The notes under the pieces: model-generated
What the model was told of the DNA's origin: nothing
The model's database searches: none
The model's input: only the letters and a program-made list of their open reading frames with translations
Position numbers and translations under genes: made by a program
Source of the DNA: Phaeosaccion multiseriatum
Taxonomy: Eukaryota; Protista; Ochrophyta, other classes
Assembly: GCA_965112735.1 (NCBI GenBank)
Contig: OZ218959.1
Span: 2,666,001 to 2,730,000, forward strand
DNA length: 64,000 nucleotides
Direction: 5' to 3'
In this document: piece by piece, positions 1 through 64,000 of the stretch
Position numbering within the stretch: position 1 is the first letter of the stretch
Layout of the letters: each line of letters starts with the position of its first letter

Positions 1-199
1 GGCAGGGGGGGGAGGGGGGGGGGGTGTGGGAGTGGCCCGTGGGCGGAGGTGGTATGAACGGACCGGCGGCTTTGGACATGAGACAGGCATGTATGGACGC
101 TCATCTTGAGGTAAGAGGGAGGGAGGAGAGGGGGAGACAAGGGCGACAGGAGGAGAGATCAAAAGAAGACAGCCAGAGTTGTCTTTCCCTTGTTTCTTC

Positions 200-231
<32 letters not shown>

Positions 232-471
232 CTTCTTCTTCTTCTTCTTCCTTCTTCTTCTTCTTCTTCTTAAATGCGGTGCCCTGCTTTGCTTCCTCTT
301 CCCCCTTACCTTACACCCCAGCTTGGAAATCTCGAGGAGCATCGACGCATCAAGGCCGAGCTCACCGCCATCCGACGGCGCCAACAGATGATGAAGGAGG
401 CACGAGCACAGCAGGTCAAGGAGGAGGCCAGAATAGGGCGGGCGAAGGAAGAGGCACAGAAGGCTAGATAG
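1..471 (+). CDS. 3' end of a spliced gene (coiled-coil C-terminus), partial at window edge
   Basis: Exon ends at 110 (GAG|gtaag), intron 111-321 (TCT-rich, ...cccag), last exon 322-471 in phase 0: LGNLEEHRRIKAELTAIRRRQQMMKEARAQQVKEE...KAR*. Confidence 0.6.
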
Positions 472-605
472 ACAAGGGAGGAGGAGGAGGAGGAGGAGGA
501 GGAGGAGGAGGAGGAGGAGGAGGAGGAGGAGGAGGAGGAGGAGGAAGAAGAAGAAGAAGAAGAAGGAAGAGGAGGAGGAGGAGGAGGAGGAGGAGGAGGA
601 GGAGG
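199..605. repeat. (TCT)n and (GGA/GAA)n trinucleotide microsatellites
   Basis: Directly visible tracts at ~199-270 and ~477-605; representative of dozens of SSRs across the window. Confidence 0.95.
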
Positions 606-1160
606 TTGAGGAGGGAGTGGGTGGAGCGGGAGAAGAGAGACACGTACGCACGCACGCACGCACACACCCGTCGATCTCCGCATCTCCCTGCTACACGTCT
701 TGTATGGCGGCACTGCAGCCCCCCCCCTCTAATTTTTTCCCCAATAATACATGTATATTATTATGAGTTCGTTGGTGAAAAGATCAATCAACCCTTCGCT
801 ACACACTTACTTCCGCGGCAAGGAGTGGGGTGGGAGGAAATAAACGTGTACTTGGCCCCCATCTCACAGGATCACACCCTTTACCTTTCTTTACCTCTTC
901 GCCCCCCCCTCCCCATCCCCACTACAAGACACAAACCAATCCTTGGGTCTTCATCCCTCTTGAACGACTCTTCCCTCTGCGTGTGTGTACAGTTCAGCAG
1001 GCACACATCGAACTCTCCTCTCTCTCTCTCTCTCTCTCTGTGTGTACAGACGTGCACAAAAAAGACCAGGTAAATTGCCTACTCCCCTCTCTACGTGTAC
1101 ATAAGTACACAAAAAGGCCAGAGTGGATTGCCTCTCCACTTTGTGTGTGTACTGTGTAAG

Positions 1161-1295
1161 CCCACATAAACCCCTGTTAATGTCCCTCTGCTGCCCACAC
1201 AAACCCCTGTTAATGTCCCTCTGCTGCCCACACAAACCCCTGTTAATGTCCCTCTGCTGCCCACACAAACCCCTGTTAATGTCCCTCTGCTGCCC
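1161..1295. repeat. 33-bp minisatellite, 4 copies
   Basis: Unit CCCACACAAACCCCTGTTAATGTCCCTCTGCTG at 1161, 1194, 1227 and 1260. Confidence 0.95.
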
Positions 1296-1835
1296 GCCTG
1301 CTGGACCTCGAGCCGCGTTCCCCTCTCCCCTCTCGCGCCCTTCTCTACTTCCAGCGCTTCCAATCTCCTCCCCTACTAAGTCAATAAGTAGTTCCTGACC
1401 GACTCCTCTGGGGCTGTGGACACTTGCTGCCGCCGCCTCCGACCCGCAGATGCCTTGGACTCAGGAATCGATGGAAGCGCCCCATACTGACGAGTGACTG
1501 TGAGCAGAGCCACCCCGGATGCTCAAGCGGAGCCAGGCTCGCACGCACACACGCACGCACGCACGTACGCACACGCACGCACGCACGCACTTGGCGCAGC
1601 GCAAGCAACGTAGCATCGGTAGCGGATCAGATTCTGACAGCGCCGCCGCTATTGGAGTCTTTAGTAGAGAGAGAGAGAGTGCTTGGACAGAAGTGCAGTA
1701 GACCGAGGGAGCGAGGTTCAGGGCAGAGCAGCGCAGAGCTCTGACAAAGTGGCTCCTGTATGCGCGTGTGACCTTATAAGGACACGAAACCCTTCCTCAT
1801 CGAATAGTGTTTGATACACACACAAACAACACACA

Positions 1836-1900
<65 letters not shown>

Positions 1901-2132
1901 TGTAGGAAAGGGAAACAACTTCTCATCGTAAATGTATGTAGCACTTCTGATGTGACCGACAATGGTAGAGGAGCTGCCGCCCAGTCACACCAAACGCTGT
2001 GAGGCGCTGCACTAAATACAGTGGTTTTGGGCAGAGAGATAGAGGGCGAGAGTGTGGGAGACTCTTGAGTTGTAGAGGAGGACAAGGCAGGGACGCAGAC
2101 GGCAGAGAGCTGGAGCGTTACAGAAGAAGCGT

Positions 2133-5130
2133 CTACAGCAACGTGAGGTGCTTGGTGCAGCGGACCGCCGGTAGGTCACCCGCCGGGATGGCCTCAAAGT
2201 GCTGCTCCTCGGAGAAGGCACGGCCCTTGCTTCCCTCCAATCGCACCCTCAAGTGAACCCACCCAAGTAGCTCGTCCTGCTGCTGCCGCTGTATCACCAA
2301 CTGCTGTTGCTGCTTGCCACCCCTTGTGGCAGTGCCTGTAGAGCCGCTGCTCGGAGCTGCTCCATCGCTTACGGACAAGGATTGACCGTCGCTCCCTCTC
2401 CGTACCTCTATCACAATATCATCGGCGTCAGCGTAGAGTCCTCGCCGCCCTCGGTCTCTGAGCTGCTGCAAAGTGAAGTGTACACCTCGCTGCTCAAAGT
2501 CTTTCCTCCCCTCCTCCTCCTCCTCCTCCTCCTCCTGGTCCTCTCTCTTGCTGTTGCTCTTGCTACTCTTCCCCCCCTTCTTCCTCCGCCAATCACTATC
2601 TCCGGTCGCCTCTGCTGCCTTCGCCAGGCTGCTGCCGCGTAGACCGTTCCGGTCCTGAGAGTCGAACAACGCCCCCACCTTATCCACTTGCCTAGTCATC
2701 GCTTCCATATAGCGCTCGTCACAGTAAAAGTTAAGGTCGTCCTCCTCCACCGGTTGACACTCCAAAACCCCCACACTCTCCTTCAGTTCACGCAACGCCC
2801 CCTCAAATGCGCAGTGCATGTCAATGAACTCCTGCCCTGCTACCTGGAGAACCACTTCGCTACGGTCGGTGCTCACAGTTGGCGCTACCCGGCCGAGAAG
2901 CACTTCCTCTGACCTGGAGATGGCAGTGGACAGCCTTTCCTCCAGACTCTCCATGCCCTCCAGCTGCTCCTCCAAGGCGTGTATTTTGCTTTCGCTGGCC
3001 TTTTTTACTCTACATTGTAGGGGGAGGGAGGGGAGGGGAGGGAGGTTGGACAGAGGGGATGAGTGGGAAGATTGTAAGTGTGATGTATGTAGGGAAGGGC
3101 AAGAGGAGAGGGTACACAATCTCATCCAACACGCACACACATACACTCCCCCCTCTCACCCCCCTCCCTCCTTCCCTCCATCACCTGCCCAGCAGCAGCC
3201 CTTCCTGCTGGTCCAACGCCGCTCTTAACGAGCCAAAGCTGGCCTTGACCTGCTTACACAACGCGGTCTCCTTCAGCTCAACGTCCTGCAGCCGCTCCTC
3301 CACGCCCCTCGCAGCTCTCCCGACCACCCTTAGACCCGCCTGCCCGTCCCCCATGTCAGCAAGGAGGGAGGCGCGCAACCACTCCTCGCACTCAGCCGCC
3401 AGGCGGACGTCGTGGTGGCGGACGTCGTGGTGCTGCTTGTGTGTCTGTCTCTGCCCCTGCCCCTGCCCTTGTCTCGGCCTTGGCCTCTGTCCTGCCCTGT
3501 GTCTACCCACGGCGCAGCAGTCGTGACAGGCGAGCTGCCGACAAGTGACACAGTAGAGCTTGGCCTCCTGCATTGGGTGTTCGTCGCAGGCTACCGGCAT
3601 CACACTTGCCCCTCTCGCTGCTCCTCCTCCTGCTTCTGGTCTTCCTGCTGCTGTATCACCACCTGCCCGAGCTCCGGTACCAAGGGCGCTAAGCTCCCAG
3701 CTGCTCCGGCGACGGTTCAGGTCCGGCCCTCCTCCTCCTCCTGCCCCTCCCCTTGCTACTGGTGCTGCTCTCCTCTTCCTCCTCATGGCCGTCTGCTGCT
3801 GTCGCTCGCGAGCCGCTGCTCGTCCTCCTTCTCCTCCTCCTTCTTTTGTCGCCATCAACCCCACCTCCGCTGCCCCGTCCTCCACATTCCACCTGCCTAA
3901 CCTTTCCCCGGCCTTGAGCCTCACACGATACTCCTTCAGATCGAGGACCTCGTGCGTTGCCGTACCTTTGCCTCTGCCGTGCGCCCGTCGATGGAGACCA
4001 CACAACGCGTATCCGCAGTCGACGCAGCGGTACTTTGCGGGCGTGCCCTCGTCGTCGCACAATGCACACTCCTGATTTACCTGCCTCGCCTGCCACATGC
4101 GTATCTCACTGGTCATAAAGTGGTCTGTCGCCAGCCCTCCGATGCCTCGCTCTATGCCCACGCGGCTCACTTGGTGGCATTTGGCGCAGGACAGGTGCGC
4201 GTATGTGTCGTCATAGTCGGTCCCAGTCTCTGCCTCGGCGGCTTCATCCCCATCGTCCTCCTTCCTGACTACTCTACCTGCTCCGCCCCCGCTGGTGTGC
4301 TCGGCGGCAATGGCGCGTTGCAGGAGATCCTCGAGGCAGCTCTGGCAAAACACGTGGAGGCACTGGGGCAGGAGTTTTGGAATGTGCATGAAGGAAGGGT
4401 CTGGTCGCTCCTCTTGCTCGAGCGTGATGGACACGGACAGCTTCGAGGGGGGGAGGGGCTCCTGAAAGGGCTGCTCGCACAGGGAGCAACACAGAGACGC
4501 AGGCCACTCATCATCTTTGTCTTCATCTTCTGAGGAGTCTTCTTCGGTGTCCTCTCCTGAGTCCTCGTCCGAGTCCTCCTCGGATTCGTCATCATCATCC
4601 TGCTGTTTCCGTTGCCATGAGCGCTCGAAATTCTCAAAGCTGGCTTTGAGATCTTCTCGTCGCGGAGGAGGAGAGGGGGAAGTGGGCCGGGACGTCTTTG
4701 GAGTGCGACTGCGACTGTGGTGTCCCGCGTTACCCTTGGCATTGGCGACACCATCCGGAGAAGCCTGAGGTAACACGGATGGCGAGTCCATTTTGTGTTT
4801 CTGTTCTTGTTTCTCGACCGCCCTCCCTTCCGCCGCCCCCTTCTTCGCCTTCTCCTTCTTGTTGTTGTTGTCCTTCGTTTTGATCGTGTTCTTCTCTCTC
4901 TCCTCCCTCGGCTCTTCCTCTTCTTTTCCATCTCTCCTTACGCCCTTTTCCTGGTTGTCTTCCAGATCTGCCTGCTGTTTTTGATCCTGGTAGGTCTCAT
5001 CCAGCTGGTGCTTTTGCTCTGCCTCGCCAGAGAAAGGCGCCTGGTTGGTGCCCTCCTTCCCGTCCTTCTCCTCCGCCTTTTCCTTCTCCTTCTCCTTGAC
5101 CTTATCCTTTTTCCAAACACCCCACGGCAT
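2133..5130 (-). CDS. TRIM/RBCC-type protein (RING, B-box1, B-box2, coiled coil), putative E3 ligase
   Basis: Exons 5130-3185 and 3009-2133 (GT-AG intron, frame-consistent). RING CSLC..PKLLPQCLHVFCQSC..CAKC; B-box CALC..YRCVDCGYALCGLHRRAH..HEV; B-box CDEH..LYCVTCRQLACHDC..H..H; followed by a heptad-rich helical region. Confidence 0.8.
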
Positions 5131-5323
5131 GCTGATTGCAGTGCTTGTAAGGATCAAGCTCCCAACGACGTTACATTTCCACAGTCGAACTCATCCTGTC
5201 GCCATCTGTGGCGATGGCAGTCGATGGTATGGCTAGCGCGCTGGCGGCATTGATTGTAAAAAGCGGGAGAGGAAGGGGGAGGGACACGAGAGGCGAAGGT
5301 AGGGGGGGGACGAGGGAGCCATA

Positions 5324-5688
5324 ATGTACTCCAACTCGTCCGCGGCGTACACGCTGAGGCTTCCCTCTCGATGCATCGCAGCAGTGCTCGGGGATAGAGA
5401 GGAGCACCATTTCCTGGCAGGAACGTGCAGCCTCAAGCAGGACAATGAGATGCTTATGCTCACGTTCCATGAAGACAGTAACGAACTGCTGTGCGACCAG
5501 GTAAGGAAGATTTATGATGGCATGGAGTGAAAAGAAGGTGTGGAGCCGTTGCCGCGGCTACTTAGATCAAGTGAAGGTGGGCTACAAGGGGGGGAGTGAG
5601 AGAGGAGGGAAGGAGAAGAAACAAACTCCTGAATGGCAGCACTAATCGTCCGCTCCCATGGGGAACTCAGAGGCCACCCGCCAACGCG

Positions 5689-5720
<32 letters not shown>

Positions 5721-7153
5721 TCTTATTTGCTCATGCACTCCCCACTGTATCATCCCCATCCATCGCCCACACCCTTTCTCCCCTGCAGGTGTACCAGCAT
5801 CCTGGGGAGATTTGGGCCATTAGCCCACACCCTGAGGACCCCTCTGTCGTGCTGACCTGTGGCAATAGTGGGAAAGCAGGGCAAAAGGAGCCCTTCAATG
5901 TCTCGCTGTGGCGGCTCCCGGCGTCTTCCGAGCTTGGGGGAAGCTCTAGTGGTGGAGGTGGTGGTGGTGGTGGTGCTGGCAATAATGGCTCTGATGCTGG
6001 AGACGACGACGAGTGGGGCGGCGACGATGCGTACGGAGGTGGAGGGGGAGGAAGAGGAGGAGGACCGGGAGGAGGGGGGGGAGAGGTCGTCCCGCTAGGC
6101 GAGCCCATCACGCAGCTCTGCAGCATGCGACGTCAGGCCAAGGCGGTGATGTGGGACCCGCACTGCACCTTGGGCAGCGGTGGCGATAGTGGCAGTGTCG
6201 TGACGGTATGTGGAGACTCGCTGACTAAGCATACGCTCGCCGCGGGGGGAGGCGCCAAAGAGGAAGTAGTGGTGCAGCTGGGCAATAGGGCAAGCAGTAG
6301 TAAGAGAGTTGGAGGCGACGACGGTTACGAAGGAGGAGGGGCAGGAGGGGCCACATATGCGGCCGCGTGCGACCCGCATCAGAGAGACTCGGTCATTGTG
6401 GCCAAGGGATGCGGTTTCTTCTGCGTTGACTTACGTAGTAGCAGTGGCAGCGGCAGTGCTGGGCAGAACCATCGGTCGCTGGTGGTGGACAACGCGCACC
6501 GCTACGGTTGCCGAGATGTGGACTACAACCCCAACAAACCGCACACCGTGGTAACAGCGGGGGAGGACCGCTTGATGCGCTTCTGGGACCTTCGCAAGAG
6601 CTCTGCCCCGACCGCCACCACAACCACCCCCACTTCCTCCTCATCATCATTAGCATCATCGTCATCATCGTCATCATCATCATCATCATCCTCCTCCTTC
6701 CTGCAGCCCCTCAAAACTGTCCTCGCACACTCGCATTGGACCACTTCTGTGCGCTACAACCGCTTCCATGACCAGTTGCTCGTGTCGGGTGGGTCGGACA
6801 ATGTGGTCAACTTGTGGCGCGTAAGCAGCATTTCCTCGGCACCCTTGCTCGAGGGGCCCGACGACGGGGCTGTGGGTGGTGCTGGGGAAGGAGAAGAAGA
6901 CGAGGAAGGAGAAGAGGGGGACTCAGGGCGGGCAGGCAGCGGTGGGGGAGGAGGAGGAGGAGGAGGAGGAGGAGGAGGGGGAGGGGGGGAGGTTGCCGAC
7001 ATTCAAGTTCGAACCTTCGACGAGCACGAGGAGAGCGTGTGCGCTGTGGCGTGGAGCGCGTGCGATGCCTGGGTATTCGCGAGCATCTCACTGGACGGCA
7101 AGGTGACGCTCAATCACGTCCCCTCCACCGAGAAGTACAAAATCCTTCTGTGA
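5324..7153 (+). CDS. EIPR1: EARP/GARP-interacting WD40 protein (TSSC1/EIPR1)
   Basis: Exons 5324-5500 and 5789-7153. Motifs HHFLAGTCSLKQDNE, YQHPGEIW, RDVDYNPNK, HSHWTTSVRYNRFHDQLLVSGGSD, EHEESV..VAWS..DAWVFASISLDG, C-terminal VPSTEKYKILL. Confidence 0.9.
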
Positions 7154-7326
7154 GTTGTTAGTCCCAAGAGAGAGAGTAAGAGAAGCGGAAGAAGAAGGAG
7201 AAGGAGAAGGAAGTGCATTGGCGCTGCTCTGCTCTGCTCTGCTCGGCTCGGCTACTGTATTCCTAATATCAAATACATCCACATCGCTCTGGATATTTGT
7301 GGAGCAGAAGCGACTTGCAAATAAAT

Positions 7327-7374
7327 AGTAAGAGCAGAAATCATACTGCCAGTAAGAGCAGAAATCATACTGCC
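7327..7374. repeat. 24-bp perfect tandem duplication
   Basis: AGTAAGAGCAGAAATCATACTGCC x2 between convergent genes. Confidence 0.9.
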
Positions 7375-7745
7375 CTGCCTGCGCTCCTGCTGCGCTCCCT
7401 TCCTCCTATCCGACTCTTACTACACGCTGCTAAGAGCCATAGTACTGCTGCTATATACTGTCATCTGCTGCAATCTGCTGCTCTCTGGCTGCTCTCCCTG
7501 CATGTGGCAGGAAGCCTCGTCCTGACAGTCTCATTCATCACTGCACTATCTTGCTGCCTCCCCCCCCCCCGCCTCCCCAAAAGGCAATGAGAAGAGGGAG
7601 GACGTATGTCTCATGCACTGCACGCCCACCACCCTTTTGACTCCTGTCTCCCCATCGACTGCCATCCCATAGCCTCCTCCTCCACCACCACCACCACCAC
7701 CACCACCACCACCACCAACCCATGTGCCCGCCTTGGCCCGATCCT

Positions 7746-9589
7746 CTACGAGGTTTTTGAGTGCTCGTGGCCTTCGTGGCCGTGGTTGCAGCACTGTCGG
7801 TGCTGATGGTCGTGACTATGCCCCCCTCCCCCTCCACCCCCCATCGCTCCCATCCCCCCTGCCGCCGCCGCCGCCGCAGCCAGTGCCCCCACAGCAGGAT
7901 GCTCTGCTCCTCCCCCTCCTCCCATCCCTCCGTGGCCATGCCCTCCGTGAGAGTGGTTCCCATCGCACTGATGGCCGTGACCGTGGCTGTGACCCCCTCC
8001 TCCTCCACCCATTTGGCTCGGTCCACCCACGAGGCGATTGAACATGGCCAGGTCGAGGTTCTCCTCTGGCGAGAGGCCTTGCATGTACTTTCTCCGGTCC
8101 TCCGCGGACAGATCCATCATGACCTGGGAGGGAGAGAAGAGAGAGAGAGAGGGATAGAGAGAGAGAGAGATGGACAGAGAGAGAAAGAGAGGCAGGGGGA
8201 GAGAGGCAGGGGGGGAGAGGGAGAGAATGGAGAGAGAAGACAGAGAGGAAAGAGAGGGTAGGGCGTCAAATCGCGTTGGCCAAGTCACTGGGGCAATTCA
8301 AGGGCAACACTTCTCTCGTGGAAAAAACAAAAACAACAAAGAACAAGCTCCAATTGTACCTTCATGTGTGCGGCTTGCACGCCCTTCATCCTATTCGCGA
8401 AGCTCCTCTGGTCCTTGGTGGACATTCTGGATAGCTCGGCCGTGACCCGCTGCTGCCCTTCCACAAAGGCCCTCTTCATACGCATCTGCTCCTTCATCTG
8501 CTCTTCGCCGTACACGGCCTCCTGCAAGCCCCCATAAAGAGAAGGGGTGAAAAGACACAGGAGGGAGAGGAGAAGAGGAGAGAGGGAGAAGGGGGGGGGG
8601 GAGAGTAAGAGAGAGAGAGAGAGAAAGAGGGCGAGAGAGAGGAAGGGAGAGAGAGAGGTAAGTACAAAGAGACATACACAGCACACAGAGAGATACAAAG
8701 AGGCCCTGCTGCGCGGTGCACCAACACGTGCAGCTCTGCATACGTTATCCCCCCATCCTGATTGATCGATCGATCGCCTCCACCCCACCACCCCCTCAAC
8801 CCTTCTCACCTGCACACCCATCTGGGCGGTGAGCGCGAACTCCCTCATCCGTCCCTCAAGCTCAGCGTCGTCGGGAAAGTCCAGCGGCATGCGATTGAGG
8901 CAAGCGACTCCATGGTCCTTGTCCCACCCCAGACACTCCAGCATGTCGCGTTGTATCTCCACCACATCCTCCCCCGGAGGCTGCTGCGTCTCGAGAAACT
9001 TCTGACGCAGGGCAGCCTTGGTCTTGGGTAGAGCCATTTGTGAGTTGCACGCCCCCATGAACTCGACGATCTGCTCCTTGGTGAAGGAGCCCTCCGTCTT
9101 GAGGGGGGAAGGTTGAACGGCCTTCAGGATGGCGATGTGCGCCTCATTGGTGGCGATGGTAAAGGCCTTGAGCTTGGCCATAAAGTCAGCGTCCCCTCCG
9201 TGCCGGGAAGACAGCTTGTTCAGCTCCCTCCGCCCAAAGCCCTGCTCCACCCCCACTTCCTCCAGCAACTCTTGCTGCAACTGGACCAGGTGGGCGTTGG
9301 GTCGCAGCAAGGGCGACTCTGTGGTCTTGGCAGCAATGGCCGCCCTCGTCTCCTCCGAAGAGATGCGCTCGATGGCTAGGGAGAAAAACTCCAGAGCCTT
9401 GGCTTTGCTCAGCGTGCCCCCGGTCTGCAACCCGTTCTCGTCGAGCTCCGCCGTGTCGTCCCCTTCGCCGCCTCCCCCTTCCTTGGCACCTCCACCAGCC
9501 TCGTCCCCGTCCTCGCCGACCTCCGCGGGGGGGACGGCCTTGCTGGCCTCTTCAGCAGAGCTCTCCCCTGTCTGGTCTACCGTCGCCAT
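7746..9589 (-). CDS. Protein with two tandem C10 (C12orf57)-like helical domains and a His/Cys-rich tail
   Basis: Exons 9589-8810, 8521-8360 and 8123-7746, all phase 0. Two repeats of pattern LS/FTKxx(A/I)xEF...(L/I)Q..LLE..G....G...LN......D.D(F/L)...(L/M)..F resembling the C10 family. Confidence 0.6.
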
Positions 9590-9896
9590 GTTGCTAAAGC
9601 AACACTTGGAAGGGGCTGTGTCTCGATCCAATTTTCGAGATCTCTCCCGTCAGTCAAATACTCTCTGGCCTATATACACAAGGAGCTGAGCTTCACAGGA
9701 GAAGAAGGAGTGGGCCAAAGGAAGGAGATGCTGGTGATGTAATATTTCTATCTTATCTCTCGATGTTGACGATTGTCGTGGTGTGTATGGATAGATCGAT
9801 AAATGACCATCGACTTGAAACTCTCATTTGGCGTTTCCAAAATTTGCCCCTTGCTTCTCTGCTTTTCTCTCCTTTGCTCATTCCCATACGGCCACC

Positions 9897-10527
9897 ATGT
9901 CTCCGGTTAGCGAAGAGAGGCTGGACCAGATGGAGGCGGCGCTGAGGCAGAAGATCGAGACTCTCACAGGCTTCGCAGATAACATCGCCATGGAGCGAAA
10001 GCTCGGTACGTTTTCTGCAGGAAGGGCTATCGACTTGCCCCTTCGGTGTCTTGGTGGACCAGGAGCCAGAGAAAGGATTCTGGGTACAGTAGCGAAGATC
10101 AGGCGTAAAGAGTGGTCTGAGATTCACTCCTCCTACGTGTGTTTCGCCAACATGACTCCTTCTCATGCCCTCCTCTCTCTTTCTTTGTTTGCGCCCCTCA
10201 CAGAGTCTATGTTCAAGTTCTTCGATTCGAACAGCAGGTGCGCAAACAAAGACATAAGACGCGCTAAGTCGCTGAGTCAAGCCTGACATCCCCGCTACAG
10301 TTGCTGGCCTGCCTGTCTGCCTCTTCAGGAGAATCACTCTTCTTGCTCTTCCTGTATTTTCTGCCTGCCTGATGTGCTTGATGGACTACAAACGCACAAC
10401 AATCCTTGCTGGCTGACGGTCTTGAGCGTAGCTTCCTTGCCTCAAAACAACATTCGCTTGCCCGCCACGGCCCCACCTCCCCATCGCCACATGCGTACCA
10501 TCAATCATGTCTCTCTTCCTTGAATCA

Positions 10528-10608
<81 letters not shown>

Positions 10609-10970
10609 CACAGCGGAACGATTGACTTTGAGGAGTTCTTCGCAGCCATGACGCGCAGCAATTTTGTGGGCGTGCAAAGGGAGCTCGAGGCCCTCTTCGA
10701 GCGGTACGACGAGGACTGCTTCGGCTACATCTGCTACCACGACCTCTGCACACACCTCTTTGGAATGGGCAAGGTGTGTGCGCCAGGCAGTGGAGAGGGA
10801 AAGAAAAGGGAGAAGCAACGCAAGAGGCTGCGGGCTGGCACGGCTTGCTGGGGCTTGGGGCTTGGGCGGGGGGCTAGCTTCAAGCGACAGACCGTCGCTA
10901 CTCCTTCCAAATAATTCAGCGGCGTGCTTTCAAAACACCTCACCTCTTTGTTCACACACACACACACACG

Positions 10971-11031
<61 letters not shown>

Positions 11032-12418
11032 CCTTTTCTTGTCATCATGTCATCCGCAGGCTATCGGCGACAGCGTGAGCCGCAGTGTAGTGGAGCGGGT
11101 CAAGTCACGTATCTTGGATCTCGGGGGCGCCAACGGAATCCGAACCGTGACCCATCTGCTAAAGAGTATGGACAAGGATGGAAGGTAAGGGTCGAGGTAG
11201 GAGGGGAACAACGACTCTGATTCCAGTCCTCCACCTACAGGAGAAGAGTCGGGAGAGGAATGGAAGGAGAAGACTCTCTCTCGTGGCATCGGAGTGGGAG
11301 GCGGGAAGAGGGGGCCGGGCCGGGCCGGGCTCTTCTCACGCCCTTCATCCTCCCTCCCCATCTCACCCCCCCCATGCAATCCTCAAATGTGCTCATCCCT
11401 CCACCTTCCCCACTCCTCCACTCCCTCCAACCCCCCCCCCCCATTCCCCCTCGCCCCACACTGCTACACCTACCCACCTATCCACCCACCCACCTCTACT
11501 CTGTCCCATCACCCACCAACACACACACGCGTCCTCAGTAATACGTTAGATCGTGTGGACCTGGCGGAGGGCCTGTCTTCCTTCGGCATGCAAGACATCA
11601 ACGACACTCCGGGGGGCGATCTGGACCGGCTCATGTCGTACTTTGACAGAGAAGGAAAGGGGAAAATCTGCATCGAGGAGTTCCATAGAGGACTCCGAGG
11701 GACGGTGCGTAGTGAGGAGTGTGGAGAGAGGAATAAGGTAGTGAGTAGTAGAGTAAAAACTAGTCGGTCAGGTCACTCAGTCAGTCAGCCAGTCAGTCGG
11801 TCAGTCTACCGATCTACCTTCCCACAGGTTTGTCTGTCACATCGTGTGCTGCTGCCTCATGCACAAAGGATGTTGACTTGCTTAGCTTCCGGGGCTCTTG
11901 CTCATCCTTCTCCCTCTCTCTTATCTCTATCTCGCCCTCTCCACCCCCCCTCCCTCCCCCCCCCCTTCTTGCCCCCTCCCTCTCCTACAATACAGATGAG
12001 CAAGCCTCGTAAGCTCCTAACCAAGCAAGCCTTCACCAAGCTGGACAGGTCCGGCAAAGGAGTGGTGTCTGTGGACGACCTCCGGGCCTCCTTCAGCGCC
12101 GCACAACACCCCGACGTGGTGTCAGGACGCTGCTCCGAAGACGAGATTCTTACGGACATGCTCTCTGACTATGAGGTACGATACGGTCATAAGTTTCAGT
12201 TTCATTTTCAGTCGTGTCAGTTTGAGTTTCAGTCTCAGTCTCAGTCTCAGTCTCAGTCTCAGTGTCAGCTTCAGTATGGTAGACCTGACCCTTGCTTTCG
12301 CCCTCCGCTCCCTCCCCTGCGATCTGTCAGGGTCCGGGCTCCGACGGCAATGTATACTGGCAGGAGTTCCTGGACTACTATAAGGTAAATACCGAGCACC
12401 CGGGAGGGGGCAGGCGGG

Positions 12419-12474
<56 letters not shown>

Positions 12475-13058
12475 CAAGGGCGGGGGAAGCGGAGACCTTT
12501 CCTGGACTGATCTGTTCTACTTGCTCTTCATTTTGTCCTTGGGACGACGCGCCTACCTGTCTGTCTGTCTTGCTGCCTGACTGTCTGCCTACCTGCCTGC
12601 CTGCCTGCCTGCCTACCTACCTACCTGCCTGCCTGCCTGCCTGCCTGCATGTCTGCCCTAGTGTCTGCCCGCCTCGACACATCGACCACTCTCAAATCGC
12701 CCTCCTCTCTCCTTATCGTTATTGGATTGTGCTTGAATGGTGGGGCTTGCTTTCCCTCCCCAAGAATGCCCACATCTTGCTAATTTGACTACTTTGCCAC
12801 TCCACCGTTCCCCCCATCCCTCCACTTCTGTCCGTCCCTCTCTTGTCCTTACATCTATCCATCTATCCGTCTAACCATCATCTCTCCATCAATTGATCAA
12901 TCTGTCTCTCGTTGGGCGTGTGTGTGTGTGTGTGCGTGTGTGTGCGTGCGCGCCATCTACAGGACCTGTCCTCGGCCGTGCAGAGCGACGACTATTTCGC
13001 GCTTATGATGCGTAACGCCTGGCACCTCGCGGGGGGGGAGGGATGGGCGGAGGAGTAG
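9897..13058 (+). CDS. Calcyphosin-like multi-EF-hand calcium-binding protein
   Basis: 8 frame-consistent exons (9897-10005, 10204-10237, 10614-10773, 11060-11184, 11539-11704, 11996-12175, 12331-12384, 12963-13058). EF loops DSNSSGTIDFEE, DKDGSNTLDRVD, DREGKGKICIEE, DRSGKGVVSVDD; HPDV motif; C-terminal DDYFALMMRNAWH. Confidence 0.85.
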
Positions 13059-13522
13059 GCGAGTAGGCCGGTCAGCAGTCCCAGTGGGGCTGGAATGCGA
13101 AGTAGAGCTTTCCATTCCCCACACATTGGCAGCAACAAACAGCAACCACCTTTGTACAATCTCCACACCTCGATTTATATATATAACATACCTACTCACA
13201 CATTTCATTATAATAATTGTTTCCTGTTTCCTTTGTGATCTCTTTTGTAATGTATCCACCCCAAGCGCAATGGGTATGTACGTGCGCGTCCACCCCTTCC
13301 CTCCCACCCCCTTCCTGTTCCTCCCCACTCCTATTCCTCCCAACTCCTTAACACCCCCTCCCTCTCACTCCCTCCCTCCCTCCCTCCCACCCCTCCCTCT
13401 CACTCCCTCCCTCCCCCCCTCCCTCCCTCTCAATGCTCTTTCATTCTCTTCTCCAAGACCTGTGTGTGTGTGCCAATCAGAGACGAAAGAGGGAAGGTCA
13501 GTGACACCGTTCTATGAGGTAG

Positions 13523-15022
13523 TCAGCCAGTCGCAGTCGTCGGGAGAGGGTCGACCACTATAGTGAATGTCTGGGTATGTACGTCTATAGATCGAAACCG
13601 AAACAGCTCAAGCACGCACTCACGCACCTGCAGGGTCATCCTGCTCAGCAAGGAGCTCTTGTCCTTGGGCAGAGGGGTTTCCAGTCCGTCTTTGATGTGC
13701 CCCTGCTCCATCTCCACCACATCCTCGGCCAGGTACAGGCTTTCGAGCTCATGAGTACACATCACGAGCTTCACGCCGTACCTCTTGGCAAGGCTGTGTT
13801 GTTGTTGTTGTTCGTATTAAAATTCATAAGGGCAGAAGGGGGGCAAAGGGTTAGAGAAGGGATGAAGGGATAAAGAGTAGAGGGAAGGGTACAAGGATAC
13901 AAGGGTTGAAGGTTGAAGGAAAGGAAGGTTGATGGAAGGAAAGGCAGAAGGACACTCACTTCTCAAGCACGAGGTCCACCTTCTCACGGCAGCGCCGATC
14001 CATCCCGTGGGTGAGGTGATCAAGCACCAGGATGGGCGGGAGGGGGCAGGCCGCTCCTCTCGCCAGAGCCACCGCTATGGCCATCTTCGCTGTCTCACTG
14101 CCCGACAGACCCGTGCCTCGCTGGAGAGAGGAAGAGCCGAAGGGGGGGAGGGCGGTCAGTCAAACCGTCGGCTAATCACTCGGGCAGCTGGTCGATTCAT
14201 CAGCTCTTTGCCAACCACCGGACTAACCAATCAATCAACCAATCAATCAACCAATCAGTCAGTCACATAGACGCGCCACCAAGCAGCAGCTCGGAAGCTC
14301 TTGTGTGCCGCCTTTGGCCGCTGCTCTACTCTACCATCGGGTCTCAGCCGGCAATAACAAGGTACTACGTAAGGAACTACGTACCTTGTTCGCGCACTTC
14401 ATGAGGCCGGACATACCCAGCAGTTGGTGGACTAGAGCGGGCTTCACAGATGGGTCGCACAGAGGACTGCGATTACGCTTCAGCACGTCTCGAATGCTGA
14501 GGTACAGCTGCTTGTGGATGTCGAAGCCCCTCCCGTCATCGTCCTTGATCGGGATCACTAGAATGGCCTGAGAGAGAGGCGGGGAGAAAGAGAGAGAGAG
14601 GAGGGGGAGGGGGGGGGGGGTGAGGGAGAGGGAGAGAGAGAGAAGAGAGAAAGATCCAGAGTGAGCGAGAGGCGAAGAAGGGGGGCGGACTGGTTTCGTT
14701 ACCATCGTCCCTCAGCGCACTGATGACCGGCCCATTGGGATTGAATCGGCGGTAAGCCTCGTTAGGGCACTCTGAGTCCACAAATCACGACCACCTATGG
14801 TCTATCGTCTGCGTATGTCCAACTTGTATAGTATGATAGCACGTCCAACTTGTTTAGTATGATAGCACGAAGGCAGCGAGAGAGCGGAAGGCGAGCGCAC
14901 CTTCCGATTTGTGTAGCCCAGCACTGGAGTGTCCACAGTGACTGCCCCAGCTGAGGCCCTCTCCTCGCCTCCGATCACCCGCAAGAGCCTGGATAGGAGA
15001 GAGAGAGAGGGAGAGAGAGAGA

Positions 15023-15092
<70 letters not shown>

Positions 15093-16197
15093 AAGAAGAA
15101 CTTAGGGCACAAGGAGAGAGGGCCATAGGGCCTGTTACAGGTAATAAAAATCGCCCCAAGAGAAGAGCGACATGGAACGACCTGCAAATGCACAGTATCC
15201 TGGGCCCCTGCCCAAATGGTGGGGTGACTCACTCACTTGCTCTTCCCGCTTCGGGCCTCCCCGAGCACCAAGGTGGGACCGGGGCTCGTGATATGCAGGG
15301 TCACATCCTTGAGCTCCGGCCCTCTCTATAGCAAAGGATGTGGCCGTCAGGGAGGCAGAGGAGCGCAGAGATCGAGAGCGAGAGAGCGAGGCGAAGTGAG
15401 GGGCAGCGAAGGAAGGCCAGGGATCAGCTATGCCATCGCTGGCAGTTGAGAGCGATGGAGATGGGAACAGAAAGACGTGGGATAGTTTGTGTACCATACG
15501 AGGGGATAGGAGGATATTAGAAGTCGCCATAGCACAGCGGCCTTGCTTGACCTCCCGCTTCTTCTAGAGTGGCCTGTCCCTGTCCCTCCCGCGCTCCCTG
15601 CTCACCCCATCTTCGCCGCTCCAGAACCAGTCCAGCAGGCTTGGCTGATGCGTCGTGTGGACGCCCTCCAGGTGAAGCTGCGGCAAAAGCAGAGAGGGCG
15701 GACATGGGGCCTTTCAAGACGAAAGTAATAAAAAAGGTGGATAAACTGAAGAAATGTTGGGAGAAGGTCCATCTACGCACCTGCCCAGGAGGGTGGAACC
15801 CCTGCACGATAGGGTCATGCGGGCCGCTGCCCCCCTCCAGTTCAAGCCGCTGGAACCTCTCAGCTATCTCCGCCCTTCTTTTCTTGATTTTCGCGTTCCG
15901 ACCAAGGAATGACTGGGTGCCCACGAAGTCCTCCGTGGTCCACACCATGTCTTTCGCTGGGTCTGCCAGAAGCTTCTCGACATACTTCTCGTGCGGCGTC
16001 AGCTTCGCCTCCTCGTGATAGCTCGCGTTGTCTTCGCCTCCTGGTGATGATGTCCATAACTTCACTTCAACCCGCCCACACCGTCGGGCTGCTGCATGTG
16101 TGGACACCGGGCCGGTGCTCCAGCAGCAGCGGGGACTGGGAGCGAAAGCAGCAGCAGTTGTAGCTATTACCGAGAAAAGAAGAAGAAGAATTTCCAT
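13523..16197 (-). CDS. Plastid-targeted soluble ABC-type ATPase (NBD only), degenerate Walker B
   Basis: Not visible as one ORF in the track. Exons 16197-15781, 15677-15606, 15325-15237, 14988-14901, 14567-14385, 14120-13960 and 13793-13523 splice in frame. Presequence MEILLLLFSVIATTAAAFAP; LKDVTLHI; Walker A GEARSGKSKLLRVIGGEERASAGAVTVD; signature LSGSE; Walker B ILVLDH; D-loop THGMD; H-loop MCTHE..AEDVVEMEQGHI. Confidence 0.8.
14817..14868. repeat. 26-bp tandem duplication (intronic)
   Basis: GTCCAACTTGT(A/T)TAGTATGATAGCAC x2. Confidence 0.9.
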
Positions 16198-16369
16198 TTT
16201 CTTTACGGCAACTCGTTAAAGAAAAGCGCCGCTCGTCGAAAGGTGTTTATTGTTTATTGTTTATTGACTTAGGCGGCTTCTTGTATGCATGTTGGTGCCC
16301 CAGCTCCCAACTGTGAACCAAGCTCATGGCCATGATATCAGAGCTTTCGAGCTGGACGGCTGGACGACC

Positions 16370-18496
16370 ATGGCTCACTCTCACCGTAGTGGGGGCTTAA
16401 AGCAGTCCAACAAGAAGCATAAAGGGGGGGCGGGAGCGTCCAAGCGATCGCTGAAGGCAGCGGCCGGCGGCAAGGTGGAGCGCAGCAACAGAGCGGCCCC
16501 GAAGGCGAATAAGGGTGCAGGGGAAGCCACGAACGCGAAACTCAAGAGACTCAACATGGCGAAACAGGTGTGCTCAAGCCTAGAAGGGGAGGTTAGGGGG
16601 GGAGGGGGGTGGTAGCAGACACCGCTGCTATTGTTTTTCCCCTGTGGAGCCAGGGGTGAAATCCTCCCTCCACGCACGCCTCCCTACCCCTTTATCCCCG
16701 CTAAGGCAGTTAGTTGCTGCTACTCACCCCTTCTCCTTCCTGTGCTACTTTAAAATCCATCTCCTTTCCCCCCCCTTTCTCCCCCTCCACTTCCCTTCCC
16801 TCCCTCCCTCTCCCCTCCCCAACTCGCAACACGCCCCACTACGCCCCACGCGACATCAGACGAAGAAGCAAAGGCAGCAGGAGCTGCGCCTGGCCAAGCG
16901 TTTGGGCTCTGCAGACGGTCCTCCGAAGATCATCATGATCATGGCCCTGTCCTCCCTCGCAGATGTGGGTACACTCAGAGACACCCTCGTCGCTCAGGCG
17001 TCGTCCTCTACCGTCAGCGGTGGGAGCGATGTGCGCATGATCACAGCTACATATAGCCAATACAAGCAACGCGTGACGCTGCTGTGTCCGCCCAGGGGAC
17101 TTTTGTCCTGCCTGGAGTACTGTAAAGTCGCGGACATCATCATGCTGGCACTGCCGGTGCAGCAGGGTGAGGACAAATGCGTTGACGAGGTAAGTCTAAC
17201 AACAAGGGAAGCATCGCCGGTTGCTTGCCTTCCCCTACTGAAAGGCTTCGTTCTCCCACGCCGTCTCGTCTCCATGGCACGTCACCCCCCCCCCCCCCCC
17301 AAACCCCCCACCCCTCTCTCTCGTCGCTTTGTGTACCACCAACTCCTCCTGCGCCCGGAACACACACACATACACAGACGGGAGAGCTGATCTTGAGCGC
17401 TCTAAAGGCGCAGGGCTTGCCAACTGTGATCGGCGTAACTCAAGGCGCCAAGGAGCTGTCCAGCAGCAAGGCCCAGGCAGACATGAAGAAGTACGGACAG
17501 AGGCTCTTCGAAACAGAGTTTGGCGAGGTAGCCAAGGTGGTGACGGCTGATAACCCCGTGGCCATGGTACGCACGATTGTCAGCACGCCCTGTCGGACGT
17601 TACATTGGAGGGCGCAGAGGTCGTATCTCGTTGCAGAGTCCGCTGTTTTGGTGCCCGCTGCTGCGTCATTATCAGCAGCAGCAGCAGCAGCAGCAGGAGG
17701 AGGAGGAGGAGAGGGAGGAGGGGGGGGCGGACACGACCTGAAGGTGCGAGGATTCTTGAGAGGAAGGCCCCTGTCGGTGAACCAACTCGTGACCTTGAGC
17801 GGCGCGGGGCACTTCCGAATGACGCAAATCGCTCTGTGCCAGGAGCAAGGAGGGGCGGCGGCAGCGAGGCGAAGACCTGCAGCAGCAACAGCAGCAGCAG
17901 GAGGAGGAGGAGGAGAATTAGAGGGGGGGGACGTGACAATGGGCGAAGCAGAGGGTGGTAGTAGTAATAGCAGTAGTAGTAGTCGCGGTAGTCTTGATGA
18001 AGGCGCCGTGCTCGCCGTCTTGGCAGTTGCCGACCCGTCCAAGCAAGAGGCGCTGGCTCTCGAGGCAGAGGTTGACGACCTTGCAGGCGAGCAGACTTGG
18101 CCCACAGAGGAGGAGATGGCGATGGCGGATGTGGAGGCAGCAGGAGGAGGAGGGGGGGGGGGGGCTGATGAAGCATTGGCGCTAATGGACCCTGCGAAGA
18201 AGATGCACGCACCGCGACCGAAGGGGTGGTCAACCTATCAGGGAGCGTGGCTTGAGGGAGGAGCAGCACCACCACCTGCTGCTACAGCAGTTGGTGATAC
18301 AGCGGCAGGAGGAGTGGTGGATGCGGAGGATGGGGAGGAGTGGGTGAAGGGCGGGGAGGAGGAGGATGATGGGCTGGGAGGTAGTGATATGGATGCGATG
18401 GAGCTGGAGAGGGCAGAGCGAAAGATGCTCGAGGACAGGGCCAGAGAAGATATGGACTTCCCGGATGAGGTGGGTGTGTTTGTTTGTGTGTTTGTG

Positions 18497-18528
<32 letters not shown>

Positions 18529-21201
18529 CGCGTTATGTGTATGTGCGGGTGGGTGAGTGGTTGCGTGTATTTGTGTGTGCGTGCGTGCACGTGTGAGCGT
18601 GCGGCCTCTGTCCGTATGTCGCGCTGGCCCCTGTTCGCTGTCCTCTTGATTCTGTGATCTCTCCTAATTGCCCTCTTTACTCTCTCGTCTGCCCTCCCCT
18701 CTCTGCTCTTTCCTCTGTCCTCCTCTCTCCTCTAACCCTCATCATCCCCTCCCTCGTCTTGTCATTTGGTCCCCCTTGCCAGGTGGACACGCCCCAAGAC
18801 ATCCCTGCCCGCACCCGTTTCGCCCGTTACAGACACCTCAAGAGCTTCCGCACCTCTCCCTGGGACGCCAAGGAGTCCCTGCCCAGAGACTATGCCCGGG
18901 TCTACCAGGCAAGTACTCCTGCTGCTGTATCACCAACCGCTGGTGCTCATGGTGGTGGTGGTGGTGGTGGTGGTGGTGCTGCTGCTACTACTACTGAGTG
19001 ATGTGATGCACCTGCACACTGGGATGGGATGGGATGGCACTGTATGGATGGATGGATGGATGGATGACGTAGCCGCGGATGATGTGAACATTCAGAAATC
19101 CAATACTGATCTCTGTGATGAGTTACCGAATCGAGCTTTTTAACACTGACGCACCAGGCACAACAACCAGAGCCTTTCCTTCCCTGTAAGCAAGGCCTGT
19201 AGGAGAGGACAACGTGTTCACTTTATCTAACCGGAAGCACTACCCGTTAAACACTGCCCTTGCCCTTCGTTCCATCCCCTGTGGTCTCTGGGCTCTCTCC
19301 CTCTCTCGAACCCGCCTTGCTCTTCCACCCCCCACCCCTCCAACCCATTCCCCTTCTCGGCTTGTCTCGTCTCTCCCCTCTCCTCTCTATCGTCTTCGTA
19401 TCCCTCCTCTCCTCATGTCCTGTCCTGTGCAGTTTGATGACTTCCTAGCAGTGCAAAAGTCAGTCCATGCCGCGGCTGAAAAGGTGGAGCAGGAGCAGAA
19501 GAAGGCCTTCATTGCGGCCACCACACCCTCTAGCAGTGGCAGCAGCGTGGGGTCCAGGAGTCGTGCAGCCTCCGTTGCTTCTTCTTCCACTTCTTCGCAA
19601 GTTGGTGGTATGGACGTCGGCGTCGACGAGGGAGGATCAGAGTCGTGCTCTTCGTCCTCCCAAGGAGGGGGTGGAGGAGGAGCAGGGGGAGTGGTGATGG
19701 TCGGGGACGAGGAGGAGGGTGTGGTAGCCTCGGGGCAATACATAGAGATTACCCTCGCCAACGTCCCGAGCGACGTTCTGGAGCGCATCCAAGCCGCTCA
19801 GGGGGGGATACAGGGCCCACTTCTGCTCTTCTCGCTGCTCCGCTTCGAAGGCAAGCTCACTGTGCTGCACTTTAACATTCAAAGGGACAGCAGGCTACCC
19901 GAGGACGTGATCATCCCTTCCAAGGAGAAGCTCGTGTTTCAGTGTGGTTTCCGCCGCTGGACGGCCAAGCCCGTCTTCAGTCAGATATCGCTCAACTGCG
20001 AAAAGCATAAGTTTGAGAGGTTCTTACAGTCAGGTAGGTAGGGTGGGTGTGTGGATGCGTGTGTTTTAGGCGGGTAGGTGTGAGTCAGCGTTGTGGCTTG
20101 TGTGTGCCCGCGCGCGTGTGCGTGTGGGTGAGTGTGTGTGGGCGCGCGCGCGTGTTTGTGTGTATGTGTGTGTGTGTTTGTGAGTGTGTGGACAGGTGGT
20201 GTGTGTGTAGAGAAGGGCTGTTCTGTGTCTTCTTGGTCTCACCACCACTGCCACCCTCTTGTCCCTCTTTCTCTCTTTGTATCCGTCTCCTCTCTCTCTC
20301 TGTCTCTGTCTGTCTGCCTGTCTGTCTGCCTGCCTATTTCCTCTCTCTCTCTGTGTGTGTTTGTGCGTCTCCTCTCTATCTCTGCTTCCTCCCTACGGTC
20401 TCTGTCTCACCACCAATCATGTAACCAAAGGGAGGTTTGTAGGTGCCTCCTGCTACGGCCCCGCCACCTTCCAACCAGCCCCGGTGCTCATCTACCGTCA
20501 GCCGGAGGGCGCGGTTGGCGACGACGGGCTGCAGCTGGTGGCACACGGCTCTCTCACCGCAGTAGAACCCGATCGGATAATTCTGAAGAAGGTCGTGCTG
20601 ACAGGCTACCCGCTGAGGGTTCGAAAGAGAAAGGTGCGGGAATTGTAGAGTTGGGATTGTAGAGAAGGGGTTGGGTGGACAAGAGAGATGAAAAAGCGCT
20701 GACTTCAGTTACACATCGAGGCTGACTTCAGTTGTGTTCATTGATGTGCTATGCACCCATCCACCACCCACCACCTGCGCGCTTGAGCTCCGACTGACTT
20801 GCTTCTGTTTTGTGTACTTCCCCACCCACCGACTACCCACCCACTACTCACCAACCCACCTTCATCCACCCATCTACACACGTCTACATCCATCTACCTC
20901 ATACACCCACCAACCACCTACACTCATCTGCCCACCTACCTACCTACCTACCTACCTACCTGCCTGCCCTTAGGCCGTCATCAAGTACATGTTTTTCGAC
21001 CCTGAGGACGTCAAGTGGTTCACTCCCACCGAGCTCACCACCAAGTGGGGATTGACAGGTACCATCAGAGAACCAGTGGGCACGCACGGGCTGATGAAGG
21101 TGGTGTTTAATAAGCCTGTCAAGCAGAATGATATTGTGTGTTTGCATCTGTACAAGCGAGTGTATCCGAAGATGGATGGGGATGTTGTGGTGGTGCGGTA
21201 A
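16370..21201 (+). CDS. TSR1: Pre-rRNA processing protein TSR1 (40S biogenesis factor)
   Basis: About 7 exons. N-terminal [117 protein letters not shown]. Confidence 0.95.
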
Positions 21202-21459
21202 GAGGGGTGAGGAGGAGGAGGAGGAGGGGGAGGAGGAGGAGGAGGACGAGGACGAGGAGGAGGAGGAAGAGATAAACAAGGGCCACAAGAGTCACACATT
21301 CGTGGAATGGAGAGGTATGTGGTGCGTTTGGTGTTCAGTATCAACCATCTGCCTTCTGAAAACCTTTGGTTTTTCCTTCATTTCCATTACTTCAATTAAA
21401 AAATGTTAAGAATCTATAGTAGCGAAGCAAAAGGATGATGAAAGAACATGGCCTCTCTT

Positions 21460-24400
21460 TCAGCCCCTGCTTCCGCCTCCGCCTGCGACTGCCCCCATCG
21501 GCTTCACCGGGAGAGAAGCTCCCAACCCACCCCCGGGGGGCAATTGCGATGCTACAAAGGTGGTAGCCCCTCCTCCTCCTGTCGCTGCTCCTGCGGCTCC
21601 TCCTCCTCCTCCTCCTCCTCCTCCTCCGCCAACAACAGCACGATTCTTGCTGCTGGTCTTGGGTTGCATCAACCCCGGCATACCGGCCGCGACCCTCGTG
21701 CCCGAATAAGCCAATGAAGTCAACCCCACTGCAAACTGCAAACTACTCCTACTCTCCCCCCCGCTGTCTTGAGTGGAAGCCAGCGACCCCATCTCACTCG
21801 TCACCTCTGAGCCCTCCCTCCACCCCCCTATGCTGCTGCCCCTACTTCTGTCCATCGTCATATGGGGCCGCACCCCTCCCAGCCGCGGTGGCGATCTTGT
21901 TTCCCTGCGCGCAGCTGCTGTATCACTAACTGCTGCGGCTCTTTCTCCTCCTCGTTCTCCTCCCCCTCCTCCCCCTCCTCCTCGTTCTCCTCCCCCTCCT
22001 CCTCCTCCTCCTCCTCCGCGTCCCGCTGCTGCTGCTGCTGCTGCTGCTGCCTCTCCCCTTGTCCTCACTCTATCGCGAAGTTTGGTGGTAGTGGGCTGGC
22101 TAGGAAAGTCCACGCCCTGCCCATATGACTGCGGCCTGCCCCCTCCTCTTCCTCCTCCTCCTCCTCCTCCTCCTCCTCCTCCTCCTCCTCCTCCTCCTCC
22201 TCCTCCTCCTCCTCCTCCTCCTCCTCCTCGCTGCTGCTGCTGCTGTGGTCGGAGTGTGTGAATCCATCTGCTCGTGCCATTCTGTCCGAAGGCGGCGTAG
22301 TGCTGCTTCTGATAGGGATGGAGGCGCTCCACATTCCTTAATTCTCGCGTGCCGTCCATGTTGAGCACGGTGCGCGACTTGTCTCTCTCTCTCTCTCCTC
22401 TCTTATTGGTGGCAGCCTTTCCTCCTCCGTTCTTTCGGTGTTGGGCACCGCCGCCGCCCACCTCTGCTCGGGTCGCTAGAGCAGTTGGTGATACAGCAGC
22501 ACCAGCACCAGCACTAGACACGTCCGTAGTGGCAGGTACACTGACGACTGACGCCACACCGACACCCACACCAACACTGCCACCAACACCGAGACCGAGG
22601 CCGAGACCGAGGCGGACATGAGGTGGGGGAGGGCGGGGAGAGCATCCTCCTGGGTTCAGACCAGCCCGAGGGGCCTTGGTGACTGAGGGGGAGGCTGACA
22701 CGCAGTGCGCCAAGGACTGCGAGTGTAAATGCAAGTGTGAGTGTGAGGATGAGACGGGAGGGTCGTGGAAGTGCTGTAAGACGGATACGCCCCCGCCTCC
22801 GCCCCTTTCTCGAGCCGCAGACAAGAGGCTGGTGCTCACAGCGCTGCCGTTCCCTCCTCCTTCTCCACCTCCACCTCTACCACCACCTCTTCCTGCCCCT
22901 GCTCCTACTCCTTCTCCTCTTTCTGCTCCTGCTCCCCCTTCTGTCTTTGACGCCACCACGTGCATCGTGCTGTCTCCCTCCTCGGATTCATCCCTTTCCC
23001 ATCCTCCCTCCAGACTTCTACCTTCTCCACTTGTAAACACTCCTCCTCCTCTTCCTGCTGCTGCTGCTCCTGTAGCTGCTCCTGTAGCTGCTACCAACCC
23101 CCGTGTGGTCACGGAGTAGTGCCCTTGAATGGCCAACGGTGCATCACCAGCCGCTACTGTATCACCAACTGTTACCCCCCCTCCAGCTCCTCGTCGGTGC
23201 GCGGGGAGCGGCGGAGCGCGCTCTCTGACATCAGCTGCCATCCTCTCGTCCTCACCAAGATAGGTCATCCCCCGCAGGGCCGTGGTGCGGGGCTGAATGG
23301 TTGGTCGGTAGTACTCGTTCCTCTCGTTCTTGTAGCCTTGCGCAAACAAATCGCCTGTCTCGGGAACCCTACGCTCCCCATCCCTACCCCCTGAATGTTG
23401 CTGTTGTTGTCCACTTCGTCCTGCCTTCAGCAAGGAGTGCTGATGACCCAACTGCTCTGCTCCTGCTCCTGCTCCTGCTCCCGCTCCTGCTCCAGCTCCT
23501 GTTCTCACAACACCACCACCCGCCGTGTGTGGTCGTCGTCGTCGTCGTCGTCGTTGCTGTTGACCAACGCTACCTTCACGTTGCCCTCCACCTCCACCTC
23601 CACCTCCACCTTTCCCGTACCCATGCCCAGCTTCTTCCTCCTCCTCCTCCTCGTCGTCGTCGTCGTCGTCGTCCTTCTCGCCTCGGCGCGTTCTACTCCC
23701 CTCGTGGCTGGCTGGTCGATTGCTCGGCGGTTTCCCCGCTGAATCGCCAACTACCCACGTAGTCCAATGCATATTAAAAGACACCGGAGGCCCGTCCATG
23801 GCTCGCCGTTCCCCCCTCCTCCAGCCCTTCCCGAGGGGGCGCTTCTTCACCAGCGAAGAAGAGTCCCGAGGGGGTGCGGTCAAACCCTCCTCCTCCTGCT
23901 CCTCCTGCTCCTGCTCCTGCTCCTCCTCCTCCTCCTCCTCCTCCCCCACCTCCTCCTCCCCTTCCTCGACTCGAAAGCCTTCCTCCTCATTCTCCTCCCG
24001 TGACTGCGTCTGCACTCGTCCCACCCTATTGCTACCCACAGAGCCCTGCTGCTCTTTCTCATCAGAAGGAGGTGATGTGATGCGTTCTCCTCCGACAGCT
24101 GCATCACCAACTGCTGCTGCTGCATCGGTCTCCTCAGCCCTATTTCCCCTCCCATCGCTCCGCTTGTTGTCGTGACCCTCGCCTTCCTCCTCCTCCTCCT
24201 CCTCGCCTTGCAACTGCTGTCCAGGCCCTTGTCCTACGCTGCTGTCGTCGTCGCCACCCATGACTCCTCCCGCACTGTGCTGTGTCGTGCTAGGGACGCT
24301 AATGGCCCCCGATAGACTCATACCACCCCCCCCACCACCACCACCACCACCATGACGAGGAGAAGGAGCAGTGGCAGCAGTCGCCGCGTCCTCCTCGGTA

Positions 24401-27244
24401 TTTTGGGGCACTGCAAAGGCTCCTCCTCCTCTTGCTCCTTCTTCTCCTCCTCCTCCTCCTCCTCCTCCATATACTGGCGAAGATAGAGGACCAACGGCAG
24501 CAGCAGCACCACCACCACCACTTGGTGATACAGCAGCGCCACCGCCCCACAGCCCTCCTCGGTCCTGCATCCCGACGACGCGTGAAGGCGACAAGGACTC
24601 CGACTGTGACTGCTGCTGTATCACCAACCGCTGCTCCAACAGGAAGTCATCCGCCACCCCACACCCCAGTACATAGCAGCTCTTGCCCGCCACTTCGCGC
24701 CACACGGGCTGAGCAGCCCTCCTCGCCCTCCACTCGTCGTTGACCCGGCCGGTGCTACATGTATTCGGACTGGCGTCGCGCCATCTGTGGCCTTCGCCCC
24801 ATTTGCTGCCATCGCCGCTACTGGTGTTACGCCGCGTCCTTCGTCTCGACAAAGTGCCTCCTCCTCTTCCCTTTGCTTGCTGCCAGCTACCCAAGACCCT
24901 CCCTCTTCCTCCTCCTCCTCCTCCTGCTGCTGCTGCTGCTGCTGCTGCTGGGGCTCCTCCTCTTGTTCTCGCAGAGGGGAGGGTGCTGCTGCGTGTGGTG
25001 GTCCTCTTGGTCATTGGCGACGACTGCTCTGACTTCCCCATATACCCACAGAGCTTCAGTTCCTCCTCCACCTTCTCACTAAGACACACCGACAAGTCCA
25101 TCGCCGAAGCATGCGAAAGCTCTCTTAGCTCTACTGACGGTTCTCTTAGCTCTACTGATGGTTCTCGAGAGAATTCTCTTGATAGCTCTCTCGATAGCTC
25201 CAGTGCTACCGTGCACGTGGTATCTCCAGTCACACTCCCTCCTTCTCCTTCTTGTTTCCTCCCCTCACCACCGCAACCGTCGCCGCCATCGTCCGGAATG
25301 GCGTGTGTGAGCACCGCTGCAGTAGAGGGGGGGAGAAGGGCGGAGGAGGAACAAGAGGAGGCTGTAGCACCATTGCCACCGCCGGAGGGAGAGGGGTGCG
25401 ATGACGAGACAGGAAGGAGAGGTATGACGGATCCGGTCTGGTGGTCCGGTGGGACTCCGCAGCTGCCCTTGTGCTTGAATTGCTCTTCTTGCTCGTGCTC
25501 CTCCAAGCTTCCCGCGATCGCAGTAAGACCAAAGATGAGCCCATCTCTGCTCACGGGGTTGTTGCTGCTGTTGTTATTGGTCACCCCTCTGCTGCCATCT
25601 CTACCGCCGCCGCTACCATCGACCTTCGCCACAAGACGTTGCCCCTGCCCCTGTCCCTGCGCGTGGATGGAAGAGCCTACTCCTCCCCTCATTGATCCGA
25701 CGATGGAGTAGCAAGAGGAGGACGGAGAAGCAGCGAGGAGAGAACACGAGGGAAGTGGAGCCATCGTCGTTGTCGTCGTTGTCGGCTTTGCTGACAACGG
25801 CACTACTCTCTCGGCCCCGGCTCCTTGCTGTCGCACCTACACGTGTTGGTTGTTCGTGGGCGGGTGATCGTCATCGTTCAAGGAAGAAGGGGTGGACGAA
25901 GTGTTTGCGTGAGTACGTGCGTGGTGAGTGCATGAGTGAGTGGGTGAGGGGTGCGTGAGGGCGTGAGTGTGTGCGTGCGTGAGTGAGTCAGGGAGAGAGT
26001 GAATAATGTGCACGCATGAAAGGAGCGGAAAGTGTGCGTGCGCGCTTGCGTGCGTGAGTGCGTGAGTGCGTGAGTGCGTGCAGGGGCTTGTGCGTGCCCA
26101 ATGGCAGTCATTCGCTCTTGCTCGCTTCGTTTGCTTTGCTCACTCACCCTGAGAAAGGAGTTGATCTTGGGATCGAGCCGAGTGCTGAGGTGCACGTGTG
26201 AGTTCAGGAGCTTGAACGATCCCATCCCCTTCATCATTGCCATCCAATCCTCACCCACACCACCACCACCACCACCACCACCTCCTCCTCCTCCTCCTCC
26301 TCCTATGTTGCCTGTAGCGCTGCTGGTCGCATCCTTGTCCCTTCTCTTCGCCCCCCAACCCTCGCAACTCAGAGAGAGATCGGACGGAGAGGCGGGTCCT
26401 TCCGCATACCCAACCTGCTGCTGTGTCACCAACTGCTGCTGCTGCTGATGATGATGATAATGATGATGATGCTGTGCCCAATCGGATTCAGGGCCCAGCG
26501 CTCCTGCTGTATCACCAACTGTTGTATCACCAACTGCCGGTCCTGCATCACGAACTGCCGCCGCTGCTGCTGCTGCTCTATCACCATCTTGCTGCTGTAT
26601 CACCACCTGCTGAGCCCCTTCCTCAGGCCCTCTTACATCCGAAGAACGGCTCAGGGGGTTCGGAGCCGTCAAGGGTCGATGATGATGATGCAACAGGGGG
26701 GGTTCTCCCCCCTTGGGACCCTCTCCCCCCGCGGACCATATGCTGCCATCCCCGGGGAGAGTGTCGTCACCGCCTGCTCCTCGGACGTGGTGCCACTGCT
26801 GCTGCTGCTGCTGCTGCTGCTGTATCTCCAACTGCTGCTGTATCTCCAACTGCTGCATCTGGTGGAAAGTGCTGCTCAGCCGAAAGACGCCGTCCTTGTC
26901 ATGCCGCACCGACGGGACCAAGCCTCTGAGGGGGGCGTTTAGAGCACTCCAGGGGGGGGGCGACAGCTGGGCTGCTGTTGTTGCCGTTGGGGCTGGCGTT
27001 ACAGAAGCACCACTCACCGTGCCATTGGCAGCCCCACCACACTCCACTCCAAGGCCTGCTAGGTAGCTGCTGCTGCTGCTGCTGCTGCCATTGTTGTTCT
27101 TGCTGTTGTTTCTAGTGCACGTGTTGGTGCTACAGATAAGCTTGTCAGCCTCGTTCTGCTCCCGGATGGAGGCCGGAGGGGCGAGCACGAAGCAAGCGTC
27201 CCATGCCTCCTCTGACACGAAAGCGCTCACAAGCTTGGCCATCG

Positions 27245-27275
<31 letters not shown>

Positions 27276-29077
27276 GTGGTGGTGCTGCTGCTGCTGAGTG
27301 GCTCTTGCTGCAGCACCGGCAGCACCAGCGGGCCCTCCTCCTCCTGCCTTCTCTCGCGTGGGGGAGAGAGGCGGCTTGAGGAGGATGCTAACGCGACCGC
27401 CCTTTCTGCTGCTGCCACCGTTCCTTCTGCAGCTACTGCTGCTGCTGGTAGTGGTGGTGGTGGTGGTGATTGTGGGGGTGGGCAGGGCGTGGTTGGCCTC
27501 TGCTAGGGCCCTCGGACAACCGCTGCCGCTGTAACCGTGGCTCTGGCGGTGAAGCCTCGTCACGTGCCCGGCGGCTCGATCCAATTGGCCTTGACGCATG
27601 GCCTCAGTGTGCGTCCACCAGCAGCGACTGTCCCAAAGGAGATCGCGCCGCCGAAAGCATACGCTTTTGCTGGCGCGGCTGTTGCTGCTGCCTCTCGGAC
27701 TCGAGCCAAGGCCCGAGCCTGACCCCTTCGGTGCTGGGTTCGAGTAAGGCTGCACAAAGACTTGTTCCCCGTCCGCGGACGCACCCACTACACGCGTCCA
27801 GACCTGGGGAAGAACCTTTTTTGTTGGTGGTCCGAGGGGGGTTCCAGGGGGGGCATGCGGTTACACATTAGGAGCGACAGTCGAGCGAAGGCAGCACGTT
27901 ACGGGCAGTGTGGTGAAGTTCTTCACTCCGTTGAGCGGGCGCGCTTAGGTATGAGATATGCATCCCCTCTGTTGGTCTATTGGACGGATACATACATACA
28001 TACACACACACAAACTCACACACACACACACACACACAAACATACACAACCTCACCTGCACGAACTGACCCGGTCGGGCTTTACGCTGGCCATGTAGGAT
28101 CCTCCTGGTCTCGAATCCGGCCCCATCTGTGAGTATGTAGTTCTCTTCCTCCTCCTCCTCTTCTTCTTCTTCTTCTGTATGTGAACCATAAGCGCGCTGA
28201 TCTTGCGGAAATGAACCCCCTTCCGCTGTATCTGGTCTCACAACCCACCCTCCCTCTTCCATTTGTTCTGCCCCATCTCCTCCTCCTCCTCCTCCTCCTC
28301 CTCCTCCTCCTCCTCCTCCTCCTTCTCCTGCCCTTGCGCCGGTGGGCCTCTCAGGGTCCCACGTGAGTTGCAGGCCATCCGCTGCCATCCCCCCAGGACC
28401 AGGAGGGGAAGAAGGCGGGGAGCCCAGCCGTGCTGGTTGCACTCGCAGCGGATGCTGGTGCTGCTGGAGAAGCTGCTGCATCAGGGCTGGCGCAGAGGTA
28501 GAGGAGGGCAGGGGGAGGGGCCCGCCATGGGCGCTGCTGCTGCGGGTGTCACTCAGCTGACTGTTACTCTGGAGCAATGTTAATAGGGGTGAGGGTGACA
28601 AAGCACTGTCGTGGGGGTGTAAGGAGGAGAAGGAGGCGGAGAAGGGGGAGGAGGAGGCCTTCCTGAGCGGTTTCGTAGTCGTCGTTATGATGTTGGCCGT
28701 CGTCATGCTTCGTGGTAGCTGCTGTCCCTGTCCCTGTTGGCCCTGTTGACTGAGCTGCAGCTGGAGCTGATGTGGTGCCATCCCCGCCCTCTCCAGGAAG
28801 GGCAAGAGACGGCGATGCATTCTTCGCTTGTCATTCGTGGCATGTGCGTGGGGCAGCGTCGTGAAGGCCGGGCAGCACGGAGCCTTACAAGCCAAGAGGG
28901 CCACGTGTCGACAGAGAGTGGTGAGGGAAGATTCGCCCCAGTCCGAGTCCGGATCCACGCCGGTGGCGATCTCAGGAAGGGCTTTACGAAGAGTTTCGTA
29001 GTAGGGGGGGAGGACCTACGGAGGGAGGGAGCGACATGCGGGGGTGCAGGGTTGCTCTTTGTCAGGGGAAGGGAGGA

Positions 29078-29118
<41 letters not shown>

Positions 29119-31512
29119 GCGCAAGAGAGGAGATACAGATCGGAGCCAGAGAAGATGCTGCGACTCTTATCTCACTAGACAGATAGGAGCAGAGAAGATG
29201 CTGCTACTCTTGTCTCACTACTCACTACTCACCTCCGGGCAGCCGGGCCGTCTCTGGCGCATCTTGTGTATCACCAACCCGCGTATCCTGCAAATCAACG
29301 CGGAGAGCACAAAGGGTGGCAAGCACGGCACAGCCTCGGCGATGGCGGAAGCGGTGGCCCCACTCGGACTCGGATGCTGGCCCCCTCCCCCTCCCCCTCC
29401 TCCTCCTCCTCCTCCTCCTCCTCCTCCTCCTCCTCCTCCTCCTCCTCCTCCTCCTCCTCCTCCTCCATGCCCCCTGCCTCTAAGGAGCATGACGAGGACA
29501 GTCTGTGAGAGTAGAGTCACAGGCAACGTCTCTCGAAAGCGAAGCTGTACTGCCATGATCGCTGCCAAATCAAGCTGCATCTGTGCCGATGGCAGCTCAC
29601 ACATCGCCTCCACTTGACTCTGTGGCAGTGGCGGTGGTTGAGCCGCGAGGTTGTATTTCTGCCTCCCTCTTGCGTGGTTGTGAAGCCTCACTCGTCGATC
29701 GTAGTGCTCCAACAAGTGCCGGAGTTGGTACCGCTCCAGCAGAAAGGCACCGTCATCATCATCATCACCATCACCATCACCATCACCATCACCATCACCA
29801 TCACCATCACCATCACCACCATCGTCGTTGGCGTTGGGGTCGATGTGCTTGGTGTCGTGTTCAGCCTCCGCCGGGGAGTCCCCGTCACTTCCTCCTCCTC
29901 CTCCTCCTCCCCCTCTTCGTCGCCTGCCTTGCCTTGCTCCCCCTCGGGGCATGTCCATGAGGACACTCCTCTGCCAGTGCTGAGCGTGTGTACCACCAGC
30001 AGCGCAATACGTGCCTCTCAGTAAAGAAAACTTTTGCCGCTGAGCCACCGCAGCACCACCACTCTCGCCGCTACTGATAACAACGCTGTGACTCAGACCA
30101 CTGGAGTCGTCCTTCTGAGAAGGAGCAACACCATCAGCACCACCACCACCACCTCGACTACCCCCTCCTCGCTCAGAGCTCTTTGCCTCCCCCTCGTGCA
30201 CTGCCTCGTTCTCTCCGCTGCTCAGCCCCCTGCTCCTACTGCCTGCATCGCCATCTCCATCTCCTCCGGTGCTGCCCATGGAGCCGGCGGAGGGGGGAAG
30301 AGTGGGTTTGTCCTCGATTGAGCTCCTCCCTCCCCATCCCACTTCTTCCCCATCGTCGAGGAGCGTCGCATCCGCCCCATCCTCGCTGCTGCCAAAGTGA
30401 AACAAAGTCCTGTCCGAACCTATGGACAAGTTGTCGGCATTGCCAATGCTCGCCTCCGACGGCTCGCAGCTACCTCGCCCCCCCCCCTGCTGCTGCTCCT
30501 GTTGCTCCTGCTCTCCTTCGTCCTCGCTGAACCTTCCCTCTGGCGGACCTCCTTTGGCGGACTGCTGAGGCTCGAAAGATCTATCTTCCCAATTCTCCTC
30601 CTCCTCCTCCTTGCTCTCCTCCCTCTCTCCATCTTGCTCATCGTCCTCGCGATCATCCGCTTGACCGTTGTCTGTGTGTGCCAACGAGGCCGCCGAGGAT
30701 GATGGTGATGGTGACATCGGGCGGCGTGCCTTTATTCGCTCTCGCTGCGTGATCAGCTCCCCATTTAAGGTCCACACGTAGGGCAACACGGCCACGGCGT
30801 CTTCCCGGGTATTTGCTGCCGGATTCCCCTTCAAACTCAGCTCTATCACATGCACATCACCCAGATCCCTGTGGTGACGGTGATTGGTCCGAGTATTGAG
30901 TGGGTTGACCAGGGAAAGCGGGTGGGGAAGGAGACGGTGAGTGCATATGTGTTAGGATAAATGTAGGTGGGGGAGGGGGCGCCTGAGTACAAGCAGTGGA
31001 GTTTGGTGTGGTCCCGGTGTAGCTCAGCTTAGCGTAAACTGCGTAAACTCACCTCGCCACTGCTGCCAGGGAGAGCTCATTGCCCTCCAGATTGAGGTAT
31101 CCCAGGGTACTTCGACTGGAAAGCCCAGTCACCGAGGTGATGCCATTCCCACTGACGTCAATAACCCACAGTTCACGGCAGTCTCTTCCCCAGGCCTCTG
31201 TGTCGTTGTGGGTGTGGGTGTGGGTGTGCAGTGGTTGGTGCGACGGATGGGGTTAGGCACGGCAAAGGGATCAGGTCAGGAGCAGAGTCCATGCATACGC
31301 TAACAAGAGAGTGATGTATAAGACCAAATGGACGCACCATCGTCAAGTGAGCTGAGGCGATTGTCGGCGGCATTGAGTTGGAGAAGAGATGTGCATTTCC
31401 CCAGCACCTCTGTGTCCAGACCGCTCACTCCCAGGGAGTTGAGGTGGAGGGAATCGAGCTCCCTCAAGGGATCCTTGCACAGTCCTTGCAGCCAGGCTGC
31501 GCGTATCTTCAT
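21460..31512 (-). CDS. ~2,990-aa protein with N-terminal LRRs plus LRR cap and very long low-complexity regions
   Basis: Exons 31512-31338, 31197-31053, 30868-29233, 29015-28056, 27815-26148 and 25836-21460 total 8961 nt in frame. LRRs LxxLxLxxN (LLQLNAADNRLSSL, LWVIDVSGNGITSV, LGYLNLEGNEL, IELSLKGNP); cap-like REDAVAVLPYVWTLNGELIT. Confidence 0.7.
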
Positions 31513-32543
31513 CCTTCTGCTGTTCTCTCTACATCCTTATTAATTTCATTGATATTTTTCTCAAGAAGCTCCCTCGGCGTTACTTTCCGACGGCGTCCTG
31601 GCGACGGCATTCTGCCAACATGCCCGACCCCCCCCCCAGATGGCACTTACAAATAAAATAACCTCCCTCAAGTCAATAAAGTCCTCCCTCGTTGTGATTA
31701 TACTTCTATTAAAGTCGGCTCTATCTACCAAGTCATATGTGAAGCGAATGCCGCCACATAGCGAGGCGAGGCGAGAGGCGGGTGGGCACCCGCTTTCTCT
31801 CGTCACCCACTGCGTGTGCCACTTGTACTTGTACTGCCACAGTTCTTGCAACTCTGCGCTCTCGCGCACGCCTCCCACGTCCTCCTCAGCATGTATGTAC
31901 CTTTAGAGCTACCTTCTCCCGCACTCCTGCCATCACTCAAAATGAGCCAATCGATCACCCGCCCCCCCTCCCTTCCCTCCCCTCCCCTCCCTCTCCAGCC
32001 GCAGCTCCCCTAAAAACCCTGCGCTCATTTGTACACGAGAATTCCTCCAAACTTTATGCGGACGGGTCCCCGCATGTGCTGCTGCTCTTCCTCCTCCTCC
32101 TCGTCCTCGTCCTCGTTCTCGTCCTCCTCCTCGTCCTCCTCCTCCTCTTCCTCTTCCTCTTCCTCCTCCTCTTCCTCTTCCTCCTCCTCCTCCTCCTCCA
32201 GCTGCTGCTGCTCCTACTGCTGCCGCTGCTCGTTCTCCTGCTGCTGCTGCTGCTGCTGCTGTTGCTCTACGCCCTCCGTCAAGATCAGGTACGCGGCTCC
32301 CCATCCCGTAGCCACACCTTTGCCTTCCCTCCTCTGCCTACCTTCCCTACACAGAGCCTGTACAATGTGGTGTGGAAGGTACGTACAGCTTCTCTTCGCC
32401 TTCTTCGTGCCCAGACAAAAGAGGGCTCGAGACACTGCCGCACGACCGCAGCAAGATCGACACGACCACTCGACCTCACAAACTTACTTCTCGTCCTGGC
32501 CTTGTCTGCTCTCTCTGCTCCTCGTGCTCATCTTCTCGCTGCT

Positions 32544-34083
32544 CTACTCTTTCCGCACGAAAGCCATGCTGCATTTGTCAGCGTTGCACACACGCCAATG
32601 GTCTCCCACGTACGTCACTGCAGCAGTGAACTTGCCTTTCTTGAACAGACTGTGTAAGAAACACCCAAAGTGTATGTAAGGTGTACGTAAGGTGGAGGAA
32701 ACGTGTGGGTGTACATAGAAGCAGAAACCAACCACATTAAGGGGCGGGGCGGGGGGGGTATGGAAGACAAATGGGAGGGCAGGAGAGAGAGAATGAGAAG
32801 GAGGACTGGGCATGGCGATGGATGGACGGATGACTGAATGAACAAACAAATGGACGGGATGGATGGATGGATGGATGGATGGATGGAAGGATGGATGGAT
32901 GGATGGATGGACGGATAGCAATGGATGGATGGCCGCTAAACAAACCCTGTGTGACTAGCTCACTCACTGACTGACTCACGCACACACTCACCCCAAGCCG
33001 GCGACTTTCCCTCGCCCGAAGGTCACGTCAACCTGGTCATTTCCGTCTCTGCTCTCCGTGTATGTCCCCTTCTGCCTCATCTTGAGCCGCAGAGGCGTCA
33101 GGCGGAGGCGTACTTTGCACTCGTTCACAACTTCCTTGGTCTTCACGTCCACCGTCTGCAAAGGGAAGAGAGGAAGTGAAAGGCAAGAAAAGAATGGGGG
33201 GTAGGGAGGGATGGAGGGAGAGGTGTGATTCATTTACTCATTCTAGTCGCCCCTCCTCAAAAGCACCCCCTCCCCCTCCCCTTCTTCTTCCTCCTCCTCC
33301 TCCCTCCTCCTCCTCCTCCTCCTCCTCCTCCTCCTCCTCCTCCTCCTCCTCCCCCTCCTCCTCCTCCTCCTCCCCCCCGTATGTACCTACCTGTGTGGGC
33401 TCGCTGAACTTGAAGAGGAGAGACCTCTTTTTGCCAAGCCAGTTGCGGAATGCGCTCTTCTTGCTCGAGTACACCAGGCTGTACACACCCTCCAGTTTGG
33501 GATCCTTCAGAGGCTGCAAGGGTAGGGGTATATGGGCATATGGGTAGGGCAGCGCAGAGGTATCCCGGGCAAAAGCAGTGAAGAGATGTATGGGCAGGGC
33601 GGGGAGGGCCGAGCAAGAGGAAATGGCGAATACAGAAGGGTAGAGGGCGTGGGGCGACAAAAGGCAGGGAGAGGCCTCCCCCACTCCTCTCCCTACTTGA
33701 GATACGTTCAGTTTCCCCCCCCTCCTCCTCCTCCTCCTCCTCCTCCACATCGCGTCGAGTTTTGTCTTTATATCGCCACACGATTCATGGCTGTAGTTTG
33801 ACTCAACACACACACTTATGCATACACTCACACGCACTCACTCTCTCTCGCACAAACGCACATACAGACACACACACGCCCGCACGCACTCACCTCGGTG
33901 CTCCTTAGCTCCCCCACGGCCTTGACAAGGCTCGCTTTGCCCTCCTCGTTCATCTTGTTCGGCTTGAAGGAGCTCTCCTTCAACAAGGCGTCAAGCTCGT
34001 TCTCCCTCGCCTTTTGGTCAGGACGGACAGGTTAATATAGATAGAGAGATGAGCGATAGAGATGAGAGGACAGAGAGTCAGAG

Positions 34084-34164
<81 letters not shown>

Positions 34165-36570
34165 ACAGAGGGAGAAGGAGAGACAGGGCAGAGAGAGTCA
34201 GAGAGAGAGGGAGACAGAGAGTCATAGAGAGAGACAGAGGGGGGGGGGGGAGCGCAAGATAGAGAAATGGGCTAGAGTGAGAGAGACGTATGGGCGCTGA
34301 GGTCATTCTCCCTTACCTTTTGGTCGAGGGCCGTCATGAGTCCCTCCACCGCTGCTGCCGCCACAGCCTTGGCTTCCGCTTCGCCGTCGTTCTTCTTCTG
34401 CGGAATGCTCTCGCGATAGATCTTCACGGCCGCCTGCAAGGGGAAGGGGGAGGGGAGGAGAACAGAGGAGAGGGGAGGAGAGGAGAGGAGAGGAGAGGAG
34501 AGGAGAGGAGAGGAGAGGAGAGGAGAGGAGAGGAGAGGAGAGGAGAGGAGAGGAGGGGAGGAGAGGGAGGAGAGGAGAGGAGAGGGGAGGGGAGGAGTGG
34601 AGTGGACCCTATCAGGTTGTCGTCCTATACGTTGATTGAAGAAGGGGTGTGAGCCTTCACGGAACCCCCCGAACGACGTTCCACGCCCACACACGTACGC
34701 ACCCTTCACGTACCTTCTGAATGTTGTCCACGACGCTCTGCACCTTGTCGGGCCTCTGCAAATCCGTGACGCCCCTCGGCTCCTGCTCCGCCTTCAGTAG
34801 AGCTGCGCTCACGCTGTCCGCCACTGCCCTGGCCTGCGCCTTTTCCTTCGCTGCCTTCTCCGCCGCGGCTGAGGGCAGAGAGATAGGGTGAAGGTCAAGG
34901 TGAGGGTTAGGGATACCACGTGTCAGCACGTTTGTGTGTGTGTGTGTGCGTGTATGTATTTGCATTGGGGGGACGGGAGAGGGGAGGGGAACGGTGAGGA
35001 AGGAGAGCAAGGATGTTGTTTCTGTCTGTTTCGGTCTGGGTGGACGGGCGGTGGGAACAATCCGTCTAATCTCGCTTCACCCTACGACCTGTATTCGTTC
35101 TGCTTGCCCGACAACCCCCTCTCCACCCGCTCCCCTCCTTCCTCGCCCGAGCGTCGCTTCTCCCTCTGCTTGTGTCACTCCTTCTCGCACGCACGCACTA
35201 GGTTTCTCTCCACGCCTTCCCTCGTCGGCGCCACCTCTTTCCTGAGAGAGATAGAGAGGGACCTCTCTCTCTACCTCAAACACCAACCCACGCACAAACA
35301 CGCGCACGCACGCACACACGCACATACGCACACACGCACACACTTACCCGCTGCGTTCGCTATGCGGCGTAATTCAGCCTTCTCCTTTGCCTCCTCTTCA
35401 GCGGTCTTCTTGAAGTACTGAGTGGGAGGGGCCTTCCAGGCGGGTGCTGGGCTGGGGCTGCCTGCCTTGTCGACTGTGTGAATGAAACTGTCGTCAAAGT
35501 TCAGCAGCACCTGAGAGCAAGACGACAAGAGAAGGGAGAAGAGAGAGTAGGCCATCCAGTGGGGCCATCCCGTTCGCGTGTGCCACAGCACGAGGCAACG
35601 AAAAGAGGGGAAATTGGAGACAGGTTCCTTGTTGTCGTTTCGCAGAAGGGACACCCCAGACGGGACAAAAGGGACACAAAACCCTCCGTAGAAGACGGGA
35701 ATAAGACCTGGTATCAGACAAGTGACGTGAAACGCTAGCCACAGCTACCAACTCCATTTGTACCACCCTCCCTCTCCCTCTCCCTTCAACGGGCATATTT
35801 GTATGTACCTGGCCAAGGCCCTCCCATGTCTTCTCCACACTCTGACCGAGGCGAGCATCGGAGGTGTTGGTTAGTGAGTCCGTTATTTGGTACACGGCAT
35901 CGCGAAAGCTGTTCTCCTTTGCGCTGTTGCTTGCCGGTCCAGTCCTCACGGTCGATTTGCTAGTGTTAGGGGCACGGGAAGAGGGGGAAGGGAGGGGGGA
36001 TGAAGAGATAGACATACATTCAATTGGAGAAGATTGTGAGGTTGCTTCCCAAAGGAGAGCGCTTGGCTGCCTGTTCTCTTGAAAATTTGAACAAACTGTG
36101 CAACAGGGATATACTTTCCAAGGCATTGCAATCCCCCCTACATCTCGCCGTGCGTTAGCCCGATGAAGCATGGCTTCTCGAGCATCAAATCACGACACGC
36201 CGGCAACGATGAAGCATGACTGGTGAGGTTGTTGTGAGGTCTTGTCGGAACATAAACACCAACCCAAAAATTGACCTTGACGAAGATACAGCAAGACCAA
36301 GCCCAAAGAAGCGAACGCAACAAGGAACGGGACGAAGAGGCAACCACGCCCATCTCACCTTGAGCCTGTGGGCTGGGGAGACATACGACGCGCCTCATGG
36401 GAAACTGCCGCCTTTCCCACACGTGAGCCAGAGGGGCCCGTCGCTGCAGGAGCAAATGGAAACTGCACGTGTCCGGGGACGAATGCCGCAACATGGACGG
36501 GGCGCATGAGCACACATGCCACTCCAACTGCCGCCGTTGCCGCCGCTACGCCACGCGGGAAAGACTTCAT
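32544..36570 (-). CDS. Plastid-targeted PAP/fibrillin-like (lipocalin-fold) protein with N-terminal helical extension
   Basis: About 9 exons. Presequence [33 protein letters not shown]-terminal [11 protein letters not shown]...[15 protein letters not shown]...GTY...VDVTF...[10 protein letters not shown]...MAFVRKE* follows the fibrillin pattern (L.G.W.L.Y...Q.ID...N...TYLD...R). Confidence 0.6.
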
Positions 36571-36851
36571 GCTCTCCTTTTGCATCCCCAAAGATTTTTT
36601 CAAAAGTGATGACAGCATCTCTACTTTGTTTGGGGCTGTCGATTTCTTTTTCGTTTTTCGGAGCTGAAACGGCTGTTCCTCTCTCCGTTTGTATGCTGGT
36701 TTGCTTGCCCCGGTACACCCCCCCCCCCCCCACCCTCTCTCCCCTCTGCTGAGGAGACCACCAGAAGTAGCAGTAGGGATTTTCCCAAGCGCAGAGGTGG
36801 AAGGAGAAAAGGAGGAACGGAGAGAAGAGGGAGGCGAGGGCCAAAGGGCCG

Positions 36852-39800
36852 ATGAGCGGGAGAGGGTGCATAGGAGGCGCACCCACCGCGCGGTCGGAGA
36901 TTTTCGGTAATGCCGCTGATGGGAGCCTCTCAGCGCGGCCAGGAGCCCCGCCCTTCTTGGTCGATCCCACTGGCAGCAGCAGTAGAGGTGGGGGGGGGCA
37001 GCAAGGGTCGGCGAGGGGGGGAGACGGCAAGAGGCCGCTGGCTGTCTCAAAGAACGATGAGCCAATAGCCCCTCCCTTCGGCTCCGGGAGACCTCCCACC
37101 TCGGGTCCCACCCAGGGACAGAGTACGCCATATACGCAGCGTTCTACAACAAGGAGGTACGTCCAGGTCAACGAGATGACGAAGGAGGAAGGAAAGCCCT
37201 CGACCAATTCTCCTTCTAGTGGAGGCTTCTTGGTGCCCCGCCTTTGACACTGGGCAAGCAACTATTGACACGCATAATCAAACCCTTGATACACACCTGT
37301 CTCCCTCCTTCCCTTTCCTTAACCTATCTTACCCACCTGCAGCAGTACACACACCCCGGCTGCCCTGGCAGACAACGACGTGCTAAACCTCTCAAGTAGG
37401 AGGACGGAAGCCACCCACCTATCGGATCGCAGTACGGGACGGTCCTGTAGCAGCAGTCATACGGGTATATTCTCTGACAATCGGGTCGCATCGAGCCCCG
37501 CAGAGGACGATGCAGCAGGTAGGTGGCGAGCAGAGACCATTGCTGTTCCGGGGACTCGTGATTCATTGATACATGGGCTTTCGCGCTGCCTTCTTGTGGG
37601 GTGACTCGAGTTCAGTTCACATGAAAGAAGCAGGGCTCTTCTCACCTTGGTATTGGTACTTAACGAAGCCCAAGCTCTCCTATGATCCGTCAAGGAAGGG
37701 TTCCCTTTTGTAGATTCTCACAAACACTCATGATAAACCCAAACACGCACCCACAGATGATGACATGATGGAGCTGGAGCACCTCATCGGCTGCGGCACG
37801 CGCTTCTTGCACACGGTGGTGGCCCACCCTTCCCTACCCAATGTCATCTACAAAGCCGTGGGGTCTGCCCTCGTCATTTCCGACCTCACAGACCCCCATA
37901 ATGAGCAGTTCCTTCGCGGGCATGATATGGAAATCTCTGCCGTGTGTCTCAATGCCACAGGCACCCTCGCCGCTTCCGGACAGGCCGGCTCCACACACGT
38001 CAAGGGCTTTCCGGCGCCCGTGTTGGTGTGGAATCTGGCTGCGGGCAAGGGGAAAGGCCAGAGCTTGCTCTCGCTGGAGGGTCTGTCCAGGGGGGTGCGA
38101 CGCGTCGCCTTCTCCGCCGACAACCGCTTCCTCATGGGTTGTGGGGAAGACGGACGGCTGTATATTTGGGACGTGCAGACAGGGGAAGTGGCGTATGCAC
38201 GTTGCTTCCCCACGCCTCTGCAGGTGTGGCGGTGGGGCAATGTGGACAATACGGGACGGCGGCCCGTCTATGAGGCGTATTACTGCATCAAAGACGAAAT
38301 GAAGTCCGTGGTGCTAGCGTTCGATCCCGTGCGACGCCAGTGGACTCTGACGGGAGAGACCATGACCATGCCCAGCTCCGGCCTCGTTCGCAACTACAAT
38401 AGCATCGGGGTGCTGCCGCACTACAAGAGCCTGATTGCGGGCACAGACGTGGGGGATATGGTGGTGTATCGTTTGGACACGGGCGTATATCGGGCATCAG
38501 TACCTGTGTGTAGTGGGGGAGTGCTCACACTAGCCGTCGACCCTGCTTCCGGGGCGGTGTTTTGCGGCGGTGGTGACCACACGATTCGACGACTCGTGGG
38601 GGGCGATATGCAGTGGGCGGTGGATGAAACCGTCGTCACGGATGGGAAGGTGGTGTCGCTATCCTTCTGCAACACCAGTCGAGAGCTCGTTGCCGTGACT
38701 GGTGCGGGGAGCGTCCTCCGCATCCCTGCTTACAACCTCGCCGAGAAGGAGGTGGTGAGTAGCGCACACACCGCGGCCATTACGGCCGTGGCGTGCGGGT
38801 CCAAGACGGATAGCTTCGTCACGTGCTCCGCTGACGGCACAGTCAACATTTGGGACCTAGGAAACTATGCCATCAGCGCTCGGGCCTTCGCCCCTGGAGG
38901 CGTTGGTGATGCTGATGCAGGCCTGGCCCGACGAGGAGGAACGGGTCGCATCAACACCGCCTCGGGCGAGGAAGAGGGCGACTCCAAAGGCTGTCTCTGC
39001 GCGTGTTGGGTGGAGGAGCGGGCGGTTATTACGGGGTGGGCGGACCACGGGATTCGGTGCTCAGACGCGGGTACAGGCCGACAACTGTGGGAGATACCCA
39101 ACGCGCACCGCTCCGCAGTCACTTCTGTTGCCGTCCACACCGGGGCCTCTCTGGCCTATCTCGCCTCAGCCGGCGACGATGGCAGTGTCCGCATCTGGGC
39201 CCTACGTACGCGTGAGATGATGTTGCAGTTTGTGGAGCATCAAAAGGGCGTAGCGGCGGTGCGAGTGGACGTAACCGCCCCTCACCTGCTGCACTCTGCG
39301 GGGAAGGATTGTGCAATCTTCACGTACGATTTACGCACGGAACGCCGTACGGTGGCGCATCTGACCCGGACGGGCCAACTCACTCACCTCACGCAGCGCC
39401 TCGACAGCGAGCAGGAGGTGATTACTTGCGACACCACCGGCCGCTTGCTGACGTGGGATTGCGACATTCGCGACCCCGTAAACGCTCTGCAGGACCCCAG
39501 TAGGAAGCGCCTTCGGTGTGCCGAGGTGTCACCCTCCGGCAGGTGAGCACTGGATGCTTGTGTTGCAGTGCTTGGCTCGCTACTTGGCTGCTTCGTCACA
39601 GGATCACTTCACGTCACAGCCACCTAAAACTCGAATCCTTCCTCCCTCCCTCCCTCCACACCTACCTACCTCCCTCCCTTCCCCCCAGGTACCTGGCCAC
39701 GTGCGGTGACGACTCCCTCGTCAAAGTCCTAGACATTTTTGACGGGTACTGTACCGTCGCCGCCGGAAGAGCCCACAGCGAGCCAGCCACCTGCCTGCAG

Positions 39801-40001
39801 TGGAGCGCGGACGAGAGACAGATCATCTCCGTAGGACAAGACCGCTCCATCGCTGTGTGGAATTTCTACGGTGTCCCACCCTCCTCCTCCCCCTCCTCCA
39901 CCGGCCCAGCGGTGGCAGAGGCCGGGGTGAGCGGGGCCAGGGGGGCAGAGGGAGGAGCTATTGCACCACTAGAAGGCAGCGACACGAAGCAACAGCGGTA
40001 G
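36852..40001 (+). CDS. CFAP52/WDR16-like WD40 repeat protein (flagellar type)
   Basis: Exons 36852-37156, 37343-37518, 37758-39542 and 39689-40001 in frame. MELEHLIG, QFLRGHDMEISA, LAASGQ, many WD repeats, WEIPNAHRSAVT, AHSEPATCLQWSADERQIISVGQDRSIAVWNF. Confidence 0.75.
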
Positions 40002-40988
40002 CAGCAGCAGCAGCAGCGGTAATAGTACTAGCACGTGCTGCGGCTCTACTTACTCCAGAGCTACTCCGTGCTACAAAAGAGTCGTGTCACACCAGAGTTG
40101 ATTGTATACACGTTTCGAAAATTAAACCAATCTCCTTCTTTTCGCAAGAGAAAAGGGATTCGTCGCCGTCATCGGCCCTCCCCTACCAGCAGGCGTCGGC
40201 AGCGTTACCATCGCTACCACTGCCGCGTATCACCAACTGCTGCTGCTACTACAGTCACATCGACCCGAGCCCTTTGGAGGAGAAGGCATCGGATGGTGCC
40301 CCCCCCCCCCCCTCCCTCCCTCCCCTTGTGTAAATCCCTCCCTCGTAAATCCCTTCTCCCCATTCCGCTCCGCGCCTCAACCCGGTCGCCTCACCCTCGC
40401 ACAAAACCTTCCTATACCCTGTACATAACAGTATCAGAGCGTCCTTGTGCCCTTGTGCCCTTCTTCCTCTATCTGTTCCTCACGCTCTATTCCCTCCTAT
40501 GTGATTCGTCCCCCTTAACAATTCTCCCACCCCCACCCCCCCCATAAGATACCCTCCGTTTATTGATGTCATGCGAGGCCGTGGCCAGACAAACAGCGCT
40601 CGTCGAAATCCTTCCTTCCTTCCTTCCTTCCTTTCTTTCTTCCTTCCTTCCTTCCTTCCTTCCTTTCTTCAGCGTCCACAGTTCATCTCAGCTTCGGCCC
40701 AAGAAAAGCTCAGGCAAGACTAACTTCACTCGACCAACCATTTCTCAGCCCCTCTTCAAGCCACACCCACAGAAAAAAGAGCCGAGGCGGGCGGTGCGTC
40801 AACACACAAAAAACACACGCGTAGCTCACTCCCTTTACCTCACTGAACCCTTCCTCCACCAAAATCCATCAAAATCGATCAAAACCCATCAATCAATCAG
40901 TCAGTCAACAAACCAATTATTGATTCTTGATTCTTGGCCTCTCTCTCCCTCCTCCTGATGACCAGAAGAGAAGAGAGACGGGGGGCGT

Positions 40989-42767
40989 TTACCAGAAGCG
41001 GAAGGGCGCGCGTACGCCGCCTGCACCGTCCTTCTTGTTCTCGGCGTCGAGCTTGGCACCCAGCTTGGCCTCCTTCCTTGCCAGCTCCATTCGCTCCTTC
41101 TCAACACGCTTGCGAGTTGCCTCCGACATGGGCTTGGTCGTCACACCGCGCTTGCCCTGAGAGAGACGGAGGGGGGAGGAGGGAAAGAGGGAGGGGAGGA
41201 GAGAAGCATACGGGCGAAGAGAGATGTGTGTGTTGGTGGGTATGTGAGAACCAAAAATCGAGGGAGCGGATGGCAGCTAACGGAAGGAAGAGAAGGGCAG
41301 ATCCATCCACATCCACACACGTACACACGTGCACACCCACACATCCACACATCTACACCCACCACAACACCACACAACCGCTCTCTTTCACACTGACCTT
41401 GAACTCCGGGTCGTAGCCGTTCGTAATTCCGTCCTTCACGCCGTTTCGCTGCCATCTCTGGTTCCATGGCAAAGGGGCCCCGCCGAAAATGGAGATGGAC
41501 TGCTCCTTCTTGAATCCTCCTCCTCCGTACTCCTTGTCCATCTTGGTCCACTCGACCTTCTTAGCCTCCTTAATAATTCCAAAGCCCTTCTTGGCATTTC
41601 GCCTGTCCTTTTGGCCCTTCAGGAGATCGGAGTTGTCCCATGCTCCACCTGTTTTGTTCGGGGGTTCGGTTTTGTTGGTGGTGTTGGGTTACAGGAGAGG
41701 AGAGAATGGGAGGGGAGAGGGGACAGGACAGAGAAGAGGAAAGAAGAGAAGGGCAGAGGAGAGAGGAGAGGAGAGGAGAGGAGAGGAGAGGAGAGGAGAG
41801 GAGAGGAGAAAAGAGTACAGGATCGACAAATGAGGGGGGGAAGAACGGCCAGATACGGCAATTCAGGATGTGGCAGGGGGAATGCAGCAAGTAAACCCCA
41901 CACACCAAACGTGCTGTATGGAAAACCCGCAACAGCTGCTGAGAGCAATACCAAGCCGAATGAAAGAGGAGAGAGCGAGAGAGGATTCCACTCCACATGA
42001 GCCGACACGTTACGCCTCACTCACCTCTTTGCATGTATGGCACGTCTTCGAGAGCAATCTCTCCTGATTTGACCTTCTTCGGGTCCACAGGGAAGAGATG
42101 CTTTCCCCCTGCTGCCTGCCATGCGGAGAACGATCTGCGACAAGCACAATTTTGCAGTAGTAGTAGGAGTAGTAAAAAAAAAAGAAGTAGGAGGAGTAGT
42201 TGGAGTAAGTAGTAGAATAAGAAGCAGTATGCAGCATAGCGAGACAGCGGCAATCAAGAAGAAGGCTACAAAGAGTCTCGCATCGCGTTTTCGTCAGGAC
42301 TTTCAACGCTCATTCCTCCCCGAGAGACTTGTCTTTGTTGCATGAAAGTTTACCAGGAAGCAAGAAACACGCGCGTCTCTTCTTCACACTGCGTACCGTA
42401 CCTGCTCTTGAAGCGATTTGGCCCCATGGCGCCAAGGTTCTTCTTCATCTCTTGCTCCTTCTTCTTAATCGCCTCATACTCCTGCTTGCTAAGCCCGTCC
42501 GGAATGTACACCATCTGCAAGCTGCTCCTGCTGCTCCTAGTAGAGGGGAGAGGAATAGAAGAGGCAAGAGAGAAGGCAACAGTCTGTGAGAAAGCATCCT
42601 CCAGGGCTCACATAAAAAAGACCATGGCGAGAGCGCACGGACCTGGAGCTCAGCTGCTGTCGGGATGCTCCTGTCAGCCTGCTGCTGCCCACGCCGCTCA
42701 GAGCGAAGGCTGAGGAGGTGTGCGCCAGCGAGAGCGCGCATAGCACCACAAGCACAAGTGTCGCCAT
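40989..42767 (-). CDS. Conserved uncharacterised plastid-targeted protein (YIPDGLS...PYMQRGGAWDNSD family)
   Basis: 5 exons splice in frame. Presequence MATLVLVVLCALSLAHTSSAF; mature part MVYIPDGLSKQEY..NLGAMGPNRFKSRSF..HLFPV..EDVPYMQRGGAWDNSDL..KKVEWTKMDKEY..PLPW. I recognise the pattern from diatom hypothetical proteins. Confidence 0.7.
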
Positions 42768-43086
42768 CGTCGATCCCGCCATCCTTTCTAGGTATACGGG
42801 ATGGGAAGAAATAAACCACGTGGGATGTGTCAACAGCACCAATGCACCCTGCTCTCACACAGAAGCGGCGTGAATAAGAGAAAATGGTGCACGAGAGCTG
42901 AAGCAAGATAGGAAAGAAATACGGCTATACAGGGCGAGGGTGCGGGGAGTTTGCTCGTTCAAGGAGAGGTGGGCCTCCACGTCATGAGAGGGGAACATTC
43001 AGTGTCAGGTTCTAGTTTGAAGGGGGGATCCGACGGTTACGATTTTTCTTCCAATTTTCAATTTTTCCTTCTCAACATGTAAGTTG

Positions 43087-44569
43087 CTATCTCTTCCCCT
43101 GCTCCCGCTTTTCCTGCTTGTCTCCCTCTCCTTGCTGCGCTCCAGCGGCGGAAGCCATCACTTGATCCTTTGGTCCAACATCAGCCCGCTCCCTCCCACC
43201 TCTACCACCTCCACCTTCCTCCTCTCCTCCTCCTCCTCCTCCTCCTCCTCCTCCTCCTCCTCCTCCTCCTCCTCCTCCTCCTCCTCCTCCTCCCTCGCCT
43301 TCTCCCCCTCCTCCTCCTCCCCCTCCTCCTCCCTCGCTTTCTCCTCGCCTCGTCTCCCTCCCCTCTCCCTCCTCAGGCCCCCTTCGCTGCTCTGCCTCCT
43401 GATCAGACTCCCCCCGAAACGGACTCGCAGACCCCACGCTACTACCCGCCCAGCTGCCACCCGCGCTCCCCGAACCCCCACCCCCCGAGGGAAATCTCCG
43501 TAACAGCCCATCTGACGACGAAGCGGTGCCGAAGCCCCCCTGGTCCCACGCCTTGCTCTGATGATGCTGGTGTATCTCTCTCTCAGCCACCCACTCCGCC
43601 TCTGCGGCCCACTCTGCCTCAGCATCGGAGCCACCGCCTCGCCTATGGGAAGAAGAGGCAGCAGAAGGCCCTGGAGAGTAAACTTTCCTACCGCTGCTCC
43701 TCCTCCTCCTCCTGCCAGTGCTGGTGCTAGTGCTAGGGCTGGCGCTGGCGCCACTGCTCGGAGCTCCGCCTCCTCCTCCGCCGCCGCCGCCGCCACCACC
43801 GCCTCCGCCTCCTCCTGCTCTCACTGCTCCTCCTCCTCCTGCTGCTGCTGCTGCTCCTCCTCCTGTGGCTCCTGCTCCTTCCGCTGCCGCCGCCCCTGCA
43901 ACATCTCCCCCAGCCAACTCCTCGCCCCTCCCGGCCGTTCCACCTTCTCCTCCTCCTCCTCCCCCTCCTCCTCCTCCTCCTCCTCCTCCTCCTCCTCCTC
44001 CTCCTCCTCCTCCTCCTCCCACTCCCCCTCCTCCTGCTGTTGCTCCTCCTCCCCCTCCTGCTCCTGCTCCTGCTGCTGCTGCTGCTGCTGCTCCTCCTCC
44101 TGCCGCCATCTCTCTGGACCTGCCGGACAGGAGCGAGTGCGAGGCGCTGCTGTCGGAGTGAGCGCTCAGCGTGTCCATATCATCATCCGACGACATTTCA
44201 TCGTAGCTTCGGACGGAAGAATCTGCAGATGAGTACCGAAAGCCGTCCTCGTCGGAAGCATCCGAAGAACAATTGGGGTGGAGGCGTCGCAGTCGCAGAC
44301 GCCGGGCAGAGAAGTCCCTCCTGCCGCTGCCGCTGCCGCTGCTGTTGCTGTTCACCCTTCGGAAGCGTCTACGCCCGCCCACACTCCCTAAATTCTGGGC
44401 GACCCATCGCTGTTGCTGTTGCTGCTGTTGTATCTGCTGCTGCTGTATCAACAACTGCTGTTGTATCACCAGTTGCTGCCCCTGTTGCTGTTGCTGTTGC
44501 TGCCGCGGCTGCTGCATCACCGACTGCTGCTGCTGCTGTTGCTGCTGTTGCTGCTGCTGTTGCTGCTGC

Positions 44570-44601
<32 letters not shown>

Positions 44602-45880
44602 TCGTTGTTGTTGCTGCTGCTGGTGGTGCTGCTGACTCGCGTAACTGCAAACCCCACGACCTTGGCCAATACGGCCTTCGCTGTCACCGGCCTTGCCACC
44701 ACCACCACCATCACTGCTGCCACCAGCATTCCCACCGCCGCCGTCACTATCTGCCTCGCTCATCCCCTCCCCTCCGCCGCTTCTCTCCCCTCCGGACGAG
44801 TCGCCGAGAGAGGGAGTACGCGGAGGCGGAAGAAGGGGGGCAGCTCCTCCTCGCTGCTCGTGCTGCCCCTGCTGCTGCTGGTGGTGGTGGTGCTGCTGCA
44901 GCGGTTGCTGCTGCGCATCGTGCAAAGCTCCACCACCACCACCAGCGCCACCACTACTGCCTTTTCCGGCCCAGTCATTGGTGTGTAGGTGATTGTGTGT
45001 ATGTGCATTCGATTGATCTCCCCCTCCACCGGCCGCTGCTGCTGCTGGTGCTGCTGCTCCTCCTCCCCCTCCTCCGGCACCCCCTCCTCCTCCTCCCCCT
45101 CCTCGCGCTGCTGCTCCCCCCTCCTCGCCTCCTCCTCCTCCTCCTCCTCCTCCTCCTCCTCCTCCTCCTCCTCCTCCTCCTCCTCCTCCTCCTCCCCCTC
45201 CTCCTCCCCCTCCTGGTTGCTCTGCTTCGCGGAAGCTAGTCGACCGGCGTGAGGAGGTTCCTCTCTCCCCACCAGTTCTATCTACTGTGTCCTCCGAGCG
45301 CCGCTGCCGCTTCCGAGTCGGGCTGCGTCTATACCCCATCCTCGCCATCGCTTCATCCATCAATATACCCTCTTGCTCCTCGTGCTGAGCCCTCCCATCA
45401 TCGTGTGAATAGCTATTGCTATTGACGCCGCCACCACTACCGCTTCCCATTCTCTTGCTGCCGCTGATGTTGCCCCCCGTACTACTACTGCTACGCAGCG
45501 AGGCCAAGAGCTTCCGACTCGCAGCCGCACTGGCCTCGCTAGCAGCCGAGGAGGAGGAGCAAGAAGACATGTTGTCGTCGTCGAAATCCACTCCCTCTCC
45601 CTCTTCCCTGTCCCCAGTAGTCTTGTCCTCGTTACCGTGCTGCTTCGCCAAGAGTCGCGTAAAGGCTGCGCTTGGCTCAAAGCGGCCATCCTGGGCACGA
45701 GCCCTCGCCCCCCTCGACCGTGCTCCCTCGCTGCTGCTGCAGTAGCTGTCACTGCCGCTCCCTGCATCGTTCCTTCCGTCTACGGCAACAGGGTGCCGCA
45801 AAATGCCCTTGTGAGAGGGGGGAGGCGAGCGGTTCTTACGACGGTACTCCGGCCTGTGGTCAGCAGAGCAGGGCAGCAGC

Positions 45881-45965
<85 letters not shown>

Positions 45966-47483
45966 CCAACAACAAGCATAACAAGAAGGGGCGTTACGTG
46001 AGGGGAAAGCGAGGGAGAGCTTTGATATGTGAGGGGCACGCAAGCCGTCTGCAACTGAACCGACCGCCAACAGGAACCCCACCTTTTCCTCCTCCTCCCC
46101 CCCCCCCCGTGGGACTGATTGGACTTACCGAGGGCGGCTCCTGTGGCTTCCCCTTCTCTGAGCAACGCCGGGAAGAGGCGCGGCGAAGGACACGCGAGAC
46201 CGACCGGTGCTGCTGTTACTCCCGTTGCTTCCGATACTCGACGAAGAGGAGGTTCTGTTCAGGCGCGACCCGTCGTGGTGTGGGTAGTGCGGCTGTTGGT
46301 TATCCAATGGGGCGATGACCGGGTCCCCTACGGTACTGCTCTCACTGTCGGACATGTTGGAACCCTCGCTGTCGCCAGACGTCGACCCCGCGCTGCTGTC
46401 TCGCCCAGTCACCACAGACAAGGATTCCCCACCTGCAATTCGCTCGTGGTCGTCTGCACTCAGCAGCTTCTCCTCCTTCTTGGACATATCACGGCGAGCG
46501 CACACCTCCAAGCTCTCCACATGTCCGGGGAAACTAAAGTCTTCACGTGAGTAGCCCGGTTCAATCTCGTGAACTTCTATGAGCTCTTGTCCACTCATGT
46601 CAGCCCAACTCACCTTCCGACTGCTTTCCTCAAAGGTGCTTATCGTCGGAAGGCTCGCCAGCATGTACTGCGGTGGTGCCGCCCCCGGGGGCAACGACCC
46701 AGATCGACCATGCCAATTTCCGTGCCAGTTTCCGTGCAGCCACTCCTGCGGCATACGTCCGCCGTACGGTCCCAAAGACGGTGAGGAAGAGGGTGACGAA
46801 GGGAGCCAATATAATGTGCCACCCCCCCCCCCCCCCTCCTCCTCTTCCTCCTCCCCCTCCTCCTCCTCCTGCGCCTCCTCCGCCGCCGCCACCACTACCA
46901 ATACCAGGGCTGCCACCACTGCTTCCTCCTCCGCCCCCACTACGCCACGGAGGGCGAGGGCAAGGCATGAGCAGGCTCTGAGAGTGACTCTCTTCGCTCC
47001 TCAGTGCCTCCATATCCTGCAGGGCCTGCAAGTGTGCTCTATGAGCAGCGTACTCTGTCGAGTGCTGACGCTCGCTGCGCTCCTCTTCCTCGTCACTCCT
47101 GGAAGCCGTACTACTGGCAGTGGCGGCTTCGTTCACATCCCTCTGCTTGCTGCTTCCCGCTTCAAAGTCAATACTATCCTCCTGCTGTGCTGGCTTCTGC
47201 TGCTCCTGCTGATGCTGCTGCTGCTGTCTCCCACCACTCCCATTGCCACTGTCTCCGGAAACGTCTGCACCAGAACCATCACCGCCACCCGTGGAGGAAG
47301 GAGATATCGGCGAGTGCGGTCGAGGAGTTGGTATGTGCAGCTCACGAGAGGAGGGCTCCCACATCTCAGGCCCACCCCGCAGGGAGCGACCATCCCCCCC
47401 TGGAGAGGGAGAGCGGGACCTGGGCATGCGAATCGCTGGTCTGAGCTTGAGCGAGGAGGCACTCGGGCTGCGACGTGGGTCTG

Positions 47484-47514
<31 letters not shown>

Positions 47515-49464
47515 TTGCTGCTCCTGTTGCTGTCTTGCATCCTCAAACCCTCCTCCTGCGCTCCTTCTCAAAGAAGACGGAGAACCGCCACCGGTAAGGC
47601 TGATGCCGGGGGTGCCGAGCAGCCGGAGAGTGGCCCTGTTCCGCTCCTCATCCAGCTCCCTCTGCCTCTCCATCTCCCTCTCGCTTTCGGACAAGAAGGT
47701 CCCGCCAGTGCGAATGAACTTGAGGCTCGCATCCTCCCCGTCCTCAATATCTGCTTCTTCTGCTCCTCCTCTGCCTCTCCATGAGGAGGGCGAGGAGGTG
47801 GACTGCACTTTCGATAGCGTGCCTCTCGGGCAGTGCCCCTCTCTGCTCGCCACATCAGCAGCAGCTGCTGCTGCTGCCGCTGCGACCTTACCGTGCCACT
47901 GCTGATTGTCGTCCCAGTATCGGCCTGCAAGGAGCATATGCTGAGGTTGTGCGTGCTGCTGCTGCTGCTGCTGCTGCTCCTGCTGCTCCTCGTGCTGCTC
48001 CTTCTGAGGGTCATGGTGATGGTGCGGTAGCTGCGGCTGGTGATGCTGCTGGTGTTGTCGCTGCTGCTGTTGGTGGTTGAAAAGATGCTGTGCGTCTTGG
48101 AAGTGATCATCAAGAGGGAAAGACCCGTCCAAAGACACGCTCGACATGCCCTCCCTTGACGTTGGGTAGGGCGACCCCACGACATAAGGCTGTGCAGAGT
48201 TCTGCGCCTGAGCCAAAGAAGAGGGCGACAAGAGGACCTCGCCTCTCCTCTCCCCTCTCCTCTCCTGTGTGGGACGCAGAGACTGGGGCCGAAACTTTTC
48301 GAAGGAGCGCTGACGACGCAAGCCTTGCTCCTTTCGCCTCGTGTCCTCGTCCTCATACCGCTGAAGGTTCCTCTCCACCACATCCCGCAGGTGGTTATAG
48401 AGCCTGCCTGTCGCCTTGAAGAGCCGAGACAGCCCCTGCTTGTCCGCCAAACGTTTCAACTTCTTGGCCAGCCTCGAAGCATCCGTCTCGCGCAGCATGT
48501 CAATGGTGACAGGCAAGCAGCTCAGTACGCCGAGCAATGTCTCCACATACCTCAGCCCGCCCACACCCGCCCATGGAGAAGGTCCACTTCGAGCATTCTT
48601 GTGTGTCTTTAATCGCTCCCACGCATCCTTCAGCCACCCACCAAGGATGAGGAAACCCTCCCTGTGCTGAAGGCTGTGCAGAGCCGCGATGCTGCTCTTC
48701 CCCAGCATCTCGATAGCCAGCACCCGCGTACAAAGAGGAGATTGCCGCTTAATAAAGCGCCACATGAATTCCTCCATTCGGTCTTTGGGCACCCCCTCCA
48801 CGTCGTTGCCTACAAATTGCCGCATATCGTTCATCACCGTCTTGGTTGCCTCGTCCGGAACGGGAGGCATGTTTGCCTGGGCTTTTACAGACGAGCTCCC
48901 ACTCCCACTGCTTTGGCCGCCGATCATGGGCATCCCTGCCTTTCTCCTTCTTCTGTAGCGATCTCCTCCTCCTCCCCCCCCCCCCCTCTCTTTTCTGTAG
49001 TCTCTCCCACTGGAGTACCCCCCCCCACCGCCGACCCCCTCGTCATCGCTCCCATGGGAAGTGGATCCTGACAGCCCCCCCCCCTCCCGTGATGATTTGG
49101 TCATTGGAAGAGCGTCAACCGCGTCTTCCTCGTACTCCGATGCACTAGCACTACCAGAACCGCCCAGCGCTCCTCCACCGGAGTATCGCCCCAGTGCCAC
49201 GAAGCCCCTGGAGCTGTCGCTACACACACTGCTACAAGTGGTGCTCGCAACATCGCTATCCGTAGCGCTGCCGGGGTCCAAAGTATCGTTTTCTCCGTAG
49301 TCTGATCTGCTGTCCACGCTTGCCACACTCAAGCTGTCTCCACCCATGCTCTCTGCATCCGCCTCAGACCCTACCGACGGGCAAGCGTCGTCATCCATCG
49401 CATCTGCTGCTGCTCCAGCCTCCGACAAAGGAGGATATTGCTGCTCTGCTTGCCGGTGTTGCTT

Positions 49465-49500
<36 letters not shown>

Positions 49501-51627
49501 CGGTGGTGCCGGTGCCGGGACGGAGTTGGAGCTCCTCACAGACCGCGATCGACGCGACTGTCGCAACTTCTGTAAACCCTCCAGCATGAGCGGACAGTCG
49601 CCTTCCAGCCAGTCACGCGTATGATTAAACACAAAGCGAGCATTGGAGCGGAGGTACGCTTGCGACAATCGGCCCTCTCGAGGAAGCCTCCGCCAGAGCT
49701 CTGTGGGACTAATGTCACCGTACTGGGCCGCTCCATTAACCACCGTCAGCACCAGTTGGGCCTTCTTCCTCAGGTCAGAGAAGCGAGACTCATAGAGGAT
49801 GTGAGGTGGTTCAACAAGTCGATACCACGCCCCCTTAAGAGCAGGAGTACTCGGCGTAGCAGCAGCAGCAGCAGGAGGAGGAGGCTGAGGAGAAGAAGGA
49901 GCAGCAGCAGGAGGAGGAGGCTTCTTCACCTCTTCCCCCTCTGCAGCTTGTCCTGCCGCCGCCGCCGCCGCCGCCGCTGCCACTGCCGGGCCTTGCCCGA
50001 GCCTGCCCTGTGCCCGCCCCTGGCTCTGCGGAGAAAGCGCCAACTCTCCAGTCTCTACCCACAAACCCTGCCCTCCCACGGCCCTGTCGATGGTCCAGCT
50101 CAGCACGCGAAGCGTGACGGGAAGGCGGTCGGGAGCGAGGCGGGCCAGCTTTGCCTCCTCCTCCAGCAGCGCTCTCCTCCCAGATGCCTCTCCAATCCCC
50201 CTGTCCTGCTCCTCCTGCTGCCGCTCCTGCTGCTGCTGTTGGTGCTGCTGCTCCTCCTGCTGATGCTCCCCATGACCACTACTACTCTGCGGAAAGCTGT
50301 CGGCACCATTCCCTCCCCCCCCGCTATCGCTATTAGACATAGTCCGGTCTGTCATGTCGCCGCTGGTGCCGGTACCGCTGCTATGGCCTCCAGTGTTGCT
50401 GCTTCCGTCTCCTATTCTACTACTGCGTGCTGCTGAGGACAAAGACGAGGCCGCCACGGAGGAGGCCGAGTGTGCTGCAGCTTGTGAGCCCCCCTGGGGA
50501 TTGCTGCGACTGAGCATCTCCTGAACGCGTATCTGCGCTGCCTCCACTGCTCCGCGCCTCTCTTCCTCTTCTCTTTCCGTATCCGTCAACACATCCATTG
50601 CGGTTTCAGTCCCTACATCCGACCCGCCCGCCGTTGTCTCCAAGGACAGCTGACGTCCACGGTTCTCCACCTCTTTCTCTTGCTGATACAGTGGCTGCTG
50701 GTGCTGGAGCTGATCATTTTTGTGGTCTGCCCTCCCCCCCCCCCCCTGTTGTCGCTGCTGCTGCTGCTGCTGCAGTAGTAGTTCCTGTCTGCGCATCTCG
50801 TGTTCCCAGGCAGCCTCGCCCTTGGCAGGCTTGATCAACTCCCCGCACGCCATAAGGAACTTGTACTCGGTAGATCGCCGGAGGGGGGAAAGGTCCTGCA
50901 GGTCTCGAGGGTTATCGTTCTCATCCAGAAAGAAGAAGTTCTGGGAGAGAGAGGGAGGCACGGAGCGAGGAGAGGATTACAGGGGGAGCGGGTGAGCGGT
51001 TGCGTTGCCATTGGGCGTGACGTGAAGTGGGCATCTTTCCCAGATCGAGGCGGAGAGTCAAAGCGTATCCGAAGGCAGTATGCCCGATCGCTTCATCGTG
51101 TCTCTTAAAGTCGGGCACAGGAGTGCACTTACCGTGAGTCTACGGTAGGGCCGTTGGTCGTCCGCCTCATCCTCGTACTCTTCTCCCCCCTGGTCCCCAC
51201 CGTTGCAGTGCTCACTTCCCGTCCTGCTACTGGCGCCAGGAGTAGGAGGCGCAGGCGCAGGAGCAGCAGTGTCACTAGCGCCCCCCGCCCCCTCGCCGTT
51301 GATGCCATCGCTGTACTCGCCCGGAGTCCGAAAGTCGTAAGCTGTACCATACTTTGCACGTACATCCTCCTCCGTCAGACAGGCGCCCAGAGAGCCAATC
51401 TTGAGCTCGTTCTCGTGCTGCAGCATTGCCACCACCGTGCTGTCTGAGTATTCGGACCTCTCCGACCTCTCGGACCAGCTCCCCTCACTCCCGCCGCGCC
51501 CATCCCCCCCTCCCCTACCCTCGTGGAGGGGCAAAGGCAAGACCACGCGGGAGTTGGGCACGAAGAGACCAGACGGCGTCCGCATCCCTTTCCCGCGGGA
51601 GGATGAGGGGGAGGGCTTCGAAGACAT
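43087..51627 (-). CDS. Large nuclear-type protein: DNMT1-type RFTS domain + TFIIS N-terminal (LW) domain + PP1-docking motifs (PNUTS-like); one frameshift at a C15 run
   Basis: Exons 51627-51133, 50940-46129 (frame change near poly-C 46822-46836) and 45853-43087. RFTS-like RPYRRLTNFFFLDE..LMACGELIKP and LRVLSWTID..LWVETG..AWYRLVEPPHILYESRFSDLRKKAQLV. TFIIS-N-like GFLILGGWLKDA..LLGVLSCLPVTIDMLRETDASRLAKKL. RKVSWAD..LIEVHEIE; KGILR. Confidence 0.65.
45880..45975. repeat. (CAA)n microsatellite filling an intron
   Basis: Long CAA run inside intron 45854-46128. Confidence 0.95.
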
Positions 51628-51946
51628 GGCTTACTTGGTAATGTATGCCCCCTTGTATCCTATTCAACGTGTCCTCTCCTCTCCTCTCCTTCTCCTAGAG
51701 AGGGGGACGGATCTAGCATCCGCCCTCCCGCCCCCTGATTCTCCTCGGTCCCTTGTCAGCCCTAAAGAGCAGTAGCGAGAGCTTGCGAGAAAGCAAGTGA
51801 GCAAGGAGCTTTGCTCCCCTTCGCTTCTTGAATATAATGGGGCGCTTATTGCCTTTTGGTTCGCTCCTTGAACATAAGATTACGTAAGGGAGGTTCCCCT
51901 CGCTCATGCTCTTCCAAACCCTGTCTTTATTTTATTAGTTTTCGCC

Positions 51947-54453
51947 ATGAAGTTCCTCCCAGTGCTCGGAGCCGCAGCAGTGAGCAGCGTCAGTGCCTTC
52001 ACTGGCCCGATGCAGTGGGCCAGCTCGTTCACGCAAGGCCCCGCTCGCAGCGCAGTGAGGTCCGGAGTGCAACAGCCTCAAGGGGGAAGGAGCGGCAGCA
52101 GCAGTATGAGGATGGGATACAACGTGGACCTGACCGGAAAGGTGGGAGAAAGTAGAGATGCCTTGCTGGCCAGTTTGTGTCCCTGACTTTGTGGTGCTGC
52201 ACCAGCTGGTCCTTGTCTTCGTATATGTGTTTGAGGTTATAACCTTCGGTGGTATTTTGTTGCCTTTCCACCCTGTCCCTCTCCTCGCGTGCTGATCCAT
52301 CCCTCTCTCCCTCCCGAATGCATCCATGCATGTGGAGAGGCGCATAGTGTTTCACTCCATCGCGTTCATTCATAATCCTTTCCTGCAGAGGCAGGAAATG
52401 GCTGACAGTGACGCTTACGATCTCTCTTTCCCTCTCTCCGGTGCCCGCTACCACCGCACCAGACCGCCTTCGTGGCCGGTGTGGCCGACTCTTCGGGGTA
52501 TGGCTGGGCCATTTGCAAGGCCCTTGCGGAGGCTGGCGCGACGGTGACAGTGGGAACATGGCCTCCCGTTCTGGGCATCTTCAGGAAGTCGCTCGAGATG
52601 GGAGACTTTGAGGAGGATTCGATTCTCTCCGACGGGAGCAAGATGGAGATTGCAAAGGTGAGAGGACCTGGAACGAATAGCATTGGCCTCACCGCAACCT
52701 CATTTCCACCCACCCCCGAACACTCCCCACTCCCCACGCCCACAGGTGTACCCCCTAGACGCCGTGTACGACAGCCCCGACGACGTCCCGGACAATGTGA
52801 AGAACAATAAGCGCTACAAGAACGTGGACAGCTACACCATTTCCGAGGTGGCAGAGGCCATTGAGAAGGACTACGGAAAGATTGATATCCTCGTGCACTC
52901 CCTCGCCAACGGGCCGGAGGTACGGCACACACACAGAGAGAGAGAGAGAGAGGCATGATACAATGAGAGGAAGACGCAAAGTTCTTCCTGGGGAGGGAGT
53001 GGGGGGTTGGTGGCGGAGGAGGGAGGAAGCGAAGGGGCCTGGAAGGAGGAAGCGCGAGTACCGCAGCCGTCCTCTTCCACGGCCCAGCCGCAGCCTCCCT
53101 TCGACGGGGGTTATTGTGTCCTGTCTTTGCACACCGCAGCCCTCGGACCACGCTTGTTTCTCTCACTGTACTGGAACTGCTCTGCTTGGTTGACAACCTA
53201 GCCCGTCTCGGGCGTGCTTCTCGGCTTCCTGCCTTTCCCTTCCTTCTTTTCTTCTCCATAACATGTGCCCTCGTCCCCCCGCATCTCCGTAGATTATCTA
53301 GGGCCACCCTTTCCTGTTCCATCCCCACCAAACCCTTTCCTCCCTCCCCCTTCTCCCCCTCTCTCCAGGTGACCAAACCCCTCCTGGAGACGTCTCGCCA
53401 GGGCTACCTCGCTGCTTCCAGCGCCTCTGCTTACTCCATGGTGTCCCTTGTGCAAAAGTTTGCCCCCATCATGAACAAGGGCGGGGCAGTGCTCTCCCTG
53501 TCCTACGTTGCCTCCGAGAAGGTCATCCCCGGCTACGGAGGAGGCATGTCTTCTGCCAAGGCTCAGCTTGAGTCCGACACTCGTGTGCTTGCGTATGAGG
53601 CGGGCCAAAAGTATGGCATTCGCGTGAACACCATCTCGGCAGGCCCGCTCAAGAGCCGAGCGGCCAGTGCTATTGGAGGCGGGGGCGGAAAGAAGACTTT
53701 CATTGAGCTGGCGATTGACTACTCCAGGGCCAATGCGCCCATTGAGCAGGTCGGATAGTAGGTTCAACGAAGCTATTTTTTTGTTGTCGTGCGTTTGTTT
53801 GGGGCGGGGCAAGACGAGACATGTGGGAATGCATTAGAAGATGGTGTTAACAATCTGCCTCTGCTGTCCTCCTCTCCTCTTCTCTTGGTCACCTTCTGCT
53901 CTAACAAGGTTCCGTCTGTCAATCCTATACTCTCTTTTCCCCACCTGCTCGCGTCACCTCCCCTCCCTGTCCGTCCCCCCCGCCCCCCTCTCATAAACAG
54001 GACCTTTACAATGACGACGTGGGGGCATCTGCTCTCTTCTTGCTCTCGCCAATGGCCAGGACGGTAAGCAGCAAACTGGCATCTCTCTCTCCATGTCTCT
54101 CTAACCCTCCGGCCCCCCTCCCCGTCTGTCGCTCTCTCGCTCTCTCCTCCGCCAGCACACCCTATCACATGTACTCGTCTACACAAGGGACTTTCTCCCA
54201 CTCCTCCCTTGCCTAATCATTGGCTGCCAAAAGCACCCTCCACTCCACCACCTACTCACTCCCCTCGTTCTGAATGGCTCCCATCGTCGTTGTCTCTCTC
54301 CCCCACTTGCTCACGAACTCCTCTCTCTCTCTCTCTCTCTCTCTCCTTGTGTGTGTGTGTGTGCAGGTTACCGGCCTTACCATGTACGTAGACAACGGCC
54401 TCAACATCATGGGGATGGCAACTGACTCGGCATCGATGGTCGAAGCCGAATGA
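51947..54453 (+). CDS. fabI: Plastid enoyl-ACP reductase (NADH), plant/algal type
   Basis: Presequence [141 protein letters not shown]; 6 exons. Confidence 0.97.
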
Positions 54454-55007
54454 GCGAGTGAGCTCTTCGTATAGTGTATTTGCGGGTGGAAGAGGGAGAG
54501 AGAAGTGCAGCACGCACGTCTCTTAGGCCTCGAGTCGGGGGGGCAAAAGGGTTCTCTCTGGAAGAGGGTGGTGACTGCGACAGTGCGTTATTTAATTTAA
54601 ACGATAATCAATTAATTTAATGTTAAATACATTGCGCAGTCAGTACGCGTATCATCGACTCTGGTGGAGTCAAGCAATAACAAGCGCCGTGTTACACAAG
54701 GGCGGGGCCCATTAGGCACAGCGGAACACAATGTGGAGGAGCCATGAAGGGCACAGTCCACGATCAACAACTTCTACCCCACGACCAATGTGGAAGGAAG
54801 GCAAACACCCCCCTCCCGCCAGAGGGGAGCAGAAACGCAAGAGCAGCAGCAGCATCAGCAGCGGAGCCGCGCGCTTGTTATTGCTCTTGCCCAATGGAGG
54901 TTGGGCCTCTTTCAGGATGCGACAAGGAGAACCCCTCGGTGGTGTCCTAAGGGCCCACTTGGTCCTAAGGGCCCACTTCATCCTCGGTGGTTCCCGGGTC
55001 GTTTGCG

Positions 55008-55670
55008 CTAGTAGATTGCCCCTCCCTCGTCCGCGAAGGAAAGCCTTTGGGCCTGGCACAGTAAGCCCCTCCCTGCTCGACTTGTGATGCCACATTGCCG
55101 TTCTCGACCGATGTGAATCCTTTGCCGCTTAGAAGCCCTCACACAAGGGGGGCTCCTCCCCTCCGAGCCTCTCTTGCCAGGAGTGGGGGGAACTGGAATC
55201 GCCCGCTCCTCGTCGTCTAGTACAGCATTGTCTGTCTCCGGGTCGTCCCCGTGCCCCCCTCCAGCTGCCCTCTCAATAGCCTCACAGCTTGGCGGCTCAT
55301 CGTCCAGGACCTCCCGAAGGCGCTGGAACAGAGTTGCCTCGCTGCTGCCTTCACTGCTCGCCCGGCGGAAAGCTCTCCTCCCCACCGTTTTTTTGTTGAA
55401 CTCCCCATTCTGACTCCGCTGCTGCTTGGGCCCCGCGTCTGTCCTACCCTCGGAAAGCACGTCCGCCCTCCTCTTCGGGGTACAGTTGAACAGGATATCG
55501 CCTGCTTGTCGCTGCTGCTCTGGCTCCTGGCTTTGCTGGTGGTTCTGGGTGGCGTCCTCCTCCTCCTCCTCCTCCTCCTCCTCCTCACCACCCCATCCTC
55601 CCTTCTCTTTTCCCTCCTCTACTCTTCTTCTCCTTCGCGGCTCGCGGCCCACTCGGATAAAGGAGTTCAT
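55008..55670 (-). CDS. Hypothetical disordered, basic protein with S/T-P motifs
   Basis: Open frame from ATG 55670 (MNSFIRVGREP...) with CTPKRR, VPPTPGKR and QRLSF; no recognisable domain. Confidence 0.4.
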   Translation of the reverse strand: MNSFIRVGREPRRRRRVEEGKEKGGWGGEEEEEEEEEEDATQNHQQSQEPEQQRQAGDILFNCTPKRRADVLSEGRTDAGPKQQRSQNGEFNKKTVGRRAFRRASSEGSSEATLFQRLREVLDDEPPSCEAIERAAGGGHGDDPETDNAVLDDEERAIPVPPTPGKRGSEGRSPPCVRASKRQRIHIGRERQCGITSRAGRGLLCQAQRLSFADEGGAIY

Positions 55671-55847
55671 CTTTAGCAGTAATATTCTGCTTGTGCAACC
55701 TCTCTCTCTCTCTCTCTCTCGCTGTTGTATGTTCACGTGAAGTTGAGGAGCCGGTGGAGCAGGTGAGGAGACAGTGTGAAACGAAAAAAAAAAAAAAAAA
55801 AAACTATTGATGACCGGTTTTGGTGGGGCGAGATGCCCCACTCGGTG

Positions 55848-55906
55848 AAAGTGGGTATTTTTAGTACCCAATTTTTTTAAAAGTGGGTATTTTTAGTACA
55901 GTACCC
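55848..55906. repeat. 20-bp direct repeat in the Crypton 3' subterminal region
   Basis: AAAGTGGGTATTTTTAGTAC at ~55848 and ~55880, each followed by or overlapping TACCCA, which is complementary to TGGGTA. Confidence 0.85.
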
Positions 55907-56047
55907 AATATGGACCAGTAGCCCCCCTCCCCCCCCCCCTCCTTTTTGGTGTATCTCTCCCCTCCTCCTCCAAAATATACTACGCTATGATATGACGATT
56001 TAATGGTATTACCACGATAACAATGGTATTCATATTTACAGACACAC

Positions 56048-59000
56048 TTAGTGTCCGTCCTCAATCATGCATGGCATACAGTAGTAGTCAAAATCGCCTT
56101 CCGCAAAACCCTTGCTGTCGCAAAACTCGACGGTGCACATGTGGTGCACGAGGTTTCCACACGCTCTTTCGGATGGGCAGAGGAACAGCTTGACTTGCGA
56201 GGGCTTAGTACAGCCATACGAGCATGTGAAGGCCATGTCTCCCTCTCTCAAGCCGCCCAACGACGGCGCTGCTGACGCGGCAGCAGCGGCAGTAGCGGCC
56301 GCAGCGGCCGCATCAGAGGCAGCAGCAGAAGCAGCATCAGAAGCAGTACCAGTACCAGTACGCTGTTTTTTTTGGGCCCCCCTTCCCCCACCCCTTCCTC
56401 CTCGTCCTCCTCCGGCTCCGCCTCCTCCTGTTGCAGCAGCAGCAGCAGCAGCAGCAGCATTGCTGCTGCCACCTCCCTCCTCGTCGTCCTCTGCACCGCT
56501 ATCACCTCCATCCCCCTCCTTCGACTCGTCTGCACCAGTGCCACTTTCCTTCGCCCTCGCCCGCTTCGCCCGTTTTTTCGCGTCCGCCTGCTGCGCGCTC
56601 CATAAATTATACACGGTGGTCCACACCAGCTGATTGAAGCGGCGCTTGTGAGAATCAGAACGAGACTTGATGTCAAAGGCGTCTTTGACTGCGTCAAACA
56701 TGCTTCGCGCTTCTTCAAGCGTCGGCTTGTCCTTCCAGAGCCCCTTTTCTTTCGCCGCGGATTCAATCGCACCCATCAAACAGCAAAATTTTGACATCCT
56801 TCGCTTCTCCGCCCTCCCCTGCACGTCTGCTGTCGTGAATTCTCGAAGGCGAGGAGTGCCTGTCATCCAAGCATCCCAAGCAGCGCGCACAGTGAAGCTA
56901 GGGACCTCAAAGTGCTCGGGAAGGGTATGCCACCGGCCGTTGTAGAGATACAGAGGTGGCTGATCTGCACCTGCACAAGAAGAAGAAGAGGGCGGGGCGC
57001 TGCTCGAACCCTCACCAAGGCCCAGAGTGCCTGCCTGGTGAGCCGCGAGAAGGTCGCTGAGCCCACTCTTAGAAAAGGCTGCGTCGAGGGTCGTCTGCAG
57101 GGCCCTGCTCACACCCAGACTGGTGACAGTGCCAGAGGCCTGTGCATTCTCCTCCAGAACGTCACGGATCAGCGTCTCCAAGTCGACCTTGATCGTCTGG
57201 CCCAACACCTCAAGCTTGCCGCCTAGAGAGGCCACGCTGTCCGCCACGACTTGGAATTGCCTCAGCTGCACGACGTGGGGAGGAATCCCGGTTGCAGAAA
57301 TCTCGTCCGTCTCGTCCGGATACTTCAGCACGACATGCTCTGAAAGGTCCGCCAGCAACCTTTGATCTCGGAAGAGCTGTGTCGTGAAAAGAGGGTGATT
57401 CTCCTGAAGAGTGCTGCGCAGAAAGCCGGCGTGGTACACCACACTGGCAAGACAGAATTCAGCCACCTTCCTCAATCTCAGCGGCACGTCCCTGAAGCAG
57501 CTCACAATGGCTCCCGCGAGCACGTCTTCAATGCCCTCCTTCGCTGTGCCGTCCACCTTGAGGCGCTGAAAAAAGGGAGGAAGCAATGCAAACTCCTTCG
57601 CTGAGATGTTCGCGCCGGAGGCAGCCCGGCCCACATACTGATCTGCTGCATTGATGGGGTTGAAGTAGATGCCCTGCACGCCGGGAAGAGACCATCCCAT
57701 TCGAAGTTGCACAGCAATTGGGTTGGGAGCAGCGGACGAGCCGCTTGTGACGTGCGAGGCAGCGCCCTTGCGCCCAGAATGAGTGCCGAGGTCCTCTGGA
57801 GTCAGCCCCATGCCTTCCAAAATGGACGAGTTCGCCGCCGCCGTACGTCTGAGGAAGCCGCAATACCTATCGTACTGATTGTTGCCAGCGAACAGCGCGT
57901 TCTTCTCAAAACCAAAGCTCAGGAGGTAAACACCAAGCGCGAGGACGGGGCAGATCTCCGGCATGATTGGATTCGCGTAGACGTGGCGAGGATGTCGGGC
58001 CTTCTCTCCCAGCTGATCGCCCTTTTGCTTCCCAAAATAGACGCAGAGCGCGTCCCCCTTCCACTCGAGATGATCGAGACAAATCTCCACACAGTTGGTG
58101 GCGCGGCACATCAGATTCCAGGAGAGAACGAGGAAGGGGTGGCCAAAGGCGCCCTGTCTGTGCCCGTTCTCACAGACTGCCGAGCTCAGCATTGCTGCGA
58201 TGTACACAAGCGAAGGAAACAGTGGCAACCAAAGACGGCGTCAGGGCTAGGAAGTGAGTGGGGGGCATTCAATGCATCAGCCACTTGTCTCCACCCACTC
58301 CACTAGTTTCCACTGTCCACTGACTCCACACAGCTGGGAATTTACCTTTGGCAAGAGCGCGGTAGAGAGCGAACGGCATGGGAGCCTTCCCTTCTCTGAC
58401 TTCGACATTTCCCTCCTGCTTCTCTCCTGCGATCGTCCTCTTCAGCCCCTTGGTGAGCGTCGCAAGGTCGCTTTGCAATTTGCGGTGCTGTTCCTCCTGA
58501 TGGTAGTCTCTGTACAGATTGAAGAGTGCAGAGCGTTTCGACTGTGCACCGGCCTTGGATAAGCCCTTCGGCCCCTTCTTGACTTCAAGCAGCCACCCGA
58601 AGAACGCGTCGGCTGTCAGCAGATGGAACAGCAAAGGGTGCGGCGCCCGAGGTGCTTGGATCAAGTGTGCCTTCACCCGCTTCGTCCACTGCGCCTCAGC
58701 CTTCTTCTTGGCCTTTGCTTGGGCTTTCGCTGCTCTCGACACCTCAGCCGGCGTCTGCTGTGCCGCTGCAGTGGCACCACCCGCTCCGCCAGGTGCGGCG
58801 GCTGCTGCGGCTGCTGCTGCTCTCCTCTGTGCTTCCTCCTCTTCCCCATCTTCCCCGTCTTCCTCCTCTTCCCCTTCCGGTGGAGCAAATGCTGTCCTGA
58901 AGTCAGGGTCCAGAAGCTCCGGGTGCTTGCGGAAGAGGTATCGGATCAGCATGGTGGAGGCGCATGCATATCCACTTCTCGAGCGTGGGGCGATGGTGTT

Positions 59001-59102
59001 GTTTCGGAGGTTCTGAATCTGCTGCTGCTCTGCAGTAAGCGGTGCTTCTTCCCCCTCTGCTGCTGGTGCTTCCGGAACCGTAGCAACAGCGACGTCAGCC
59101 AT
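56048..59102 (-). CDS. Crypton tyrosine recombinase (~967 aa) with C-terminal GCR1_C-like region and PHD-like zinc finger
   Basis: Exons 59102-58346 and 58194-56048 (151-bp GT-AG intron; 2904 nt in frame, joins LYRALAK|AMLSS). Catalytic set WNLMCR, KQKGDQ, RHVYANP..ICPVLALG, GTHSGRKG, RMGWS, QGIY. FEVPSFTVRAAWDAWMTG region; C4HC3-like tail. Confidence 0.9.
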
Positions 59103-59630
59103 GGTATGCTCTGTTCTCCTGCAAATTCACGTGGGAGATGCCCCTCCCACCACTGGCATCAGCTGTTACAGCCGGGTATCGTCCGCGCAGCCGCTGCTCC
59201 TCTTACATAGCTGCCCTGTGCAAATATGCTGATGCTGTGAATGAATAAAAATCCATGTGGGGAGGGGGGGGAGAATGCCCCACAACCAAAAAATATTGGA
59301 TAAAAAACTTGAAAAACGAGCATTTGTGGCCCATAAAATATCCAAAACCATAATTTCGTGGGGCAGGTGCCCCACATCACGGTACTATTAGACATACGGA
59401 CTACAGAGAACTAAAAAAAAGGAGACCAAAACGCACGCACACACACGCACCAAACCCACTACAACTGTCAATAATAAACCGTTTTTTACCGACACACAAA
59501 AATAATTGTATTTTTTTTACAAACACAAAGTTCCCCGCTTGTCGCCGCCGTACCACGCATACACACACACGCGCGCGCACGCACACACACGCACACGCAC
59601 ACACACACGCGCGCGCACGCACACACACGC

Positions 59631-59674
<44 letters not shown>

Positions 59675-59707
59675 GAACACACACACACACACACACACCC
59701 CTCTGCT

Positions 59708-59996
59708 GTCGGCCCTGGAAGAGGTTACAGTATTCGCCGACCATAATCAGTAATCAGGCCGGCTGGCGCCAATAATCAGTAATCAGGCCGGCTAGCGCCC
59801 GTCATAATCAGTAATCAGGCCGGCTGGCGCCGGTCATAATCAGTAATCAGACCCGGCTGGCGCCGGCCATAATCAGTAATCAGGCCCGGCTGGCGCCATA
59901 ATCAGTAATCAGGCCGGCTGGCGCCGGCAGTAATCAGTAATCAGGCCGGCTGCGCCGGCCGTAATCAGTAATCTGATAACCTCTTCCAGGGCCGAC
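59708..59996. mobile_element. 289-bp MITE-like element: perfect 20-bp TIRs, TGCT flanking duplication, internal array of 8 x RTAATCAGTAATCAG
   Basis: GTCGGCCCTGGAAGAGGTTA (59708-59727) and TAACCTCTTCCAGGGCCGAC (59977-59996). TGCT at 59704-59707 and 59997-60000. The 15-bp cores alternate with 14-18-bp GC-rich linkers (GCCGGCTGGCGCC variants). Confidence 0.85.
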
Positions 59997-60412
59997 TGCT
60001 GACTCTGCTGCTCGCTGCGAGAAGGGAAGGTGCACGGGCAACGTTCTCCGACTTTTGCGATACCTTACGCAGTTTTGGGCGAAGAGAGGGGGGGAGATAT
60101 AGTAATTCCCCCCCCCCCCCTTTTTTTTATGTGATCCCTTTTTATTTGGTTTAGTGGCCGAGTTTTGTGACCCTTTCTTATGAATAGTGGCACGGCTCCA
60201 ACAGTGTCGTCGTTGGTTGCCTGTCCCCCCCCCCCCCCTCTCCACCCCTCCCCCTAACTTCACATTTTCCCTTCCCTTCCTTTCCTTGAGTGCAGAACTG
60301 CAGAGCTGTCGAGTGTGATTCCCGTGTTCATAAGCCAGGAATATCTCTACACAGCTGCAATCAAGTCAAGTCCCCTTAGGGGATCATATCAATATCCAGT
60401 GTACCTCCCTAC

Positions 60413-61852
60413 TCACTCCCCTCCTCGGTTGGCTCGGCGGCGGCGGAGGCCCAACGCGGGGCCACGGTGGTGGAGAGGAGGCTGCGCTCCCTTGCCATGG
60501 GGGCCGCGACCAGCAGCAGGGCCAGCAGCACGGCCAGCAGCAGGGCCAGCAGCAGGGTGAGCAGCTCCTCCATGTCCTTCGCCTTGCATCAGGCGAGCGT
60601 GGCGCTGGGCAAAGCGGTGGAAGTCTTGCAGCTGCTCCTTCCCGAGAGAGCCCAAACGGACGAAGCGCCCAGGCAGCACGTTGAGGGCCTTCAGCAGGGT
60701 CAGGGCTTCGACGTTGCTGTGGAGGCCCACCCCGCCCTTAGCCAGCACAGACAGGAGCGACGCGCCGTTTTCGACCTTCATGTCGTCGTCCGCACCCATG
60801 GCAGGGGGAGGGGGTGGGGCCGTGAAGTCCACAGCAGCGGCATCCATGGCCTGCTTCAGCTCCCCGCCCTTGATGATGTTCGCCTGCTTCAGGCGGCAGA
60901 TGGGCAGCTTCGACACGCGCAGGAAGCTCCACAGCTGAGTGGGCGTCAGGCGGAGCCCGAAGCGCTCGTCCAGCGTGGCCGTGGCAGACTTCAGCAGCTC
61001 AGAGGCCTCCGGGTCGGCATCAAGAGACGAGTGGAGAGCAGAGACGCGGGCCTGGCGCTTGCCCAGCTTCTTGCCTTCATCTCCCTTCGCGTCCTCCCCC
61101 TTTGCCTCTACCCAGCCGGCGTCGTCCTCACCGCTCGTGGCGGCAATGACCTCGCGTTCAACGGCACCCTCCTTCTTGCTGCGTTGGCGGCTCTCCTTGT
61201 CCATCTCGGGCTTCTCCTTCTCCTCGGCATGAAACTCGCGCAGCTGCTGCTTCTCCAAGAGGCCCAAGCGAACGAAGCGCTGGGGCGCCACATTGAGGGC
61301 CTTCAGCAGCACGCGAGCGTCCGCCTTGCTGTCCAGCCCGCCGCCCATGTCCTTGACGAGCAAAGCCAGCAGCGTGACTCCCTTGGCCATCACGCGGTCC
61401 TCCGCACCCACGGCAGGGGGGGGAGGTGGGGCTGTGAAGTCCGCAGCGGCATCCATGGCCTGCTTCAGCTCCCCGCCCTTGATGAGCTCGGCGCCCTTGA
61501 GGCGGCACACGGGCAGCTGCGAGAGGCGCAAGAAGCCCCACAGCTGAGTGGAGGTTAGGACCAGCCCAAAACGCTCGTCCAGCGAGGCCGTGGCAGCCTT
61601 CAGCAGCTCAGAGGCCTCCGGATCAGCATCCAGAGAGGCATGGAGAGAGGAGAAGCGGGCCTTGCGGACTTCCTGAAGAGCCCCGCGCTCCTCCTTGCTC
61701 CGCTTCTCGTCTCTGCCAGAACTGGCGTTGGCGCTTCCCTCCTCCACCTTTGCCTCCACCCAGCCGTCGTCGTCCTCCCCGCCCATGGCAGCAGTACTGC
61801 GGTTCTCCTTCGTGGTTTTGCTGTTGTTCATCTTGTTCTTGATCTGCACCAT
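60413..61852 (-). CDS. Intronless orphan ORF (~480 aa) made of two tandem ~190-aa homologous modules
   Basis: Start MVQIKNK at 61852. Modules ~61795-61226 and ~61147-60614 share GEDD.GWVEAK, LH.SLDADPEASELLK.ATA.LDERFGL.LT.TQLW.FLR.S.LP.CRLK.A..IKGGELKQAMDAAA.FTAPPPPPA and LLKALNV.P.RFVRLG.L.K.QL..FH; strong GC3 bias. Confidence 0.75.
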   Translation of the reverse strand: MVQIKNKMNNSKTTKENRSTAAMGGEDDDGWVEAKVEEGSANASSGRDEKRSKEERGALQEVRKARFSSLHASLDADPEASELLKAATASLDERFGLVLTSTQLWGFLRLSQLPVCRLKGAELIKGGELKQAMDAAADFTAPPPPPAVGAEDRVMAKGVTLLALLVKDMGGGLDSKADARVLLKALNVAPQRFVRLGLLEKQQLREFHAEEKEKPEMDKESRQRSKKEGAVEREVIAATSGEDDAGWVEAKGEDAKGDEGKKLGKRQARVSALHSSLDADPEASELLKSATATLDERFGLRLTPTQLWSFLRVSKLPICRLKQANIIKGGELKQAMDAAAVDFTAPPPPPAMGADDDMKVENGASLLSVLAKGGVGLHSNVEALTLLKALNVLPGRFVRLGSLGKEQLQDFHRFAQRHARLMQGEGHGGAAHPAAGPAAGRAAGPAAGRGPHGKGAQPPLHHRGPALGLRRRRANRGGE

Positions 61853-61944
61853 GGTTGTGATATATATTTGATGTGATGAGAAATCGCACATTCCAACCGT
61901 CGGTCCGGGAACGATCCCAAAAAAAAGTTTTTTCTTTTGATTAC

Positions 61945-62139
61945 CAAGGTACTGCTGATTACAGCCGGCGCAAGCTGATTATGGCGCCAGCCGGGCCTAT
62001 TACTGATTATGGCCGGCGCCAGCCGTGTCTGATTACTGATTATGACCGGCGCTAGCCGGCCTGATTACTGATTATTGGCGCCAGCCGGCCTGATTACTGA
62101 TTATGGCCGGCGCACACTGTAACCTTGTCCAGGGTCGAC
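61945..62139. mobile_element. Second, inverted and one-end-truncated copy of the TAATCAG-array element
   Basis: Reverse complement begins GTCGACCCTGGACAAGGTTACAGTGTGCGCCGGCCATAATCAGTAATCAG and repeats the linker variants of the first copy in the same order with one unit missing. The inner TIR is absent or degenerate. Confidence 0.85.
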
Positions 62140-62187
62140 TCTTGTGGGGGGGGGGGGGGGTAAAAGGTGATATATTATCTATGTTAT

Positions 62188-62942
62188 CTAAGGCCCCTTC
62201 ACCACGGAGGCCGTCTTGATGTACGAGAGCTGATGGGACAGACGGACGAGAGCAGAGGAACAGAGTAAAGACGTGAGAAGAAGGGACGGGCGGCGACAAA
62301 GGCGGAGAGGCGGGTCAAGAAGCTTTCCGACATGGGAGGCAGACATACCGGAGAGAGGGGGGGGGCGACAAAAACACACACTCTCTCTACTGGCTCTCTC
62401 AACGCCGCAGTAGATATGAAGAGCACGCTTTCGCTTCAAGGGAGGAGCGCGGATAGCTACGCACAGTACCTTTCCATCAGTACCAAATGACTCTTCCTCC
62501 ACATTCACAGATTCAGTCAGATTCGCCGTTTTCTTTACATCAGTCAGAGTGACACCCTTCCATCAACGCACGAGCGAGAGTGGACAGAGAGGGGTGCTGC
62601 TGAAGCACAAGTGGCAGCCATCCCCAACAGCGTAGGACGTGCGCCGCTCTACTCCCCCGCCCCCCCCCCCCCTCGATCTTCTCCTTCTCCTCCTCCTCAC
62701 CTTCGGGTACTCCGCCTTGAGGTACCTGTTCCCCTGGTGTTGTTGGTAAGGGTTGGGTAGGAGGGGGAAAGGATAGAGGAGGGCATGGGGGGGGTGGGTG
62801 GGTTGGGGTATGCAGTGTGACCGGAAAGCATTGGCGCGGAGCAAGGCATAGGTCGACACGAGTCAGTTGGGCAGCAGCAGCAGCAGCAGGAATGGTTTTA
62901 GTTGTTATGATGATTGATGATGACGACGACGACGACGACGAC

Positions 62943-62999
<57 letters not shown>

Positions 63000-63842
63000 A
63001 AGTACAACACAGGTAGGTCCAGGACGATGTAGGCACATCTATACCGATGCCCAGGTGAGGTGGGGCACCTCTTTGGCTCCGTTCTTGTACACGCAAAGGT
63101 AGTGTACGTCCCTCCCTCCCTCCCTCCCTCCCCCCCCCCTCCCCTCCCTCCCTCCCTCTCTCCCTCCCTTTCCCGTCCCTCTCTGCCCTCATATTCCAGC
63201 GACTGACCTGGCCCTGCACGCGCCCCTGATTGGGTCCGTTACCGCTCGGCTGCCCCTCGCCATAGCCCGAATACAGCTTGTCCACCACCTCCATTCCTTC
63301 CACCACGCGCCCGAAGGGCGAGAAGCCAGACTGAGTAAGTTGAGCGAGTGTGTGTGTGCATGCGTGCGTGCGTGAGTCCGTGCGTGCGCGCATACGCAAG
63401 GTAAGGGAGCAAAGTACACAGCATACGACCGCTCACAGTGTGTGAAGAAAAACTGTGCAAACCCTAAGGGGCTCAACAGACCCCTCTCACTATGGCCCAC
63501 TCCACAACTACGACAGCTGTTTCAAAAAAGGCGCACAGACCGCTACTGCTGCGCTGTGCCGCCTCCGTTCAGAGGCAGACGAGAAGGCACCACGAGCGCC
63601 ACGAGAGAGGCATGAGAGAGAGGCGTGACTGAGGCCAAGGGTCAGACCAGACTATGCCAGTACTGATACGAGAACCAAACACCATTCACGGATGGAGGCA
63701 AGCAGGTAGGCAGGCCGGCAGGCAGGTAGGCAGGCAGGCAGGTAGGCGGGCAGGTAGGCAGGCAGGTAGGCAGGCAGGTAGGCAGGCAGGCAGGCAGGTA
63801 GCCTCGCGTACCTTGTCCAGGAACACGTTGTCGTTAAAGTTG
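62188..63842 (-). CDS. Cyclophilin-type peptidyl-prolyl isomerase, 3' part (5' exons beyond window)
   Basis: Short exons encode VNFNDNVFLDK | SGFSPFGRVVEGMEVVDKLYSGYGEGQPSGNGPNQGRVQGQ | GNRYLKAEYPK | LSYIKTASVVKGP*, with canonical splice sites. Confidence 0.85.
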
Positions 63843-64000
63843 ACTGAGGTGCACGAAGACAGAGATGGACATAGACACGTGTAGGAGGGAAGTGAGTGAG
63901 TCCGATACAATGCTGATGTGTGCGTGGTGGATACTTCCGTGTTGCCCTTGCTGCCATCTGCGTGCCGTACAGACTTGGGCATGATGCAGAAGGGCAGCTC

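Follow-up and report, generated by a model that had tools for sequence, protein, structure and literature searches.

How do an intact tyrosine recombinase (YR) gene and a gene bracketed by inverted repeat arrays come to lie side by side in the genome of Phaeosaccion multiseriatum? The block concerned (55803-62139 of the window, the whole 64-kb stretch of DNA analysed here) lies between host genes, and its preliminary description offered three readings: a gene-carrying foldback or composite transposon, an invertible or excisable cassette associated with the recombinase, or a chance cluster of insertions. The evidence backs the last of these and leaves the other two unsupported. The block is composed of a many-copy Crypton, two separately inserted MITEs and, between the MITEs, a recently duplicated host gene; each component is independent, and the recombinase has no link to the arrays or to the enclosed gene. 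That the block as a whole is a pile-up of independent events is, in our judgement, very probable. The value of this result is mainly negative: what looked like a eukaryotic recombinase cassette of an undescribed type proves to be made up of elements of known kinds, and the layout should not be treated as a new system. As to the neighbouring host genes, the proposed FabI on the left was confirmed (PF13561, E 3e-26) and on the right a cyclophilin exon can be made out by eye only, this fragment giving no match in Pfam.

The recombinase gene belongs to a discrete Crypton-type tyrosine-recombinase transposon of 3.6 kb (55804-59412, minus strand), delimited by homology among its copies, which begins at about 55804 and stops at 59412. 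The genome carries at least 33 copies, with identities of 93-100%; in 23 of them the catalytic part (243 aa) is 100% identical. All 19 of the other copies inspected at the right end terminate at the same base, in ...ACAGAGAACT, and continue into unrelated flanks. The tips of the element (CTATTG... and ...GAACT) do not form an inverted repeat and have only CT in common. Close to each tip is a subterminal palindrome on the plus strand, GTGGGGC-N5-GCCCCAC (55823-55841, 19 nt inside the left end) and GTGGGGC-N4-GCCCCAC (59358-59375, 37 nt inside the right end). The motif has two matches in the 64-kb window, both at these ends, and none in 100 shuffles; the two palindromes are the likeliest candidates for docking sites of the recombinase. 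The Crypton would have inserted into an A-run and, to judge from its family, its recombinase would excise the element as a circle and then reintegrate it. Since the family is unusually abundant and young, it could provide a model for Crypton transposition.

A single gene of 967 codons fills the Crypton. It is represented in the sequence by two minus-strand ORFs in different frames, 58269-59102, which carries the SAM-like N-terminal part, and 56048-58228 (ORF2), which carries the catalytic part, and both align collinearly with one homologue of 757 aa (P0001). A predicted 151-nt GT..AG intron (58195-58345, minus strand), read from the sequence, would link the two frames, and its removal would give the 967 codons with a junction, ...LYRALAK-A-MLSS..., in agreement with the homologues. 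Exon 1 (58346-59102, minus strand; GT donor at 58345) covers the SAM-like region, which corresponds to residues 19-229 of P0001 and weakly matches PF13495, while exon 2 (56048-58194, minus strand) includes the catalytic domain, a conserved C-terminal region, a low-complexity stretch and a Cys/His-rich tail. Homology searches were carried out with each ORF separately, the exons being left unjoined. Exon 2 is 37% identical to P0001 over 544 aa, remains collinear with it as far as ORF2 residue 538, and retrieved 103 homologues (E 5e-68 to 1e-21), including proteins from Phytophthora, Chaetoceros and Hanusia. The complete catalytic set (R42, K69, H150, R153, W179 and Y188 in ORF2 numbering) is conserved, each residue falling in a column that is invariant or nearly so in an alignment of 10 proteins, and the gene is intact, as had been proposed. 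Pfam detected neither a reverse transcriptase or other enzyme domain nor a GCR1_C domain in either ORF.

These properties recall CryptonS, elements of oomycetes and diatoms described by Kojima and Jurka (2011; PMC3212892). CryptonS termini are mostly TATGG, with terminal direct repeats of 5-6 bp, some members are fused to a Ulp1/C48 peptidase, and Crypton copy number is very low in most hosts (PMC3212892). Like CryptonS, the window's Crypton is filled by one tyrosine-recombinase gene and has no GCR1_C domain and apparently no long terminal repeats; it also differs from DIRS and Ngaro in carrying no reverse transcriptase. Its homologues include proteins from the host groups by which CryptonS were defined, Phytophthora (E 1e-52 to 1e-37) and the diatom Chaetoceros (2e-44), and one relative is fused to a Ulp1/C48 peptidase; through these homologues a kinship with the CryptonS group receives indirect support. 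Unlike most CryptonS, the element does not end in TATGG, which is absent from both tips. It further departs from the group in its matching subterminal palindromes, its extra Cys/His-rich tail and the size of its family, whose copies are mostly near-identical and young.

The 2.43-kb array-bracketed segment starts 606 bp from the recombinase start codon (59102), much as the preliminary description had it (about 600 bp). A (CA)n/(CACG)n microsatellite (59554-59698), outside both elements, occupies part of the host DNA that separates the Crypton from the segment. The left array is a complete MITE of 287 bp belonging to the AAGAGG subfamily (59709-59995, plus strand). It has inverted ends of 19-20 bp at both sides (TCGGCCCTGGAAGAGGTTA), shared with other family members, and lies between two perfectly matching 6-bp copies of a target duplication, CTGCTG (59703-59708 and 59996-60001). 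Its interior consists of 8 units of about 32 bp, each including a TAATCAG doublet and a GC-rich linker, and the element is 100% identical over 287 bp to the copies at three other loci (L002-L004). The arrays are indeed scattered genome-wide: the family occupies 97 loci with exact ends on 16 contigs, its copies being 96-100% identical. Target duplications measured exactly 6 bp in 23 of 28 cases and 7 bp in 3 (at least 6 bp in 26 of 28), a length which fits no single well-known superfamily. Apart from separate MITEs, there are no exact-end inverted pairs more than about 600 bp apart that might represent an autonomous partner. In its size, lack of coding sequence, inverted ends and fixed-length duplication, and in belonging to a family of about 100 near-identical copies with insertions next to genes, the left array resembles MITEs in general; unlike in usual MITEs, the entire interior is a regular eight-unit repeat array, a feature which may help to identify the corresponding transposase. 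As this MITE has its own perfect duplication, it arrived alone, and the 6-bp duplications of its family point to a staggered-cut transposase rather than to a YR. It would have inserted very recently, about 130 bp past the point where the duplicated gene segment ends on its 3' side, by cut-and-paste with staggered cuts and a transposase supplied in trans, the 6-bp duplication being formed in the process.

The right array is a degenerate MITE (61944-62138, minus strand) which, when aligned with the left copy and with another subfamily member (L030), matches the ACAAGG subfamily at diagnostic positions. Its outer end is preserved with one change (TCGACCC), its inner end is lost, and two array stretches, of 32 and 12 alignment columns, are missing. 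It is 90.5% identical to the left MITE over 169 bp (blastn), and its outer flank reads CTCTTG as against CTGCTG at the left MITE. It is probably an older insertion: a copy of a different subfamily would have landed upstream of the same gene, at a distance of about 50 bp, and would later have lost some of its array units as well as the inner end. Because the two MITEs lie in opposite orientation, together they give the appearance of one 2.43-kb unit with long inverted ends. The inverted arms are real (59708-59818 and 62029-62139, 111 nt, 94% complementary, with further arms of 77 nt at 97% and 85 nt at 86%); one correction is that the left arm is a complete element with inverted ends of its own. 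Exact TAATCAG doublets number 7 in the left array and 3 in the right, and occur nowhere else in the 64 kb.

Between the MITEs lies a gene segment of 1.79 kb (60134-61919, minus strand) that is 96% identical (blastn) to a paralog (L032) on the same contig, at a distance of 125 kb; the gene is therefore not single-copy. Only this segment is common to the two loci, neither of its boundaries falls at a MITE end, and no MITE sequence is present at the paralog. The ORF family comprises four other loci in the genome, none of them at a Crypton copy; conversely, the gene is absent beside every other copy of the Crypton, and no MITE occurs within 1.5 kb of the three more distant paralogs. The ORF itself (60413-61891, minus strand; 492 aa as listed, with a probable start at Met14, base 61852) is, as had been described, single, uninterrupted and internally duplicated: it includes two units of some 150 aa each, both all-helical (61217-61681 and 60587-61066), and an alignment of its halves gives 70% identity over 148 aa. 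Between the window's copy and its close paralog dN/dS is 0.41, a value resting on only 18 differences.

The ORF had been called an orphan, which it is not in the strict sense. A profile search with the helical unit found 13 relatives (E 4e-10 to 1e-3), at least five of which match the full unit, three of these coming from brown algae (Laminaria, Ascophyllum and Undaria). In relatives with Pfam domains the unit follows a PB1 domain or precedes an N_BRCA1_IG domain, a comparison with P0107 gave a probability of 97.7% (hhalign), and in a paralog of the same genome (L035) a PB1 domain precedes the unit. The helical unit is thus homologous to a segment of PB1- or N_BRCA1_IG-bearing brown-algal proteins, and the gene has distant relatives among NBR1-like PB1 proteins. 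Unlike these, the ORF of the window carries no PB1 or FW domain, contains the helical unit twice and ends in a Gly/Pro/His-rich tail. The enclosed ORF is a host gene and a young duplicate, which can now be assigned to a family of stramenopile proteins that has kinship with the PB1-bearing, NBR1-like ones.

Could the two MITEs nevertheless act together? In a nascent Pack-like composite, the transposase of the MITE family would pair the outer ends and might move the 2.43-kb unit with its gene, and the arrangement does recall Pack-type and bacterial-style composite transposons in placing a gene between two inverted copies of one family's ends. The outer ends are correctly inverted, one exact and the other with its single change, in the orientation that a transposase could use, so that composite mobilisation is physically possible; the lost inner end of the right MITE would favour the outer pair, and genome-wide it is rare for two MITE loci to be separated by less than 2.2 kb (0.3 expected, one observed). 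Such elements nonetheless differ from what is found here. The unit shares no target duplication, its flanks being dissimilar, and the left MITE has a perfect duplication to itself; the arms differ in subfamily and age, and no second copy of the unit exists in the genome. The sole close copy of the gene is free of MITEs, which itself argues against a mobile composite. We consider this reading very unlikely.

We regard as extremely unlikely the proposal that the inverted arrays serve the adjacent recombinase as sites for inverting or excising the gene. It draws on the intact YR gene only 606 bp away, on the 111-nt arms that bracket the gene and on the finding that Cryptons and MITEs are close neighbours more often than they would be under uniform placement. 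Against it, the recombinase belongs to a self-contained mobile element, the other copies of which have no cassette, and 31 of 33 Crypton copies have no exact-end MITE of the left-array family within 12 kb; where MITEs do occur near Cryptons, they sit at different Crypton ends and belong to different families. YR sites are typically inverted half-sites with a spacer (PMC3212892), whereas the arrays are direct 7-mer doublets. They share nothing with the Crypton ends, and the Crypton's own palindromes, found only at 55823 and 59358, are absent from them.

The independent insertion of the components, which we prefer, leaves the proximity of Cryptons and MITEs to be explained. Of 33 Cryptons, two have an exact-end MITE of the left-array family no more than 400 bp away, when 0.04 would be expected under uniform placement (P ~7e-4), and at a third a MITE of a sister family lies some 230 bp from the end of the element. 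This excess over uniform placement implies that the closeness is not purely random. We see little likelihood that it reflects coupling, one element targeting the other, or that the two MITEs form a nascent composite, movable or invertible by the MITE transposase. The closeness is tentatively attributed here to a shared narrow insertion niche: there is about an even chance that the association is passive, Cryptons and MITEs having a common target preference (for example short stretches of promoter-proximal open DNA) and common hot spots with no functional coupling. Three cases are involved and the MITE is not always placed in the same way with respect to the Crypton, but three of 33 Cryptons within 400 bp of such MITEs compares with about 0.04-0.1 expected, and the excess loses significance (P = 0.06) if both kinds of element are confined to an assumed ~10% of the genome. 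At two other loci, near C1:6.27 Mb and C8:2.485 Mb, MITEs of the two sister families are likewise adjacent to each other.

The features seen beforehand in this block, an intact tyrosine recombinase (YR) gene next to a gene enclosed by two inverted repeat arrays, were all found in the sequence, which confirms the observation. To the left of the block is a spliced gene for enoyl-ACP reductase (FabI; PF13561, E 3e-26), and to the right an exon which resembles cyclophilin by eye, the exon fragment itself having no Pfam match. The G+C content of the block (0.53–0.62) is inside the range of the remainder of the window. The analysis supports the reading which the preliminary description had kept as a fallback, that the parts form a cluster of insertions.

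The recombinase gene belongs to a Crypton (55804-59412, minus strand) and is read in two ORFs whose frames differ. The ORF at 58269-59102 (-) aligns to residues 19-229 of P0001, a 757-aa eukaryotic homologue, and that at 56048-58228 (-) to residues 226-744, in the same order as in the homologue. A 151-nt intron can be predicted on the minus strand (GT donor, 58345; AG acceptor, 58196-58195); splicing it out yields a 967-codon gene whose junction reads like those of the homologues. The two exons were searched one by one. The recombinase has 103 relatives (E 5e-68 to 1e-21), and the catalytic residues R42, K69, H150, R153, W179 and Y188 occupy invariant or nearly invariant columns of the alignment. 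Among the relatives are proteins of Phytophthora, one of a cryptophyte and one of Chaetoceros that is fused to a Ulp1 peptidase; they match, in host groups and in the peptidase link, those reported for the CryptonS group by Kojima and Jurka (PMC3212892). A sequence search of the catalytic region against solved structures returned only noise. The C-terminal ~60 aa (56048-56230, -) are rich in Cys and His (C-x3-C-x10-C-x5-C-x4-HH-x-C-x4-C-x13-C-x2-C), with a spacing near the C4HC3 (PHD-like) layout; no zinc-finger family was found in Pfam for this tail at E up to 1.

A genome search with a 243-aa catalytic piece of the 726-aa Crypton ORF gave 36 matches, 23 of them at 100% identity. Similarity between the copies runs from ~55804 on the left to 59412 on the right, where 19 other copies have the same last base (...ACAGAGAACT) and then pass into unrelated DNA. 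These limits show that the Crypton of the window is a discrete 3.6-kb transposon. It is inserted in a run of A residues, 20 of them flanking one end and 8 the other, and includes candidate binding palindromes 19 nt inside one end (GTGGGGC-N5-GCCCCAC) and 37 nt inside the other (GTGGGGC-N4-GCCCCAC), both absent elsewhere in the 64 kb. Beyond the right end, the flanks of several copies among L036-L055 start with GAAAGT, GAAACT, GAACAT or GAAATT; these resemble the final bases of the Crypton, GAACT, and may represent a recombination core common to the target. Same-strand pairs of Cryptons, ~1 kb and 8 kb apart, occur on contig 1 at ~4957771-4965990 and 3108962-3124094, respectively.

The arrays are MITEs. 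That on the left (59709-59995, AAGAGG subfamily) is a complete element which starts with TCGGCCCTGGAAGAGGTTA, closes with its reverse complement and has CTGCTG at either flank; three copies on other contigs match it at 100% over 287 bp. Exact-end searches for the family gave 83 and 73 ends, merged into 97 loci on 16 contigs, and length differences among copies stem from the number of array units. Of 28 copies, 23 have a target duplication of exactly 6 bp and three have one of 7 bp. Duplications of constant length mark the action of a staggered-cut transposase rather than that of a tyrosine recombinase. An origin of the MITE as a non-autonomous Crypton derivative was rejected, since its ends bear no relation to those of the Crypton and its insertion creates 6-bp duplications. 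The right array (61944-62138), opposite in orientation to the left one, carries the diagnostic bases of the ACAAGG subfamily (ACAAGG, and GTGTGCGCCGGCC), like another member of that subfamily, L030; it is without two array stretches and without its inner end, its outer end shows a single change, and CTCTTG borders it on the outside. By these characters the two arms belong to different subfamilies and are unlike in age and integrity; the left arm arrived alone.

The enclosed 492-aa ORF (60413-61891, -) probably starts at Met14, a residue common to its paralog, and comprises two ~150-aa units which are 70% identical. The paralog lies at a distance of 125 kb on the same contig. Its 96% identity is confined to 60134-61919, a stretch made up of the coding region with 67 bp before the probable start (Met14) and 279 bp after the stop, and the locus has no MITE sequence. 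The two copies differ at 8 synonymous and 10 non-synonymous sites, too few for the dN/dS of 0.41 to be firm. Three further, more distant paralogs in the genome consist of a single unit and are free of MITEs to a distance of 1.5 kb in both directions. ORFs are uninterrupted in both gene copies and in these three paralogs, and the absence of introns is common to the family members seen in this genome. A retrocopy origin of the duplicate was considered and is a possibility: the duplicated segment stops ~10 nt past an AATAAA-like signal, but a clear poly(A) tail is missing from both copies, and all five loci have uninterrupted ORFs. GGGAT is present at both limits of the 1.79-kb segment (60134-60140 and 61913-61919) in both copies and may be a microhomology where the duplication broke.

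Pfam, a word-based protein search and the ESM Atlas gave no match to the ORF; among the searches made with it, only an exhaustive profile search yielded relatives, 13 in number (E 4e-10 to 1e-3). In at least five of the 13 the match extends over the full length of the unit, and three of the five come from brown algae (Laminaria, Ascophyllum, Undaria); in those with Pfam domains the unit follows a PB1 domain or precedes an N_BRCA1_IG domain. Alignment of the unit with one relative, P0107, by hhalign gave a probability of 97.7% with 31% identity over 130 columns, and one paralog in this genome has a PB1 domain ahead of the unit. The gene is thus a member of a host family with kinship to NBR1-like proteins. 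An AlphaFold model of one unit is all helices (pLDDT 77.5) and has no meaningful structural match (best Foldseek E 1.1; best VIA-align Z 3.7); the fold as modelled gives no function. Before each helical unit stands an acidic tryptophan motif (EDDDGWVEAK and EDDAGWVEAK, residues ~27-36 and 245-254) which resembles an Atg8-interacting motif, except for Ala at the last core position, a likeness that is suggestive given this kinship.

These data do not support a gene-carrying composite or foldback transposon, as had been suggested from the paired arrays, because the arms differ, the left one inserted by itself and the paralog is without MITEs. Nor do they support a cassette inverted or excised by the YR: the MITE duplications are of fixed length, the ORF family's four other loci are, by their coordinates, far from all Crypton copies, and the distance to the nearest exact-end MITE, 297 bp in the window and 393 bp on contig 1, is at least 12.5 kb for the other 31 of 33 Cryptons.

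Two Cryptons within 400 bp of a MITE have P ~7e-4 under uniform placement; with both element types restricted to about a tenth of the genome, the excess loses its significance (P = 0.06). In the 393-bp case, the Crypton copy at ~0.81 Mb of contig 1, known from coordinates, the MITE is at the opposite Crypton end. MITEs of this family and of a sister family are direct neighbours at two further loci, and for pairs of MITE loci closer together than 2.2 kb the genome-wide expectation is 0.3. The closeness of Cryptons and MITEs may reflect an insertion niche common to both. A third Crypton (L041, contig 9) is accompanied, ~230 bp past its end, by a MITE of the sister family, whose array motif is different (L041:3636-3729). 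The ends of this sister family start with TCGGCCCCTGA, AGAAGCAGGAAGCAG replaces the TAATCAG doublet in its array while the GCCGGCTGGCGCCGG linker is retained, and a first-look search gave at least 194 candidates. On contig 5 (1446926-1447382), a 457-bp unit with both ends of the same type (...TTACAG) adjoins a normal MITE and may be a head-to-head MITE rearrangement.
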